From positions 13,979-77,978 of the forward strand of contig CAWJDL010000001.1 in NCBI GenBank assembly GCA_963841555.1: a stretch of DNA of 64,000 nt. The letters run 5' to 3'. The notes below the pieces were generated by a model. That model ran no database searches, had not been told where the DNA came from, and was given only the letters and a program-made list of their open reading frames with translations. Both the position numbers and the translations under genes were made by a program. Below, one piece after another: positions 1 to 64,000 of the stretch (positions within the stretch are counted from its first letter, which is position 1; each line of letters starts with the position of its first letter). The DNA comes from an uncultured Actinomycetota bacterium (GTDB lineage Bacteria; Actinomycetota; Actinomycetes; Mycobacteriales; Mycobacteriaceae).

Positions 1-276
1 CACCTCACCGGCGGGCAGCAGCCGCGCCGCCTTGAGGTCCAGCAGGGTCGCGGCGACGACGAGGAACGCTGTCGTCTCGTCGAGCTCCATCAGCGGCCCG
101 ATCGCCTTGGTGTACGCGATGAAGTCGTCGGTCACCTGATGCAGCGCCACCTCGGTGACGTCGAGGCGGTGCCCGAAGATCAGCTGCAGCAGCAGATCGA
201 ACGGCCCCTCGAAATTGCTCAGCCGGACCTGGAAGCCGCTCTGTTGGGTCTGCTCCGGCTGGGTCTCTGTGTTCAC
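1..276 (-). CDS. scpA: Segregation/condensation protein A (5' part, truncated by window edge)
   Basis: Manual translation from GTG at 276 gives ...GFQVRLSNFEGPFDLLLQLIFGHRLDVTEVALHQVTDDFIAY, the ScpA N-terminal motif. The start overlaps the parA stop (GTGA). Confidence 0.92.
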   Translation of the reverse strand, partial: MNTETQPEQTQQSGFQVRLSNFEGPFDLLLQLIFGHRLDVTEVALHQVTDDFIAYTKAIGPLMELDETTAFLVVAATLLDLKAARLLPAGEV

Positions 277-1133
277 GCGCCGAACCGGTCGATGACCTCG
301 CGCGCCAACGACCGATATGCCTCTGCCCCACCGGATTTGGGCGCCCAGGTAGTGATTGGCTCGCCGGCGACGGTGGTCTCCGGGAAGCGCACCGTGCGCG
401 TGATCACGGTGTCGAACACCAAGTCGCCGAACCTCTCAAGGACGCGGGCCATCACTTCGCGGGAGTTGACGGTGCGCGGGTCGTATCGCGTGATCAGGAT
501 GCCGCTGATGGATAGCTTCGGGTTCAGCCGGTCGTGCACCTTCTCGACGGTATCGGTCAGCAACGCAAGGCCGCGCAGCGAGAAGTATTCGCACTCGGTC
601 GGGATGATCACGCCGTCGCTACATGCCAACCCGTTGACAGTGAGCAGACCCAGGGACGGCTGGCAATCGATCAGCACGTAGTCGTAGCGGTCCAGCACCG
701 GGTACAGCGAGCGGGCCAGCGCCTGCTCGCGCCCCACCTCGTTGACCAACTGGATCTCGGCGGCCGATAGATCGATGTTGCTCGGCACCAGGTCCATGCC
801 CGAAACCCGGGTGTGGATCAGCACGTCCTCAATCGACACCCGTGGCTCGATCAGCAGGTTGTGCACCGTGTGCTCGAGTTCATAGTGCGGCACCCCCAGT
901 CCCGCGGACAGCGCACCCTGCGGGTCGAGGTCCACCAGCAGCACCCTGCGGCCGAACTCGGCCAGGCTGGCGCCCAAATTGATGGTCGACGTCGTCTTTC
1001 CGACGCCGCCCTTCTGGTTGCACATCGCGATGACCTTGGCGGGGCCGTGCACGTTCTTAGGCTTGGGCTCGGGAATGGTCCGCGGTGGTCGGCCCGTCAG
1101 ACCCAGTTCGGCGCCGCCCCCTTCGTCGGTCAT
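273..1133 (-). CDS. ParA/Soj family ATPase (Rv1708-like)
   Basis: Deviant Walker A NQKGGVGKTT and LIDCQPSLGLL motifs. ATG at 1133 chosen as start. Confidence 0.93.
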   Translation of the reverse strand: MTDEGGGAELGLTGRPPRTIPEPKPKNVHGPAKVIAMCNQKGGVGKTTSTINLGASLAEFGRRVLLVDLDPQGALSAGLGVPHYELEHTVHNLLIEPRVSIEDVLIHTRVSGMDLVPSNIDLSAAEIQLVNEVGREQALARSLYPVLDRYDYVLIDCQPSLGLLTVNGLACSDGVIIPTECEYFSLRGLALLTDTVEKVHDRLNPKLSISGILITRYDPRTVNSREVMARVLERFGDLVFDTVITRTVRFPETTVAGEPITTWAPKSGGAEAYRSLAREVIDRFGA

Positions 1134-1272
1134 GCCCGACCGTCGCTGGTCCCGCACCCCACAGGCATTCCGAACATCCGGGCAAGTTTAACGGGGCGCA
1201 CCTGCCTGGTCTGGCAGACCCGCGGGCAACGTGGATCCCAATCGACCTGTCCGCCCGAATAGGCTGGCGAAC

Positions 1273-2025
1273 ATGACTCTCAAGCAGCGGGTGCCGTTCC
1301 TGCGCTGGTCGTTTTGGCGGCTCGCGATCGGAGCTCGCAACATCACCAAGACCGGCCAGATCGGCGACGGGCGAGAGGCAGCGGCGGCGGACTATGTGGT
1401 GGCCAACGCACGGCAAGGCGATATCGATGACGTGATCGCCAAGGTGGACCAGTTCGCGTATGAGAAGTCGTTCTTGATCAACGTCGGGGACGAGAAGGGC
1501 GAGCTGCTCGACGCCGCCGTCCGCCGCGCCCACCCCGGCGTGGCGCTGGAGCTGGGCACCTACTGCGGCTACGGCTCGCTGCGGATCGCCCGGGCAGCAC
1601 CGTCAGCCAAGGTGTTCTCCGTCGAGCTCGCGGAAGCCAACGCCGACGTGGCGCGGCGCATCTGGGCGCACGCCGGCGTCGACGACCGAGTCACCTGCGT
1701 GGTCGGCACCATCGGTGACGGCGGCCGAACACTCGACGCGCTTGCCGCGGAGCACGGCTTCGCCGCCGGGAAGCTCGACTTCCTGTTCATCGACCACGAC
1801 AAGGGCGCCTACCTTCCCGACCTGCAGAGCCTCCTGGACCGTGGCTGGCTGCACCGCGGATCCATCGTGGTCGCCGATAACATCCTCATTCCGGGCTCGC
1901 CGAAGTACCGCGAATTCATGAAGCAGCAGCAGGGCAAGCTCTTCGACACGGTCGAGCACAAGACGCACGGCGAGTATCAGACACTGGTGCCCGATATCGT
2001 GCTGGAGTCGGAGCTTCTCGGCTAG
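1273..2025 (+). CDS. Catechol O-methyltransferase-like SAM-dependent methyltransferase (Rv1703c-like)
   Basis: Motifs INVGDEKG, LELGTYCGYG, FLFIDHDK, VVADN. Confidence 0.88.
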   Translation: MTLKQRVPFLRWSFWRLAIGARNITKTGQIGDGREAAAADYVVANARQGDIDDVIAKVDQFAYEKSFLINVGDEKGELLDAAVRRAHPGVALELGTYCGYGSLRIARAAPSAKVFSVELAEANADVARRIWAHAGVDDRVTCVVGTIGDGGRTLDALAAEHGFAAGKLDFLFIDHDKGAYLPDLQSLLDRGWLHRGSIVVADNILIPGSPKYREFMKQQQGKLFDTVEHKTHGEYQTLVPDIVLESELLG

Positions 2026-3151
2026 CCCAGTTCGCGCTTGATCCGCTTGGCGATCCGCTTGGACTGCTTGGCCATGTATCCGATGAGGGACGGCCGGGAG
2101 ACGAACCCGAGGAATCGCAGACCCCGTGCGGCGGGCTTGTCGCCCTGGACGACCGGCTTGCCGTTGGCGTCGAGCACACCGAGGTGGCCGACCAGGGGTT
2201 CCAGGTTGCGCAGGTAGCCGGTCGCGCAGATGACGACATCCGGATCCACCCGCGTGCCGTCGACCAGCGCCACCTTGTCGCCGTCAAACGACGCGACCGT
2301 GCTGACCACGTCGATGGATCGATCCCGGATCGCATCGATGACGTCCATGTCGACCAGCGCAGGCACTTTGTCGATGCGTGTGACCGCGGCGAACACGCCC
2401 TCCTCGGGAATCGGTAATCCGAATTCGGTGAGATCTCCCAGATTTGCCCGCCGTCCCGCCCGACCGATCGCGTCGGCGATGCCGATCGGCAAGTGATAGA
2501 GGGGTACTGCGATCACATCGGCGGATAGTCCACCCGGGGCAGACCGCAACATGATGTTTGGCGGCGTGCGCACCGCCAGCCAGGCCTTGGCCGCCCCGCC
2601 TGTCGCGAGGTCGTGCACAATCTCCATCCCTGACGAGCCGCAGCCGACAACCAGCGCCTTCTTGCCCTGGTACGGGCCTGGATTGCGGTACTCAGCGGAA
2701 TGCAGCAGCTCGCCGGTGAACGCTTCAATTCCCGGCCACTCGGGAACGGTCGGCGTGTGCTGATTCCCGGTGGCGACGACGACCTGACTTGCATCGATAT
2801 CGCCGGCGGATGTTCGCAGGCGCCAGCCGCCCGGCTGTCGGTCGATGCGATTCACCGTGGTGGCAAGCCGTAGTTCAATCCCGTCCTCGTGGGCATGCCG
2901 GTCGAGATGGGCCACCACCTCGTCGCGGCTCGGGAACATCGGGGTGCCCTTCGGGTACCGGCGATTCGGCAGGTGCGAGAACGGCCTGCCGGTGTTCAGC
3001 TTCAGCCGGTCGTAGCGACCCCGCCACGATGAGCCGACGTCGTCGGCCCCGTCTATCAACAATGGGCGCACGCCCCGCAGTCACGCAAGCTGAGCGCCAC
3101 CGAGACGCCGGCCGGGCCTGCACCGATCACCGCAACTTGATACTCGCTCAT
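2022..3151 (-). CDS. Flavin-containing monooxygenase (FMO/TrkA-like), frameshifted near 3073-3076
   Basis: The N-terminus MSEYQVAVIGAGPAG (ATG 3151) is out of frame with the body (WRGRYDRL, LHSAEYRNP, VVGCGSSG, ATGY). Adding one base in a G run gives 376 aa. Confidence 0.85.
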
Positions 3152-3403
3152 ACTCGACTCCAACGATCGAGGGCGCCCGACCGTTCAGCGCGCTGACCGA
3201 CTTGCCTGCGCCAGTCGTCGCACCCTTCGCAGCAAAATCACAGCAACAATTTGCGTGATCGCTGATAGATAGGCCAGCTATTTCTAAGCAATGCTCATTA
3301 CATTCATATCGACGGGAGTTCACGTCGATGGCAATTTGTTGGGGAATTTCATACTCCTCCCACTTTTAGGACACAGCTATCAATATTGGGCTACCCTGGA
3401 CGG

Positions 3404-3715
3404 GTGCCCCGCACAGACGAAAATGGGCGGCGGCTGCGGGCGCTGCTCGACTATCTGCTGGATGGTCAACTGCGAACCCAGCAGATCCATCGAGCGCTGG
3501 GCATCTCCAGCAGCTCCTACTATCGCCGCGTTAGGGAAGACGACTACCCGAACGCCGACGAGTTGCACAAGATTGCCAACAGATTCAGCCTCAGCTTCGC
3601 TGACCTTCAGCTCCGTCTTGGATTCGTGACTCGCGAAGATTTGGAGGAAGTCCTTGCGGCTATCGCGCCCGAGGATGGGCGCCGGCCCATACCTCGCGCA
3701 GCGCGTGGACGGTGA
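3404..3715 (+). CDS. Putative XRE-like HTH transcriptional regulator
   Basis: GTG start gives [21 protein letters not shown]...[15 protein letters not shown]...YPNADEL, with an HTH-like segment. TACCCT -10 element lies 6 nt upstream (leaderless). Confidence 0.7.
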
Positions 3716-4639
3716 CCATGGTGTAGATCTGCGTCGTCGTCACCGATGCGTGGCCGAGCAGCTCCTGCACGACGCGGACGTCGGCGCCGCCGTCAAGCAG
3801 ATGCGTGGCGAACGAATGCCGCAGCACGTGCGGCGACACCGCCGCTTTGATGCCGGCCCGTTCGGCGGAGTCCTGCAACACCTGCCACGCGCTCTGCCGC
3901 GACAGGCGCCCGCCGCGGGCATTGAGGAAGATCGCCGGCGTGCCGCGGCCGCGGCGGGCCAGGTCGGGACGGCCGCGCACCAGGTAGACATCGAGCGCGG
4001 TGACGGCGGGCCGGCCGACGGGCACCAGCCGCTGCTTACCGCCCTTGCCACGAAGCAGCACCGACCGGGCGTGGGTGTCGATGTCGTCAACATCGAGCCC
4101 GACCGCCTCAGAGATCCGAGCGCCGGTCGAATACAACAACTCCAGCAGGGCGCGGTTGCGCAGGGTCAGCGGACCGTCGGCCTCGCTGTCGCCGCCGGCG
4201 CCCTCGAGCAGGGCCAGCACCTCGTCGATCGTCAGGCTCTTGGGCAACCGCCGACTCGGAGTCGGCGGCTTGACCGCCTGCGCGACGTCGATCTCGGTTA
4301 GCCCCTCGGACACCGCGAAGCGATGTAGTCCCCGCACGGCGACCACCGCGCGGGCCGCAGACACCGCAGACAGCGGCATGGTCTTGGTGTCGGGGTCCCC
4401 GCGCCGCAGCGACACGAGGAATTCGCTGACGTCGGTCTCGGTGACCTTGGCCAGATCGTCGATGCCGCGCTCCGCCAGGTGCTCGGCATAGCGGCGCAGG
4501 TCGCGGCGATAGGAGCTCAACGTGTTGACGGCCACGCCGCGCTCGATGGTCAAGTGGTCGAGGTAACCCTGCAGCTGGTCGTCGAGAACAGTCCGGAAGG
4601 CCGATGAGCCGCTTGCGCGAAGAGCAGGCGACGCCGTCA

Positions 4640-4640
<1 letters not shown>
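3660..4640 (-). CDS. xerD: Site-specific tyrosine recombinase XerD
   Basis: Motifs [42 protein letters not shown]. Syntenic with nudix-pyrG. Confidence 0.95.
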
Positions 4641-7049
<2,409 letters not shown>

Positions 7050-7139
7050 CTAGGCTGATTCCTAGTTTGGGGCCTGCCGACCCACGGAACCCCACCCTAA
7101 CACCGACACCGACAAGTCGTCGCTGACACGCCATTGGGT

Positions 7140-7166
7140 GGGCCCACTCGCGTGCTGGGTGGGCCC
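7140..7166 (-). terminator. Hairpin downstream of mctB (possible terminator)
   Basis: GGGCCCAC (7140-7147) and GTGGGCCC (7159-7166) form an inverted repeat 16 nt after the stop. No U-tract. Confidence 0.35.
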
Positions 7167-7181
7167 CCGCGTGCCACGGGA

Positions 7182-8123
7182 CTATTGCGGCAGCGTTACC
7201 GATGACGCGCCCTGGCCGACGCCGTACTGACCGGGCCGCCCGCCGTTGATCAGGTCGCTCAGGGCCAGCGCCGTGGTCATCCTGCCGGACTCGGCGTCGA
7301 CGTCGTCTACAGTGCTGACCGCGGCTCTCAACCCGGCGTCGGACCTGGTCACGGCCACCGCTGCGGTGCCGGATGCGGAGCCGTCGCGCCCTGCGACGAC
7401 CGTGCCCGAGCCATGCGGGGCCAGGCCGGCCGCGAACCGGGCGACGGTCGCACCCTGATTGCCTGCGCCGTCGCTCAATCCCCCGCCGGTGACGATCAGC
7501 GCAGTGTTGGCGGGCCCGATGTGCTGGGTGCCATACGTCACGAAGCCGGTGTCGCGTAGCGCCGCCAGCACGGTGTCGCGCTGGGCATCGTCGACCACCT
7601 GAACCTTCGGATCCTTGTTGATCAGCAGGGCGATTCCCAACAGATCGCCGGCTTGGGATCCCTGATCGACCGACGTGGTGTTCAACTGCGCCCCCGCGGG
7701 CACGATCGGCGAGTTCACCACCGACAACAGCTTCTCCGCGGAGTTGGCGTCCACGAACTCCTGGGTCAACGCCACGGTCCCGGTGACCGTTCCGCCGGCC
7801 TGCCCCACCATCCGAGACATGGCGTCGACGTCGTCGTCGTTGGCGTCGGGGGTGCGGAACACCACCACCGACTTACCGGCCAGCGCGTCATGCAGGATTC
7901 GCGGCGACATCTGCGCATCGAATTCACCTGCGGCGTTGAGCTTTTCGTTCAGCGCATTCTTGTCGTCGGTGAGCGTGTTGATCTTGTTCTGCAAGTCCTG
8001 CTTGTCATCGCGCAGACCGGACAGCAGCGTGTTGGACAGCAGGCCCGAACCAAGCGCCACCCCGATGGCGAGCGCAAGGAACACCGCCGCGAGTGAAATC
8101 GCGTGTGTGCGTAGGGAAATCAC
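7182..8123 (-). CDS. mctB: MctB/SteB family protein (Rv1698-like)
   Basis: N-terminus MISLRTHAISLAAVFLALAIGVALGSG plus coiled coil. Follows steA. Confidence 0.9.
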   Translation of the reverse strand: MISLRTHAISLAAVFLALAIGVALGSGLLSNTLLSGLRDDKQDLQNKINTLTDDKNALNEKLNAAGEFDAQMSPRILHDALAGKSVVVFRTPDANDDDVDAMSRMVGQAGGTVTGTVALTQEFVDANSAEKLLSVVNSPIVPAGAQLNTTSVDQGSQAGDLLGIALLINKDPKVQVVDDAQRDTVLAALRDTGFVTYGTQHIGPANTALIVTGGGLSDGAGNQGATVARFAAGLAPHGSGTVVAGRDGSASGTAAVAVTRSDAGLRAAVSTVDDVDAESGRMTTALALSDLINGGRPGQYGVGQGASSVTLPQ

Positions 8124-8136
8124 GCGACCGACCCCC

Positions 8137-9321
8137 TTAGGTGACCCAGCCCTGGACCCACAACGAGAACCGGTTCCAGTAGTCGACGATCCAGTCCAGG
8201 AACGCCACGTCGGCGCGCGACACCCACAGCGCGACGATCACCGCAATCAGCATGGCGAGCACCAGCAGCGCGATGGCCCCTCCGGACACCCGGCTGCGGT
8301 ACAACGTGGCAACTGCCTTGGCGTCGACCAGTTTGTCGCCGACCTTGAGCCGGGTCAGGAAGGTCGACGGATTGCTGCGCTGGCGTGACCGGTCGAAGAA
8401 CTCCTCGATGCTGGCCGTGTGACCCACGGTGACGATCAGCGACGCGCCGTGGTGATCACACAGCAGCAGTGCCAGATCGGCGGCCGAGCCTGCGGCGGGG
8501 AACGTCATCGCTCCGACGCCCAGATCCTGGATCCGCTCGAGGCCCGCCGCGTGACCGTCGGCGTCAGCCGGCAGCACCACCTGGGCCCCGCATCTCAACG
8601 TTTCGGCGCTGATTCGGTCGGGGTCCCCGACGATGAGCTGCGGCCGATACCCGGCCTTGCGCAACACATCGGCACCGGCGCCGACGCCGACCAGGACGGG
8701 TTGGTACTCCTTCATGAACGGCTTGAGCGCCTTCAGGTCGGCGGCGGCGTTGAGTTCCTCGGCGACGATGACGACGTGTCGGCGGTTGACGTCGATGTCG
8801 ATGTCAGGGATGCCGATTCCGTCGATAAGCAGCGGGCTCTCACTTCTGATGAATTCGATCGTGTTTCCGGCGAACGCCTCGAGGTGAGCCACGAGGCCGC
8901 TCTTGGCCTCGTGCATCAACTCGTGGATCTCGTGATCGGTGCGCTCGGTGCCCAGGACCAGCCGGCGGTCGCCGGAGTACACGCCGCCCTCGTGGAGCCG
9001 CACGCGTGCACCGTCCTTGACCTTCTTGAAGACCTCGGGGCCGGTCTCGTCGATCAGCGTGACGCCGTTGGTGACGAGCACCTCGGGCCCGAGGTTGGGG
9101 TAGCGGCCGGAGATCGACGGCGACGCGTTGACGACCGCGGCGACGTCGGCCTCGACGAGCGCGTCCGCGGTGATCCGGTCCAAGTCCAGAGCGTCGATGA
9201 CGACGATGTCGCCGGGGGCGACCCGCCTCAGCAGCCGTTCGATGTCGCGGTCAACCCGGGCGGTGCCGGTGATGCCCGGCCGTGAGTTGGCAGTACGGGA
9301 TAGCAGCGCTGACATCTTCAT
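8137..9321 (-). CDS. steA: SteA family putative cytokinetic ring protein (Rv1697-like)
   Basis: MKMSALLSR..., GRYPNLGP, C-terminal TM segment, synteny. Confidence 0.88.
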   Translation of the reverse strand: MKMSALLSRTANSRPGITGTARVDRDIERLLRRVAPGDIVVIDALDLDRITADALVEADVAAVVNASPSISGRYPNLGPEVLVTNGVTLIDETGPEVFKKVKDGARVRLHEGGVYSGDRRLVLGTERTDHEIHELMHEAKSGLVAHLEAFAGNTIEFIRSESPLLIDGIGIPDIDIDVNRRHVVIVAEELNAAADLKALKPFMKEYQPVLVGVGAGADVLRKAGYRPQLIVGDPDRISAETLRCGAQVVLPADADGHAAGLERIQDLGVGAMTFPAAGSAADLALLLCDHHGASLIVTVGHTASIEEFFDRSRQRSNPSTFLTRLKVGDKLVDAKAVATLYRSRVSGGAIALLVLAMLIAVIVALWVSRADVAFLDWIVDYWNRFSLWVQGWVT

Positions 9322-9421
9322 GAGGTCGATTCTGTCGAGGAACGGCAGCTGGCGCAGGGAGGCGCGCCGTAACATCAGCCCCAGAAGCACCTTTTGTCAC
9401 ATCTGCAACACTCTGCGGATA

Positions 9422-9805
9422 TCAATTCTGATACGCCTCGAACAACTCAACCAGGTTGCCGGACGGATCAATGGCCAGGGCCTGCTTACCGCCCCTGCCG
9501 GTGATCGTGTCGCCGCGGAAGTCGACGCCGGCCTGCCGCAGTTCGGCCACCGTGGTGTCCAGATCGTCGACTTGGACTTGAAATCGATTCCACCCACCGG
9601 GTTCTGGCTTCGATCCATCGGCCAACTGTTGGCCAGCTCCACCTCCGCCGCCCGGCACGTTCAGTAGCAACCGGAGGTCGCCCCTGCGAAGCATCGCAAA
9701 CCCGGGGCCGGGCTTCATCGACACCTCGAATTGAAGGTGGTTCGTGTAGAAGTCCACTGCCGCATCCACATCGTCGACGATGTAGCGAACGCTGATTTCA
9801 GTCAT
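9422..9805 (-). CDS. VOC/glyoxalase family protein
   Basis: VRYIVDDVDAAVDFYT...DPSGNLVELFE. RBS AGGAGG upstream. Confidence 0.88.
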   Translation of the reverse strand: MTEISVRYIVDDVDAAVDFYTNHLQFEVSMKPGPGFAMLRRGDLRLLLNVPGGGGGAGQQLADGSKPEPGGWNRFQVQVDDLDTTVAELRQAGVDFRGDTITGRGGKQALAIDPSGNLVELFEAYQN

Positions 9806-9836
9806 CATTGCACCTCCTGGCAGTTATGATACAGAA

Positions 9837-10415
9837 GTGTCCTACATCTTGCAGCCGTCGGATCCACGCGTCGAGCACTCTCGGCGCGTGATCTGCAGCG
9901 CCGCCTTGAAGGAGTTCGCCGAGACGGGCTACAGCGGCTTCCGGATGGAGTCGGTCGCGGCCCGCGCCGGCGTCGGGCGAAGCACCGTGTACCGGCATTG
10001 GCCGAACAAGGCTGCGCTGATCGCCGACGCCCTGGAGACCCTCAACACGCAGCCGGATCCCGCCCGCGATCTCGTTGAGGGCAACGCGCGCCAGCGGGTC
10101 GAGCTGATACTGAACCACCTTGCCGAGGTGCTGGGTGACTCCCCGCTATCGGCCTGCGTGCCCGCGTTGGTCCACGCCGCCGAGACCGAACCCGCCGTGC
10201 GCGACTTCCACCACACCTACTCGGCACGACGTCGTCAGCGGTTGACCAACACGATCGCGGCGGGCGTCGTGGCCGGCGAATTGCCTGCCCGCATCGACCC
10301 GGACGCGGCATCCGTCGCACTTGCCGGCGCGATGTTCTACCGGCGGTTGATGACCGCGAATGCGCCCGACGCCGACTTCATCGCGCGACTCGTCGACACT
10401 GTGCTCGGCGCCTGA
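9837..10415 (+). CDS. TetR family regulator with TetR_C domain
   Basis: HTH MESVAARAGVGRSTVYRHW. TATGAT -10 at 9825-9830 lies 6 nt before GTG (leaderless). Confidence 0.9.
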   Translation: MSYILQPSDPRVEHSRRVICSAALKEFAETGYSGFRMESVAARAGVGRSTVYRHWPNKAALIADALETLNTQPDPARDLVEGNARQRVELILNHLAEVLGDSPLSACVPALVHAAETEPAVRDFHHTYSARRRQRLTNTIAAGVVAGELPARIDPDAASVALAGAMFYRRLMTANAPDADFIARLVDTVLGA

Positions 10416-10416
10416 C

Positions 10417-12177
10417 TCACTCCCCGCGGTCGCTTTGCGCTGCATCGAGCAGTTCGCGGGCGTGCGCCCGGCCACTGTCGGACTCCCCCAGTCCGGCCAG
10501 CATGCGTGCCAATTCGGCGACACGATCGTCGTCGTCGAGGCGGCGCACCCCGCTGGACTTGTCCCTGCCGCCGCTGTCGACGACCAGGTGGACGTCGGCG
10601 TAGGCGGCGACCTGCGGCAGGTGGGTGACCACGATGACCTGGTGGGTGCGGGCCAGTCGGGCCAGCCGCCGCCCGATCTGCACCGCGGCGCGACCGCCCA
10701 CCCCGGCGTCGACCTCGTCGAAGACCATCGTGGTGCCCTCGGCCGACGCCGCCAGGACCACCTCCAGCGCCAACATGACCCGGGAGAGCTCACCGCCCGA
10801 GGCGCTCTTGCTCAGAGGCAGTACGTCGGTACCCCGGTGTGCGGCGAACCCGAACTCGACGGCGTCGACACCGTCGTGCCCGGCGTGGACGGTCACACCT
10901 GACGGCAGCGTGAGCGGCGCGGAGTCATCCGCGCGGGCCGGGATCGTGGCGACCGAGACGGTGAACTCGGCATCGGCCATGGCGAGGCCGGCCAGTTCGG
11001 CGGTCACCGCCTTCGCGAGGCCTTTGGCGGCCTTGGTCCGTGCCTTGGTGAGTTCGGTTGCGGCGCTGACGACTTTGGCTTCGAGCTCGTCGACACGGCG
11101 CTCGAGATCGGCGAGTGCCTCTTCGGAGACGTCGAGCTGCGCGAGGCGTTCGCGCGACTCGCGAGCCCATTGCAGCACACCGTCGATGTCGGCGGCGTAC
11201 TTGCGGGTCAGCGTACGAAGCTCGCCTTGTCGGGCCAGCTTGGTTTCTAGAGTGCTTGCGTCGCTGGGCAATTCGGTCAGAAAGTCGCCGAGTTCGGTCG
11301 ATACGTCGGTGATGACGGCCAGCGCACCGGCGAGCTGCTCGGCCAGCGCCCGCAGTGCCGAATCATCGGTGGCCTCCAACGTCGACTTCGCGTGCCCGAC
11401 GCCGTCGGCGGCCGACACGGCATCGGCCGACGGGTCGTCGTCCTGTGGGCCGGACAGCGCTGCCCGCGCCGTTTGCGCGGCCTCACGCAGCGCGTCAAGT
11501 TCGGACAGCCGACGGATGTCGTCGACGAGCGCGTCATCCTCGCCGGGTTCCGGTGCGACAGCGTCGATTTCGTTGAGGCCGAACTTGAGCCGGTCGGCCT
11601 CCTGCGCCAGCTCGCGCGCCCGTCGCGTGCGGTCAGCGAGATCGCGGCGGGCCTCGAGCCAGTCGTCGCGCAGCCGCCGATAGCGCTTCAGTTGAGACTC
11701 GATATCGACGAACCGGTCCAGGGCCGCCCGCTGCTCGTCGGGCCGCATCAGCCGTAGTTGGTCGTTCTGACCGTGCAGGGCGAGCAGCTCAGTCGTGAAC
11801 GTGCTCAGCGACTTGGCCGGCACGCTACGTCCGCCGAGGTAGGCCCGCGACGGCCCATCCCTGCTGACGGATCGGGCGGCGATCACGCTGCCGTCGTCGT
11901 CGCGGTCCGCACCGGAGGAATCCAGAAGCTCGTCGATGTGGGCGGCCACGCCGTCGCCGAGCTCCGTTGTGGTGAAACGCCCTTCGACCACGGCACGACC
12001 GGCGCCGGAACGCACCCGGGTGGCGTCGGCGCGGGCACCCCCAAGCAGGTGCAAGCCCGTCACAACCATGGTCTTACCCGTGCCGGTCTCGCCGGTCAGC
12101 ACGGTGAACCCGCGGTCGAATTCGGCGGTCGCGGTGCTGATGGCTCCCAGGGACTCGATACGGATCTCGGCTAGCAC
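10417..12177 (-). CDS. recN: DNA repair protein RecN
   Basis: LTGETGTGKT, ASGGELSRVMLA, FDEVDAGVGG and VTHLPQVAA motifs. Confidence 0.96.
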   Translation of the reverse strand: MLAEIRIESLGAISTATAEFDRGFTVLTGETGTGKTMVVTGLHLLGGARADATRVRSGAGRAVVEGRFTTTELGDGVAAHIDELLDSSGADRDDDGSVIAARSVSRDGPSRAYLGGRSVPAKSLSTFTTELLALHGQNDQLRLMRPDEQRAALDRFVDIESQLKRYRRLRDDWLEARRDLADRTRRARELAQEADRLKFGLNEIDAVAPEPGEDDALVDDIRRLSELDALREAAQTARAALSGPQDDDPSADAVSAADGVGHAKSTLEATDDSALRALAEQLAGALAVITDVSTELGDFLTELPSDASTLETKLARQGELRTLTRKYAADIDGVLQWARESRERLAQLDVSEEALADLERRVDELEAKVVSAATELTKARTKAAKGLAKAVTAELAGLAMADAEFTVSVATIPARADDSAPLTLPSGVTVHAGHDGVDAVEFGFAAHRGTDVLPLSKSASGGELSRVMLALEVVLAASAEGTTMVFDEVDAGVGGRAAVQIGRRLARLARTHQVIVVTHLPQVAAYADVHLVVDSGGRDKSSGVRRLDDDDRVAELARMLAGLGESDSGRAHARELLDAAQSDRGE

Positions 12178-13100
12178 TACTGTCCGCGCCACCCCGTGAC
12201 CGGCAACCGGAACTTGCGCACCAGGCGGTCGGTGAACGGCGCGCTGTCCAGCCGTACCCATTTGAGCGGGGTGCCGCAGCGCGTCACCTCCAACCGGCCA
12301 CCCGCGGGTACCACCATTTCGCGGCGGCCGTCGCAGAACACCAGCGCGTCGTGACCATCCGCCTCAATTTCGATAGCGATGGCGGCGTGGGGACTTGTCA
12401 CCATCGGCCGGGCGAACAGCGCGTGAGCGTTGTTGGGCACCACCAGGATTGCTTCCAGGTCCGGCCATACGATTGGCCCACCCGCAGAGAACGCCCACGC
12501 GGTTGACCCAGTCGGCGTCGCCACCAGTACGCCGTCGCAGCCGAATGCCGAGACCGGCCGGCCGTCGACCTCAAGAACCGCTCCCAGCACACCCAGCCGC
12601 GGCCCCTTCTCCAGGCTTGCCTCGTTCAGCGCCCAGCCGCGATCGATGACCTCGCCATCGGCGCGGACTACGACGTCCAGGGTCATGCGCTCCTCGACGC
12701 GGTAGTCGCGCTTCACGACGTGATCCAGCACGGAGTCTATGTTGTCGGCCTCGGCTTCGGCGAGGAAGCCGATGCGGCCCAGATTGACGCCCAGCACCGG
12801 GATTTCGACGTTGCGGGCCAACTCCGCGGCGCGCAGGAACGTGCCGTCGCCGCCGAGGACCAAAACCAGTTCGCAGCCTTCGGCGGCACGCTCGTCGGCG
12901 TCAACCACCTCGATGTCTACCCCGAGCGCACGCATGTCGTCGGGCGCCAGGTGCAACGGCCCGCGGTCGACGGCTTCGGCGGAAAGCAAGCGTAGCCCAA
13001 TGCCGTTGTCGCCCAGCATTTTCTCTACCCGCCGAGCGACCTCGGTGGCCTCATCGCGACCCGTGTGCACCACAAGCAGGATGGTGCGTTCGGAGGTCAT
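12177..13100 (-). CDS. ppnK: NAD kinase
   Basis: [11 protein letters not shown] and TPTGSTA motifs. Confidence 0.95.
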
Positions 13101-13906
13101 TGCGGACCCTCCGCGACAGCGTGGTGTACCGCCTGCTCGAGCCGATCGCCCTGCAGCGGACTGTCGGCCCTGGCCCGCAGGCGCAGGAAGTACTCGACAT
13201 TGCCGGACGGACCCGGTAACGGGCTGGCGGTGACACCGACGGTCTGCCACTGGAGTCCGGCGGCACGACGCGCGACGGCGAGCACCGCATCCACACGCAA
13301 CTGCGGGTCGGAGACCACTCCGCCCGCGCCTACCCGGTCCTTCCCGACCTCGAACTGCGGCTTCACCATAGGAACGATATCCGCGTCGTCTGACGCGCAG
13401 GAGGTCAGCGCCGGCAGCACTGTCGCCAGCGAGATGAACGACAGATCGGCGACCACGAGGTCGACGGGTCCGCCGATCGTGTCGGCGGTCAGTTCGCGGA
13501 CGTTGGTGCGTTCAAGCACGATCACCCGCGGGTCGTTGCGCAATGACCACGCCAGCTGGCCGTAGCCAACGTCGACCGCGACGACTTCGCGGGCACCCCG
13601 GTCAAGTAGGACCTCAGTGAAGCCGCCAGTCGAGGCGCCGGCGTCCAGGCAGCGCCGGTTGTCGACCGAAAGGTCAAACGCATCGAGCGCGCCGATCAGC
13701 TTGTGCGCGCCGCGGGAGACCCAGGTGCGTTCGTCGTCGCGCTCGACGGTGAGCGTGGCACTGACCGCGATAGCCGTTGCGGGTTTGGCCGCGGGCATGC
13801 CGTCGATGGTCACCCGCCCGGCGCCGATCAATTCGGCGGCCTGCTGACGCGAGCGTGCAAGACCGCGCCGCACCAGCTCGGCGTCAACACGAGCGCGCCG
13901 CGTCAC
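13097..13906 (-). CDS. tlyA: TlyA rRNA 2'-O-methyltransferase
   Basis: S4 N-terminus, [24 protein letters not shown]. Confidence 0.96.
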
Positions 13907-13912
13907 GTGCGA

Positions 13913-14098
13913 TTAGCCTTTCTCGACCGATTCCAGCGCGCGCACCAGCAGGTCGTGGGCCTCCTCGAGCCGGGCCGCAATGGTGTCGATGTCGGATTCG
14001 GCGAGTTCGTCGAAAGAGGAGCCCTCCTGCGCGGGGTCGGGCACATCGGCCAGCAACTCCGCGATCTGGGCACGGATCTGATCGGGGTCGGTACTCAT
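13913..14098 (-). CDS. Small conserved hypothetical protein (Rv1693-like)
   Basis: MSTDPDQIRAQIAELL...LEEAHDLLVRALESVEKG, in the syntenic slot. Confidence 0.7.
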   Translation of the reverse strand: MSTDPDQIRAQIAELLADVPDPAQEGSSFDELAESDIDTIAARLEEAHDLLVRALESVEKG

Positions 14099-14106
14099 CT
14101 CGCTCT

Positions 14107-15129
14107 TCACGCTAGCCGATTCGGCGGGGTGAGCAGGGACCAGCGATCCATGGCCTGTCGCGCTGTGTCGTCACCCGCCATCAAGATGACCGGTCGCCCG
14201 TCGAGGTGGGCGTTCCAGACCGCGCTTGCGGTGGCGCGGACCACCGATAGCGGGTCCCCCGGGTCCCGGCCGGTCGACTGCACTGTCACCGCCGACGGGC
14301 CGACGTCGACGTACCACGCCGGGTGTGGCCCGATGCGCAGGCTGTCCGCACGGGCGTACAGCGCGCGCAGGTCCTCGGCGATGTAGTTGGGCCGTTGTCC
14401 GACCGCGGCGCGCACCGTATCGGCGGCAGTGCTGACTCCGCACAGCACAAGCAGGCTTGGCAGGCCTGCGGCGCCTGCACCCGCGATGTCGGTGTCGAGG
14501 CGGTCACCGACCACGAGCGGAGCGCGAAACTTGCCGCGCGCCAACGCGTCCGTCAACAAGGTCGGCTCGGGCTTGCCGGCCACCTGTGGTTTGACGTCGG
14601 TGGCGGCGCGCAGCGCGGCGACCATCGCCCCGTTTCCGGGCAGTAATCCTCGTTCGGACGGCAGAGTCTTGTCGACGTTCGCGGCGACCCACAGTGCTCC
14701 GCCGCGGATGGCCAGCGCCGCTTCCGCGAGATCCGGCCAGCCGGTCTGCGGCGAATGTCCCTGTACGACGGCGACCGGGCCGTCCGACCATTGCCGGACG
14801 GGCTTGAGACCCACTTTCCGGATTTCGGCTGCGAGCGAATCGGTGCCGACGATGAGGACCGGCGCACCGGGTTGCAACTGCTCCTGCAGCAGCCGCGCTG
14901 CACTTTGAGCGCTGGTGACGATGTCGTCGGGCTTGGCCGAGAAGCCCATCGCACACAGGTGCTGGGCGACTTCGGCCGGTCCTCGGGAGGCGTTGTTGGT
15001 GACGAACAGTGTCCTGGCCCGGACTACGGCCAGGGTATCGACGGCACCCGGCGTGGGTTCATTTCCGCGGAAGACGGTGCCGTCGAGATCAAGCAGTAGG
15101 CAATCATGGTCCTGCGCAAGGGTACTCAC
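14107..15129 (-). CDS. HAD-IIA family hydrolase (Rv1692-like)
   Basis: LDLDGTV, VTNNASR, GKPEP and VGDRLDTDI motifs. Confidence 0.93.
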   Translation of the reverse strand: MSTLAQDHDCLLLDLDGTVFRGNEPTPGAVDTLAVVRARTLFVTNNASRGPAEVAQHLCAMGFSAKPDDIVTSAQSAARLLQEQLQPGAPVLIVGTDSLAAEIRKVGLKPVRQWSDGPVAVVQGHSPQTGWPDLAEAALAIRGGALWVAANVDKTLPSERGLLPGNGAMVAALRAATDVKPQVAGKPEPTLLTDALARGKFRAPLVVGDRLDTDIAGAGAAGLPSLLVLCGVSTAADTVRAAVGQRPNYIAEDLRALYARADSLRIGPHPAWYVDVGPSAVTVQSTGRDPGDPLSVVRATASAVWNAHLDGRPVILMAGDDTARQAMDRWSLLTPPNRLA

Positions 15130-15130
15130 G

Positions 15131-15913
15131 TCAGGCAAGCTCCGTGATCCGCTCTTCGGCGTCGGTTACGCCGTCGACATCGGCGGCCGCGGCGTTGATG
15201 AACCATTGCAGCGCTTCTTGGTTGCGGCCAAGCGCGAGCAGCGTTTCGGCGTAGGAGTAGAACAGCCGGGCGGCCGTCTGCCCGGTGCGGGCCCGGTCCA
15301 GTTGCGGGGTCGACAAGATCGCGAGGGCCTGCTCGTGCTGCCCGAGGTCGGAGCGCGCGCCGGCCACGACGATGCGCAGCTCGTCGGCGTCGTCTCCGGT
15401 GAGTTCGGCGGCTTCGGGCGTACGGGCCAGTTCTATCGCGCGTTCCGGGCGGCCAACCCCGCGTTCGCAGTCGGCGATCAGCGGAAGCAACGGCGACTTA
15501 CTGCCCATCCGACGAGCAGCGCGCAGTTCGGCCAGCGCCTGGGCCCAGTCACCACAGTGGTAGGCCGCGATGCCGACGGCCTCTCGGACCGCGGCTATGC
15601 GGCCGGACCGGGCGCGGGCAGCGCGGGCGTGCGCCAGCGCGGCCTCAGGGTCGTCGTCGAGGAGTTCGCCGGCAGCCACCAGATGCCGCGCCACGACGTC
15701 GGCCGTGGCCCGATCCAATGTCGTGAGTTCGCCCCGGATCTCGGGCGACAGTTGCTTGGCTTCGATCTCGGCCGGAATCGGCGGACCTTGGGGCCGTGGT
15801 GCTTCGCCGTCGGGTTTCGGCTGGGCGCGGCGGGCACGGTCGGGCCCCGACGCGCGCGGCGCCGAACGCCGGGGACGGCGCCGGTCGCTGCCGCCCTGCC
15901 TGTCCTGGACCAC
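15131..15913 (-). CDS. TPR-like conserved protein (Rv1691-like)
   Basis: Helical repeats (AREAVGIAAYHCGDWAQALAELRAARR). Start position approximate. Confidence 0.8.
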   Translation of the reverse strand: MVQDRQGGSDRRRPRRSAPRASGPDRARRAQPKPDGEAPRPQGPPIPAEIEAKQLSPEIRGELTTLDRATADVVARHLVAAGELLDDDPEAALAHARAARARSGRIAAVREAVGIAAYHCGDWAQALAELRAARRMGSKSPLLPLIADCERGVGRPERAIELARTPEAAELTGDDADELRIVVAGARSDLGQHEQALAILSTPQLDRARTGQTAARLFYSYAETLLALGRNQEALQWFINAAAADVDGVTDAEERITELA

Positions 15914-15982
15914 GTATGCCTTTCTACACTTATTTGCCAGCCACGACAATTCAAGAATTGAATTGTCAGATTGCGGTGAATA

Positions 15983-16020
15983 TAGAATCACCCCCCACGC
16001 AATTGTGGGGGGTGATTCTA
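15983..16020 (-). terminator. rrn operon terminator hairpin
   Basis: Perfect 16-bp inverted repeat TAGAATCACCCCCCAC / GTGGGGGGTGATTCTA just past 5S. Confidence 0.85.
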
Positions 16021-16025
16021 ATGTG

Positions 16026-16143
16026 TGTTCGGCGGTGTCCTACTTTTCCACCCGGGTTGGGTAGTATCATCGGCGCTGGCAGGCTTAGCTTCCGGGTTCG
16101 GGATGGGTCCGGGCGTTTCCCTGCCGCTATGTACCGCCGTAAC
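16026..16143 (-). rRNA. rrf: 5S rRNA
   Basis: Reverse complement GTTACGGCGG...CCCATCCCGAACCCGGAAGCTAAGCC...CCGCCGAACA. Confidence 0.96.
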
Positions 16144-16245
16144 TTTATTCACTCTTTTTTGAGTGTCCCCCCGTGTGGGGGGTGGTGTTATTTGGTGGTG
16201 GGGTGCAGTCGTTTGAAGACTGTGGTTTGTGGTTGCGAGTTTGTG

Positions 16246-19373
<3,128 letters not shown>

Positions 19374-19792
19374 CACAAAACCAAAAGTTATAAAAACTTT
19401 GAAATTGCACATCAGACACACAAAAACCCGCACCCCCAAAAAGGGCACGGAACCCTTGCGCGCTCGATGCTCGCAACCACTATCCACAAATCAAACACCA
19501 CACCCCACCACCAAAGCAGGGCGACAACAACCACACTCCCTCGCAGGAAGCGCACCCCAACCTCGGGGTATAACCATCTCCGGTTTCCCACACTCGGGAC
19601 GAAGAGATAGCGGGCCTGTTGCCTCAAAGCCCAATAGTGTGTCTGGCAGTTCCCATCACCGGTGTTTCCCCACCGGTTCAACGTTTGTTGTGCACCAGAA
19701 CCACACCCACTACAGGCGTAGCCCATCATCACGATTCGCTCGGATCACCGAACCCCCACACGATGTGGGCGGGTCACGAGTCTCGTGGTGCT

Positions 19793-21320
<1,528 letters not shown>

Positions 21321-21458
21321 AACAACCCATCCAAAGACAGGTGAATTCGAATCAGAACAAGCCTGACCTAACAAAAAGACACCAAAAACTGGCATCAAAA
21401 AAACCACACCCTAAACGGGAAAAAGAGCATGGCAAAAAACAAACAACAAACAAAAACC

Positions 21459-21489
21459 ACCAAACACACTATTGAGTTCTCAAACAACA
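21459..21489 (-). promoter_or_regulatory. rrn leader BoxA/CL2 antitermination element
   Basis: Reverse complement TGTTGTTTGAGAACTCAATAGTGTGTTTGGT matches the conserved mycobacterial leader. Confidence 0.85.
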
Positions 21490-21632
21490 CACCCGCCCGG
21501 CCGCGCAAACCAACCCGCGGCTTTTGGCCGCTGGTCAGTAGTACGGACGGTCAGGAACCCACCGAAGTGGGATTTCCCTCTGGGAGCCGTCGCGCTCAGC
21601 GGGCTAACCCGCGTCGCTGACGACGAGACAAC

Positions 21633-21661
21633 AAGTTACGTGAGGGAAAACTCGGAGTCAA
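21633..21661 (-). promoter_or_regulatory. rrnB P1 promoter
   Basis: TTGACT-17 nt-TAACTT on the minus strand between tyrS and 16S. Confidence 0.88.
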
Positions 21662-21733
21662 ATGGCCTGATGGGGCGTGTCTTTCGGTTCCGCTCCCATC
21701 GCGCGCACGCAGACGTGCGTCGACTCCGACAGC

Positions 21734-23012
21734 TCATCCAACGCGCTCGACGCCGGCAATATTCCGCTTACCGCGCCGCAGTACCAGCCAACGACCGTGC
21801 AGGAAGTCCGCAGGCTGTGGCACCCACTCCTCGCTGTCGATCCGCAGATTGTTGACGTAGGCGCCGCCCTCACCGATCGTCCGGCGCGCGGCGCCCTTGC
21901 TGCCCGACTAATCCGCTGGCCACCAGCAGGTCGGTGATGGTGTCGGGTCCTCCCGGCTTGAGCTCGGCCACAGATGCCTCCCGAAGCGCCGCTGCCAGCG
22001 TCGGCTCATCGAGCTGGGCCAGCTCGCCCCGGCCGAACAGCGCCTGGCTGGCATGTTCGACCGCTTCCGTCGCGGCCTCCCCGTGCACCAGCGTGGTCAG
22101 CTCGCGGGCCAGCCGACGCTGCGCCGCTCGCTCGTGCGGCCGCTCCGTCGTCGCCTGCTCCAGTTCGGCGAGCTCCTCGCGTGACAGGAAGGTGAACCAG
22201 CGCAGATATCGGACGACGTCGGCGTCGGCCGTGTTGACGAAGTACTGGTACCACGCGTACGGGCTCGTCATGTCGGGGTCGAGCCAGAGGCTGCCACCGC
22301 CGGTCGACTTCCCGAACTTCTTGCCTTCCGAATCCGTCACCAGCGGCGTGGTCAGCGCATGCACCGTCGCGCCCACCGTCTGCCGGACCAGCCGGACCCC
22401 GGCGATGATGTTGCCCCACTGGTCGGAGCCGCCGATCTGCAGCGTGCACCCGTACCGTTGGTACAGCTCCACGTAGTCGTTGGCCTGCAGCAGCATGTAG
22501 CTGAACTCCGTGTAGGAGATGCCCTCGCCCTCCAACCGGCGCCGTACCGTGTCGCGATCGAGCATGACGTTGACCGAGAAGTGCTTGCCGACGTCGCGGA
22601 GGAACTCGATCGCCGACAGCTCGCTCGTCCATGACAGGTTGTTCTGCACGACGGCGCCCGTCGGCGAGTCGTCGAAATCGACGAACCGCTCGAGCTGCCC
22701 CCGAATCCGATCGGCCCAGTCTGCGACCGTGTCCGCGGTGTTGAGGGTCCGCTCGCCGGTGTCGCGAGGGTCGCCGATCATGCCGGTAGCACCGCCTGCC
22801 AAGACGATCGGCCGGTGCCCAGCCTGTTGGAAGCGGCGCAGCGTCAGCAGCGGGACGAGGTGTCCGGCGTGCAGGCTCGGTGCGGTGGGGTCGAAGCCCG
22901 AATAGACGGTGATGGGTCCGGAGTCCAGCTCGGCCGCCAGCGCATCCCGATCGGTGGACTGCGCAACCAGCCCTCGCCATTCCAATTCGTCGAGGATCTT
23001 CGGCGTACCCAT
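21734..23012 (-). CDS. tyrS: Tyrosyl-tRNA synthetase, apparent +1 frameshift near 21909
   Basis: [12 protein letters not shown] and KFGKS motifs. The S4-like tail ([18 protein letters not shown]...[15 protein letters not shown]) continues in another frame. Removing one base gives 425 aa. Confidence 0.95.
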
Positions 23013-23043
23013 AGGAGTCGATCTTCCCCTACCGTCGATGCCG

Positions 23044-23484
23044 ATGTTGTTGCAGATCCGGGGTCATCACCTGCCGGGCCGGGCGTGGCGATCACCCGAC
23101 GAGCAGTACGACAACGTGCACGTCGGCATTCAGGTCGGCAAGGAGCCGCGCGAGCTGGTGCGCGGCGACGCGGACACCTCGTCGTGGACGGTCCCGATCG
23201 AGGTTGTCGCCCGCGACGGCGGACTGGATTTCCGCGGCACGGCGGTGCAGGGCAGGCCCGGGGCCCGGTTTATCTATCTCACCTGGGGCGACGTCGCCGA
23301 GGACGGCTCCTTCGCGATGTTCCGCCGGGCCAAACTCATGCTCGCCGACCTCGAATCTTTCGTGGGTGGCACCGGCGACAGGTTGCAGGTGGTCGCCCGT
23401 GTGGACCTCACCGACGAATGCGGCGGGCCGCGGTGCGCCCGGCTCACGCCGCCGGCATTGACCCTGGAGCAGGCCGCCGACTGA
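23044..23484 (+). CDS. DUF5990-like protein
   Basis: IRGHHLPGR...[15 protein letters not shown]...MFRRAKL, family recognised from memory. Confidence 0.72.
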
Positions 23485-23493
23485 CGCGGCGGG

Positions 23494-24105
23494 TCAATCA
23501 CTTTCGCCGGGAGCCGGTGCCCGCGGACTTCGGCGATACGGCGACACCTCCGGGCGACCGGCCAGCCAGAACCGCCACGGCCGGTCCGCAGCCTTGCTGA
23601 CACCGACCCGGGGGCCATCGACGCCGACCTGCTCGTCGCCGAGCGTCAACCGAACCGGACTGCTGGAGTCGAATAGGTCAATTCCGTTGTCGCCCATGGT
23701 GATTCCGAGCGCTGAGCAAAGATTGCCGGGTCCACGCGCCAATGCTGCCGGCCGCGTCGAGTCTCCGCGACGAGCCTGGGCGGCGTCGATGCCCGCCTCC
23801 ACCGCGGCCGCCCGCAACAACACCGCCCCCGCCACACCATCCGTGGCGCACACGACGTTCGCACACACGTGAATGCCGTGACTCCGGTAGGTGTAGAGCC
23901 GCCCAGCGGGACCGAACATCACCCAGTTACGCCCCCCGAGCCCACGAAAAGAATGCGACGCGGCGTCGGGCCAGGGGCCGTCGAGCGGGCCGCCGTAGGC
24001 CTCCACCTCCACGATCATGGCGCTCACACCGCGCCCGTTCAGCGCCGCGCCGAGCAGTCGCCGGGCCGCGATCACGGGATCCACGGACAGCAGCTCGGCA
24101 CTCAC
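23494..24105 (-). CDS. mpg: 3-methyladenine DNA glycosylase (MPG)
   Basis: [30 protein letters not shown] and GPRVGVS motifs. Confidence 0.93.
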
Positions 24106-24164
24106 GCGAGCGATTCTGCCCGCGACGCTTGACACACCCACCAGCGGGGAGCACTATTCATCAC

Positions 24165-24929
24165 ATGATGAGTTCATCGAGCGATGAATTACTCCGCAAT
24201 GGGGTGGAGCCAGCCATCGGCGTACAGAATCTGCGGGTGATCCGCGGGAAACGGGTCGCGTTGGAGAACATCTCGGTCCAGATTGCGCGGGGCACCATCA
24301 CCGGCCTGCTCGGCCCGTCGGGCTGCGGCAAGACGACGCTCATGCGCAGCATCGTCGGCACACAGATCGTCGCTGAGGGCACCGTGACCGTACTGGGCCG
24401 CCCGGCAGGTTCGGCCGAACTGCGCCACCGCGTCGGCTATGTCACGCAGGACCCCACCATCTACAACGACCTCCGGATCATCGACAATGTGCGTTACTTC
24501 GCCGCGCTGTACGGCACGGACTCGAAGGCTGCGGATCAAGCAGTCTCGGACGTCGGCCTGGAAGATCATCGAACGGCGTTGTGCGGCAACCTATCCGGCG
24601 GTCAGCGCACCCGAGCGTCGTTAGCCTGCGCATTGGTGGCCCATCCCGATCTGTTGGTGCTCGACGAACCGACCGTCGGGCTTGACCCTGTGCTGCGCGT
24701 CGACCTGTGGGAGCAGTTCGACCAACTCGCCCGGCGCGGAACGACTCTGGTCGTTTCGAGCCACGTGATGGACGAGGCCGACCACTGTGGCGACCTGCTG
24801 CTCATGCGCGAAGGCCACCTGCTCGCACACACCACCCCCACCAAGCTACGAGAGGACACAGGATGTCAGTCACTGGAGGAAGCGTTTCTGTCCGTCATCC
24901 GGCACAGCACCGCAACCGCGGCAGGCTGA
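24165..24929 (+). CDS. ABC transporter ATP-binding protein (Rv1687c-like)
   Basis: GPSGCGKTT, LSGGQ and LDEPTVGLD motifs. Confidence 0.93.
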   Translation: MMSSSSDELLRNGVEPAIGVQNLRVIRGKRVALENISVQIARGTITGLLGPSGCGKTTLMRSIVGTQIVAEGTVTVLGRPAGSAELRHRVGYVTQDPTIYNDLRIIDNVRYFAALYGTDSKAADQAVSDVGLEDHRTALCGNLSGGQRTRASLACALVAHPDLLVLDEPTVGLDPVLRVDLWEQFDQLARRGTTLVVSSHVMDEADHCGDLLLMREGHLLAHTTPTKLREDTGCQSLEEAFLSVIRHSTATAAG

Positions 24930-25681
24930 GCCCGCAGGCGTACCTCGCCACCACCGCGCGGATCCTGCGCCAGCTCGCCGCCGATCATCGCAGTGTTGCG
25001 ATGATCCTCGTGGTGCCCAGCCTGATCATCACGCTGATGTACTTCATGTTCCAGAACGCGCCCCATCGCCCGGGCGCCCCGCCGCCGTTCAACAACGCAT
25101 GCCTGATCATGCTTGGCGTGTTCCCGCTCATCGTGATGTTCTTGATCACGTCGATAACGATGCAGCGAGAACGGGTTTCGGGAACGTTGGAGCGCATATT
25201 GACCACTCCCCTGCGCAGGCTCGACCTGCTGGCGGCGTACGGCACCGCGTTCTCGATCGCGGCTGCGGCGCAGGCCACGCTGGCGTGCATCGTGTCGTAC
25301 GTGTTCCTCGGCCTCGACACCAAGGGCAGCCCGATGCTGGTGTTCACCATCGCGATCATCAACGCCGTGCTGGGCGTGGGGCTGGGCCTGTTGTGTAGTG
25401 CGTTCGCCCGCACCGAATTTCAGGCCGTGCAGTTCATGCCGGTGGTGATCGCCCCGCAGTTGCTGCTGTGCGGCATCATTGTGCCGCGTGAGGTGCTGCC
25501 GGACTGGCTCCAATGGATCAGCAATGTGTTGCCGGCCAGCTACGCTCTAGAGGCGCTGCAACAGGTCGGCGCGTACTCGGAGCCGACGGCCATCGCCGTG
25601 CGCGACATCGCCGTCGTGATCGGCTTCGCGGTACTCGCGCTGTGCCTGGCCGCGGCGACGCTTCGACGAAGGACACCGTAA
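24926..25681 (+). CDS. ABC-2 permease (Rv1686c-like)
   Basis: Multiple TM segments, RERVSGTLERILTTP. Probable CTG start overlapping the upstream TGA. Confidence 0.88.
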   Translation: MSPQAYLATTARILRQLAADHRSVAMILVVPSLIITLMYFMFQNAPHRPGAPPPFNNACLIMLGVFPLIVMFLITSITMQRERVSGTLERILTTPLRRLDLLAAYGTAFSIAAAAQATLACIVSYVFLGLDTKGSPMLVFTIAIINAVLGVGLGLLCSAFARTEFQAVQFMPVVIAPQLLLCGIIVPREVLPDWLQWISNVLPASYALEALQQVGAYSEPTAIAVRDIAVVIGFAVLALCLAAATLRRRTP

Positions 25682-25686
25682 CCGCA

Positions 25687-26301
25687 TTGACCACCAACAT
25701 CGAACGCAAGCGTCCCGGGCGTCCGCCAGGAACGTCCGACACCCGCGAACGTATCCTGGAAAGTGCGCGTAACCTGTTCGCCCGCAACGGGATCGACAAG
25801 ACGTCGATCCGTGCCATCGCCAAGGACGCGGTCGTCGATCCCGCCTTGGTGCACCACTACTTCGGAACCAAGACCCAGTTGTTCGCCGCGGCGATCCATA
25901 TTCCGATAGACCCCATGGCGGTCATCGGTCCGCTGCGCGAAGTACCTGTCGAGCGGATCGGCTATGTGCTGCCGTCGATCCTGTTGACCCTCTGGGACTC
26001 CGAAATGGGCAAGGGATTCATCGCGACCCTGCGATCGATCCTGGCGGGCGGCGAGGTCTCGCTCATTCGGTCGTTCCTTCAGGAAGTGATCGCCGTCGAG
26101 GTCGGCAACCGCGTTGACAATCCGCCTGGCAGCGGACGCATCCGCGTTCAGTTCGTCGCATCGCAGTTGGTGGGTGTCGTGATGGCCCGCTACATCCTGG
26201 AATTGGATCCGTTCAAGTCGCTGCCGATCGAGCAGATCGCCGAAACCATCGCGCCCAACCTGCAGCGCTACCTCACGGGCGAACTACCCGGGCTCACCTG
26301 A
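25687..26301 (+). CDS. TetR family regulator (Rv1685c-like)
   Basis: RPGRPPG...SIRAIAKDAVVDPALVHHYFGTK. Confidence 0.9.
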   Translation: MTTNIERKRPGRPPGTSDTRERILESARNLFARNGIDKTSIRAIAKDAVVDPALVHHYFGTKTQLFAAAIHIPIDPMAVIGPLREVPVERIGYVLPSILLTLWDSEMGKGFIATLRSILAGGEVSLIRSFLQEVIAVEVGNRVDNPPGSGRIRVQFVASQLVGVVMARYILELDPFKSLPIEQIAETIAPNLQRYLTGELPGLT

Positions 26302-26496
26302 GCGCTCCAGCATCCGCTGATGCTCGGCGTCGTCGGTCACCGCGACCGCCTCGTCGACGAGCAGGACCGGGATGCCGTCCTCGATGCGGTACGCGCGGCG
26401 AAGCCGGGGGTTATAGAGGAACTCGTCGCCGACCAGCAACAGCGGCCCGCGGTCTTGCGGGCAGACCAGGATGCTCAGCAGTTTTTCGTCGAGCAC
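26284..26496 (-). CDS. Trm112 family protein (Rv1684-like)
   Basis: LLSILVCPQDRGPL...YRIEDGIPVLLVDEA. Confidence 0.9.
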   Translation of the reverse strand: MLDEKLLSILVCPQDRGPLLLVGDEFLYNPRLRRAYRIEDGIPVLLVDEAVAVTDDAEHQRMLERSGEPG

Positions 26497-26505
26497 AACG
26501 GCAGG

Positions 26506-26985
26506 CTAGCCGACGCCCGGCGGAAGTTGCGGGCCGATGCCCGGCGGCGGGCCCCCGATGCTGAACCCGGGCTGCTGACCCGTGTTCGCGTTCTGCATCT
26601 GAGCCTGCAGCTTGCGCTGGTAGGCGATCGTCTCCTTCAATGCCTCGATAAGCGGGGCCTGGTTCGGTCGTTTTTCCAGGGCGCTCGCGATTGCTTGCCT
26701 GTTCGCATTCGAGGCTTTGAAGCCCAGGCTACGAAGTTGTAGCGCCTGGTGGATCAGATTGGAGAGCTGGCCACCGCCCGCGCCCATGTCGTAGTCCCTG
26801 GCGATGATGGCAAGTGCTTCATCGGCCGACATATCCGGCGAGATCTCGGGCTGCGTGGTTGTCGAGTCCGCGGGGTCGGCCAGCGCCGTCGGCGAGCCGA
26901 TGCCCGTGAGGAGCCCAACGGCCATGGCGCCGCTGGCCACCGCGGCTTTGACCGCGCGCCGCAGATTACCGGTCTGCAATGTCAT
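26506..26985 (-). CDS. Secreted conserved hypothetical protein
   Basis: Signal-like N-terminus ending ALA-DP, Pro/Gly-rich tail. Confidence 0.7.
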   Translation of the reverse strand: MTLQTGNLRRAVKAAVASGAMAVGLLTGIGSPTALADPADSTTTQPEISPDMSADEALAIIARDYDMGAGGGQLSNLIHQALQLRSLGFKASNANRQAIASALEKRPNQAPLIEALKETIAYQRKLQAQMQNANTGQQPGFSIGGPPPGIGPQLPPGVG

Positions 26986-27040
26986 CTCTCCTCCTGCCGC
27001 CAGCGGGAGCCTAACAGCGAGTCGGCCGCGAGGCACGGGC

Positions 27041-30010
27041 TCACTGCTGGGCGCCGGCGATCTCGGTGCGTACCGCAACGGTCAAGCGCTTGTATCGATT
27101 CGTATCGGGATCCAAATACCAGGCGTTACGCGACGGTTTGGGGATGCCCTCGGCCCGCATCGGGCTGAGCAGGGGCCGGTAGGACGCGCTGAGCTTCATC
27201 GCCGGCACCACGTGCACGATGTCGGGCGGGTTGCCGACGGGCAAATCGGCCAGTGCCTCGGACAGATCTGCCGACGGAATGCTGCCGCCCGGGCACAACT
27301 CCAGCGCGGTGATGGCCAGCTGGTGCCCACCCACCTCCACCCCGTAGGTCACGGCCAGATCCACCGCTCCGAGCCGGCCGACTGCATCGTTGATGGGAGA
27401 CGCGTAGACCGGGCCACGCGCCGTGTGGATCACCACGCCGCGGTTGTCGACGAGCCAGTAGTCGCCGTCCTCGTCGCGGCGGAACAGGTATTCGGTCGAC
27501 ACCCAGGTGTCGGCCGGGGCGAACACACCGCGTTTGACCGACGCCGTCGGATCCACGGGACCCCGTGGGTGGGCCAGCAGCACGCCGACCTCGTTGGTGT
27601 CGGCTCTCCGGACGAATCCGCGGTCGTCCTCGAGGATCAGGTCGTCCTCGGCGTCGTAGGCCGCCAGTTCGACGTCGCCGCCGCCGGGCAACGGCCTGCC
27701 CTTGCTACCCAGCTTGGCTCCGGAGACGTTGGCCAGCACGGCCTGCCCGTCGGTGGTGGCGAAGAACTCCACCACGTGTGCGGGCTTGAACACGTCGATG
27801 ACGCGCTTCCACAGGCCGGTCGGCATGCCGGAACCGATGAACAGCCGCACGGGGTGGCTGCCGGTCAACGAGAACGCCGGATCATCGATGACCTCACGCA
27901 GCATCGCCCAGGTGTACGACACCACCGTCACGCCGTACTGGCGGATCTCCTGGAGGAAGCGGTCCGGCCGCAGCTCCCGCGACAGCGCGATGCGCGACCC
28001 TCCGACGACCGCACCGCCGAGGCTCACCAGAAGCCCGGACTGGTGATGCAGCGGGGTGAGGCAGTAGACGGTGTCGGCACGGCCGAGGTTGGCGGCCGAC
28101 GCGGTGCCGAACGCGGACAGCGCCCAGCGGTAGTTGGTGATCTGGCGGGCGACGAGGTCGCCGCCGATGGAGCTGAACCCGACGAAAGCGAGGTCGCTCG
28201 CGAGGCCCGGGTTGGGCCGGTACCAGCCGGGCAGGTCCACGACGTCGGGGTCGATCTTCTCCATGTCAGTGACGTCGGCAGCGTCCGACAGGTGCAAATC
28301 GCGCGATTCGCCGCCGCCGAGAACCAGCACTCGCACGTCGAGTCCGCGGGCTGCCTCGAGGTTGCTCGGGTCGGCGATGATCTCCGACACCCCACCGAGC
28401 CGCGCCGCGGTGGCCAGGTCAACGTCGGGCGGCATCAAGACCGCAACGGCGCCCAACCGTGACAGCGCGGCGATCGCAACGAGCGCGCTGGGCCGGGTCT
28501 CCATCAGCACCCCGACATGGGCGCCTTGGCGCACGCCCACCTCGATGAGACCGCGCACGACGTTGTTGATGCGCCGATCCACGGCCTCGTAGGTGTGCAC
28601 ACGGCCGTCGAACAACAGGCACTCGCCGTTCGGGAGGTCGCGGGCCTGCTCGGACATGATGCGGCCGAGCGAGATACGAGTGTGGTCATTGATCTGGCCG
28701 AGGCGCGCCAGCCTTGGCAACGTGCGATAAGTCTCGATGGCCAGCGTTCGGGCCGACTTGTTGGCCGCCACGAGCGCGTCGGCGGCCGACCGGGCGAGCG
28801 TGAACACCATCTCAGTGGCGGCCGCGGTGCCGTGCGCTACCCGCGACGACAACGACACGCCGCTTTCGCTGGGTTCGGCCGGTTGCAGTGCCATAGGCGT
28901 GACGCCGTCGGGCAAGTCACCGGTGCCGTCGATCCACTGGACCCACTGCCCGACCGTCGGCCAAGTCTGGCTGGCCGCCTTTGAACCGACGACAAGACCG
29001 AAATGCCCTGCGCGGATGAGGAATTCGTAGATATCGGCCTGCGGGGCGGCCCGCTTGATCCCGCGCACCGAGGCCGGTTGCCCGATGTCATCGACTTCGC
29101 CGATGACCGCGAGCACCGGGCAATTGATATCCGACAGCGTGACCAGGTCGCCGTGAATGGAAAACCCGCCGGTCATCATCCTGTTGTGCGCGATGAACTG
29201 CTTGAGCAGTTCGGAGATGGCAGGGCCGGACCACGCGATCCAGCCCTCCGACGCCAGGAACCGTCGCTGCTGTTCCCGTGGCAGCAGCGCCTCGCGGTCG
29301 TGCAGCTGGCGCAGGAAGTCCAGCCGTGATTGCGCCGTCTTGATCGGATCGAGCATCTGGAAGCCGGTGCGCGCCAGCCAACCGGGGATGTCGATGCGAC
29401 TGAACACGTGGTCGGCCATGAAGTCCGCGGCGGCAGGCGCCAGGCTGGCAGGCAGATTCATCGGCAACCCGGCCAGGGTGTCCACGGGTGCGCCGAACGC
29501 GACGATGCTGGCCAGATCCTTCGACCTGCGGTAGGCCGCGGTTTGATAGGCGAACATGCCGCCCTGCGAATAGCCGGCCAGGTGGACGTCGCGGCCGGTG
29601 ATCTCCTTGACGGTGTCGATCGCTTCGCTCAGCGCGACGACGTGGTCGGCGAGGTTGCGGTCCATGCCCCCTTCGACCTTGTCGGGCGAGCCGAAGTCGA
29701 TGACCCACGGGTCGATGCCGGCCTCGTGCAGGATGCCGACCGCGCCGTCCTCGCGGGTGACGTCCCACATGTCTGCCGACATCATCATCGGGTGGACCAT
29801 CAGAACCGGGGGCCCTGGACGCTTGGCCCCTGGCCGGACGTCGGGCGGGAAGTAGCGGCGCAACCGGTACATCGGAACGCTCTGGATGATCTGGAACGGC
29901 GACGGCACGGCACCGGTTTCCAGGCCGCCGTATCGCAGCACTTCCAGCCCGTTCTGCGCGGTGGCCACCAGCCGCCCCACTGGCCCGGTTATTGCCGACA
30001 GGTCCACCAC
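27041..30010 (-). CDS. PhaC-like hydrolase / acyl-CoA synthetase fusion (Rv1683-like)
   Basis: N-terminal GYSQGG nucleophile elbow and GHFGLVVG, C-terminal AMP-binding-like domain. Confidence 0.9.
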   Translation of the reverse strand: MVDLSAITGPVGRLVATAQNGLEVLRYGGLETGAVPSPFQIIQSVPMYRLRRYFPPDVRPGAKRPGPPVLMVHPMMMSADMWDVTREDGAVGILHEAGIDPWVIDFGSPDKVEGGMDRNLADHVVALSEAIDTVKEITGRDVHLAGYSQGGMFAYQTAAYRRSKDLASIVAFGAPVDTLAGLPMNLPASLAPAAADFMADHVFSRIDIPGWLARTGFQMLDPIKTAQSRLDFLRQLHDREALLPREQQRRFLASEGWIAWSGPAISELLKQFIAHNRMMTGGFSIHGDLVTLSDINCPVLAVIGEVDDIGQPASVRGIKRAAPQADIYEFLIRAGHFGLVVGSKAASQTWPTVGQWVQWIDGTGDLPDGVTPMALQPAEPSESGVSLSSRVAHGTAAATEMVFTLARSAADALVAANKSARTLAIETYRTLPRLARLGQINDHTRISLGRIMSEQARDLPNGECLLFDGRVHTYEAVDRRINNVVRGLIEVGVRQGAHVGVLMETRPSALVAIAALSRLGAVAVLMPPDVDLATAARLGGVSEIIADPSNLEAARGLDVRVLVLGGGESRDLHLSDAADVTDMEKIDPDVVDLPGWYRPNPGLASDLAFVGFSSIGGDLVARQITNYRWALSAFGTASAANLGRADTVYCLTPLHHQSGLLVSLGGAVVGGSRIALSRELRPDRFLQEIRQYGVTVVSYTWAMLREVIDDPAFSLTGSHPVRLFIGSGMPTGLWKRVIDVFKPAHVVEFFATTDGQAVLANVSGAKLGSKGRPLPGGGDVELAAYDAEDDLILEDDRGFVRRADTNEVGVLLAHPRGPVDPTASVKRGVFAPADTWVSTEYLFRRDEDGDYWLVDNRGVVIHTARGPVYASPINDAVGRLGAVDLAVTYGVEVGGHQLAITALELCPGGSIPSADLSEALADLPVGNPPDIVHVVPAMKLSASYRPLLSPMRAEGIPKPSRNAWYLDPDTNRYKRLTVAVRTEIAGAQQ

Positions 30011-30101
30011 CGCATGCTCCCCTTTTAGTGTCTTCTCTGCGGCCCAATCCCCCGATTGCCGTCGTCATCATGGCACAGGGTGCACATATCATCGGCGGCT
30101 G

Positions 30102-31856
30102 ATGGCGAACCTGATAAACGTCGAGCGGGCGACCGTCGGCTACGGCACCCGCACGCTGCTGGACGCGGTCAGTCTCGGCGTCGATGACGGCGACGCGATC
30201 GGCGTCGTCGGACGCAATGGCGACGGCAAGACCACGCTGCTCCAGGTGCTGACCGAGACCCGGGCGCCCGATTCCGGTCGAGTCACCCATACCTCTGGCC
30301 TGTCGGTGGGCTACCTGCGCCAGGCCGACGACTTCCCCGCCGGGGCCACCGTGCGGGAGGTGATTGTCGGCGGCAGGCCGGACCACATCTGGGCGGCCGA
30401 ACCGGACACCCGCGCCGTCGTCTCGCATCTGTTGTCCGGTGTCGATCTGGACGCCGATGTGGGGCTGCTCTCGGGTGGTGAGCGTCGGCGGGTGGCGCTG
30501 GCCGAGGTGCTGCTGGCCGGACACGACGTGCTGGTGCTCGACGAGCCGACCAACCATCTCGACGTCGAGGTGATCGGGTGGCTGGCCGAGCACCTCAACG
30601 GCCGGCGGGCACGGGCGCTGGTGGTGGTCAGCCACGATCGCTGGTTTCTGGACGCGGTGTGCACGCGGACGTGGGAGGTGCACGGCGGCGAGGTGGACGC
30701 GTACGACGGCGGGTACGCGGCCTACGTCCTGGCCCGCGCCGAGCGGATGCGGGTGGCGGCAGGTACGGAGGCGCGTCGGCGCAACCTCATGCGCAAGGAG
30801 CTGGCGTGGCTTCGGCGTGGCCCGCCGGCCCGCACGTCGAAACCCAAGTTCCGGATTCAGGCCGCCAACGAGCTGATCGCCAACGAGCCGCCGCCACGCG
30901 ATTCTCTTGTGCTGCAACGCTTTGCGACCTCCCGGCTGGGTAAGGACGTGTTCGACCTGCACCGGGTGCTGCTGGAGGTGGCCGATCGGGTGATTTTGGA
31001 TCGCGTCGACTGGTCCATCGGGCCTGGTGCCCGGATCGGGCTGGTCGGCGTCAACGGCACCGGCAAGACCTCCGTGCTGCGTCTGCTGATCGGTGAACTG
31101 CAACCGGCCGCAGGCACGATCAAGCGCGGTACCACGCTGAAGATCGGCTACCTGAGTCAGGCGCTCGCCGAAATCGACGGCGCCGACCGCGTTCTGGATG
31201 CCGTCGAAAACCGGCGGCGGGTGACGCAACTGGCAGGGGGCGGAGAGATCAGCGCGGACACCCTACTGAAGGACTTCGGTTTCACCGGCGACAAGCTGAC
31301 CGCGCGGCTTGCCGACCTCTCCGGCGGGGAGAAGCGACGGCTGCAGTTCCTGCGGCTGCTGCTCGACGAGCCGAATGTGTTGTTGCTCGATGAGCCGACC
31401 AACGACCTGGACATCGACACGCTGACGGTGATCGAGGACTACCTAGACGGGTGGCCGGGAACGCTCATCGCCGTCACACACGACAGGTACTTTTTGGAGC
31501 GGGTCAGCGACGTCACGTATGCGCTCACCGGCGGCGGGCGCTGCGACCTGCTACCGGGCGGCATCGAGCAGTACCTCGCGGACCGGGCGGCAGCGTCACC
31601 GGATGAGCCAGCCCGTCCGGCGCCTTCGCGGGGCTCGGAGTCGGCATCTGCGCGCGAGCGGCGCGCCGGCAAGGAAATGGCGCGCATCGAGGGTCAGCTG
31701 TCCAAGCTCGACGAGCAGATCGCCGCATTGCACGAGTCGATGGCGGAAGCTGCGTCTGATCACGTCAGGGTCGGCGAGCTCAATGTCGAATTGGGCGACC
31801 TGCTGGCGCGCAAGGAAACTCTGGAAGAGGCCTGGCTGGCGGCCGCCGAGGAATAA
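30102..31856 (+). CDS. ABC-F family ATP-binding protein
   Basis: Two ABC cassettes (GRNGDGKTT, GVNGTGKTS, LSGGE twice), no TM segments, C-terminal coiled coil. Confidence 0.93.
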   Translation: MANLINVERATVGYGTRTLLDAVSLGVDDGDAIGVVGRNGDGKTTLLQVLTETRAPDSGRVTHTSGLSVGYLRQADDFPAGATVREVIVGGRPDHIWAAEPDTRAVVSHLLSGVDLDADVGLLSGGERRRVALAEVLLAGHDVLVLDEPTNHLDVEVIGWLAEHLNGRRARALVVVSHDRWFLDAVCTRTWEVHGGEVDAYDGGYAAYVLARAERMRVAAGTEARRRNLMRKELAWLRRGPPARTSKPKFRIQAANELIANEPPPRDSLVLQRFATSRLGKDVFDLHRVLLEVADRVILDRVDWSIGPGARIGLVGVNGTGKTSVLRLLIGELQPAAGTIKRGTTLKIGYLSQALAEIDGADRVLDAVENRRRVTQLAGGGEISADTLLKDFGFTGDKLTARLADLSGGEKRRLQFLRLLLDEPNVLLLDEPTNDLDIDTLTVIEDYLDGWPGTLIAVTHDRYFLERVSDVTYALTGGGRCDLLPGGIEQYLADRAAASPDEPARPAPSRGSESASARERRAGKEMARIEGQLSKLDEQIAALHESMAEAASDHVRVGELNVELGDLLARKETLEEAWLAAAEE

Positions 31857-31864
31857 TCGGCGGC

Positions 31865-32344
31865 GTGCGTGTGGGCATCGCCGATCACCTAGGTTGGGCG
31901 ATCGCCGTGACGGCGTCAGCCGACTACGAGGTCGTTGACCGGCGACGGATCGAGCTCGTAGAGCCCGGCATGACGGCGGCCCCGATTCACTATGACGGCC
32001 ACCGTCTCGACGTCGCCGGCATGGCTGCGCTCGTCACCCAGGTGCGGGCCTCGATTCTTCGCGCGACATCGACCGCGCTCGACGACATTGCCGCCGCACT
32101 GCCCGAACCCGTCGTCTCGATATCGCTGCGAACCTGGCCGCCGGATCTCGCCGATGACATAGCCGTTCAGCTTCCCGCGCCGTATGAAGCCCGCGCCGAC
32201 GCCATCATGTATCGCCAAATACTCGCCGACCTCGCCCATGCGCGGGATTGGAAAGTCGTCTTGCATGGTCCTCGCGCAACGCTAGGGCCACCATGGACGA
32301 AGGACCATCGAATCGCGCTCGCAGCGACCACCGTCGGCGGCTAG
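31865..32344 (+). CDS. Conserved hypothetical protein
   Basis: MRVGIADHLGWA...GPPWTKDHRIALAA, coding-like composition. Confidence 0.65.
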   Translation: MRVGIADHLGWAIAVTASADYEVVDRRRIELVEPGMTAAPIHYDGHRLDVAGMAALVTQVRASILRATSTALDDIAAALPEPVVSISLRTWPPDLADDIAVQLPAPYEARADAIMYRQILADLAHARDWKVVLHGPRATLGPPWTKDHRIALAATTVGG

Positions 32345-32380
32345 GTGGGCTCCAACTCAGCCCGAAGTCAGCGCCGTCGA

Positions 32381-33760
32381 CTATCCCCACCCCACGGCGA
32401 CGGGGACCGAGCCGTCAGCGACGGCGGCCGCTAGCTGCGCGTGGTCGCGCTCGTTCTGGTCGGCGTATACGACGGCGAACGCCGCGAAAGCGTCCTGAAC
32501 CTTTTCGCCCGTACCCAAATAGTCGGCGATCGCCGCGGCGTCCCCGCTCCGAGCATGCGCGCGGGCCAGCACCCAGCCGCATGCCTTGGCGAAATTCGCG
32601 AGCCGGTCGGCGATGGTCTCGCCCTTCGGGATGACCTTGCCGTCCCGGAACTGACGAACGTAGAAGTCTTTCCCGGCATTTGTCGTCCAGCCCACGAAAA
32701 TATCTGTGGCGCTCTGAATCATGCGCTGGCCCTTGATTACCCGCTGACCGTGGTGCGGGTAGCGGCTCGGCTCAAGGAATTTCTCGTAGACGGAGGGCCC
32801 GGCCTGCTTGATCTGAAGGAAGAACGGGTCGAGCGTGCGACGCTCCTCCAACAGCACCAGGTACACGAGCATCCCAACGCTTCCCACACCCACCACTTGG
32901 CGGACCGCGTCGACGATGTCGAACCGCGACAGCAGACTCCAGACGTGGTCGGGCACCGATCCGCGGTAGGCCGCGGCAATCAGGTCCGGGTCCACATCCT
33001 CATCGCTAAGCACATGGGTGCGAAAAGGCGGATCCTCGATGATTTTCCGATGCCCGTCGACCACGGTTGTCAGCTTTTTCGACGCCCCGCGGCTGGTGCG
33101 TTTGCGCGCTTGCGAGCCGATCTGGCCGCCGATCTCGTCGGCGTCATACGGCGCCAGATGACCGACCAGCTCTTCGACATCGAATCGGTCGTACCAGATG
33201 TCAATCTCTGGCATCGTCGCGTATTTAGCGATTGCGTCGGCGTAGCCGCGGTAAGCCGCACTAGCCGATTGCCGTGCCGCCTTGGCGGACAGCCCGTAAT
33301 CGCGGGCCAGCACGACCACCGACGCAACGAGCCGCTTGACATCCCATTCGAAGGGGCCGGGCAACGTCTCATCGAAATCTCGCAGGTCGAACGAAAGGTT
33401 GCGTTCGGGCGTGTTCCACAAACCGAAGTTGAGTACGTGCGCGTCCCCGCAGAGCTGCACGGTGATGCCGGTGTTCGGGGTGGAGGCGAGGTCCGCGGCC
33501 ATCACCGCCGCGGCGCCGCGGAAGTATGTCCACGGCGAGGCTGCCATCCGTCCATGCCGGATCGGCAGCAGGTCCTGAGCGCGGAACTCGTTCTGCGCCA
33601 GGATCGTGGTGAGGGCGTCGTGACCGCGACCGTCGGGATTCCAGTCGGCCAAGGCGCGGCGTGGCACGATCTTGCGGGCCGAGCGGCCTTCGCCACTCCG
33701 TTCAGGTCGGCCTACGCTCTCCCGGTCCGCTATGGCGTTTGAGGTCGACGGAGCCGGCAT
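32381..33760 (-). CDS. DUF2252 family protein
   Basis: RHGRMAASPWTYFRGAA, CGDAHVLNFG, FDLRDFDET, VGVGSVG and FYVRQ motifs. Confidence 0.88.
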   Translation of the reverse strand: MPAPSTSNAIADRESVGRPERSGEGRSARKIVPRRALADWNPDGRGHDALTTILAQNEFRAQDLLPIRHGRMAASPWTYFRGAAAVMAADLASTPNTGITVQLCGDAHVLNFGLWNTPERNLSFDLRDFDETLPGPFEWDVKRLVASVVVLARDYGLSAKAARQSASAAYRGYADAIAKYATMPEIDIWYDRFDVEELVGHLAPYDADEIGGQIGSQARKRTSRGASKKLTTVVDGHRKIIEDPPFRTHVLSDEDVDPDLIAAAYRGSVPDHVWSLLSRFDIVDAVRQVVGVGSVGMLVYLVLLEERRTLDPFFLQIKQAGPSVYEKFLEPSRYPHHGQRVIKGQRMIQSATDIFVGWTTNAGKDFYVRQFRDGKVIPKGETIADRLANFAKACGWVLARAHARSGDAAAIADYLGTGEKVQDAFAAFAVVYADQNERDHAQLAAAVADGSVPVAVGWG

Positions 33761-33809
33761 GGCCGAATTATCTCAGTGCCTCAATGCCGGTGATCGGAGA
33801 ACAGCGCAT

Positions 33810-36420
<2,611 letters not shown>

Positions 36421-36421
<1 letters not shown>

Positions 36422-36915
36422 TAACCAATCTCCTTTTGCTGGATGCTTTCGAACTTGGTGGCCAGTTCCGCGCCGGTCATCGGTTCGCGCGCCACCACAA
36501 GGATGGTGTCGTCCCCTGCGACGGTGCCGACCACGTACGGCAATGCCGAACGGTCGATTGCACTGGCCAGATAGTGGGCTGCGCCCGGCGGCGTACGGAG
36601 GACCGCGAGATTGCCGCTGGCGTCGGTGGACACCAACAGCTCGGCGAGTAGCCGCGACGTGCGTTCAGTGCCACCGGAGACGCCGCGCACCGGGCTGCCG
36701 TCTTCTGGGACGACGTACACAGGGACGCCTCCGTCGGCGCCGCGCAGCTTGACGGCTCCGAGCTCATCGAGATCGCGCGACAGCGTGGCCTGAGTGACGT
36801 CGATTCCCTCATCGGCGAGCATCGTGGCCAGCTCGCTTTGGCTGTGCACGGATGTCGAAGACAGGATCGTAACGATGCGGGCTTGCCGCCCTGCCCTAGT
36901 GGCAGCTGAAGTCAT
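36421..36915 (-). CDS. argR: Arginine repressor
   Basis: TQATLSRDL and GTVAGDDT motifs. Confidence 0.96.
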
Positions 36916-36929
36916 GCCTCGACTCCCAG

Positions 36930-39021
<2,092 letters not shown>

Positions 39022-39025
<4 letters not shown>

Positions 39026-39890
39026 GCGCTCACCACCTTGGTGCCCGTCCCTTCGTCGGTGAACAACTCGACCAGAACGCAGTGTTCGACGCGGCCGTCG
39101 ATGACGTGTGCGCTGGGCACCCCTCCCGATACGGCGCGCAGGCACGCCTCGATCTTGGGCACCATGCCGGTCTCCAACCTCGGCAGCAGTTGCGTCAGTG
39201 CAGCCGTGTCGATCTCGCTGACCAACGAATCCCGGTCGGGCCAGCTGGTGTAGAGGCCTTCGACGTCGGTGAGCATCACCAGCTTCTCGGCGCCAAGCGC
39301 CTCGGCCAGCGCGGCGGCGGCGGTGTCGGCGTTGATGTTGTGCACGACGCCGTCGGCGTCGGGAGCGATCGTCGAGATCACCGGGATGCGGCCTGCGCCA
39401 ATCAGATCCCGTAAGGAGCCAGCGTCGACGCGCTCGACATCGCCGACCAGACCGATATCGGTCGCCACGCCGTCGACGGTGACGCTGCGGCGCACGGCGG
39501 TGAACAGATGCGCGTCCTCACCGGTGATCCCAACGGCGTAAGGCCCGTGCGCGTTGATCAGGCCCACCAGCTCACGGCCGACCTGCCCGAACAGCACCAT
39601 CCGGGCCACGTCGAGCACCTCGGGCGTCGTCACCCGGAAGCCACCCTTGAAATCACCTGCGATGCCAAGGCGTTTGAGCATCGAGCTGATCTGCGGGCCG
39701 CCTCCGTGCACCACGACCGGGTGGATGCCGCAGTTGCGCAGGAACACCATGTCGGCGGCGAACGCCGTCTTCAACGTGCCGTCCGTCATGGCGTTGCCGC
39801 CGTATTTGACGACGACAATCTTGTCGTGCAGTTGCTTGAGCCACGGCAGCGCAGCGGCGAGCACCTGTGCCTTGGTCTCGGTCGCGGCCG

Positions 39891-39894
<4 letters not shown>
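39022..39894 (-). CDS. argB: Acetylglutamate kinase
   Basis: [15 protein letters not shown] and NINADTAA motifs. Confidence 0.96.
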
Positions 39895-43007
<3,113 letters not shown>

Positions 43008-43011
43008 GCTG

Positions 43012-43614
43012 TCAGGCGGCCCAGGAGAACTGCGCCGAAGAGATGCCGGACTTGCCCTGGTACTCGATTCCGAACAGGTTGATGGACGCCGATTTTGCCT
43101 TCGCGACACGGAATTCCGAGCCGGCAGGATGGAAGATGCCGGTGACCCGTGCGGGCTCCCCGGTTTCGACGCCGAACGGCACGACGTCCTCGACAACGAA
43201 ATCCGTTGCGTCACCGATTCGGACGCTGTGGCGCAGGCCGTCCTCGTCCACCTCGATGGCGGCACGCTGGACACCGAGGTTCTCACCGATGAGCGGTCCC
43301 AGCGCAGCCATCGGACCGCCGAGCTCGCCGCTGAACACAGCCTGTAGTTTCGCCGCCTGCTCGTCGGACGCCTTCGCGTCGATGACCGTGCCCAGCCGCC
43401 AGTTGCCCTCCGTCATCACCTTGGGTGTGTCGGCGATGACCACGACGGCCAGCCCCCCGACATCGGTTCCCTCAACGTCACCGTCGGTGATGTTGAAGAC
43501 GAGCGTCGCTCGGCAGCGGTCGTAATCGGCGCCGTTCGCCATGTTGAAATTGCATGGGCAAAAGAACTCACACGAACAGGTTTCGACGTATGTGCCCCGG
43601 AGTTTCCACGTCAT
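43012..43614 (-). CDS. DUF1326 family protein
   Basis: W.L.G.YVETCSCEFFCPC N-terminus, F..GELGGP. Confidence 0.88.
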   Translation of the reverse strand: MTWKLRGTYVETCSCEFFCPCNFNMANGADYDRCRATLVFNITDGDVEGTDVGGLAVVVIADTPKVMTEGNWRLGTVIDAKASDEQAAKLQAVFSGELGGPMAALGPLIGENLGVQRAAIEVDEDGLRHSVRIGDATDFVVEDVVPFGVETGEPARVTGIFHPAGSEFRVAKAKSASINLFGIEYQGKSGISSAQFSWAA

Positions 43615-43778
43615 GGCTGGATTGTCCGCCGATTGCGGTCCCGTTGGAGCGATTCGCACAAACACAGCCGGGTCGGATGTTTGCGATCGTAAGCGTTCGC
43701 GGATTCGCCTTGGCATTCAGCCAATTCAGGCCTAGCCACTGCCCCATACTTTGATCAACATCAATTCCGGGGGGAATC

Positions 43779-44990
43779 GTGGATACGGAAGTACTCGCAT
43801 CGATCGACTTGTCCGGAACGTTCGCCGGTGACCTGCACGGGGTGCTACGCGAGGCGGCAAGTCGGGGGCCCCTGGCCATCGACGAAATGACCGGCGCCAC
43901 CGTCGTGCTCCGCCAGGCCGACCTCGAAACGCTGGCCCACGATCAGCGACTCGCAGGAATCGGGCTGACCCTGTTCGACATGATGGGCATCGCCGATGGA
44001 CCCCTCCGCGACTGGTACGGCGGGTTGATGTTCACGACGGAGGGCGATTATCACCGTCGCATTCGGTCGCTGGTCGCGCGCGCTTTCACGCCTCGATCCG
44101 TCGAGGCGCTGCGAGCGACGGCTGCAGACATGGCTGCCACCGCCGTCGCGTCCGTCCGGCAGGGCGGAGATCTTGTCGCGGCATGTTCGGCGCTTGCGAC
44201 GCGGCTGATCTGCCGCCTCCTCGGCGTACCGGACTCCGATGTCGAAGTATTCAGGCAATGGGCCGAGGCGTTGAGCCCGGTGTTCTTCGTGATGACGCCC
44301 GAACAAATCGCGGACGCGACGCAGGCAATCACCGAGCTTCAGACCTATGTCGACGGGTTGACGGCACGTCGCGCTGAGGACCCGGGAAGCGATCTCGTCA
44401 CCGCACTGCGTGCCGCCGAGTCAGATGGTGAGCGCCTGACCCATACCGAAACCGTCAACATGATCGCCAATCTGCTTGTCGCCGGCCACGATACGGCCGG
44501 CAGCCAGATACCGTGCAGCGCCTTGGTGGCGCTGCAGCACCTCGACCAACTCGATGGAGTTCACAACGATAACCTTCGGCTGGCGAGCTTCGCCGCGGAG
44601 ACCATGCGCCTGGAACCGAGCATCCCGATCATTCCGCGTACCGCACTGGCGCCGATCGAGTTGCACGATACGACGATCCCGGCCGGCTCGATGGTCTTTC
44701 TGTGCATCGCCGCCGCCTGCCGCGATGAAACGGCGTGGCGCGAACCCGACCAGTTCGACCCCGACCGCTTCACCCGACCCGACACGGCCAAGCTGCCGAA
44801 CTTCGGCGCGGGCACGCACTACTGCCTGGGCACTGCCCTCGCGAAAATTTCAGTGGAAGAGTCGCTGCGTGCTGTCCTCGCGGCCGATCCCCCGCTGCGC
44901 CTGACCGAGGAGCCAGCCGAGATCCCGTGGCGCCAGGTGCTTGGCCGCAGTCCGTCCCGACTGCTCGTCGGCCCGGACACTGCAGCCTAG
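43779..44990 (+). CDS. Cytochrome P450
   Basis: AGHDT I-helix, ETMR (ExxR), [16 protein letters not shown] heme ligand. Confidence 0.95.
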
Positions 44991-44996
44991 CCTGCG

Positions 44997-47510
44997 TTAG
45001 CCGCGCTGTACGGCGCCGACGCGGTCTGCGGCGGTCTTGACAGCTGCGTCGCGGGCCGCGCTGGCCTCGTCCTCGGTCAACGTGCGATCGGCGGCGCGGA
45101 ATCGCAGCGCCAGCGTCACCGACTTGCGGCCGTCTCCGATCTGGGGGCCGGTGTAGACGTCGAACAGCCGCACGTCCTCGAGCAACTCGCCCGCGCCGTC
45201 GCGCACGGCGTCGACCACTGTCTGAGCGGGGACGTCCTCGCCGACGATCAGGCTGACGTCCTGGAAGACCGCCGGGAACGGCGACACGGCAGGCGCGGGC
45301 AGGGCCTCGGTGATCGGGATGGCGTCCAGATCCAACTCGACCGCGCAGATGCCCTTGGGCAGGCCGGACCGCTCCACGACGGCGGGATGCAGTTGACCGG
45401 CATGCCCGACAAACCGTTTCGTCACCGATGAGAACTTCGGCGCAGCGGCCGGGATGCCATGGCAGGTATTGCGCGGCCCGCAGCGTCAGTTCGACACCGG
45501 CGGCGCGGCCGATGACGCGCACCGCCTCGAACGCATCCCTGGCCTCAACCGGACGGCCGGGGCCCCACGGACCCGCCGGCTCACGCAGGCCGGCCAGCAC
45601 CACGCCGACGTGCTGTGGCTGGCGCGGCAGCGACGCGTCAAGTACGGCGATCTCCTCGTCTTTGGGCCTGCGGTCGTTCGGAATGCGCTCGACGGCACGG
45701 GTTTCCGAGGTGGGCTCGACAACCTGAGCGATCGCGTACAGCCCTACGTCAACCGCACCGCGGGACACGTTGCGCCCCAGGGCTTCCAGCAACCCTGGCA
45801 GCAGCGTCGTCGCCAGCTGCGGGCGATCGGCTTCCAGCGGGTTGAGCACCTGCGTGGCGTTGCGGCGCGAATCGTCAGCGGGCAGACCCCACTCGTCCAA
45901 GACTCCCGCAGGGAGGAACGGCGTCGGCAGGATCTCGACATAGCCGTTGAGCGCCAAGGATTTTCCGATCGCGCGGCGGCGTTTCTGGACCGGGGTGAGG
46001 CCGCGCCCGGCAGGCGCCTGTGGCAGCACGGACGGGATGATCTCGAGGCCCTCCAGCCGAAGCACCTCTTCGACGAGGTCGGCGGGTTCGCGCAGGTCGG
46101 GCCGCCAGCTCGGCGGAGTCGCCGTCACCCGGTCGCCGTCGGTCACCACGTCGGCGCCGATCTGAGTCAGCCTGCGTTGCGTAGTGCCGTCGGCGTAGTC
46201 GACACCTGCGATGCGGTCGGGCAGGTCGACGGCCATGCTGACCGGCGGCTGGGCCCAGTCCTCGCGCGGCGGGTCACCGCGCCAGTCGGTGAGCTTGGAT
46301 TCGATTGTGCCGCCCGCGATATCGGCCAAAAGCGTGGCGGCTCGGTCCAGAGCTGCGCCGGAGATGGCCGGATCGACGGTGCGCTCGTAGCGGCGGCCCG
46401 ACTCGCTCGTCAGGTGTAGCCGGCGCTGGGTCCGCGATACCGCGGCAGGATCCCACACCGCGGCCTCCAGCATCACGTCGGTGGTGGAGTCGCGCACCTC
46501 GGTGGTGCCTGCGCCCATGATGCCCCCGATCGCAGCGGTCGCGACGTCATCGACGATGAGCACGTCGCGGGGGTCGAGCTTGCGCTCGATGTCGTCGAGC
46601 GTGACGACCGTCTCCCCCGGTTCGGCGAAGCGAACCTTGAAGCCGCCGGTGATCAGGCGGCGGTCGTGCGCGTGCATCGGGTGACCGAACTCGAGCATCA
46701 CATAGTTCGTGACGTCCACGGCAGGCGAGATCGCGCGGATGCCGGACAGCAGCAGCCGCCGCTGCATCCACCACGGCGACACCGCGGTCGGGTCGATGCC
46801 CGTGACCGGCCGCAGCCCAAACCGGATCACTCCGGTGCCAGGCTCGATGGTCAGCGGCAACGCCTCGCCCTTGGCGGGCTGGGGGTACCTCCCGCTTGCG
46901 GGGGACGGTGAGACCTCCGCAGGGTCGACGAACTCCAGGTCGTAGGCGCAGGCGATTTCACGCGCCATGCCGCGCACCGACAGGCAATAGCCTCGGTCCG
47001 GCGTGATCGCCAGGTGGAAAACCACATCGTCGAGGCCCAGCAGGTCGGCGGCCGGGGCCCCCGGTTCTGCGGTGCCCGGTGGCAGCACCAGGATGCCGGA
47101 ATGGTCTGTGCCCAAGTTGAGTTCGGCCGTCGAACAGATCATGCCGTCGGATGTTCGGCCGTAGGTCTTGCGGGTGGTGATGGTGAAGTCGCCGGGCAAC
47201 ACTGTACCGGGCAGCGCCACCACGACCAGATCGCCGACGGCGAAATTGGTTGCCCCGCAGACGATATCGCGGGGTTCGGCTTCGCCGACATCGACCTTGA
47301 CAGCACGGATCGGCTTCTTGAACTCGGTGAGTTCCTCGATCCCGGTGACGCGTCCGACGGTCAGCGGCCCGGTGACCGGCCCGACCGGAATGATCTCTTC
47401 GACCTCGTGGCCGATGCGGATCAGCGTCTGCTCGAGCTCGTCGGCTGACACGTCCCAGCCAGGAGCGCCGGCCTGAACGACGTCGCGCAGCCAGCTGTAA
47501 GGAAGCCGCA

Positions 47511-47511
<1 letters not shown>
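44997..47511 (-). CDS. pheT: Phenylalanyl-tRNA synthetase beta subunit, apparent +1 frameshift near 45411-45413
   Basis: [16 protein letters not shown]. The C-terminal GHAGQLHP...FDVYTG...FRA domain is in a second frame. Removing one T gives 837 aa. Confidence 0.95.
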
Positions 47512-49386
<1,875 letters not shown>

Positions 49387-49397
49387 CTGAAGAACCA

Positions 49398-50312
49398 CTA
49401 TGCGCCCGCTGTACCTCCGTCATCGTCCTCGCCGCCTGGCAACTGCCTGCGAGTTTTCAAGCGGTACATGGTGAGGTCGGCAGGCACACCGTCCTGTTTC
49501 GCTGTAAACACTTGTCTGCGAAGCTGTTTGGCCGTCACACCCAGCGTTTCGAAGTCTTCCTCGGAAATCTGTTCCAATGTGGGCGCGGACACCACAAGTT
49601 CGCCCTTGGTCGCCCGCTCCATCACCCGTGCCGCGATGTTGACGTCCACCCCGAGCCAGTCAGAACCGATCCGCTGTGGACGGCCGGTATGGATGCCCAC
49701 CCGCATCCGCGGCGTATAGCCGTCCACCTCAACGGCTTTCACCGCATCACGGGCAGCGATCGCGGCGCGCACCGCGGTGACGGGTTCGGCGAACACCGCC
49801 ATGATGCCGTCGCCCATCCGCTTGACGATGTGGCCGCCCGCTTCCAGCAGCGGTGGCTCGACCACCTGAGAAACGCGGCGCAACAACTTCAACATCGCCT
49901 CGTCGCCGGCGCTCAACGACCACGCCGAGAAACCGACCAGGTCGGTAAAGACCAACGTCACCTCACGATTCGCGGGCTTACCCGACACCCGTTCCGTCAG
50001 CGCCTGCCACACCTGCAGCGCTCCCAGGCTCACTTCGCGTGAGGCGGCCTCACGCTCGAGCAGCCGATCGGCTGCCCTCGCGGCGGCGCGTGGACCCCCA
50101 ACACCGTCCGCCGACAACGGGTCTCCGAAATCGGGGTCGCCAGGCAGCGTCCGACGGGCACGGCGCAGGAAAGCGATGACAGCCGGGCTGTGATTGGTGC
50201 CCTTCAGCCACGCCACCGGTCCGGACGACCGTCGCGACTCGGCCGGACGATCCGGCACCTCGTTGATTTCTCCGATACCGCCGGATCGTTCGTCGAACGA
50301 CTCGACATTCAC
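49398..50312 (-). CDS. Class III adenylate cyclase (Rv1647-like)
   Basis: FTDLVGFS, KRMGDG, RVGIHTG and DVNIAARV motifs. Start approximate. Confidence 0.9.
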   Translation of the reverse strand: MNVESFDERSGGIGEINEVPDRPAESRRSSGPVAWLKGTNHSPAVIAFLRRARRTLPGDPDFGDPLSADGVGGPRAAARAADRLLEREAASREVSLGALQVWQALTERVSGKPANREVTLVFTDLVGFSAWSLSAGDEAMLKLLRRVSQVVEPPLLEAGGHIVKRMGDGIMAVFAEPVTAVRAAIAARDAVKAVEVDGYTPRMRVGIHTGRPQRIGSDWLGVDVNIAARVMERATKGELVVSAPTLEQISEEDFETLGVTAKQLRRQVFTAKQDGVPADLTMYRLKTRRQLPGGEDDDGGTAGA

Positions 50313-50434
50313 AGCGCAAGCGTATGTGGCGCTTCGCGCGACCGGCAATCGAGTGACGAACGGGCTGGTCACAAGCGTGTGGCACGACGGTAGCCGGTAC
50401 ATGACAGTGACCCGCCACGCGGCCGCAAATGATA

Positions 50435-50450
50435 GACAACGTGCGTTGTC
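50435..50450. promoter_or_regulatory. Palindromic candidate operator
   Basis: GACAACG-TG-CGTTGTC, 17 nt upstream of the oxygenase start. Confidence 0.5.
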
Positions 50451-50467
50451 AACATTATCGTTGAGCC

Positions 50468-51490
50468 GTGCGTTCAACGACGACCGCGAACACGGGCGAC
50501 CCGCTTGGCCCCGACTCACTGACGTGGAAGTACTTCGGCGACCTGCGCACCGGAATGCTCGGCGTGTGGATCGGTGCGATCCAAAACATGTATCCCGAGC
50601 TCGGTGCGGGCGTCGAGGACCACTCCATCCTGCTGCGCGAGCCGTTGCAGCGGGTCGCGCGCTCGGTGTACCCGATCATGGGCGTGGTCTACGACGGCGA
50701 TCGCGCCGCGCAGACCGGGGAGCAGATCAAGGGCTTTCACAAGACGATCAAGGGCATCGACACCGACGGGCGTCGTTATCACGCACTGAACCCCGAGACC
50801 TTCTACTGGGCCCACGCCACCTTCTTCATGCTGATCATCAAGACCGCCGAGTACTTCTGCGGTGGCCTGACCGAGGCCGAGAAGCGCCAGCTGTTCGAAG
50901 AACACGTGCAGTGGTACGGGATGTACGGCATGAGCATGCGCCCGGTGCCCAACACGTGGGAGGAGTTCCAGGCGTACTGGGATCGCAAGTGCAGCGAAGA
51001 ACTCGAGATCAACAAGGCCACCCTGGACATCTTCAAGATCCGCATCCCCAAACCGTGGTTCGTGCTGATGCCAACCCCGATCTGGGATCAGCTCTTCAGG
51101 CCGATGGTCGGCGCGCAGCGCTGGATCGCTGCCGGGCTGTTCGACGAAGCGGTACGCGAGAAGGCAGGCATGCGGTGGACACCCGGGGACGAGGTGCTGC
51201 TGCGGATATTCGGCAAGCTCGTCGAAATGGCGTTCGTCGTCGTGCCAGACGAGATCCGGCTTCACCCGCGCGCACTCGCCGCCTATCGCCGCGCCAACGG
51301 CCGCGTGCGCGAAGACGCCCCGCTGGTCGAGGCACCCGCGTTCATGTCGCCGCCGCGCGACCGGCGCGACCTGCCGATGCACTACGTCCCGCCGCGCAAG
51401 ACGTTGCTTGATCGAGCCGGTTCCCTGGTGCACACCACGTTCTCTTTGGCGGGCCTGCGTCCGGCACGCGGACGCGGTAAGGCAGCCTGA
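50468..51490 (+). CDS. Oxygenase MpaB / DUF2236 family protein
   Basis: LGPDSLTWKYFGD, YHALNPETFYWAHATF. Confidence 0.85.
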   Translation: MRSTTTANTGDPLGPDSLTWKYFGDLRTGMLGVWIGAIQNMYPELGAGVEDHSILLREPLQRVARSVYPIMGVVYDGDRAAQTGEQIKGFHKTIKGIDTDGRRYHALNPETFYWAHATFFMLIIKTAEYFCGGLTEAEKRQLFEEHVQWYGMYGMSMRPVPNTWEEFQAYWDRKCSEELEINKATLDIFKIRIPKPWFVLMPTPIWDQLFRPMVGAQRWIAAGLFDEAVREKAGMRWTPGDEVLLRIFGKLVEMAFVVVPDEIRLHPRALAAYRRANGRVREDAPLVEAPAFMSPPRDRRDLPMHYVPPRKTLLDRAGSLVHTTFSLAGLRPARGRGKAA

Positions 51491-51494
51491 TTGC

Positions 51495-52736
51495 ATGCTC
51501 GAGTGGTCTGATGTCGACCTCGCCGTGCGCGATGCCGTGCGCGAGTTCGTGGAAAAAGAAGTCCGCCCGCACGTCGACGCGCTGGAAAGCGGCGAGATGG
51601 CGCCCTACCCCATCATCCGCAAGCTGTTCGCGACGTTCGGTATCGCCGATATGGCGCGCGATTCGCTCAACAAACGGTTTGCCCGGCTGCGGGATGGCGG
51701 CCAATCCTCTGAAAAGAAATCATCTGGTGGCATGTTCGGTGGCGACGGCGCCTCGGCCGGCATGGGTTTCGTCGTGGTCAGCGAGCTGTGCCGGGTGTCC
51801 ATGGGCGTCGTTACCGGGATGGGCGTCAGCCTGGGGCTGACGGTGCCGACGATCCAGGGTCGCGGCACGCTCGCGCAGCAGGAGCGGTGGCTGCCGGATC
51901 TGGTCACCTACGACAAGGTTGGCGCGTGGGCGATCACCGAGCCAGACGCCGGCTCGGACGCGTTCGGCGGCATGAAGTCTTACGTGGTGCGCGACGGCGA
52001 CGATTACATCCTCAACGGCCAGAAGACCTTCATCACCAACGGGCCAGACGCCGATGTGGTGGTGGTTTACGCCAAGCTCGACGAAGGTGACGGCGCTGAC
52101 AAGCGTGACCGCAAGGTGCTGACCTTCGTGCTGGACCGTGGCATGGAGGGCTTCGTGCAGTCAAAGCCGTTCCGCAAGATGGGCATTCACAGTTCACGGA
52201 CGGGCGAACTGTTCTTCAGCAACGTCCGGCTGGGCCGCGACCGGCTGCTCGGTGAGACCGAGGACAACGCCGCGGGCGACGGGCGGGAAAGCGCGCGGTC
52301 GAGCTTCTCCACCGAGCGCATCGGGGTGGCGGCGATGGCGCTCGGTGTCATCGAGGAGTGTCTGCGGCTGTGTGTCGACTACGCGAAGAGCCGCCAGCTG
52401 TGGGGGCAGGAGATCGGCCAGTTCCAACTGATCCAGCTCAAGCTGGCCAACATGGAGTTAGCCCGAATAAACGTGCGCAACATGCTGTTTCGCGTCATCG
52501 AGGCGATGCAGACGGGCAAGCAGATCTCGCTGCCTGAGGCGTCGGCGATCAAGTGGTACTGCTCGCAGGCCGCAACCGATGTCGCGATGGACGCGGTACA
52601 GCTGTTCGGCGGCAACGGCTACATGACCGAGTACCGGGTGGAGCAGCTTGCCCGCGACGCCAAGTCGCTGATGATCTACGCCGGCAGCAACGAGGTGCAG
52701 ATCACGCACGTCGCCCGGGGGCTGCTCAGCGACTAG
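51495..52736 (+). CDS. Acyl-CoA dehydrogenase
   Basis: AITEPDAGSD, KTFITNG, LFGGNGYM and IYAGSNEVQ motifs. Confidence 0.94.
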   Translation: MLEWSDVDLAVRDAVREFVEKEVRPHVDALESGEMAPYPIIRKLFATFGIADMARDSLNKRFARLRDGGQSSEKKSSGGMFGGDGASAGMGFVVVSELCRVSMGVVTGMGVSLGLTVPTIQGRGTLAQQERWLPDLVTYDKVGAWAITEPDAGSDAFGGMKSYVVRDGDDYILNGQKTFITNGPDADVVVVYAKLDEGDGADKRDRKVLTFVLDRGMEGFVQSKPFRKMGIHSSRTGELFFSNVRLGRDRLLGETEDNAAGDGRESARSSFSTERIGVAAMALGVIEECLRLCVDYAKSRQLWGQEIGQFQLIQLKLANMELARINVRNMLFRVIEAMQTGKQISLPEASAIKWYCSQAATDVAMDAVQLFGGNGYMTEYRVEQLARDAKSLMIYAGSNEVQITHVARGLLSD

Positions 52737-52769
52737 CCTGGTCTCCACGACGACCGTAGGAGCCGCAAA

Positions 52770-53549
52770 GTGGACCTCAGCAGCAACACCGCGTTGATCA
52801 CGGGCTCCAGCGGAGGAATCGGCGAGGAGTTCGCCGGCCAGCTTGCCGAGCGCGGCGTGAATCTTGTGCTCGTTGCACGTCGCGCTGACAAGCTCGAAGA
52901 GTTGCGCAAGACGCTGCTCGAGCGGCACCCCGACATCGTCGTCGACGTCATTGCCGCCGATCTCGCCAAGCCGGGATCCGGAACCGATCTCGCGGCGAAG
53001 GTCGGCGACCTCGGACGACGGATCGACATTCTGGTGAATAATGCCGGTGTCGGACTGCACGGAAAGTTCGTCAGCGAGGATCCCCAATCCAACGCCGCGC
53101 AGATCCAGTTGAACTGTGGCACTTTGGTCGACCTCACGGCACGCTTTCTGCCTTCGATGACTGCGGCGGGACACGGTGTGGTCATCAACGTTGCGTCGAC
53201 TGCCAGCTTTCAGCCGACCCCTGGCATGGCGGTCTACGGTGCCACCAAAGCGTTCGTGCTGTCGTTCACCGAGGCACTCTGGCAGGAGTGCAAGGGAACC
53301 GGGGTGCGGGTGTTGGCGTTGTGTCCCGGCGCGACGGAAACGGAGTTCTTCGCGCGCACCGGCGAGGAGTTCCTCACCGACGGCAGGCAGACACCCAAAC
53401 AGGTGGTCGACACCGCCATGGCCGCGCTCGACAAGTCCACTCCGACAATAGTTTCCGGGTGGCGAAACGCCTTACTGTCGACTGGATACCGGTTCGTCCC
53501 CCGCAGGGTGATGGTCCAGATCTCCGAGCAGCTGCTGAAGGCCAACTAG
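52770..53549 (+). CDS. SDR family oxidoreductase
   Basis: TGSSGGIG, NNAG and YGATK motifs. Confidence 0.93.
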   Translation: MDLSSNTALITGSSGGIGEEFAGQLAERGVNLVLVARRADKLEELRKTLLERHPDIVVDVIAADLAKPGSGTDLAAKVGDLGRRIDILVNNAGVGLHGKFVSEDPQSNAAQIQLNCGTLVDLTARFLPSMTAAGHGVVINVASTASFQPTPGMAVYGATKAFVLSFTEALWQECKGTGVRVLALCPGATETEFFARTGEEFLTDGRQTPKQVVDTAMAALDKSTPTIVSGWRNALLSTGYRFVPRRVMVQISEQLLKAN

Positions 53550-53579
53550 CCTGCGCGGCACGGAGATCCGGGCAAAACG

Positions 53580-54353
53580 TCAGTCGAGTCGGTGCGTCCG
53601 TGCGCTCTGATACAGGCAGATCGAGGCGGCGGACGCCACGTTGAGGCTCTCGGCGCTGCCCGGCATCGGTATGCGGACCCGATGCGTTGCCATTTTCGCC
53701 AATTCGCTTGGTAGGCCATGTGATTCCGGACCGAACAGCCACGCCGTCGGCGAGTCCAGCGCGGCGTCGTCGAGACTGACCTCGCCGTCGACGGTGGTGG
53801 CCAGCACCTGCAGGCCGGCATCCGTCAACGCCGTGACGGCCTGCGCCGCATCGGGTTCGGTCACCACCGGTATCGAGAAGATGCTGCCCGCCGATGCCCG
53901 CAGGCATTTTCCGTTGTAGGGATCGACGCTGTGCCCGGCCAACACCACGGCGTCGGCGCCCATCGCGTCGGCAATGCGGATCAGCGTGCCCGCATTGCCA
54001 GGCTCGGAGATCTCCACCGCGACGGCCACCAGCCGTGGGCCGGTAGCAGCGACGTCGGCAAGGGCCACCTCGGGCGTTGCACACACCGCGACGAGTCCGA
54101 CCGGAGTCACCGTGTCCGACAATGCCTTTGCGGCGCGTTCTGTCACCACATGCACCGGAACGTCGGCCAGCAGGGAGCCGAACCGGTTCGAGGCGGACTC
54201 GGTGACAAAGACCTCCGACACGAGTCCGCGCCGCAACGCGGCCTCGACGAGATTGGGTCCTTCGGCGAGAAAGCGTGCGGCGCGGCGTCGTCCGATGTGG
54301 CGGTGCAGCTTGATCGCAGCCGCCACCCGAGCGGAGCGCTCGGTTAGCGTCAG
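53580..54353 (-). CDS. tsnR: TrmH/SpoU family RNA methyltransferase (Rv1644-like)
   Basis: EPGNAGTLIR, FGPESHGL and SLNVA motifs. Probable CTG start at 54353, first GTG at 54326. Confidence 0.9.
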   Translation of the reverse strand: MTLTERSARVAAAIKLHRHIGRRRAARFLAEGPNLVEAALRRGLVSEVFVTESASNRFGSLLADVPVHVVTERAAKALSDTVTPVGLVAVCATPEVALADVAATGPRLVAVAVEISEPGNAGTLIRIADAMGADAVVLAGHSVDPYNGKCLRASAGSIFSIPVVTEPDAAQAVTALTDAGLQVLATTVDGEVSLDDAALDSPTAWLFGPESHGLPSELAKMATHRVRIPMPGSAESLNVASAASICLYQSARTHRLD

Positions 54354-54753
54354 GCGGCCTCTCCGGAATTAGTCGATGTTGACGGCGCATTCACATCCTG
54401 GGCAGCGCGCCCTTGGCGACCTCGACCAGCGCGGTGAAGGCGGCCGGGTCGCTGACCGCGATCTCGGCAAGGTTCTTGCGGTCGACCTCGACACCGGCGG
54501 CCTTCAGGCCCTGGATGAGCCGGTTGTACGTGATGTCGTTGGCGCGGGCGGCCGCGTTGATCCGGGAGATCCACAGCTTGCGGAACTCGCCCTTGCGGGC
54601 ACGCCGGTCACGGTAGGCATAGGTCAATGAATGCAGCTGCTGCTCTTTAGCTTTGCGATACAGCCGCGACCGCTGACCGCGGTAGCCCTTGGATGCCTTT
54701 AGTACTGTGCGCCGCTTCTTCTGAGCATTGACTGCGCGCTTTACGCGTGCCAT
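54350..54753 (-). CDS. rplT: 50S ribosomal protein L20, apparent -1 frameshift near 54400
   Basis: MARVKRAV...LWISRINAA. The typical tail DVNAPS..SGEAA is in another frame. Confidence 0.96.
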
Positions 54754-54787
54754 GAGAGTGTTCCTTCTTCGTGCAGGGCCGGGCTAA

Positions 54788-54982
54788 TTAGCCGTTCAGC
54801 AGCTTGTTGATGCGGGACTTGTCGTTGGCCGACACCTCGGTGCGACCATCGAGCCGCCGGGTGCGCTTGGTCGACTTGTGCTCGAGCAAGTGCCGACGGT
54901 TGGCCTTCTGGCGCACGATCTTGCCGGTTCCGGTGCGCCGGAACCGCTTCGAAGCGCCACTATGGGTCTTCGCCTTTGGCAT
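54788..54982 (-). CDS. rpmI: 50S ribosomal protein L35
   Basis: [14 protein letters not shown]. Confidence 0.97.
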
Positions 54983-54991
54983 TGATGTCCT

Positions 54992-55636
54992 CTAGTTCTG
55001 TGATGTATCGGTCTGCGATACGTCTGGTTCTTCGGGTGCGGCCGCCGCCGCGGGGGCCGGGGTGGGTTCTGCTCGCCGGGCCGGCGGTGCGTCAGCGTCG
55101 TGCGCCGCCTTGGCGCGAGTCTTCGCACCACGGTGCGGTGCCAGCACCATCGTCATGTTGCGGCCGTCCTGCTTGGCGGACGTCTCGATGAAGCCGTAGT
55201 CGGCGACGTCGGCGCCCAGCCGCTGCAGCAGTCGGTAGCCCAGCTCGGGCCGCGACTGCTCGCGTCCGCGGAACATGATCGTCACCTTGACTTTCGACCC
55301 CGCCTCGAGGAAGCGGACGACGTGACCCTTCTTGGTCTCGTAGTCGTGGGGGTCGATCTTGGGTCGCAGCTTCTGTTCCTTGACGACGGTCTGCTGCTGG
55401 TTCTTGCGAGACTCGCGCGCCTTCTGAGCCGTCTCGTACTTGTACTTGCCGTAGTCCATGATCTTGCAAACCGGCGGTTTGGCGTCTGGAGCTACTTCCA
55501 CAAGGTCGAGATCGGCATCCGCGGCGACGCGGAGAGCGTCTTCGATGCGCACAATGCCTACTTGCTCACCACCTGGTCCGATCAGGCGGACTTCGGGTAC
55601 GCGGATGCGCTCGTTGACGCGGGTCTCAGTGCTGAT
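54992..55636 (-). CDS. infC: Translation initiation factor IF-3 (ATC start)
   Basis: AGGAGG-cccc-ATC AGC ACT GAG ACC CGC GTC AAC GAG CGC ATC CGC, in frame with [10 protein letters not shown] and FRGRE. Confidence 0.95.
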
Positions 55637-55692
55637 GGGGCCTCCTATGTTGTCCTCTCGGAGCCCACACCATCAGCGCTCTGCTCATTTTG

Positions 55693-55721
55693 AACAGAAA
55701 GGCCCTGCTCAAAGCAGGGCC
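55693..55721 (-). terminator. Terminator-like hairpin within the infC 5' region
   Basis: Minus strand GGCCCTGCT-TTG-AGCAGGGCC-TTTCTGTT. Confidence 0.6.
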
Positions 55722-55853
55722 CAAAGCCGACCAGGACAGGCATCGGATGCCTGTGACCGGACCGCTGCACCATTATGGTCAGCGGTGGGAGTGGGACTCC
55801 ACTTGCTGTCCCTGGCGTACGCCGGGACGGTCGCGCGTGCCAGTCTAGCAGGC

Positions 55854-56189
55854 ATGACCGAGCTTCCTGACATCCGTGAGCTGGCCGATATCCCTGCGGT
55901 GGAGGTGATCACCCGCTCGGCCGTGATGCTGATGAGCGCCGCTGCCGAGAAACTCGGGCTGTCGGCCGAAGACCCCGAAGACAGCCCGCACCGCGATCTG
56001 GACGAGGCGCGCAGGCTGATCACCGCACTGGCAGGGTTGGTCACCGCCTCGGTCGAGTATCTGGGACCGCACGCCGGTCCGGTTCGCGACGGGCTGAAGA
56101 CGCTGCAATTGGCGTTCCGTGAATCCAGCGCCGCACCAGACGAACCCGGACAGGGCCCAGGCGAGAAGTACACAGGACCGGTCTGGTAG
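55854..56189 (+). CDS. DUF1844 family protein
   Basis: [14 protein letters not shown]...[15 protein letters not shown]. Confidence 0.85.
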
Positions 56190-56236
56190 CCAGTCACACA
56201 CCCATTTCCAGGTTCAAGCGAATATCCTCGCGGCCT

Positions 56237-59200
56237 ATGACCGTAACCTTGACCCGTCGGACGTCCCGGTACTGGTGGGTGCCGGCGGCGGCCGGCTGGA
56301 CGGTCGGCATCATCGCCACGCTGTCTCTGATCGCGAGCGTCTCGCCGGGCATCCGGTGGATCATCAAGGAGCCCCGCGAGTTCGTCAACGACTACATCTT
56401 CAACTTCCCCGACACGAGCTTCGCGTGGGCCTTCGTGTTGGTCCTGCTGGCAGCGGCGCTTGCGGCCCGCAAACGCCTCGCCTGGTGGATCCTCGTGCTC
56501 TACATGGTTGCGGCTGCCGGCTGGAACGTCGTCGACCTGACCACTGGTGACGAGTCGGTCATGGCGGACCTCGGTGAGGTGATCGGGCTCGGCTTCCACA
56601 TCGCGGCGATCTTGTTCCTGGTGCTGGCCCGCAAGGAGTTCTGGGCGAAGGTGCGCCGAGGTGCGCTGTTCAAGGCCGCCGCCGCGCTGGTGGTCAGCAT
56701 GGCGGTCAGCACGCTCATCGGGTGGGCACTGCTGGAGTTCTTCCCGGGCTCGCTGGCCCGCAGTGATCGATTCCTCTACGCGTTGAACAGGGTGAGCGCG
56801 TTCGCGGGCGCCGCCTCTGATTCGTTCACCGGGCATCCGCACGTGTTCGTCAACGCTCTGCTCGGCCTTTTCGGCGCACTCGCCTTGATGGTCGCGGCGA
56901 TCGTACTGTTCCGATCGCAGCGCGCCGAGAACGCTCTCACCGGTGAGGACGAGTCGGCGATCCGCGGCCTGCTGGAGCTGTTCGGCAAGAACGACTCATT
57001 GGGATACTTCGCCACCCGCCGCGACAAGGCGGTCGTGTTCGCGCCCAGCGGCCGTGCCGCCATCACATACCGCGTCGAGGTCGGCGTCTGCCTGGCCAGC
57101 GGCGACCCGGTCGGCGACCCGAGGGCCTGGCCGCAGGCCATCGAGGCGTGGCTGGGGCTGTGCCAGACCTACGGCTGGGCACCGGGAGTGATGGGCGCCA
57201 GTTCGACCGCGGCCCAGGCGTTCCGCGAAGCCGGTCTCAACGCCCTGCAACTCGGCGACGAGGCCATCCTGTATCCGGACAATTTCCGGCTGTCCGGCCC
57301 CGACATGCGCGCCATACGCCAAGCCGTGACCCGGGCGCGGCGGGCGGGCGCCACCGTACGGATCCGCCGTCACCGTGACCTCAGCATCGAGGAGATGGCC
57401 CAAGTGACCGCGCGGGCCGACGCCTGGCGCGACACCGATAGCGAACGCGGCTTCTCGATGGCGCTCGGCCGGCTTGGCGACCCCGCCGACGGCGACTGCC
57501 TCCTGGTGGAGGCGCTGCAGAACGACAACGTCGTGGCGATGCTGTCACTCGTGCCGTGGGGCAACAACGGCGCGTCGCTGGACCTGATGCGCCGATCCCC
57601 GCAATCTCCGAACGGCACAATCGAATTGATGGTCAGCGAGCTGTGCATGCAGTCCGAGAGCATTGGGGTGACCCGGATCTCGCTGAACTTCGCGATGTTC
57701 CGCTCGGCATTCGAGCAGGGCGCACAACTGGGCGCGGGACCGGTCGCGCGGCTGTGGCGTGGCCTGCTGGTGTTCTTCTGCCGCTGGTGGCAGCTCGAGA
57801 CGCTGTACCGCTCGAACATGAAGTACCAGCCCGAGTGGGTTCCGCGCTACGCCTGCTACGAGGACGCTCGGCTGGTGCCGCGGGTCGGCGTCGCCTCCGT
57901 CATCGCCGAAGGCTTTCTTGTGCTGCCGTTCTCGCGACGACAGGATCAGCCGCACACCGGCCAACACATTGCCGCGCCGGAAAATCTGGTGGCGACGGGG
58001 TTGTTGCACCACGACGGCAGCGCGCCCGATCTCGGCGAGCTGCAGGCGGACCTGCCCGAGGCCGACGAGCAGACACGCTTGCCGGAACAGGTGCGCGTGC
58101 GGATGGCCAAGCTAAAGACGTTGCAGGACAGCGGCGTCGACGCTTATCCGGTCGGCGAGGCGCCCAGCCACACCATCGCGCAGGCGGTCGACGCAGGCGA
58201 CGACGAAGCGGTGACCATATCCGGACGGATATTGCGCATCCGCGACTACGGCGGCGTGCTGTTCGCCCAGCTGCGCGACTGGTCTGGCGAAGTCCAACTG
58301 CTGCTTGACAATTCGGTGCTCGAAAAGGGGACGACCGCGGACTTCACCCACGCCCTCGATCTGGGCGACCTGATCGAGGTGACCGGATCGATGGGTCGCA
58401 GCAAGAAGGGCACCCGGTCGCTGATGGTGCGCGGATGGCGGTTGATCGGCAAGTGCCTGCGCCCGCTGCCCGACAAGTGGAAGGGATTGACCGACCAGGA
58501 GGCGCGGGTGCGTGCCCGATACGTCGACCTGGCGATCAACACCGAGGCCCGCGACCTGATCCGGGCCCGCAGCGGCGTGCTGCACGCGATCCGCGAAACC
58601 CTGGTCGGCAAGGGGTTTTTGGAGGTCGAGACGCCGATCCTGCAGCAGATCCACGGCGGCGCCAACGCCAGGCCGTTCCTGACCCACATCAACGCCTACG
58701 ACCTCGACCTGTACCTGCGCATCGCCCCGGAGCTCTACCTCAAGCGGCTGTGTGTCGGCGGTGTCGAGCGGGTCTTCGAGCTGGGCCGGGCATTCCGCAA
58801 CGAGGGCGTCGACTTCAGCCACAACCCCGAGTTCACACTGCTGGAGGCCTACCAGGCGCACGCCGACTACAACGTGTGGATCGACGGCTGCCGCGAGCTG
58901 ATTCAGAACGCCGCGCAGGCCGCCAACGGCGCGCACGTGTTTCTGCGTCCCCGCGACGACGGCACCACTGGAGCCCGTCGACATCTCCGGTGAGTGGACC
59001 GTGAAGACCGTGCACGGCGCGGTGTCGGAGGCGTTGGGCGAGCAGGTCGGGCCCGACACCGATCTGGCTACGCTGCGCAAGCTGTGCGACGCGGCGGATA
59101 TCCCTTATCTGACCCACTGGGATGCCGGCGCGGTGGTGCTCGAACTCTACGAGCGGCTGGTCGAGGACCGCACCGAGGCGCCCACCTTCTACAAGGACTT

Positions 59201-59534
59201 CCCGACGTCGGTTTCGCCGCTGACCCGGCCGCACCGCAGCATTCCCGGAGTGGCCGAGCGCTGGGACCTGGTGGCGTGGGGCGTCGAGTTGGGCACCGCC
59301 TACAGCGAGCTGACGGATCCGGTTGAGCAGCGCAGGCGGCTGCAGGAGCAGTCGCTGTTGGCCTCCGGCGGCGATCCCGAGGCGATGGAACTCGACGAGG
59401 ACTTTCTGCAGGCCATGGAATACGCAATGCCGCCGACGGGCGGGCTCGGCATGGGCGTCGACCGCGTCGTAATGCTGATCACCGGACGCAGCATCCGCGA
59501 AACCCTGCCGTTCCCATTAGCCAAACCGCGTTAG
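56237..59534 (+). CDS. lysX: Bifunctional lysylphosphatidylglycerol synthase / lysyl-tRNA ligase, apparent +1 frameshift near 58967
   Basis: MprF-like membrane and transferase domains, then LysRS ([16 protein letters not shown]). Motif 3 (GGLGMGVDR) is in a second frame. Removing one A gives 1098 aa. Confidence 0.94.
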
Positions 59535-59691
59535 CAGGAATCGAGGCCTCGGTTTCATTACCCGGCTGGCATGCGGGGAAGCGGAAGCACTGCGGTGACG
59601 ACGCTTCGGCCCCGCCGGATGTGAAACCCCGCTCCCACCGTGCGTACACAAACGGGCGAGGTCGGCGCACGGCTTCTGCCGACGGACGGAA

Positions 59692-59713
59692 TGTCGGTGG
59701 CCAACGCTAGCGT
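59692..59713 (+). promoter_or_regulatory. PafBC/RecA-NDp-type DNA-damage promoter
   Basis: TGTCGG-TGGCCAACGC-TAGCGT matches TGTCGG-N10-TA-N3-T exactly. ATG lies 7 nt downstream. Confidence 0.75.
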
Positions 59714-59720
59714 GCGAAGT

Positions 59721-60911
59721 ATGAAGCAGGTGGCGAAGGTTCGGATACTCCCGACCGGAGCCGAGGCAGCTGCCTTGGACGCCACCATCCGTGCGTGCAA
59801 CAGCGCCGCGTCGTGGCTATCGGCCCAAATGCATGGCGAGCGCGTGTACCGCAAACATGAGGCACAGAAGCGCTTTTACGCTGAGTTGCGACAAAGGTTT
59901 GGCTTGTCGGCGCAACCGGCCATCCGCGTGATTGGCAAGGTCGCCGATGCGTACACCACTTTGCGCGCGAACATCGCCGCTGGCAACTGCGGTGCCCCCG
60001 GATCGCGGCGTCGTGCGAAGACGGTAGCGACGCCCATCCAATTCCGGGACGTTGCGGCCCAACCGTTCGACGCGCGGTGTCTGTCCTGGCAGATCCCTGA
60101 CGTGATCGGCGGACGAGAAGCGACGGTATCGATTTGGTCCGTGCACGGACGGTTGCGCAATGTTCGTGTGCTTGCTGCTCCAGCAGATCTGGCTTTACTG
60201 CGCACCCGTCCGATCGGAGAGACCGACCTAATCTATCGGGACGGCAATTGGTTCCTGTACGCCACCATCGAAGCGCCCGAAGCGCCATTGGCCGAACCGG
60301 CCAACGGATTCTTGGGCGTTGACATGGGCATCGTCAACATCGCCACCACCAGCATCGGTCGGAGAGCTTCCGGTGCCCGATTGAATTCCTACCGCAAGCG
60401 ACAGGCGCGGCTGCGGAAAAGGTTACAGGCCAAGAAAACTAGCTCGGCGCGACGATTGCTGAAGAAGCGAGGCCGCAAAGAGGCCCGCTTCGCCGCCGAC
60501 ATCAACCACCAGATCTCCAAACGCATCGTGGCCGAGGCTGAACGCACCGGATGCGGTATCGCCGTCGAACAACTGACGGGGATCCGTGACCGGGTACGGC
60601 TTCGCAAGCCCCAACGGGCCACGCTGCACACCTGGGCATTTGCCCAACTCGGCTCGTTTCTGGCCTACAAGGCCAAGCAGGGCGGAGTGGCGTTCGTCGA
60701 GGTCGACCCCGCCTACACGTCGCAGATGTGCAGTGCGTGCGGCTGGGTCGACAAACGAAACCGCAAATCTCAAGCGGTGTTCGAGTGTGGTCGGTGTGAC
60801 TTCGTTGGGCACGCCGACCACAATGCAGCGATCAACATCGCATCTCGCGGTGTCGAGCGCTGGGGCGAAATCATGCGCCCGCACGCAGCGCCCACCCTGA
60901 CAGCCAGTTAG
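59721..60911 (+). CDS. tnpB: IS200/IS605-family RNA-guided endonuclease TnpB (no TnpA)
   Basis: RuvC-I GVDMG, RuvC-II IAVEQL, zinc finger CSAC/CGRC, RuvC-III HADHNAAINI. Confidence 0.92.
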   Translation: MKQVAKVRILPTGAEAAALDATIRACNSAASWLSAQMHGERVYRKHEAQKRFYAELRQRFGLSAQPAIRVIGKVADAYTTLRANIAAGNCGAPGSRRRAKTVATPIQFRDVAAQPFDARCLSWQIPDVIGGREATVSIWSVHGRLRNVRVLAAPADLALLRTRPIGETDLIYRDGNWFLYATIEAPEAPLAEPANGFLGVDMGIVNIATTSIGRRASGARLNSYRKRQARLRKRLQAKKTSSARRLLKKRGRKEARFAADINHQISKRIVAEAERTGCGIAVEQLTGIRDRVRLRKPQRATLHTWAFAQLGSFLAYKAKQGGVAFVEVDPAYTSQMCSACGWVDKRNRKSQAVFECGRCDFVGHADHNAAINIASRGVERWGEIMRPHAAPTLTAS

Positions 60912-61023
60912 GGCGGCAGCAGCAAGCCTATAGGCAGCCGGAAGGCTAAGGACGACGCAAGATCCCGACCCTTCACAGGTTCATGACAGGCGGTCCTAAG
61001 GAATCGCGTCCACGATTGTTGCC

Positions 61024-62460
61024 GTGACGTTACTCGAGCCGTTGCGCCACCACCTCTCGCTGATGCACGGTTGGATTCCGATAACGGCGCAAGTCGTCGC
61101 AGGCCTCCTGCTGATCGCCGCGATCGGCTGGCGGAACCGGCGCTGGCGCCTGTTGTGGCTGCCGTGGGCCGCGCTGGTCGGGGTCGCGCTGGCGGTGGCG
61201 GCGTACTGGTACATCGCCTCTGAGGGGATGAGTGACCACACCAATCCCGCCCCGTACTCGTTGTGGATCTGGATCGGAATCTCCGGCGTCGCCGCCGGGG
61301 TGCTGATCGCAGGCTGGCGCGGCGCGCGCTGGTGGCGGCGCGGCGTGTCGACGCTTGCGCTGCCGCTGTGCCTGTTGTGTTCGGCGCTGGCCCTGAATCT
61401 GTGGGTCGGTTACTTCCCCACGGTGCAGACCGCGTGGAGTCAGCTCACCGCAGGACCATTGCCCGACCAAACGGACGCCGTCACGGTGACCGCGATGCAG
61501 AAACAGCATGCGATTCCGGCGAAGGGCACCGTCGTGCCGGTCACCATTCCCAGTGTGGCGTCGGGTTTCAAGCACCGCGGTGAGCTGATCTACCTACCGC
61601 CGGCCTGGTATGCCACCGATCCCCCGCCGCCGCTGCCGACGGTGATGATGATCGGCGGCGAGTTCAACACTCCCGCCGACTGGCTCCGGGCGGGCAACGC
61701 GGTGAAGACGATCGACGACTTCGCGGCGGCGCACGGCGGCAACGCGCCGGTGTTCGTGTTCGTCGACTCGGGCGGCGCGTTCAACAACGACACCGAATGC
61801 GTCAACGGTGTGCGTGGCAACGCTGCCGACCATCTCACCAAAGATGTTGTCCCGTTCATGATTTCGCAATACGGCGTGTCACCGAACCGGGCCAACTGGG
61901 GCGTCGCCGGATGGTCGATGGGCGGCACATGCGCCGTCGACCTGACGGTGATGCATCCCGATATGTTCAGCGCATTTGAGGACATTGCAGGGGACCTGAC
62001 GCCCAACTCGGGAAACAAGGCCCAGACCATTGCGCGCCTGTTCGGCGGGAACGCCGCAGCATATGCGGCCTTCGACCCGACCACGGTAATCACCCACCAC
62101 GGCCCCTACGTAGGGGTAGCGGGCCGGTTCGACATCAACGGCACGACGCCGCCGTCGCCGCAGCGCAACGTGGTGGTCAACGCGGCGGCCAACCCCAACG
62201 ACCAAACCGCGGCGGCGAACTCGCTATGCGCGACGGGCAGCGCCGACGGCATCACATGCGCGGTGGTGTCCCAGCCGGGCAAACACGACTGGCCGTTCGC
62301 GGCCCACGCATTCGCCGCGGCGCTGCCGTGGATGGCGGGCCAGCTCGGCACACCCGGCTTGCGAGCGATTCCGCTGCCGGCACCGCCGCCGCCGGCGCCA
62401 CCGTTGCCACTGCCCGCTCCGCCACAGTCCGCGCCACATCTGCAGGCGGCGTCGAGGTAG
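61024..62460 (+). CDS. Membrane-anchored alpha/beta-hydrolase esterase (Rv1639c-like)
   Basis: N-terminal TM segments, GWSMGG nucleophile, GKHDW, Pro-rich tail. Confidence 0.85.
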   Translation: MTLLEPLRHHLSLMHGWIPITAQVVAGLLLIAAIGWRNRRWRLLWLPWAALVGVALAVAAYWYIASEGMSDHTNPAPYSLWIWIGISGVAAGVLIAGWRGARWWRRGVSTLALPLCLLCSALALNLWVGYFPTVQTAWSQLTAGPLPDQTDAVTVTAMQKQHAIPAKGTVVPVTIPSVASGFKHRGELIYLPPAWYATDPPPPLPTVMMIGGEFNTPADWLRAGNAVKTIDDFAAAHGGNAPVFVFVDSGGAFNNDTECVNGVRGNAADHLTKDVVPFMISQYGVSPNRANWGVAGWSMGGTCAVDLTVMHPDMFSAFEDIAGDLTPNSGNKAQTIARLFGGNAAAYAAFDPTTVITHHGPYVGVAGRFDINGTTPPSPQRNVVVNAAANPNDQTAAANSLCATGSADGITCAVVSQPGKHDWPFAAHAFAAALPWMAGQLGTPGLRAIPLPAPPPPAPPLPLPAPPQSAPHLQAASR

Positions 62461-62462
62461 GC

Positions 62463-63839
62463 CTAGAGCTGGTTGACGGCCAGAGCGTCCTCGACTGGAT
62501 CGTGATAGCCCGTCGGCGCGTATAACCGCCACCCACCAGGAACGCCTTTGAGTTCATGGACATCCCGGTCCTCGAACGTTATTCCGGACCCGTAGACGAG
62601 CTCTTTCACGGTATTCGATACGAGTACCTCTCCCGCGGTCGCTTTCGCTGCGATTCGTGCGGCGATATGGACCGCGATTCCACCGAGGTCTCCGCCGCGC
62701 CGCACGCATTCGCCCGTGTGCAGACCGCTGCGAATGTGAACACCGATCTGCGGCATGCGTTCGACAAGTGTGGTGGCGCACAGGACGGCTCGCGTCGGGC
62801 AATCGAAGCTCGCCACCAGCCCATCACCCGTGTCTTTGACGAATCGGCCTCGGAACAAAGCGATTTCGGCACGCGCGATCTCGTGGTGGCGGTCAAGCAG
62901 CTCCCGCCAGCGCTGGTCGCCGAGCTTGGCGGCGTGCCTGGTGGAATCGACGATGTCGGTGAACATCACAGTGGCCAAGACTCGATCCGGTGGATGCTCG
63001 TGCCGCTGCCCGGTCAGGAACTCCTCCATCTCACCGGTGATCGAGGTGACGTCACCGACCCACGGCAGATGGTCGATGCCGTCTAACTCGACGAATCGCG
63101 CGCCTGAGATTCGTGCAGCGAGATCCCGCCCCAGCGCTATCGGGGCCGTTTCTCCTCTGCGATGAAGCACCAGGGTCGGAACCCGGACACTGCCAAGGAT
63201 GTCCTTCATATCTAGTTGCCGCAGTACCGCCTGCCAGGTGATCAGGGCCATCTTCGGGCTCATGGCAGCTCGTTCGAGTGCGCCCATCGCCCGTCTGGCT
63301 TCGGCGTCGTCACGCAGGCTGGGCGCTGCCCAATCGATCGTCTGCCCCTCGCCCCAGTGGTCAACTGTCGACCGAATTCTCGCGATGAGGTCGAGCGAAC
63401 GTTGCATAGTCGCCTCATCGAAGAGATCAGGCGCCCCACCGGCGCCCGTCCCATAGAGGATCAGTGCGCGAACACGCTCGGGATAGGTGGCGGCGAACAC
63501 AACGCTAATCGGGCCGCCCTCTGAGAACCCGAACAGCGCCGCACGTTCACAGCCGGCGGCATCCATCACCGCGTGCAAGTCGTCGACGCGGTTCTCGATT
63601 GTGGGCACCCCATCAACCGGATCAGATAGCCCGGTCCCCCTCTTGTCGTACAGGATTACGCGCGCAAACGACGCAAGCTCGCCGACAAGGGTGCGCCATC
63701 GAACGTCGCCCCACTGCATGTCGATGTGAGAGAACCAGCCAGGAACGACAACCAGATCAATTAGGCCGTCGCCCACGATCTGGTAGGCGACGTTGCCGTC
63801 CGGCCCCTTCGCGTAATGCGTCTGGGGCGGCTCGACCAT
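62463..63839 (-). CDS. Alpha/beta-hydrolase plus class III cyclase fusion (LipJ/Rv1900c-like)
   Basis: GFSEGG, then FTDIVDST, KDTGDG, GLHTGE and AVHIAARI motifs. Confidence 0.9.
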   Translation of the reverse strand: MVEPPQTHYAKGPDGNVAYQIVGDGLIDLVVVPGWFSHIDMQWGDVRWRTLVGELASFARVILYDKRGTGLSDPVDGVPTIENRVDDLHAVMDAAGCERAALFGFSEGGPISVVFAATYPERVRALILYGTGAGGAPDLFDEATMQRSLDLIARIRSTVDHWGEGQTIDWAAPSLRDDAEARRAMGALERAAMSPKMALITWQAVLRQLDMKDILGSVRVPTLVLHRRGETAPIALGRDLAARISGARFVELDGIDHLPWVGDVTSITGEMEEFLTGQRHEHPPDRVLATVMFTDIVDSTRHAAKLGDQRWRELLDRHHEIARAEIALFRGRFVKDTGDGLVASFDCPTRAVLCATTLVERMPQIGVHIRSGLHTGECVRRGGDLGGIAVHIAARIAAKATAGEVLVSNTVKELVYGSGITFEDRDVHELKGVPGGWRLYAPTGYHDPVEDALAVNQL

Positions 63840-63905
63840 AGACGCAAGTGTCCCACGGACGAAACCGGCCACTACGCTTCGAATAAAGCCGAGTAGCGTG
63901 AGGCC

Positions 63906-64000
63906 ATGGCCGACGATCGCAGCGCAGAGGCGAACTCGACTCCCGAACCGGAACCCCCCGCCGAGACCACGCCGGTCGCCGCCCCGGTCGAGCCCGTCGA
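63906..64000 (+). CDS. Partial Pro-rich N-terminus of a hypothetical protein (possibly Rv1638A-like)
   Basis: ATG at 63906 is open to the window end. Assignment by synteny only. Confidence 0.35.
   Translation, partial: MADDRSAEANSTPEPEPPAETTPVAAPVEPV

Follow-up and report, generated by a model that had tools for sequence, protein, structure and literature searches.

The segment at 59692-59713 of the window (the whole 64-kb stretch of mycobacterial DNA that we analysed, 64,000 nt) is probably a PafBC-dependent promoter without a -35 element, and it probably forms an integral, selected part of an IS605-family element rather than a piece of host DNA. It stands immediately upstream of an intact tnpB gene. 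To our knowledge, the regulation of TnpB nucleases in their native hosts is largely unknown, as is the reason why solo tnpB genes persist under purifying selection. The window element gives a sequence-defined and easily testable hypothesis, namely that expression of tnpB would be gated by PafBC, a sensor of single-stranded DNA. The features on which the argument draws are as follows, in window coordinates.

59554..59558, + strand: TTCAT, a pentanucleotide next to the left junction and its probable target or TAM (from the empty-site join, and from TTCAC at complete copies)
59559..59691, + strand: left part of the insertion, unique sequence without tnpA, which may be a diverged left end
59692..59699, + strand: PafBC '-26 element' TGTCGGTG (consensus in PMC8635444; TGTC[AG]G[TA]G in 15 of 16 homologous loci)
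59708..59713, + strand: -10 hexamer TAGCGT (TAnnnT, located exactly 8 nt past the 8-mer in 16 of 16 loci)
59720..59721, + strand: predicted transcription start (from the spacing of 6-7 nt that separates the -10 hexamer from the start codon)
59721..60911, + strand: tnpB, intact, 396 aa, RNA-guided endonuclease family (Pfam, NCBIfam, RuvC triad, zinc ribbon)
60513..60987, + strand: putative omega-RNA scaffold, covering the right end together with the 3' third of tnpB, with the signal strongest at 60810-60987
60912..60987, + strand: right end of the element, 76 nt, terminating in TTCATGAC
60988..61007, + strand: host flank and would-be omega-RNA guide AGGCGGTCCTAAGGAATCGC, directly 3' of the right end and aligning with the empty site of relatives

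The first-pass annotation had read the promoter region as TGTCGG, 10 nt, TAGCGT, 7 nt and ATG-AAG at 59721, with no Shine-Dalgarno sequence, and the sequence reads exactly so. On the + strand, TGTCGGTG (59692-59699) is followed after 8 nt by TAGCGT (59708-59713). Counted from TGTCGG (59692-59697), the gap to TAGCGT is the 10-nt TGGCCAACGC, and the 7-nt GCGAAGT separates TAGCGT from the ATG-AAG. The annotation had also named TGTCGG-N10-TA-N3-T as the PafBC (RecA-NDp) motif, in agreement with the published in vivo PafBC consensus, tGTCgg(N10)tA(N3)T, which is described as a '-26 element' plus a canonical -10 without a -35 (PMC8635444). Promoters of this kind are recognised via 'sigma adaptation' of the RNA polymerase-SigA holoenzyme (PMC8635444). 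At the level of sequence, 59692-59713 is a full match to the PafBC (RecA-NDp) consensus. The pattern TGTCGGTG-N8-TAnnnT occurs once in the 64-kb window versus 0.04 occurrences expected from shuffled sequences, and the looser TGTCRG-N10-TAN3T also occurs once, versus 0.30 expected. No LexA box with up to three mismatches was found within 59165-60852, a scan of the promoter region for sigma-70 -35/-10 pairs was negative on the + strand, and no terminator was found near the promoter.

Only 7 nt lie between the -10 hexamer and the ATG, which leaves no room for a Shine-Dalgarno sequence, and the corresponding gap is 6-7 nt at all 16 homologous loci. From this geometry we infer that the tnpB mRNA would be leaderless or would carry a 1-nt leader. 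The usual -7 rule places +1 at T59720, giving the 1-nt leader and counting against a strictly leaderless start. A longer in-frame reading frame opening at GTG 59640 was considered as an alternative start and rejected, as homologues share nothing of this extension 5' of ATG 59721; the lack of conservation upstream of that ATG sets the start codon at 59721.

The window is C1:13979-77978 of a 7.83-Mb genome in 26 contigs. The host of the element is described as a soil mycobacterium. Three paralogues of the tnpB product are encoded in this genome at 76-77% protein identity, and the nucleotide homology among these copies starts exactly at TGTCGGTG and stops 76-84 nt past the stop codon. The copies of this genome and relatives from other Mycobacterium genomes and metagenome-assembled genomes make up 16 distinct loci, which are diverged copies (73-85% identical). 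The motif is kept at unchanged spacing in 15 of the 16 diverged homologues, while spacers and upstream sequence are randomised: averaged over all pairs among the 16 loci, identity is 0.96 for the 11 positions of the motif, 0.49 for the spacers, and 0.29 for the upstream 30 nt. Because the motif positions are conserved while the spacer and upstream sequence has diverged at a dS of about 0.9, the comparison indicates that the motif itself is under purifying selection. The exceptions fit such selection, since a damaged motif or spacing goes with a damaged gene: L013 has a TGTGGG motif and a disrupted reading frame, and the distant copies L049 (N11 spacing) and L050 (N9) contain in-frame TGA stops. 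In Kutzneria homologues (70-73% identical), the -10 hexamer and the leaderless geometry are kept and the GTC core is absent (TGACAG, TGATAC), which shows that not all members of the subfamily have the -26 element.

The element occupies approximately 59559-60987 (1,429 bp) between lysX and an esterase-like gene. In five relatives without the element, these two genes are 33-130 nt apart. The element was likewise absent from this site in 80 further relatives, one of which has a LysX C-terminus 99% identical, and the site is therefore empty in all 85 relatives examined. Joining 59558 to 60988 recreates the relatives' empty site, with the joint falling between (C/T)TCA(C/T) and AG, and the left ends of the complete copies L005, L013 and L052 start after TTCAC. 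We place the left junction between 59544 and 59559, its exact position being uncertain. Comparison of the joined flanks with the empty sites revealed no target duplication, and insertion 3' of a short target is the pattern of the IS200/IS605 family. By these comparisons, the block was inserted, without duplication, on the 3' side of a TTCAC-like target.

This bears on the statement in the first-pass annotation that tnpB is 'wired to' a PafBC promoter. The description of an exact, selected PafBC-type promoter with leaderless geometry in front of an intact tnpB stands. A wiring to a host promoter at this locus is not supported, given the homology among copies, which starts at the motif, the position of the motif between tnpA and tnpB in complete copies, and the insertion of the whole block relative to 85 related genomes. 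Judged from these alignments, the promoter moves with the element rather than having been acquired here from the host. The subfamily was found in only six of 201 genomes of the genus, a patchy distribution of the kind expected for a mobile element rather than a host gene.

A divergent tnpA of the Y1 (HUH) type lies directly upstream of the motif in five relatives (L003, L005, L013, L048, and L052), often frameshifted, and the paralogue C18 retains a tnpA remnant. The divergent Y1 tnpA of the relatives points to an ancestral unit of IS605-like type, with tnpA and tnpB transcribed apart. In the complete copies the motif is internal, between the divergent tnpA and tnpB, and for this reason we rejected the idea that it is a transposon end. 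The tnpA of L005 bears its own mirror-image TGTCGG-N10-TACCCT-N7-GTG. No tnpA was found in the window copy, which in this respect departs from the association with Y1 TnpA that marks IS200/IS605 elements, and the genome yielded no intact tnpA belonging to its subfamily.

Both ends of the window copy differ from those of its relatives. The left part (59559-59691, 133 nt) has no repeat elsewhere in the genome, matches nothing, and shows no fold better than those of shuffled sequence. As a possible diverged left end or tnpA remnant, the stretch of 133-150 nt preceding the motif was compared with the left ends of four complete copies, and the local alignments did not exceed those of shuffles (p 0.3-0.6). 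On the other side, the right ends of 13 copies align up to the terminal (C/T)NATGAC, after which the flanks diverge. The right end of the relatives contains a subterminal hairpin, CCCGTCCC-TTCA-GGGACGGG, which cannot form in the window copy (CCCGACCCTTC-ACAGG). No left-end hairpin homologous to that of the complete copies was found in the window copy either, and the IS200/IS605 arrangement of subterminal hairpins at both ends is thus missing from it. The window copy is a tnpA-less insertion of the IS605 family with an intact TnpB and an atypical right-end hairpin.

The protein itself has the hallmarks of an RNA-guided endonuclease. It matches the TnpB profiles PF07282 (79.2) and PF01385 (37.3) of Pfam, and it reaches 185.5 bits against NF040570 of NCBIfam ('RNA-guided endonuclease TnpB family'; cut-off 100). 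Its nearest solved relatives are Cas12f and TnpB chains, and we aligned it to Cas12f 9nzq. The RuvC D-E-D triad is intact (GVDMG at 199, AVEQL at 281, and HADHNAA at 364), as is the CxxC...CxxC zinc ribbon (CSACG at 337 and CGRC at 356). Against 12 homologues, tnpB has a dN/dS of 0.14-0.19 at a dS of 0.8-1.1, and private substitutions at otherwise invariant sites are no more frequent in the window TnpB than in other copies.

The 3' part of the gene carries a second signal. Identity at synonymous codons is about 0.5 in the first two-thirds of tnpB, as against 0.66-0.86 in the final 130 codons, and hardly any position varies from the end of tnpB across the stop codon and into the right end. Such conservation at synonymous sites would be accounted for by an overlapping omega-RNA scaffold. 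Applied to 13 copies, RNAalifold put the covariation term at about zero, the region being too conserved for covariation (87% column identity), and Rfam returned no match in 59400-61200 at E <= 1. With the flank from 60988 as the guide, the predicted TnpB target would be a TTCAC-type TAM followed by AGGCGGTCCTAAGG.

We found the same promoter motif at many other loci. The strict form occurs 25 times in the genome, where it also precedes uvrA, uvrB, dnaB, the probable recA region, a SWIM/SNF2 helicase gene, and DUF222-type genes, together with many IS200/IS605 genes. The geometry seen at the window tnpB recurs in this genome at uvrB (7-nt gap) and at the SWIM/SNF2 helicase gene (6-nt gap). Eleven of the 23 loci in the genome that encode the TNB domain of TnpB have TGTC[AG]G-N10-TAN3T upstream on the coding strand, versus 0.14 expected (Poisson P ~1e-17). 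These motif-bearing TnpB loci fall into at least three architectures. The promoter lies directly on tnpB in the window subfamily, leaderless on tnpA in four tandem Y1-tnpA-tnpB elements, and 86-116 nt upstream of the gene in two cases that encode 413-aa HTH-TnpB proteins. The TnpB subfamilies sharing the motif have a protein identity of about 30%. In other genomes of the genus, the motif was present at at least six of 29 sampled TNB loci, in further subfamilies and, in most cases, with a gap of 6 nt to the start codon.

Across the genus, numerous unrelated tnpB elements thus appear to share this promoter, and their expression would be timed to DNA damage. We suggest tentatively, as something possible rather than probable, that several unrelated mycobacterial lineages of the IS200/IS605 family independently acquired PafBC-type, mostly leaderless promoters. 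If they did, one and the same sensor of single-stranded DNA would turn on TnpB and TnpA along with recombination repair, and TnpB elements would make up a considerable selfish part of the DNA-damage regulon of mycobacteria (about 18% of the motif sites in this genome). The cycle of homing and retention would then be gated by damage through transcription, beyond the substrate supply that operates in ISDra2.

The closest experimental support for PafBC control comes from the IS607-type operons of Mycobacterium tuberculosis, whose partner 'transposases' we take to be TnpB. Like the window element, these elements are mobile, encode TnpB, and carry a TGTC(G/A)GTG-type motif. In published RNA-seq data, the operons with an IS607-type resolvase-transposase listed as 'PafBC_candidate' are Rv0605/06, Rv0921/22, Rv2791c/92c, Rv2885c/86c, Rv2978c/79c, and Rv3827c/28c, with Rv2792c as the flagged member of the Rv2791c/92c operon (PMC8151990 Table S7). 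Rv0921 is the tnpA of IS1535, an element of the IS607 family (PMC6188088). Mitomycin C induces the operons in the wild type and in a recA deletion, and knock-down of pafBC abolishes or lowers this induction; the table places a motif at or inside each operon, 8 nt 5' of the start codon where a distance is given (PMC8151990). For Rv0605/06, the log2 fold change with mitomycin C was 2.2 in the wild type, 3.5 in the recA deletion, and -2.5/-2.1 on pafBC knock-down (PMC8151990). By analogy with these operons, the window tnpB would be dependent on PafBC and induced by DNA damage.

The two kinds of element are built differently. In the IS607 elements a serine-recombinase tnpA comes first and bears the promoter, and tnpB is co-transcribed, whereas the window element is of the IS605 type, with a Y1 tnpA in its complete relatives and with the promoter directly on a tnpB predicted to be leaderless. 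In those complete relatives tnpA is divergent and has a promoter of its own, and the window copy is without tnpA. The table in PMC8151990 does not treat the M. tuberculosis IS607 genes as TnpB nucleases. Under our reading, the 'transposases' in published M. tuberculosis damage-response tables would be identified more specifically as RNA-guided nucleases. Mycobacterial mobile-element genes with PafBC-regulon promoters were already known, and the window tnpB is a further case. The general pattern of PafBC promoters on tnpB in the genus is unreported: no indexed paper contains both 'TnpB' and 'PafBC', and none contains three of the M. tuberculosis tnpB locus tags together with 'DNA damage'.

A second point of comparison is ISDra2 of Deinococcus radiodurans, an IS200/IS605 element with tnpA and tnpB that has its IS family and its kind of TnpB in common with the window element. 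Transposition of ISDra2 is strongly stimulated by damage, with single-stranded DNA as the key intermediate (PMC2806898). The stimulation consists in the supply of single-stranded substrate, and a tnpA-lacZ reporter was not induced after irradiation (PMC2806898). The window element, in contrast, seems to be tied through its transcription to a single-stranded-DNA-sensing regulator.

Three other readings of the promoter were weighed against a PafBC-dependent one. That the motif is functionless and conserved through shared ancestry or chance alone is very hard to credit. The 16 loci are all homologous, and some conservation is expected among them, but at a dS of about 0.9 the spacers are 49% and the upstream sequence 29% identical, as opposed to 96% at the 11 motif positions. 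Only 0.04 occurrences are expected by chance in the window, and independent TnpB subfamilies (about 30% protein identity) bear the motif in different architectures. It is unlikely, too, that the promoter works independently of PafBC, with TAnnnT alone driving constitutive leaderless transcription and TGTCGGTG serving a transposon protein or another regulator. The Kutzneria homologues, which retain the -10 hexamer and not GTC, would suit such a promoter, as would the report that a mycobacterial -10 alone is often enough and that many mRNAs are leaderless (Cortes et al., 2013, as cited in PMC8635444). Against it, the same 8-mer at N8 precedes uvrA, uvrB, dnaB, and the probable recA in this genome, and the M. 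tuberculosis IS607 operons with the motif lose induction on pafBC knock-down (PMC8151990). The bipartite motif moreover recurs on unrelated tnpA and tnpB genes with differing surroundings, which fits a host factor better than an element-specific protein.

The remaining reading, raised in the first-pass annotation, is domestication by the host: TnpB would have been co-opted as a damage-response factor, and the PafBC promoter would be a host recruitment. We found no support for it in the distribution of the subfamily (six of 201 genomes of the genus) or in its location, the site being empty in 85 relatives and hence without conserved synteny. The promoter is equally present in tnpA-bearing copies, and the RuvC triad is intact, unlike that of the known domesticated, nuclease-dead TnpB derivatives. 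What speaks for domestication is the state of the window copy, which lacks both tnpA and a recognisable left end, has an atypical right-end hairpin, and yet keeps an intact reading frame, with private substitutions as few as in other copies and a dN/dS of about 0.17; in addition, three diverged intact paralogues are present in one genome. Taking both sides together, we consider domestication improbable.

For the preferred reading, a PafBC-dependent promoter that moves with the element, a candidate regulator is encoded in the same genome. Tandem WYL-domain genes at C7:352649-354624, followed by tatC, are consistent with pafB-pafC, and this arrangement is known from mycobacteria. [quoted passage not shown] In the sequence of events that we propose, DNA damage yields single-stranded DNA, which activates the WYL-domain heterodimer PafBC, as established in M. 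smegmatis. PafBC would then adapt the RNA polymerase-SigA holoenzyme to the promoter at 59692-59713, and transcription from A59721 or 1 nt before it would give a leaderless tnpB mRNA. The 3' third of that mRNA and the 76-nt right end would form the omega-RNA scaffold, with the flank from 60988 as its guide. The TnpB complex would cut an empty site consisting of TTCAC plus the guide sequence, and recombination, which belongs to the same regulon, would restore the element.

The likely benefit of such control is timing. TnpB, and in complete copies TnpA as well, would be made when peel-and-paste transposition has its single-stranded substrate available, and the same regulator would induce the recombination machinery by which the element is copied back into the empty site cut by TnpB. 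PafBC would in this way respond to the signal that supplies the transposition substrate and induce the recombination repair needed for TnpB homing. The pay-off of damage-timed expression at the window copy is uncertain given that it has no tnpA and an atypical right end.

Two groups of host and repeat genes are worth setting beside the window promoter. The canonical PafBC promoters (recA P1, uvrA, uvrB, dnaB, and adnAB) have the same -26 element, N10 spacing, and -10, and are often leaderless; they are fixed in the host chromosome, whereas the window promoter moves with a transposon. A substantial share of the predicted PafBC sites in some mycobacteria would accordingly belong to mobile elements, which matters for the inference of regulons from motifs. 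The REP13E12 and DUF222-HNH repeat genes resemble the window tnpB in being selfish or repeated, nuclease-like genes with damage-response promoters, and the M. tuberculosis 13E12 genes are PafBC candidates (PMC8151990). They differ from it in belonging to another protein family, in not being RNA-guided, and in their dual control by LexA and PafBC, the window promoter having no LexA box. In three DUF222-HNH copies of this genome, the PafBC motif is fused to a LexA-type box.

Outside Mycobacterium, homologues of the focal TnpB subfamily were represented by three loci from Kutzneria and Streptomyces (L010, L011, and L015), all of which kept the TAnnnT hexamer 7 nt before a GTG start. The -26 position read TGACAG or TGATAC in the Kutzneria homologues versus GGTCAA in Streptomyces, a pattern suggesting that the upstream element of the subfamily turns over host by host.

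In complete copies of the focal IS, the divergent Y1 tnpA had its own predicted leaderless promoter, pointing away from tnpB. The full motif was located in one homologous locus:

L005:1250-1520, minus strand, region with the tnpA promoter motif, TGTCGG-N10-TACCCT-N7-GTG

On the tnpA side of another homologous locus, L003, TGTCGG and TAGCCT were separated by only 5 nt, which is the wrong spacing.

Two hexamers were invariant in an alignment of 13 copies spanning the tnpB 3' region and the right end (A1). GTCATG, within the tnpB 3' coding region (60829-60834 in the window; A1 columns 109-114), was complementary in 13 of 13 copies to CATGAC at the extreme tip of the right end (60982-60987; columns 233-237). 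The pair could form a putative long-range interaction in the omega-RNA or in a single-stranded DNA end, with covariation not possible among these 13 copies as both partners are invariant.

The content of TnpB-type genes in the element's own genome is unusually high, at 23 TNB-domain loci versus 0-16 per genome in 60 others of the genus. The PafBC motif was absent from 12 of the 23. Apart from a single 213-aa fragment, these motif-less loci fell into two length ranges, 484-585 aa and 671-741 aa.

A PafBC motif also preceded three DUF222/13E12-like genes of this genome, in each case followed by 7 nt and then the gene start:

C5:269404, plus strand, DUF222/13E12-like gene
C13:224304, minus strand, DUF222/13E12-like gene
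C23:199062, minus strand, DUF222/13E12-like gene

Inside the motif spacer lay a LexA-type box (TGTCGGTG-GTTCGAAC-TAGTGT-TCGA). Judged by sequence, the arrangement looks like a predicted leaderless promoter under dual control through fused sites.

In the window, lysX (56237-59534), whose product is a lysyl-phosphatidylglycerol synthase fused to a lysyl-tRNA synthetase, was split into two ORFs of 918 and 177 aa by a frame break at about 58993-59001. The uvrB gene of the same genome (C1:104802, minus strand) also ended prematurely, at 434 aa. The broken lysX and shortened uvrB could be pseudogenes or assembly indel errors. The window additionally encodes, at 62463-63872 on the minus strand, a 469-aa protein with an alpha/beta-hydrolase domain and a C-terminal adenylate/guanylate cyclase domain.

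Follow-up and report, generated by a model that had tools for sequence, protein, structure and literature searches.

Introduction

Insertion sequences of the IS200/IS605 family insert at specific target sequences and do not duplicate them (PMC13565253). Among the described systems closest to the locus studied here are the IS1341-type elements, with which it shares a single tnpB, the lack of terminal inverted repeats and the lack of a target-site duplication. Also shared are insertion 3' of a specific pentamer and an omegaRNA predicted to overlap the 3' end of tnpB (PMC13565253). A working IS1341-type element, however, keeps both subterminal hairpins for use by TnpA in trans, whereas in the element described here the left hairpin is undetectable and the right one is broken. 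Solo tnpB genes whose ends have decayed are a common finding. Full-length relatives from the IS605 group (L006, L008, L048 and L074) encode TnpBs that are 74-79% identical to the one studied here and have the promoter motif, the omegaRNA core and the CATGAC terminus in common with it; their TAM is TTCAC. These relatives carry a Y1 tnpA and intact left and right hairpins, but the copy studied here is without either.

The TnpB of ISDra2 from Deinococcus radiodurans, for which structures are available in the PDB, is an RNA-guided nuclease of the RuvC type, and the TnpB considered here is assigned to the same type from its sequence. The likeness extends to an omegaRNA scaffold of about 120-135 nt with a stem adjoining the guide, and to a pseudoknot between a loop and the bases that immediately precede the guide, about 110 nt downstream of that loop. 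In ISDra2, positions -5 to -3 pair with -103 to -105, and it is stem 4 that adjoins the guide (PMC10097598). In contrast, ISDra2 is only a distant relative by sequence, the closest solved chains to our protein being those of Cas12f; its TAM is TTGAT rather than TTCAC, and the guide-adjacent stem has collapsed in our copy. A further likeness is to the TldRs, which are immobilised TnpB relatives that have an adjacent guide RNA and lie beside a host gene. TldRs have lost the RuvC catalytic residues, whereas D201, E283 and D366 are present here; TldR identity was rejected on the grounds that these three are intact and invariant in the family.

In this study, we examine a tnpB locus in a 64,000-nucleotide stretch of DNA (the window; C1:13979-77978) from a 7.8-Mb genome in 26 contigs. 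Positions are those of the window, and all features lie on its forward strand. We conclude that positions 59559-60987 are probably a 1,429-bp, tnpB-only (IS1341-like) derivative of an IS605-type IS200/IS605 element that survives as an immobilised relic.

Results

The tnpB gene and its family

The tnpB coding sequence (59721..60911) runs from an ATG at 59721 to a TAG at 60909-60911 and encodes 396 amino acids. Its product matches the Pfam profiles OrfB_IS605 and Cas12f1-like_TNB, and scores 185.5 bits against the NCBIfam profile guided_TnpB (cut-off 100). The nearest solved relatives are Cas12f and TnpB chains, to which the motifs GVDMG, IAVEQL and ADHNAA and both CxxC pairs can be aligned. An earlier sequence-only reading of the window had described the RuvC acidic motifs and four zinc-finger cysteines as intact. 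This proved correct: the RuvC triad consists of D201 (60321-23), E283 (60567-69) and D366 (60816-18), the zinc finger of the CxxC pairs C337/C340 and C356/C359 (60729-60797), and all seven residues are invariant in 15 intact family members. Identification as a type V-F CRISPR Cas12f was rejected, since the NCBIfam Cas12f2 score of 131 bits falls below the cut-off of 450 and no repeat array occurs within 57000-64000.

Related loci were collected in two scans of species genomes and metagenomes, which gave 27 and 46 loci; none of the conclusions depends on the unpublished genome G031. A divergent Y1 (IS200-type) tnpA lies directly upstream of tnpB in many of these relatives. Pfam Y1_Tnp matches the upstream gene in L006, L008 and L016, tblastn with the L008 TnpA finds matches in L044, L048, L051, L054, L073, L074, L078 and L081, and the family TnpA matches NCBIfam transpos_IS200. 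Judged by this upstream gene, the lineage is therefore of the IS605 type within IS200/IS605, and not IS607. An IS607 affiliation, the first guess for a mycobacterial TnpB, was thus rejected; the relatives carry the Y1 TnpA and no resolvase that could be a serine-recombinase partner, and the NCBIfam IS607_TnpB score is 55.6 bits, below the cut-off of 350.

Many identical mobile copies with the same end, the pattern of an ordinary active element, were not found in the genome. It holds three paralogs only, of about 76% nucleotide identity (the window copy, C18:49306-50551 and C6:522753-524001), together with several further TnpBs that are only about 30% identical. A search of 400 family genomes with the omegaRNA region revealed at least one further carrier; two candidates were scored per genome, and the known C6 copy was missed. 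In plasmid and phage collections there was no close relative, the best match being 55% identical and located on Streptomyces plasmids.

Across the family the TnpB protein of the window looks well maintained. At the 169 columns without variation among the other 14 members it has no private substitutions; those members have 1-7 each when treated in the same way. Pairwise dN/dS between the window copy and the 14 intact relatives is 0.14-0.24, and on its terminal branch dN is 0.063 and dS 0.483, a ratio of 0.13 that is among the lowest of the 15 (branch values come from a least-squares fit of the dN and dS matrices to the maximum-likelihood tree). This branch is long (dS 0.48) and for the most part older than the insertion, so the low ratio is no proof of selection after immobilisation.

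Position and boundaries of the element

The tnpB reading frame lies between the 3' end of lysX, which encodes a class II tRNA-synthetase domain, and a putative esterase gene. These two genes are adjacent in 24 of 24 congeners, none of which has the element, and in the three closest congeners they are separated by 33-78 nt. When 59559-60987 is deleted in silico, the window becomes colinear with seven empty lysX-esterase sites of congeners, the comparison that the sequence-only reading had proposed. The empty-site junction directly follows the 3' end of a conserved [CT]TCAC pentamer, which is TTCAC in two congeners and TTCAT in the window (59554..59558, directly 5' of the element and at the TAM position; the family pentamer is TTCAC). 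At the right, the flank beginning AGGCGGTCCTAAGG is the counterpart of the post-pentamer sequence in the empty sites and places the junction at 60987|60988. The alignment therefore defines an element spanning 59559-60987 and a guide starting at 60988, with the caveat that the left boundary rests on TTCAT instead of the consensus TTCAC.

Such a junction pattern is the signature of TnpA-mediated, TAM-directed IS200/IS605 insertion without target duplication. The same comparison shows that the element inserted by the normal route of the family, 3' of TTCA(C/T) in the short lysX-esterase spacer and in this lineage only. The C-terminal region of lysX differs from those of the three closest congeners by a dS of 0.45-0.60, and the insertion is younger than the split from them. 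It could be recent, because the damage to the right-end hairpin described below amounts to only 2-3 mutational events.

Two other placements of the ends were considered and rejected. The 8-bp direct repeat AGGAATCG (59536-59543 and 60999-61006) is not a target-site duplication, as each of its copies aligns to a different part of the empty sites and the family alignment puts the junctions elsewhere. A junction near 59683, suggested by an 11-mer, GAGGTCGGCGC (about 59670), that matches the empty site of one congener, was set aside in favour of the colinear alignment. The neighbouring lysX has a +1 frameshift, which may hint at local decay or at a sequence error.

Lost transposition functions

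The absence of tnpA from the window, which had been noted from the sequence, was borne out. No Y1 transposase or serine recombinase was detected in the window (C1:13979-77978), the genome-wide matches all lying outside it, and tblastn with the family TnpA gave nothing significant there. Nor is there a cognate tnpA anywhere in the genome, in which the family gene is represented only by a short piece on C13 and by a remnant that adjoins the C18 paralog. The other Y1 transposases of the genome, on C4 and C24, are distant, being about 29% identical to the family TnpA.

Relatives have subterminal hairpins at both ends. In seven family copies TTCAC stands directly 5' of a conserved left end with the hairpin CCCGGCCG-TTCA-CGGCCGGG. 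The corresponding left part of the insert (59559..59691) contains no recognisable left-end hairpin and no tnpA remnant by alignment, tblastn or folding. Local alignment of these 133 nt with the seven family left ends is no better than that of shuffled sequences (p 0.14-0.59), and their predicted fold is likewise no better than shuffles (z -0.29). The segment is unique in the genome, and that the 133 nt to the right of TTCAT are a former left end cannot be demonstrated. A long imperfect palindrome at 59551-59628 was discarded as a left-end hairpin or terminator, its fold being no better than shuffles (z -0.29), and a similarity over 18 nt between the left part and C4:279658 was dismissed as chance, since it does not extend.

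Since its insertion, the element has lost everything needed to move. The proposal that it is immobilised is thus supported by the absence of tnpA here, the absence of a cognate tnpA in the genome, the lack of a recognisable left end and the broken right hairpin.

The right end

In the family, the right end consists of GCAAG, the hairpin CCCGTCCC-TTCA-GGGACGGG and then TCCATGAC, and homology ends exactly after CATGAC or CATGAT in 33 of 35 copies. The window copy has the second GCAAG at 60957-60961, followed by an eroded terminal hairpin (60964..60979) made up of the 5' arm CCCGACCC (60964-60971), the loop TTCA (60972-60975) and a 3' arm reduced to CAGG (60976-60979), and by the terminus CATGAC (60982..60987). 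Compared with the family consensus, about 4 nt are deleted from the 3' arm, which also has substitutions; a gap of about 4 nt is seen in this arm in the multiple alignment, and an unrelated copy, L013, has one at the same spot.

The family hairpin is backed by four covarying pairs. An alternative pairing of the same 5' arm with an upstream GGGAC block, mutually exclusive with the first, is equally supported and has six covarying pairs. The window copy can form 3 of 8 pairs in the terminal hairpin and only 4 of 8 in the other pairing; of the 27 copies, it does worst on the two taken together. Its last 48 nt fold with -8.3 kcal/mol (z +0.27), as against -16.5 to -23.1 kcal/mol (z -1.7 to -3.5) for the tails of relatives with intact ends. 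The missing 3' arm is real and beyond what chance would give, as had been said of the stem that follows the second GCAAG.

To the sequence-only reading, the end looked eroded or rearranged. Erosion of the hairpin relative to the relatives is confirmed, but CATGAC is no rearrangement; on the family alignment it is the normal terminus of the subfamily. The ending given there for relatives, GCAAG-hairpin(TTCA)-TTGAC, holds for GCAAG and the TTCA-looped hairpin; TTGAC is found in more distant relatives, the 52-54%-identical ones of Streptomyces and Kitasatospora.

Because the left-end hairpin was not found and the right-end hairpin retains 3 of 8 pairs, we file the element as a decayed derivative and not as a working one. 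In the family, the reading frame is intact in 8 of 10 scorable copies with eroded hairpins and in 6 of 9 with intact hairpins. The hairpin might thus matter for TnpA and not for TnpB, as the eroded copies with intact frames could indicate.

The omegaRNA and its guide

The predicted omegaRNA scaffold (60853..60987) overlaps the 3' end of tnpB. A family structure was obtained with RNAalifold from 27 distinct copies, the terminal hairpin and the pseudoknot being added by hand. It has 54 pairs with 95.4% of cells paired, versus 29-49% when the partners are slid, and 11-13 of the pairs have compensatory changes, a number that none of 500 shuffles reached. A covariance model built without the window copy scores this copy at 124.5 bits (E 2e-35, model positions 1-141); close relatives score 140-164 bits, including 152-157 bits for L048, L051 and L058, which were not used in training. 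In the genome the model finds only the three known copies. An Rfam scan of 59300-61300 at E up to 10 returned two chance miRNA-like matches and no curated omegaRNA family.

Near its 5' end, the scaffold has the hairpin GGGCG/CGCCC (60863..60880), which is 100% paired in the family with two covarying pairs and presents the loop ATCATG (60870-60875). The loop of this GGGCG-AAGTCATG-CGCCC hairpin is predicted to pair with the terminal CATGAC, the loop forming the 5' strand and the terminus the 3' strand of a pseudoknot. Support comes from L011, in which ATCATG is met by a compensatory CATGAT, and from L085, which has a G.U pair. In the window copy the pseudoknot has 5 of 6 pairs, as ATCATG leaves one A.C mismatch. 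A long helix spans the stop codon (60885..60923; GCAGCGCC..CCCTGAC-AGCCA-GTTAGGG..GGCAGCAGC), with 14 of 14 pairs in the window and, in the family, 98.7% pairing and two covarying pairs.

Downstream of the long helix are a small hairpin, GCC-TATA-GGC (60926..60935), and a variable one, AGCC-GGAA-GGCT (60936..60947). The sequence-only reading had located both, the first as the palindrome GCCTATAGGC, and all of the motifs that it placed after the stop codon were found where it had put them. It called the right end atypical; the two hairpins are present, but are ordinary homologues of family stems. The first corresponds to the family GCC-TAAC-GGC, for which L012 has the compensatory ACC/GGT, and the second shares its position with small hairpins of relatives that, in our reading of the sequences, differ there, for example CCCG-TAACCA-CGGG and CCGCCG-TCCG-CGGCGG.

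All 40 pairs of the core omegaRNA helices form in the window copy. In the modelled structure the core is thus intact and the guide-adjacent module is not. With a collapsed stem beside the guide and a pseudoknot that lacks one pair, the ribonucleoprotein is, in our estimate, somewhat more likely than not to be impaired or inactive. The sequence-only reading had inferred that an active nuclease is kept; what the comparison bears out is an intact and well-conserved gene. Deletion analysis of the ISDra2 omegaRNA found its 3'-most segment to be essential (PMC13639567), a requirement that may, by analogy, apply to the window RNA.

The guide is predicted to comprise the first 16-20 nt or so of the flank (60988..61007) and to end 17 nt before the start codon of the esterase gene (61024). 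This agrees with the proposal of a guide near 60988, given the 33 of 35 copies that end after the CATGAC position and the empty-site junction. Apart from chance partials, the genome has no second match to the 20 nt that follow CATGAC, and no match lies beside TTCAC; a 33-nt guide query found no match in the phage collection. The search for targets of the putative guide in genome and phages, suggested by the sequence-only reading, therefore gave nothing beyond chance. Lack of a genomic target is expected of a homing guide whose target, the empty site, is absent here.

The promoter

A motif of the RecA-NDp (PafBC/P1-type) promoter, TGTCGGTG-N8-TAGCGT, is present at 59692..59713, 7 nt before the ATG. 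It matches the RecA-NDp/P1 consensus tTGTCRgtg-8nt-TAnnnT (PMC5656591) exactly and is the sole match in the 64-kb window, against a chance expectation of 0.04. Of 32 distinct upstream regions of the family, 18 have the motif at a distance of 6-7 nt from the start codon, tnpA-bearing copies included. Its position implies that the tnpB transcript would be leaderless.

Discussion

The evidence above points to an ordinary insertion-sequence relic, and it is likely that what has been stranded between lysX and the esterase gene is an intact RNA-guided nuclease gene with a damaged guide-RNA end. The remainder is well kept: an intact tnpB, a RecA-NDp/PafBC-type promoter positioned to give a leaderless mRNA, and the omegaRNA core in full. 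In the working model, DNA damage would switch on the tnpB promoter, and the TnpB made from it would trim the 3' part of its own transcript into the omegaRNA; the processed RNA would have a scaffold of about 60853-60987 and a guide from 60988. Whether or not the ribonucleoprotein works, the guide has no TAM-flanked target in the genome and no transposase acts on the element. The relic is currently idle, and not a working mobile element.

The pattern of preservation, in which gene, promoter and RNA core are kept and the transposition parts are decayed, is suggestive of retention. The nuclease could have been exapted, TnpB and its omegaRNA being selected for a host-level or a selfish function other than transposition, such as that of a damage-induced nuclease with a fixed guide. 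In favour of this are the cleanest protein of the 15 copies, by the count of private changes at the 169 invariant sites, the terminal-branch ratio, the full conservation of promoter and core beside the decay of parts that serve transposition only, and the frequency of intact reading frames among eroded-hairpin copies. The element is nevertheless absent from the 24 congeners and has no vertical conservation, neither the genome nor the phage records contain a target for its guide, the guide-adjacent stem is broken in both of its possible pairings, and most of the branch behind the dN/dS value is older than the insertion. We therefore regard retention as unlikely, though the best of the alternatives, and selection on tnpB, the omegaRNA core and the PafBC-type promoter after the decay of the ends as no more probable. 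If true, an RNA-guided nuclease would here be at an early stage of being exapted for the mycobacterial DNA-damage response, and this within a family whose TnpB often outlives its hairpins.

Distinctly less probable than retention is a unit that is already functionless, its reading frame open only from lack of time. The hairpin damage of 2-3 events and a possibly recent insertion are consistent with such a young pseudogene-to-be, as is the frameshift in lysX if it reflects local decay and not a sequence error. The absence of changes at invariant sites and the full set of core pairs, against several changes within a 24-nt hairpin, would be awkward if all parts were equally neutral, although with such small numbers the argument from invariant sites is weak. 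Least probable, and very improbable, is a mobilisable non-autonomous element with a functional variant of the right end, on which some other TnpA acts in trans: its CATGAC terminus and TAM-directed insertion are canonical, and the genome has other IS605 elements with a Y1 TnpA on C4 and C24, but these TnpAs, about 29% identical to that of the family, are paired with TnpBs only about 30% identical, the left-end hairpin was not found, the right-end hairpin is predicted to be unable to form, and neither the 35 family right ends nor the genome include a second copy that ends in the same way.

The preferred reading, that of an immobilised relic, fits the known life cycle of IS200/IS605 elements and matters little on its own. 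As an example it is well resolved: the TAM, the empty site and both junctions are defined, and so are the omegaRNA structure and the exact lesion. The guide-adjacent stem also serves as the hairpin bound by TnpA, and this copy lends itself as a natural experiment on whether TnpB activity requires that stem. We judge the promoter to be a more interesting lead than the relic itself, as a RecA-NDp/PafBC motif throughout the lineage would make actinobacteria express an RNA-guided homing nuclease in response to DNA damage.

A minor observation concerns codon use in tnpB. For most of the gene, synonymous-codon identity between family copies is about 0.5, and it reaches 0.83-0.84 over 60801-60908, where the omegaRNA overlaps tnpB; unexpectedly, it is also raised, to 0.78-0.85, over 60501-60620.

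Promoter motif upstream of tnpB

The tnpB gene of the window is preceded by an exact RecA-NDp/PafBC-type promoter motif at 59692-59713, matching tTGTCRgtg-8nt-TAnnnT. Across the family, 18 of 32 distinct upstream regions carry an exact motif of this type 6-7 nt 5' of the start codon of tnpB (among them, besides the window, the related tnpB loci L004-L012, L015, L044, L046, L051, L075 and L080), and the copies that bear it include elements still equipped with tnpA. The recurrence of the motif at this short distance from the start codon suggests that leaderless, DNA-damage-induced expression of TnpB is a trait of the lineage.

Right end and paralogs

In the right ends of the family, the terminal hairpin has a 5' arm with two possible partners, either the downstream GGGACGGG or an upstream GGGAC block (columns 170-207 of the right-end alignment A3; 60950-60979 in the window). 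The two helices are mutually exclusive, and both contain compensatory changes, at four pairs in the downstream helix and at six in the upstream one. Possibly one serves TnpA as its DNA hairpin, while the other is an omegaRNA stem.

The TnpB reading frame is intact in all three paralogs, namely the window copy, the C18 copy (L002, G000:C18:47806-52051) and the C6 copy (L003, G000:C6:521253-525501). The C18 paralog retains TTCAC, a left end and an intact right-end hairpin, together with a tnpA remnant that has an internal deletion; the hairpin of the C6 paralog is eroded like that of the window copy. In L013, from a Kutzneria MAG (4209-4256), a gap of about 4 nt occupies the same spot of the terminal hairpin's 3' arm as in the window copy. 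L013 is independent of the window element, and its sister copy L014 is intact there, which suggests a recurrent deletion hotspot.

Internal conserved zone and the lysX frame

Synonymous change is also suppressed in a second stretch within tnpB, at 60501-60620, about 370-490 nt upstream of the right end, where codon identity is 0.78-0.85 as against about 0.5. Its invariant stretch contains a GGCTT-CGC-AAGCC hairpin (60598-60610) and a GCAAGCC..AACGG motif that is found again in the 3' UTR. The zone might act as an internal promoter or a processing site, or it might represent an additional RNA module.

Compared with two congeners, the adjacent lysX has one additional A at 58967 (GGCACCACTGG versus GGCACC-CTGG), which breaks the gene into two ORFs, 56237-58993 and 59001-59534. 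Since dN/dS is still about 0.03-0.08 for the downstream piece, the break is either a frameshift of very recent origin or an error in the sequence.
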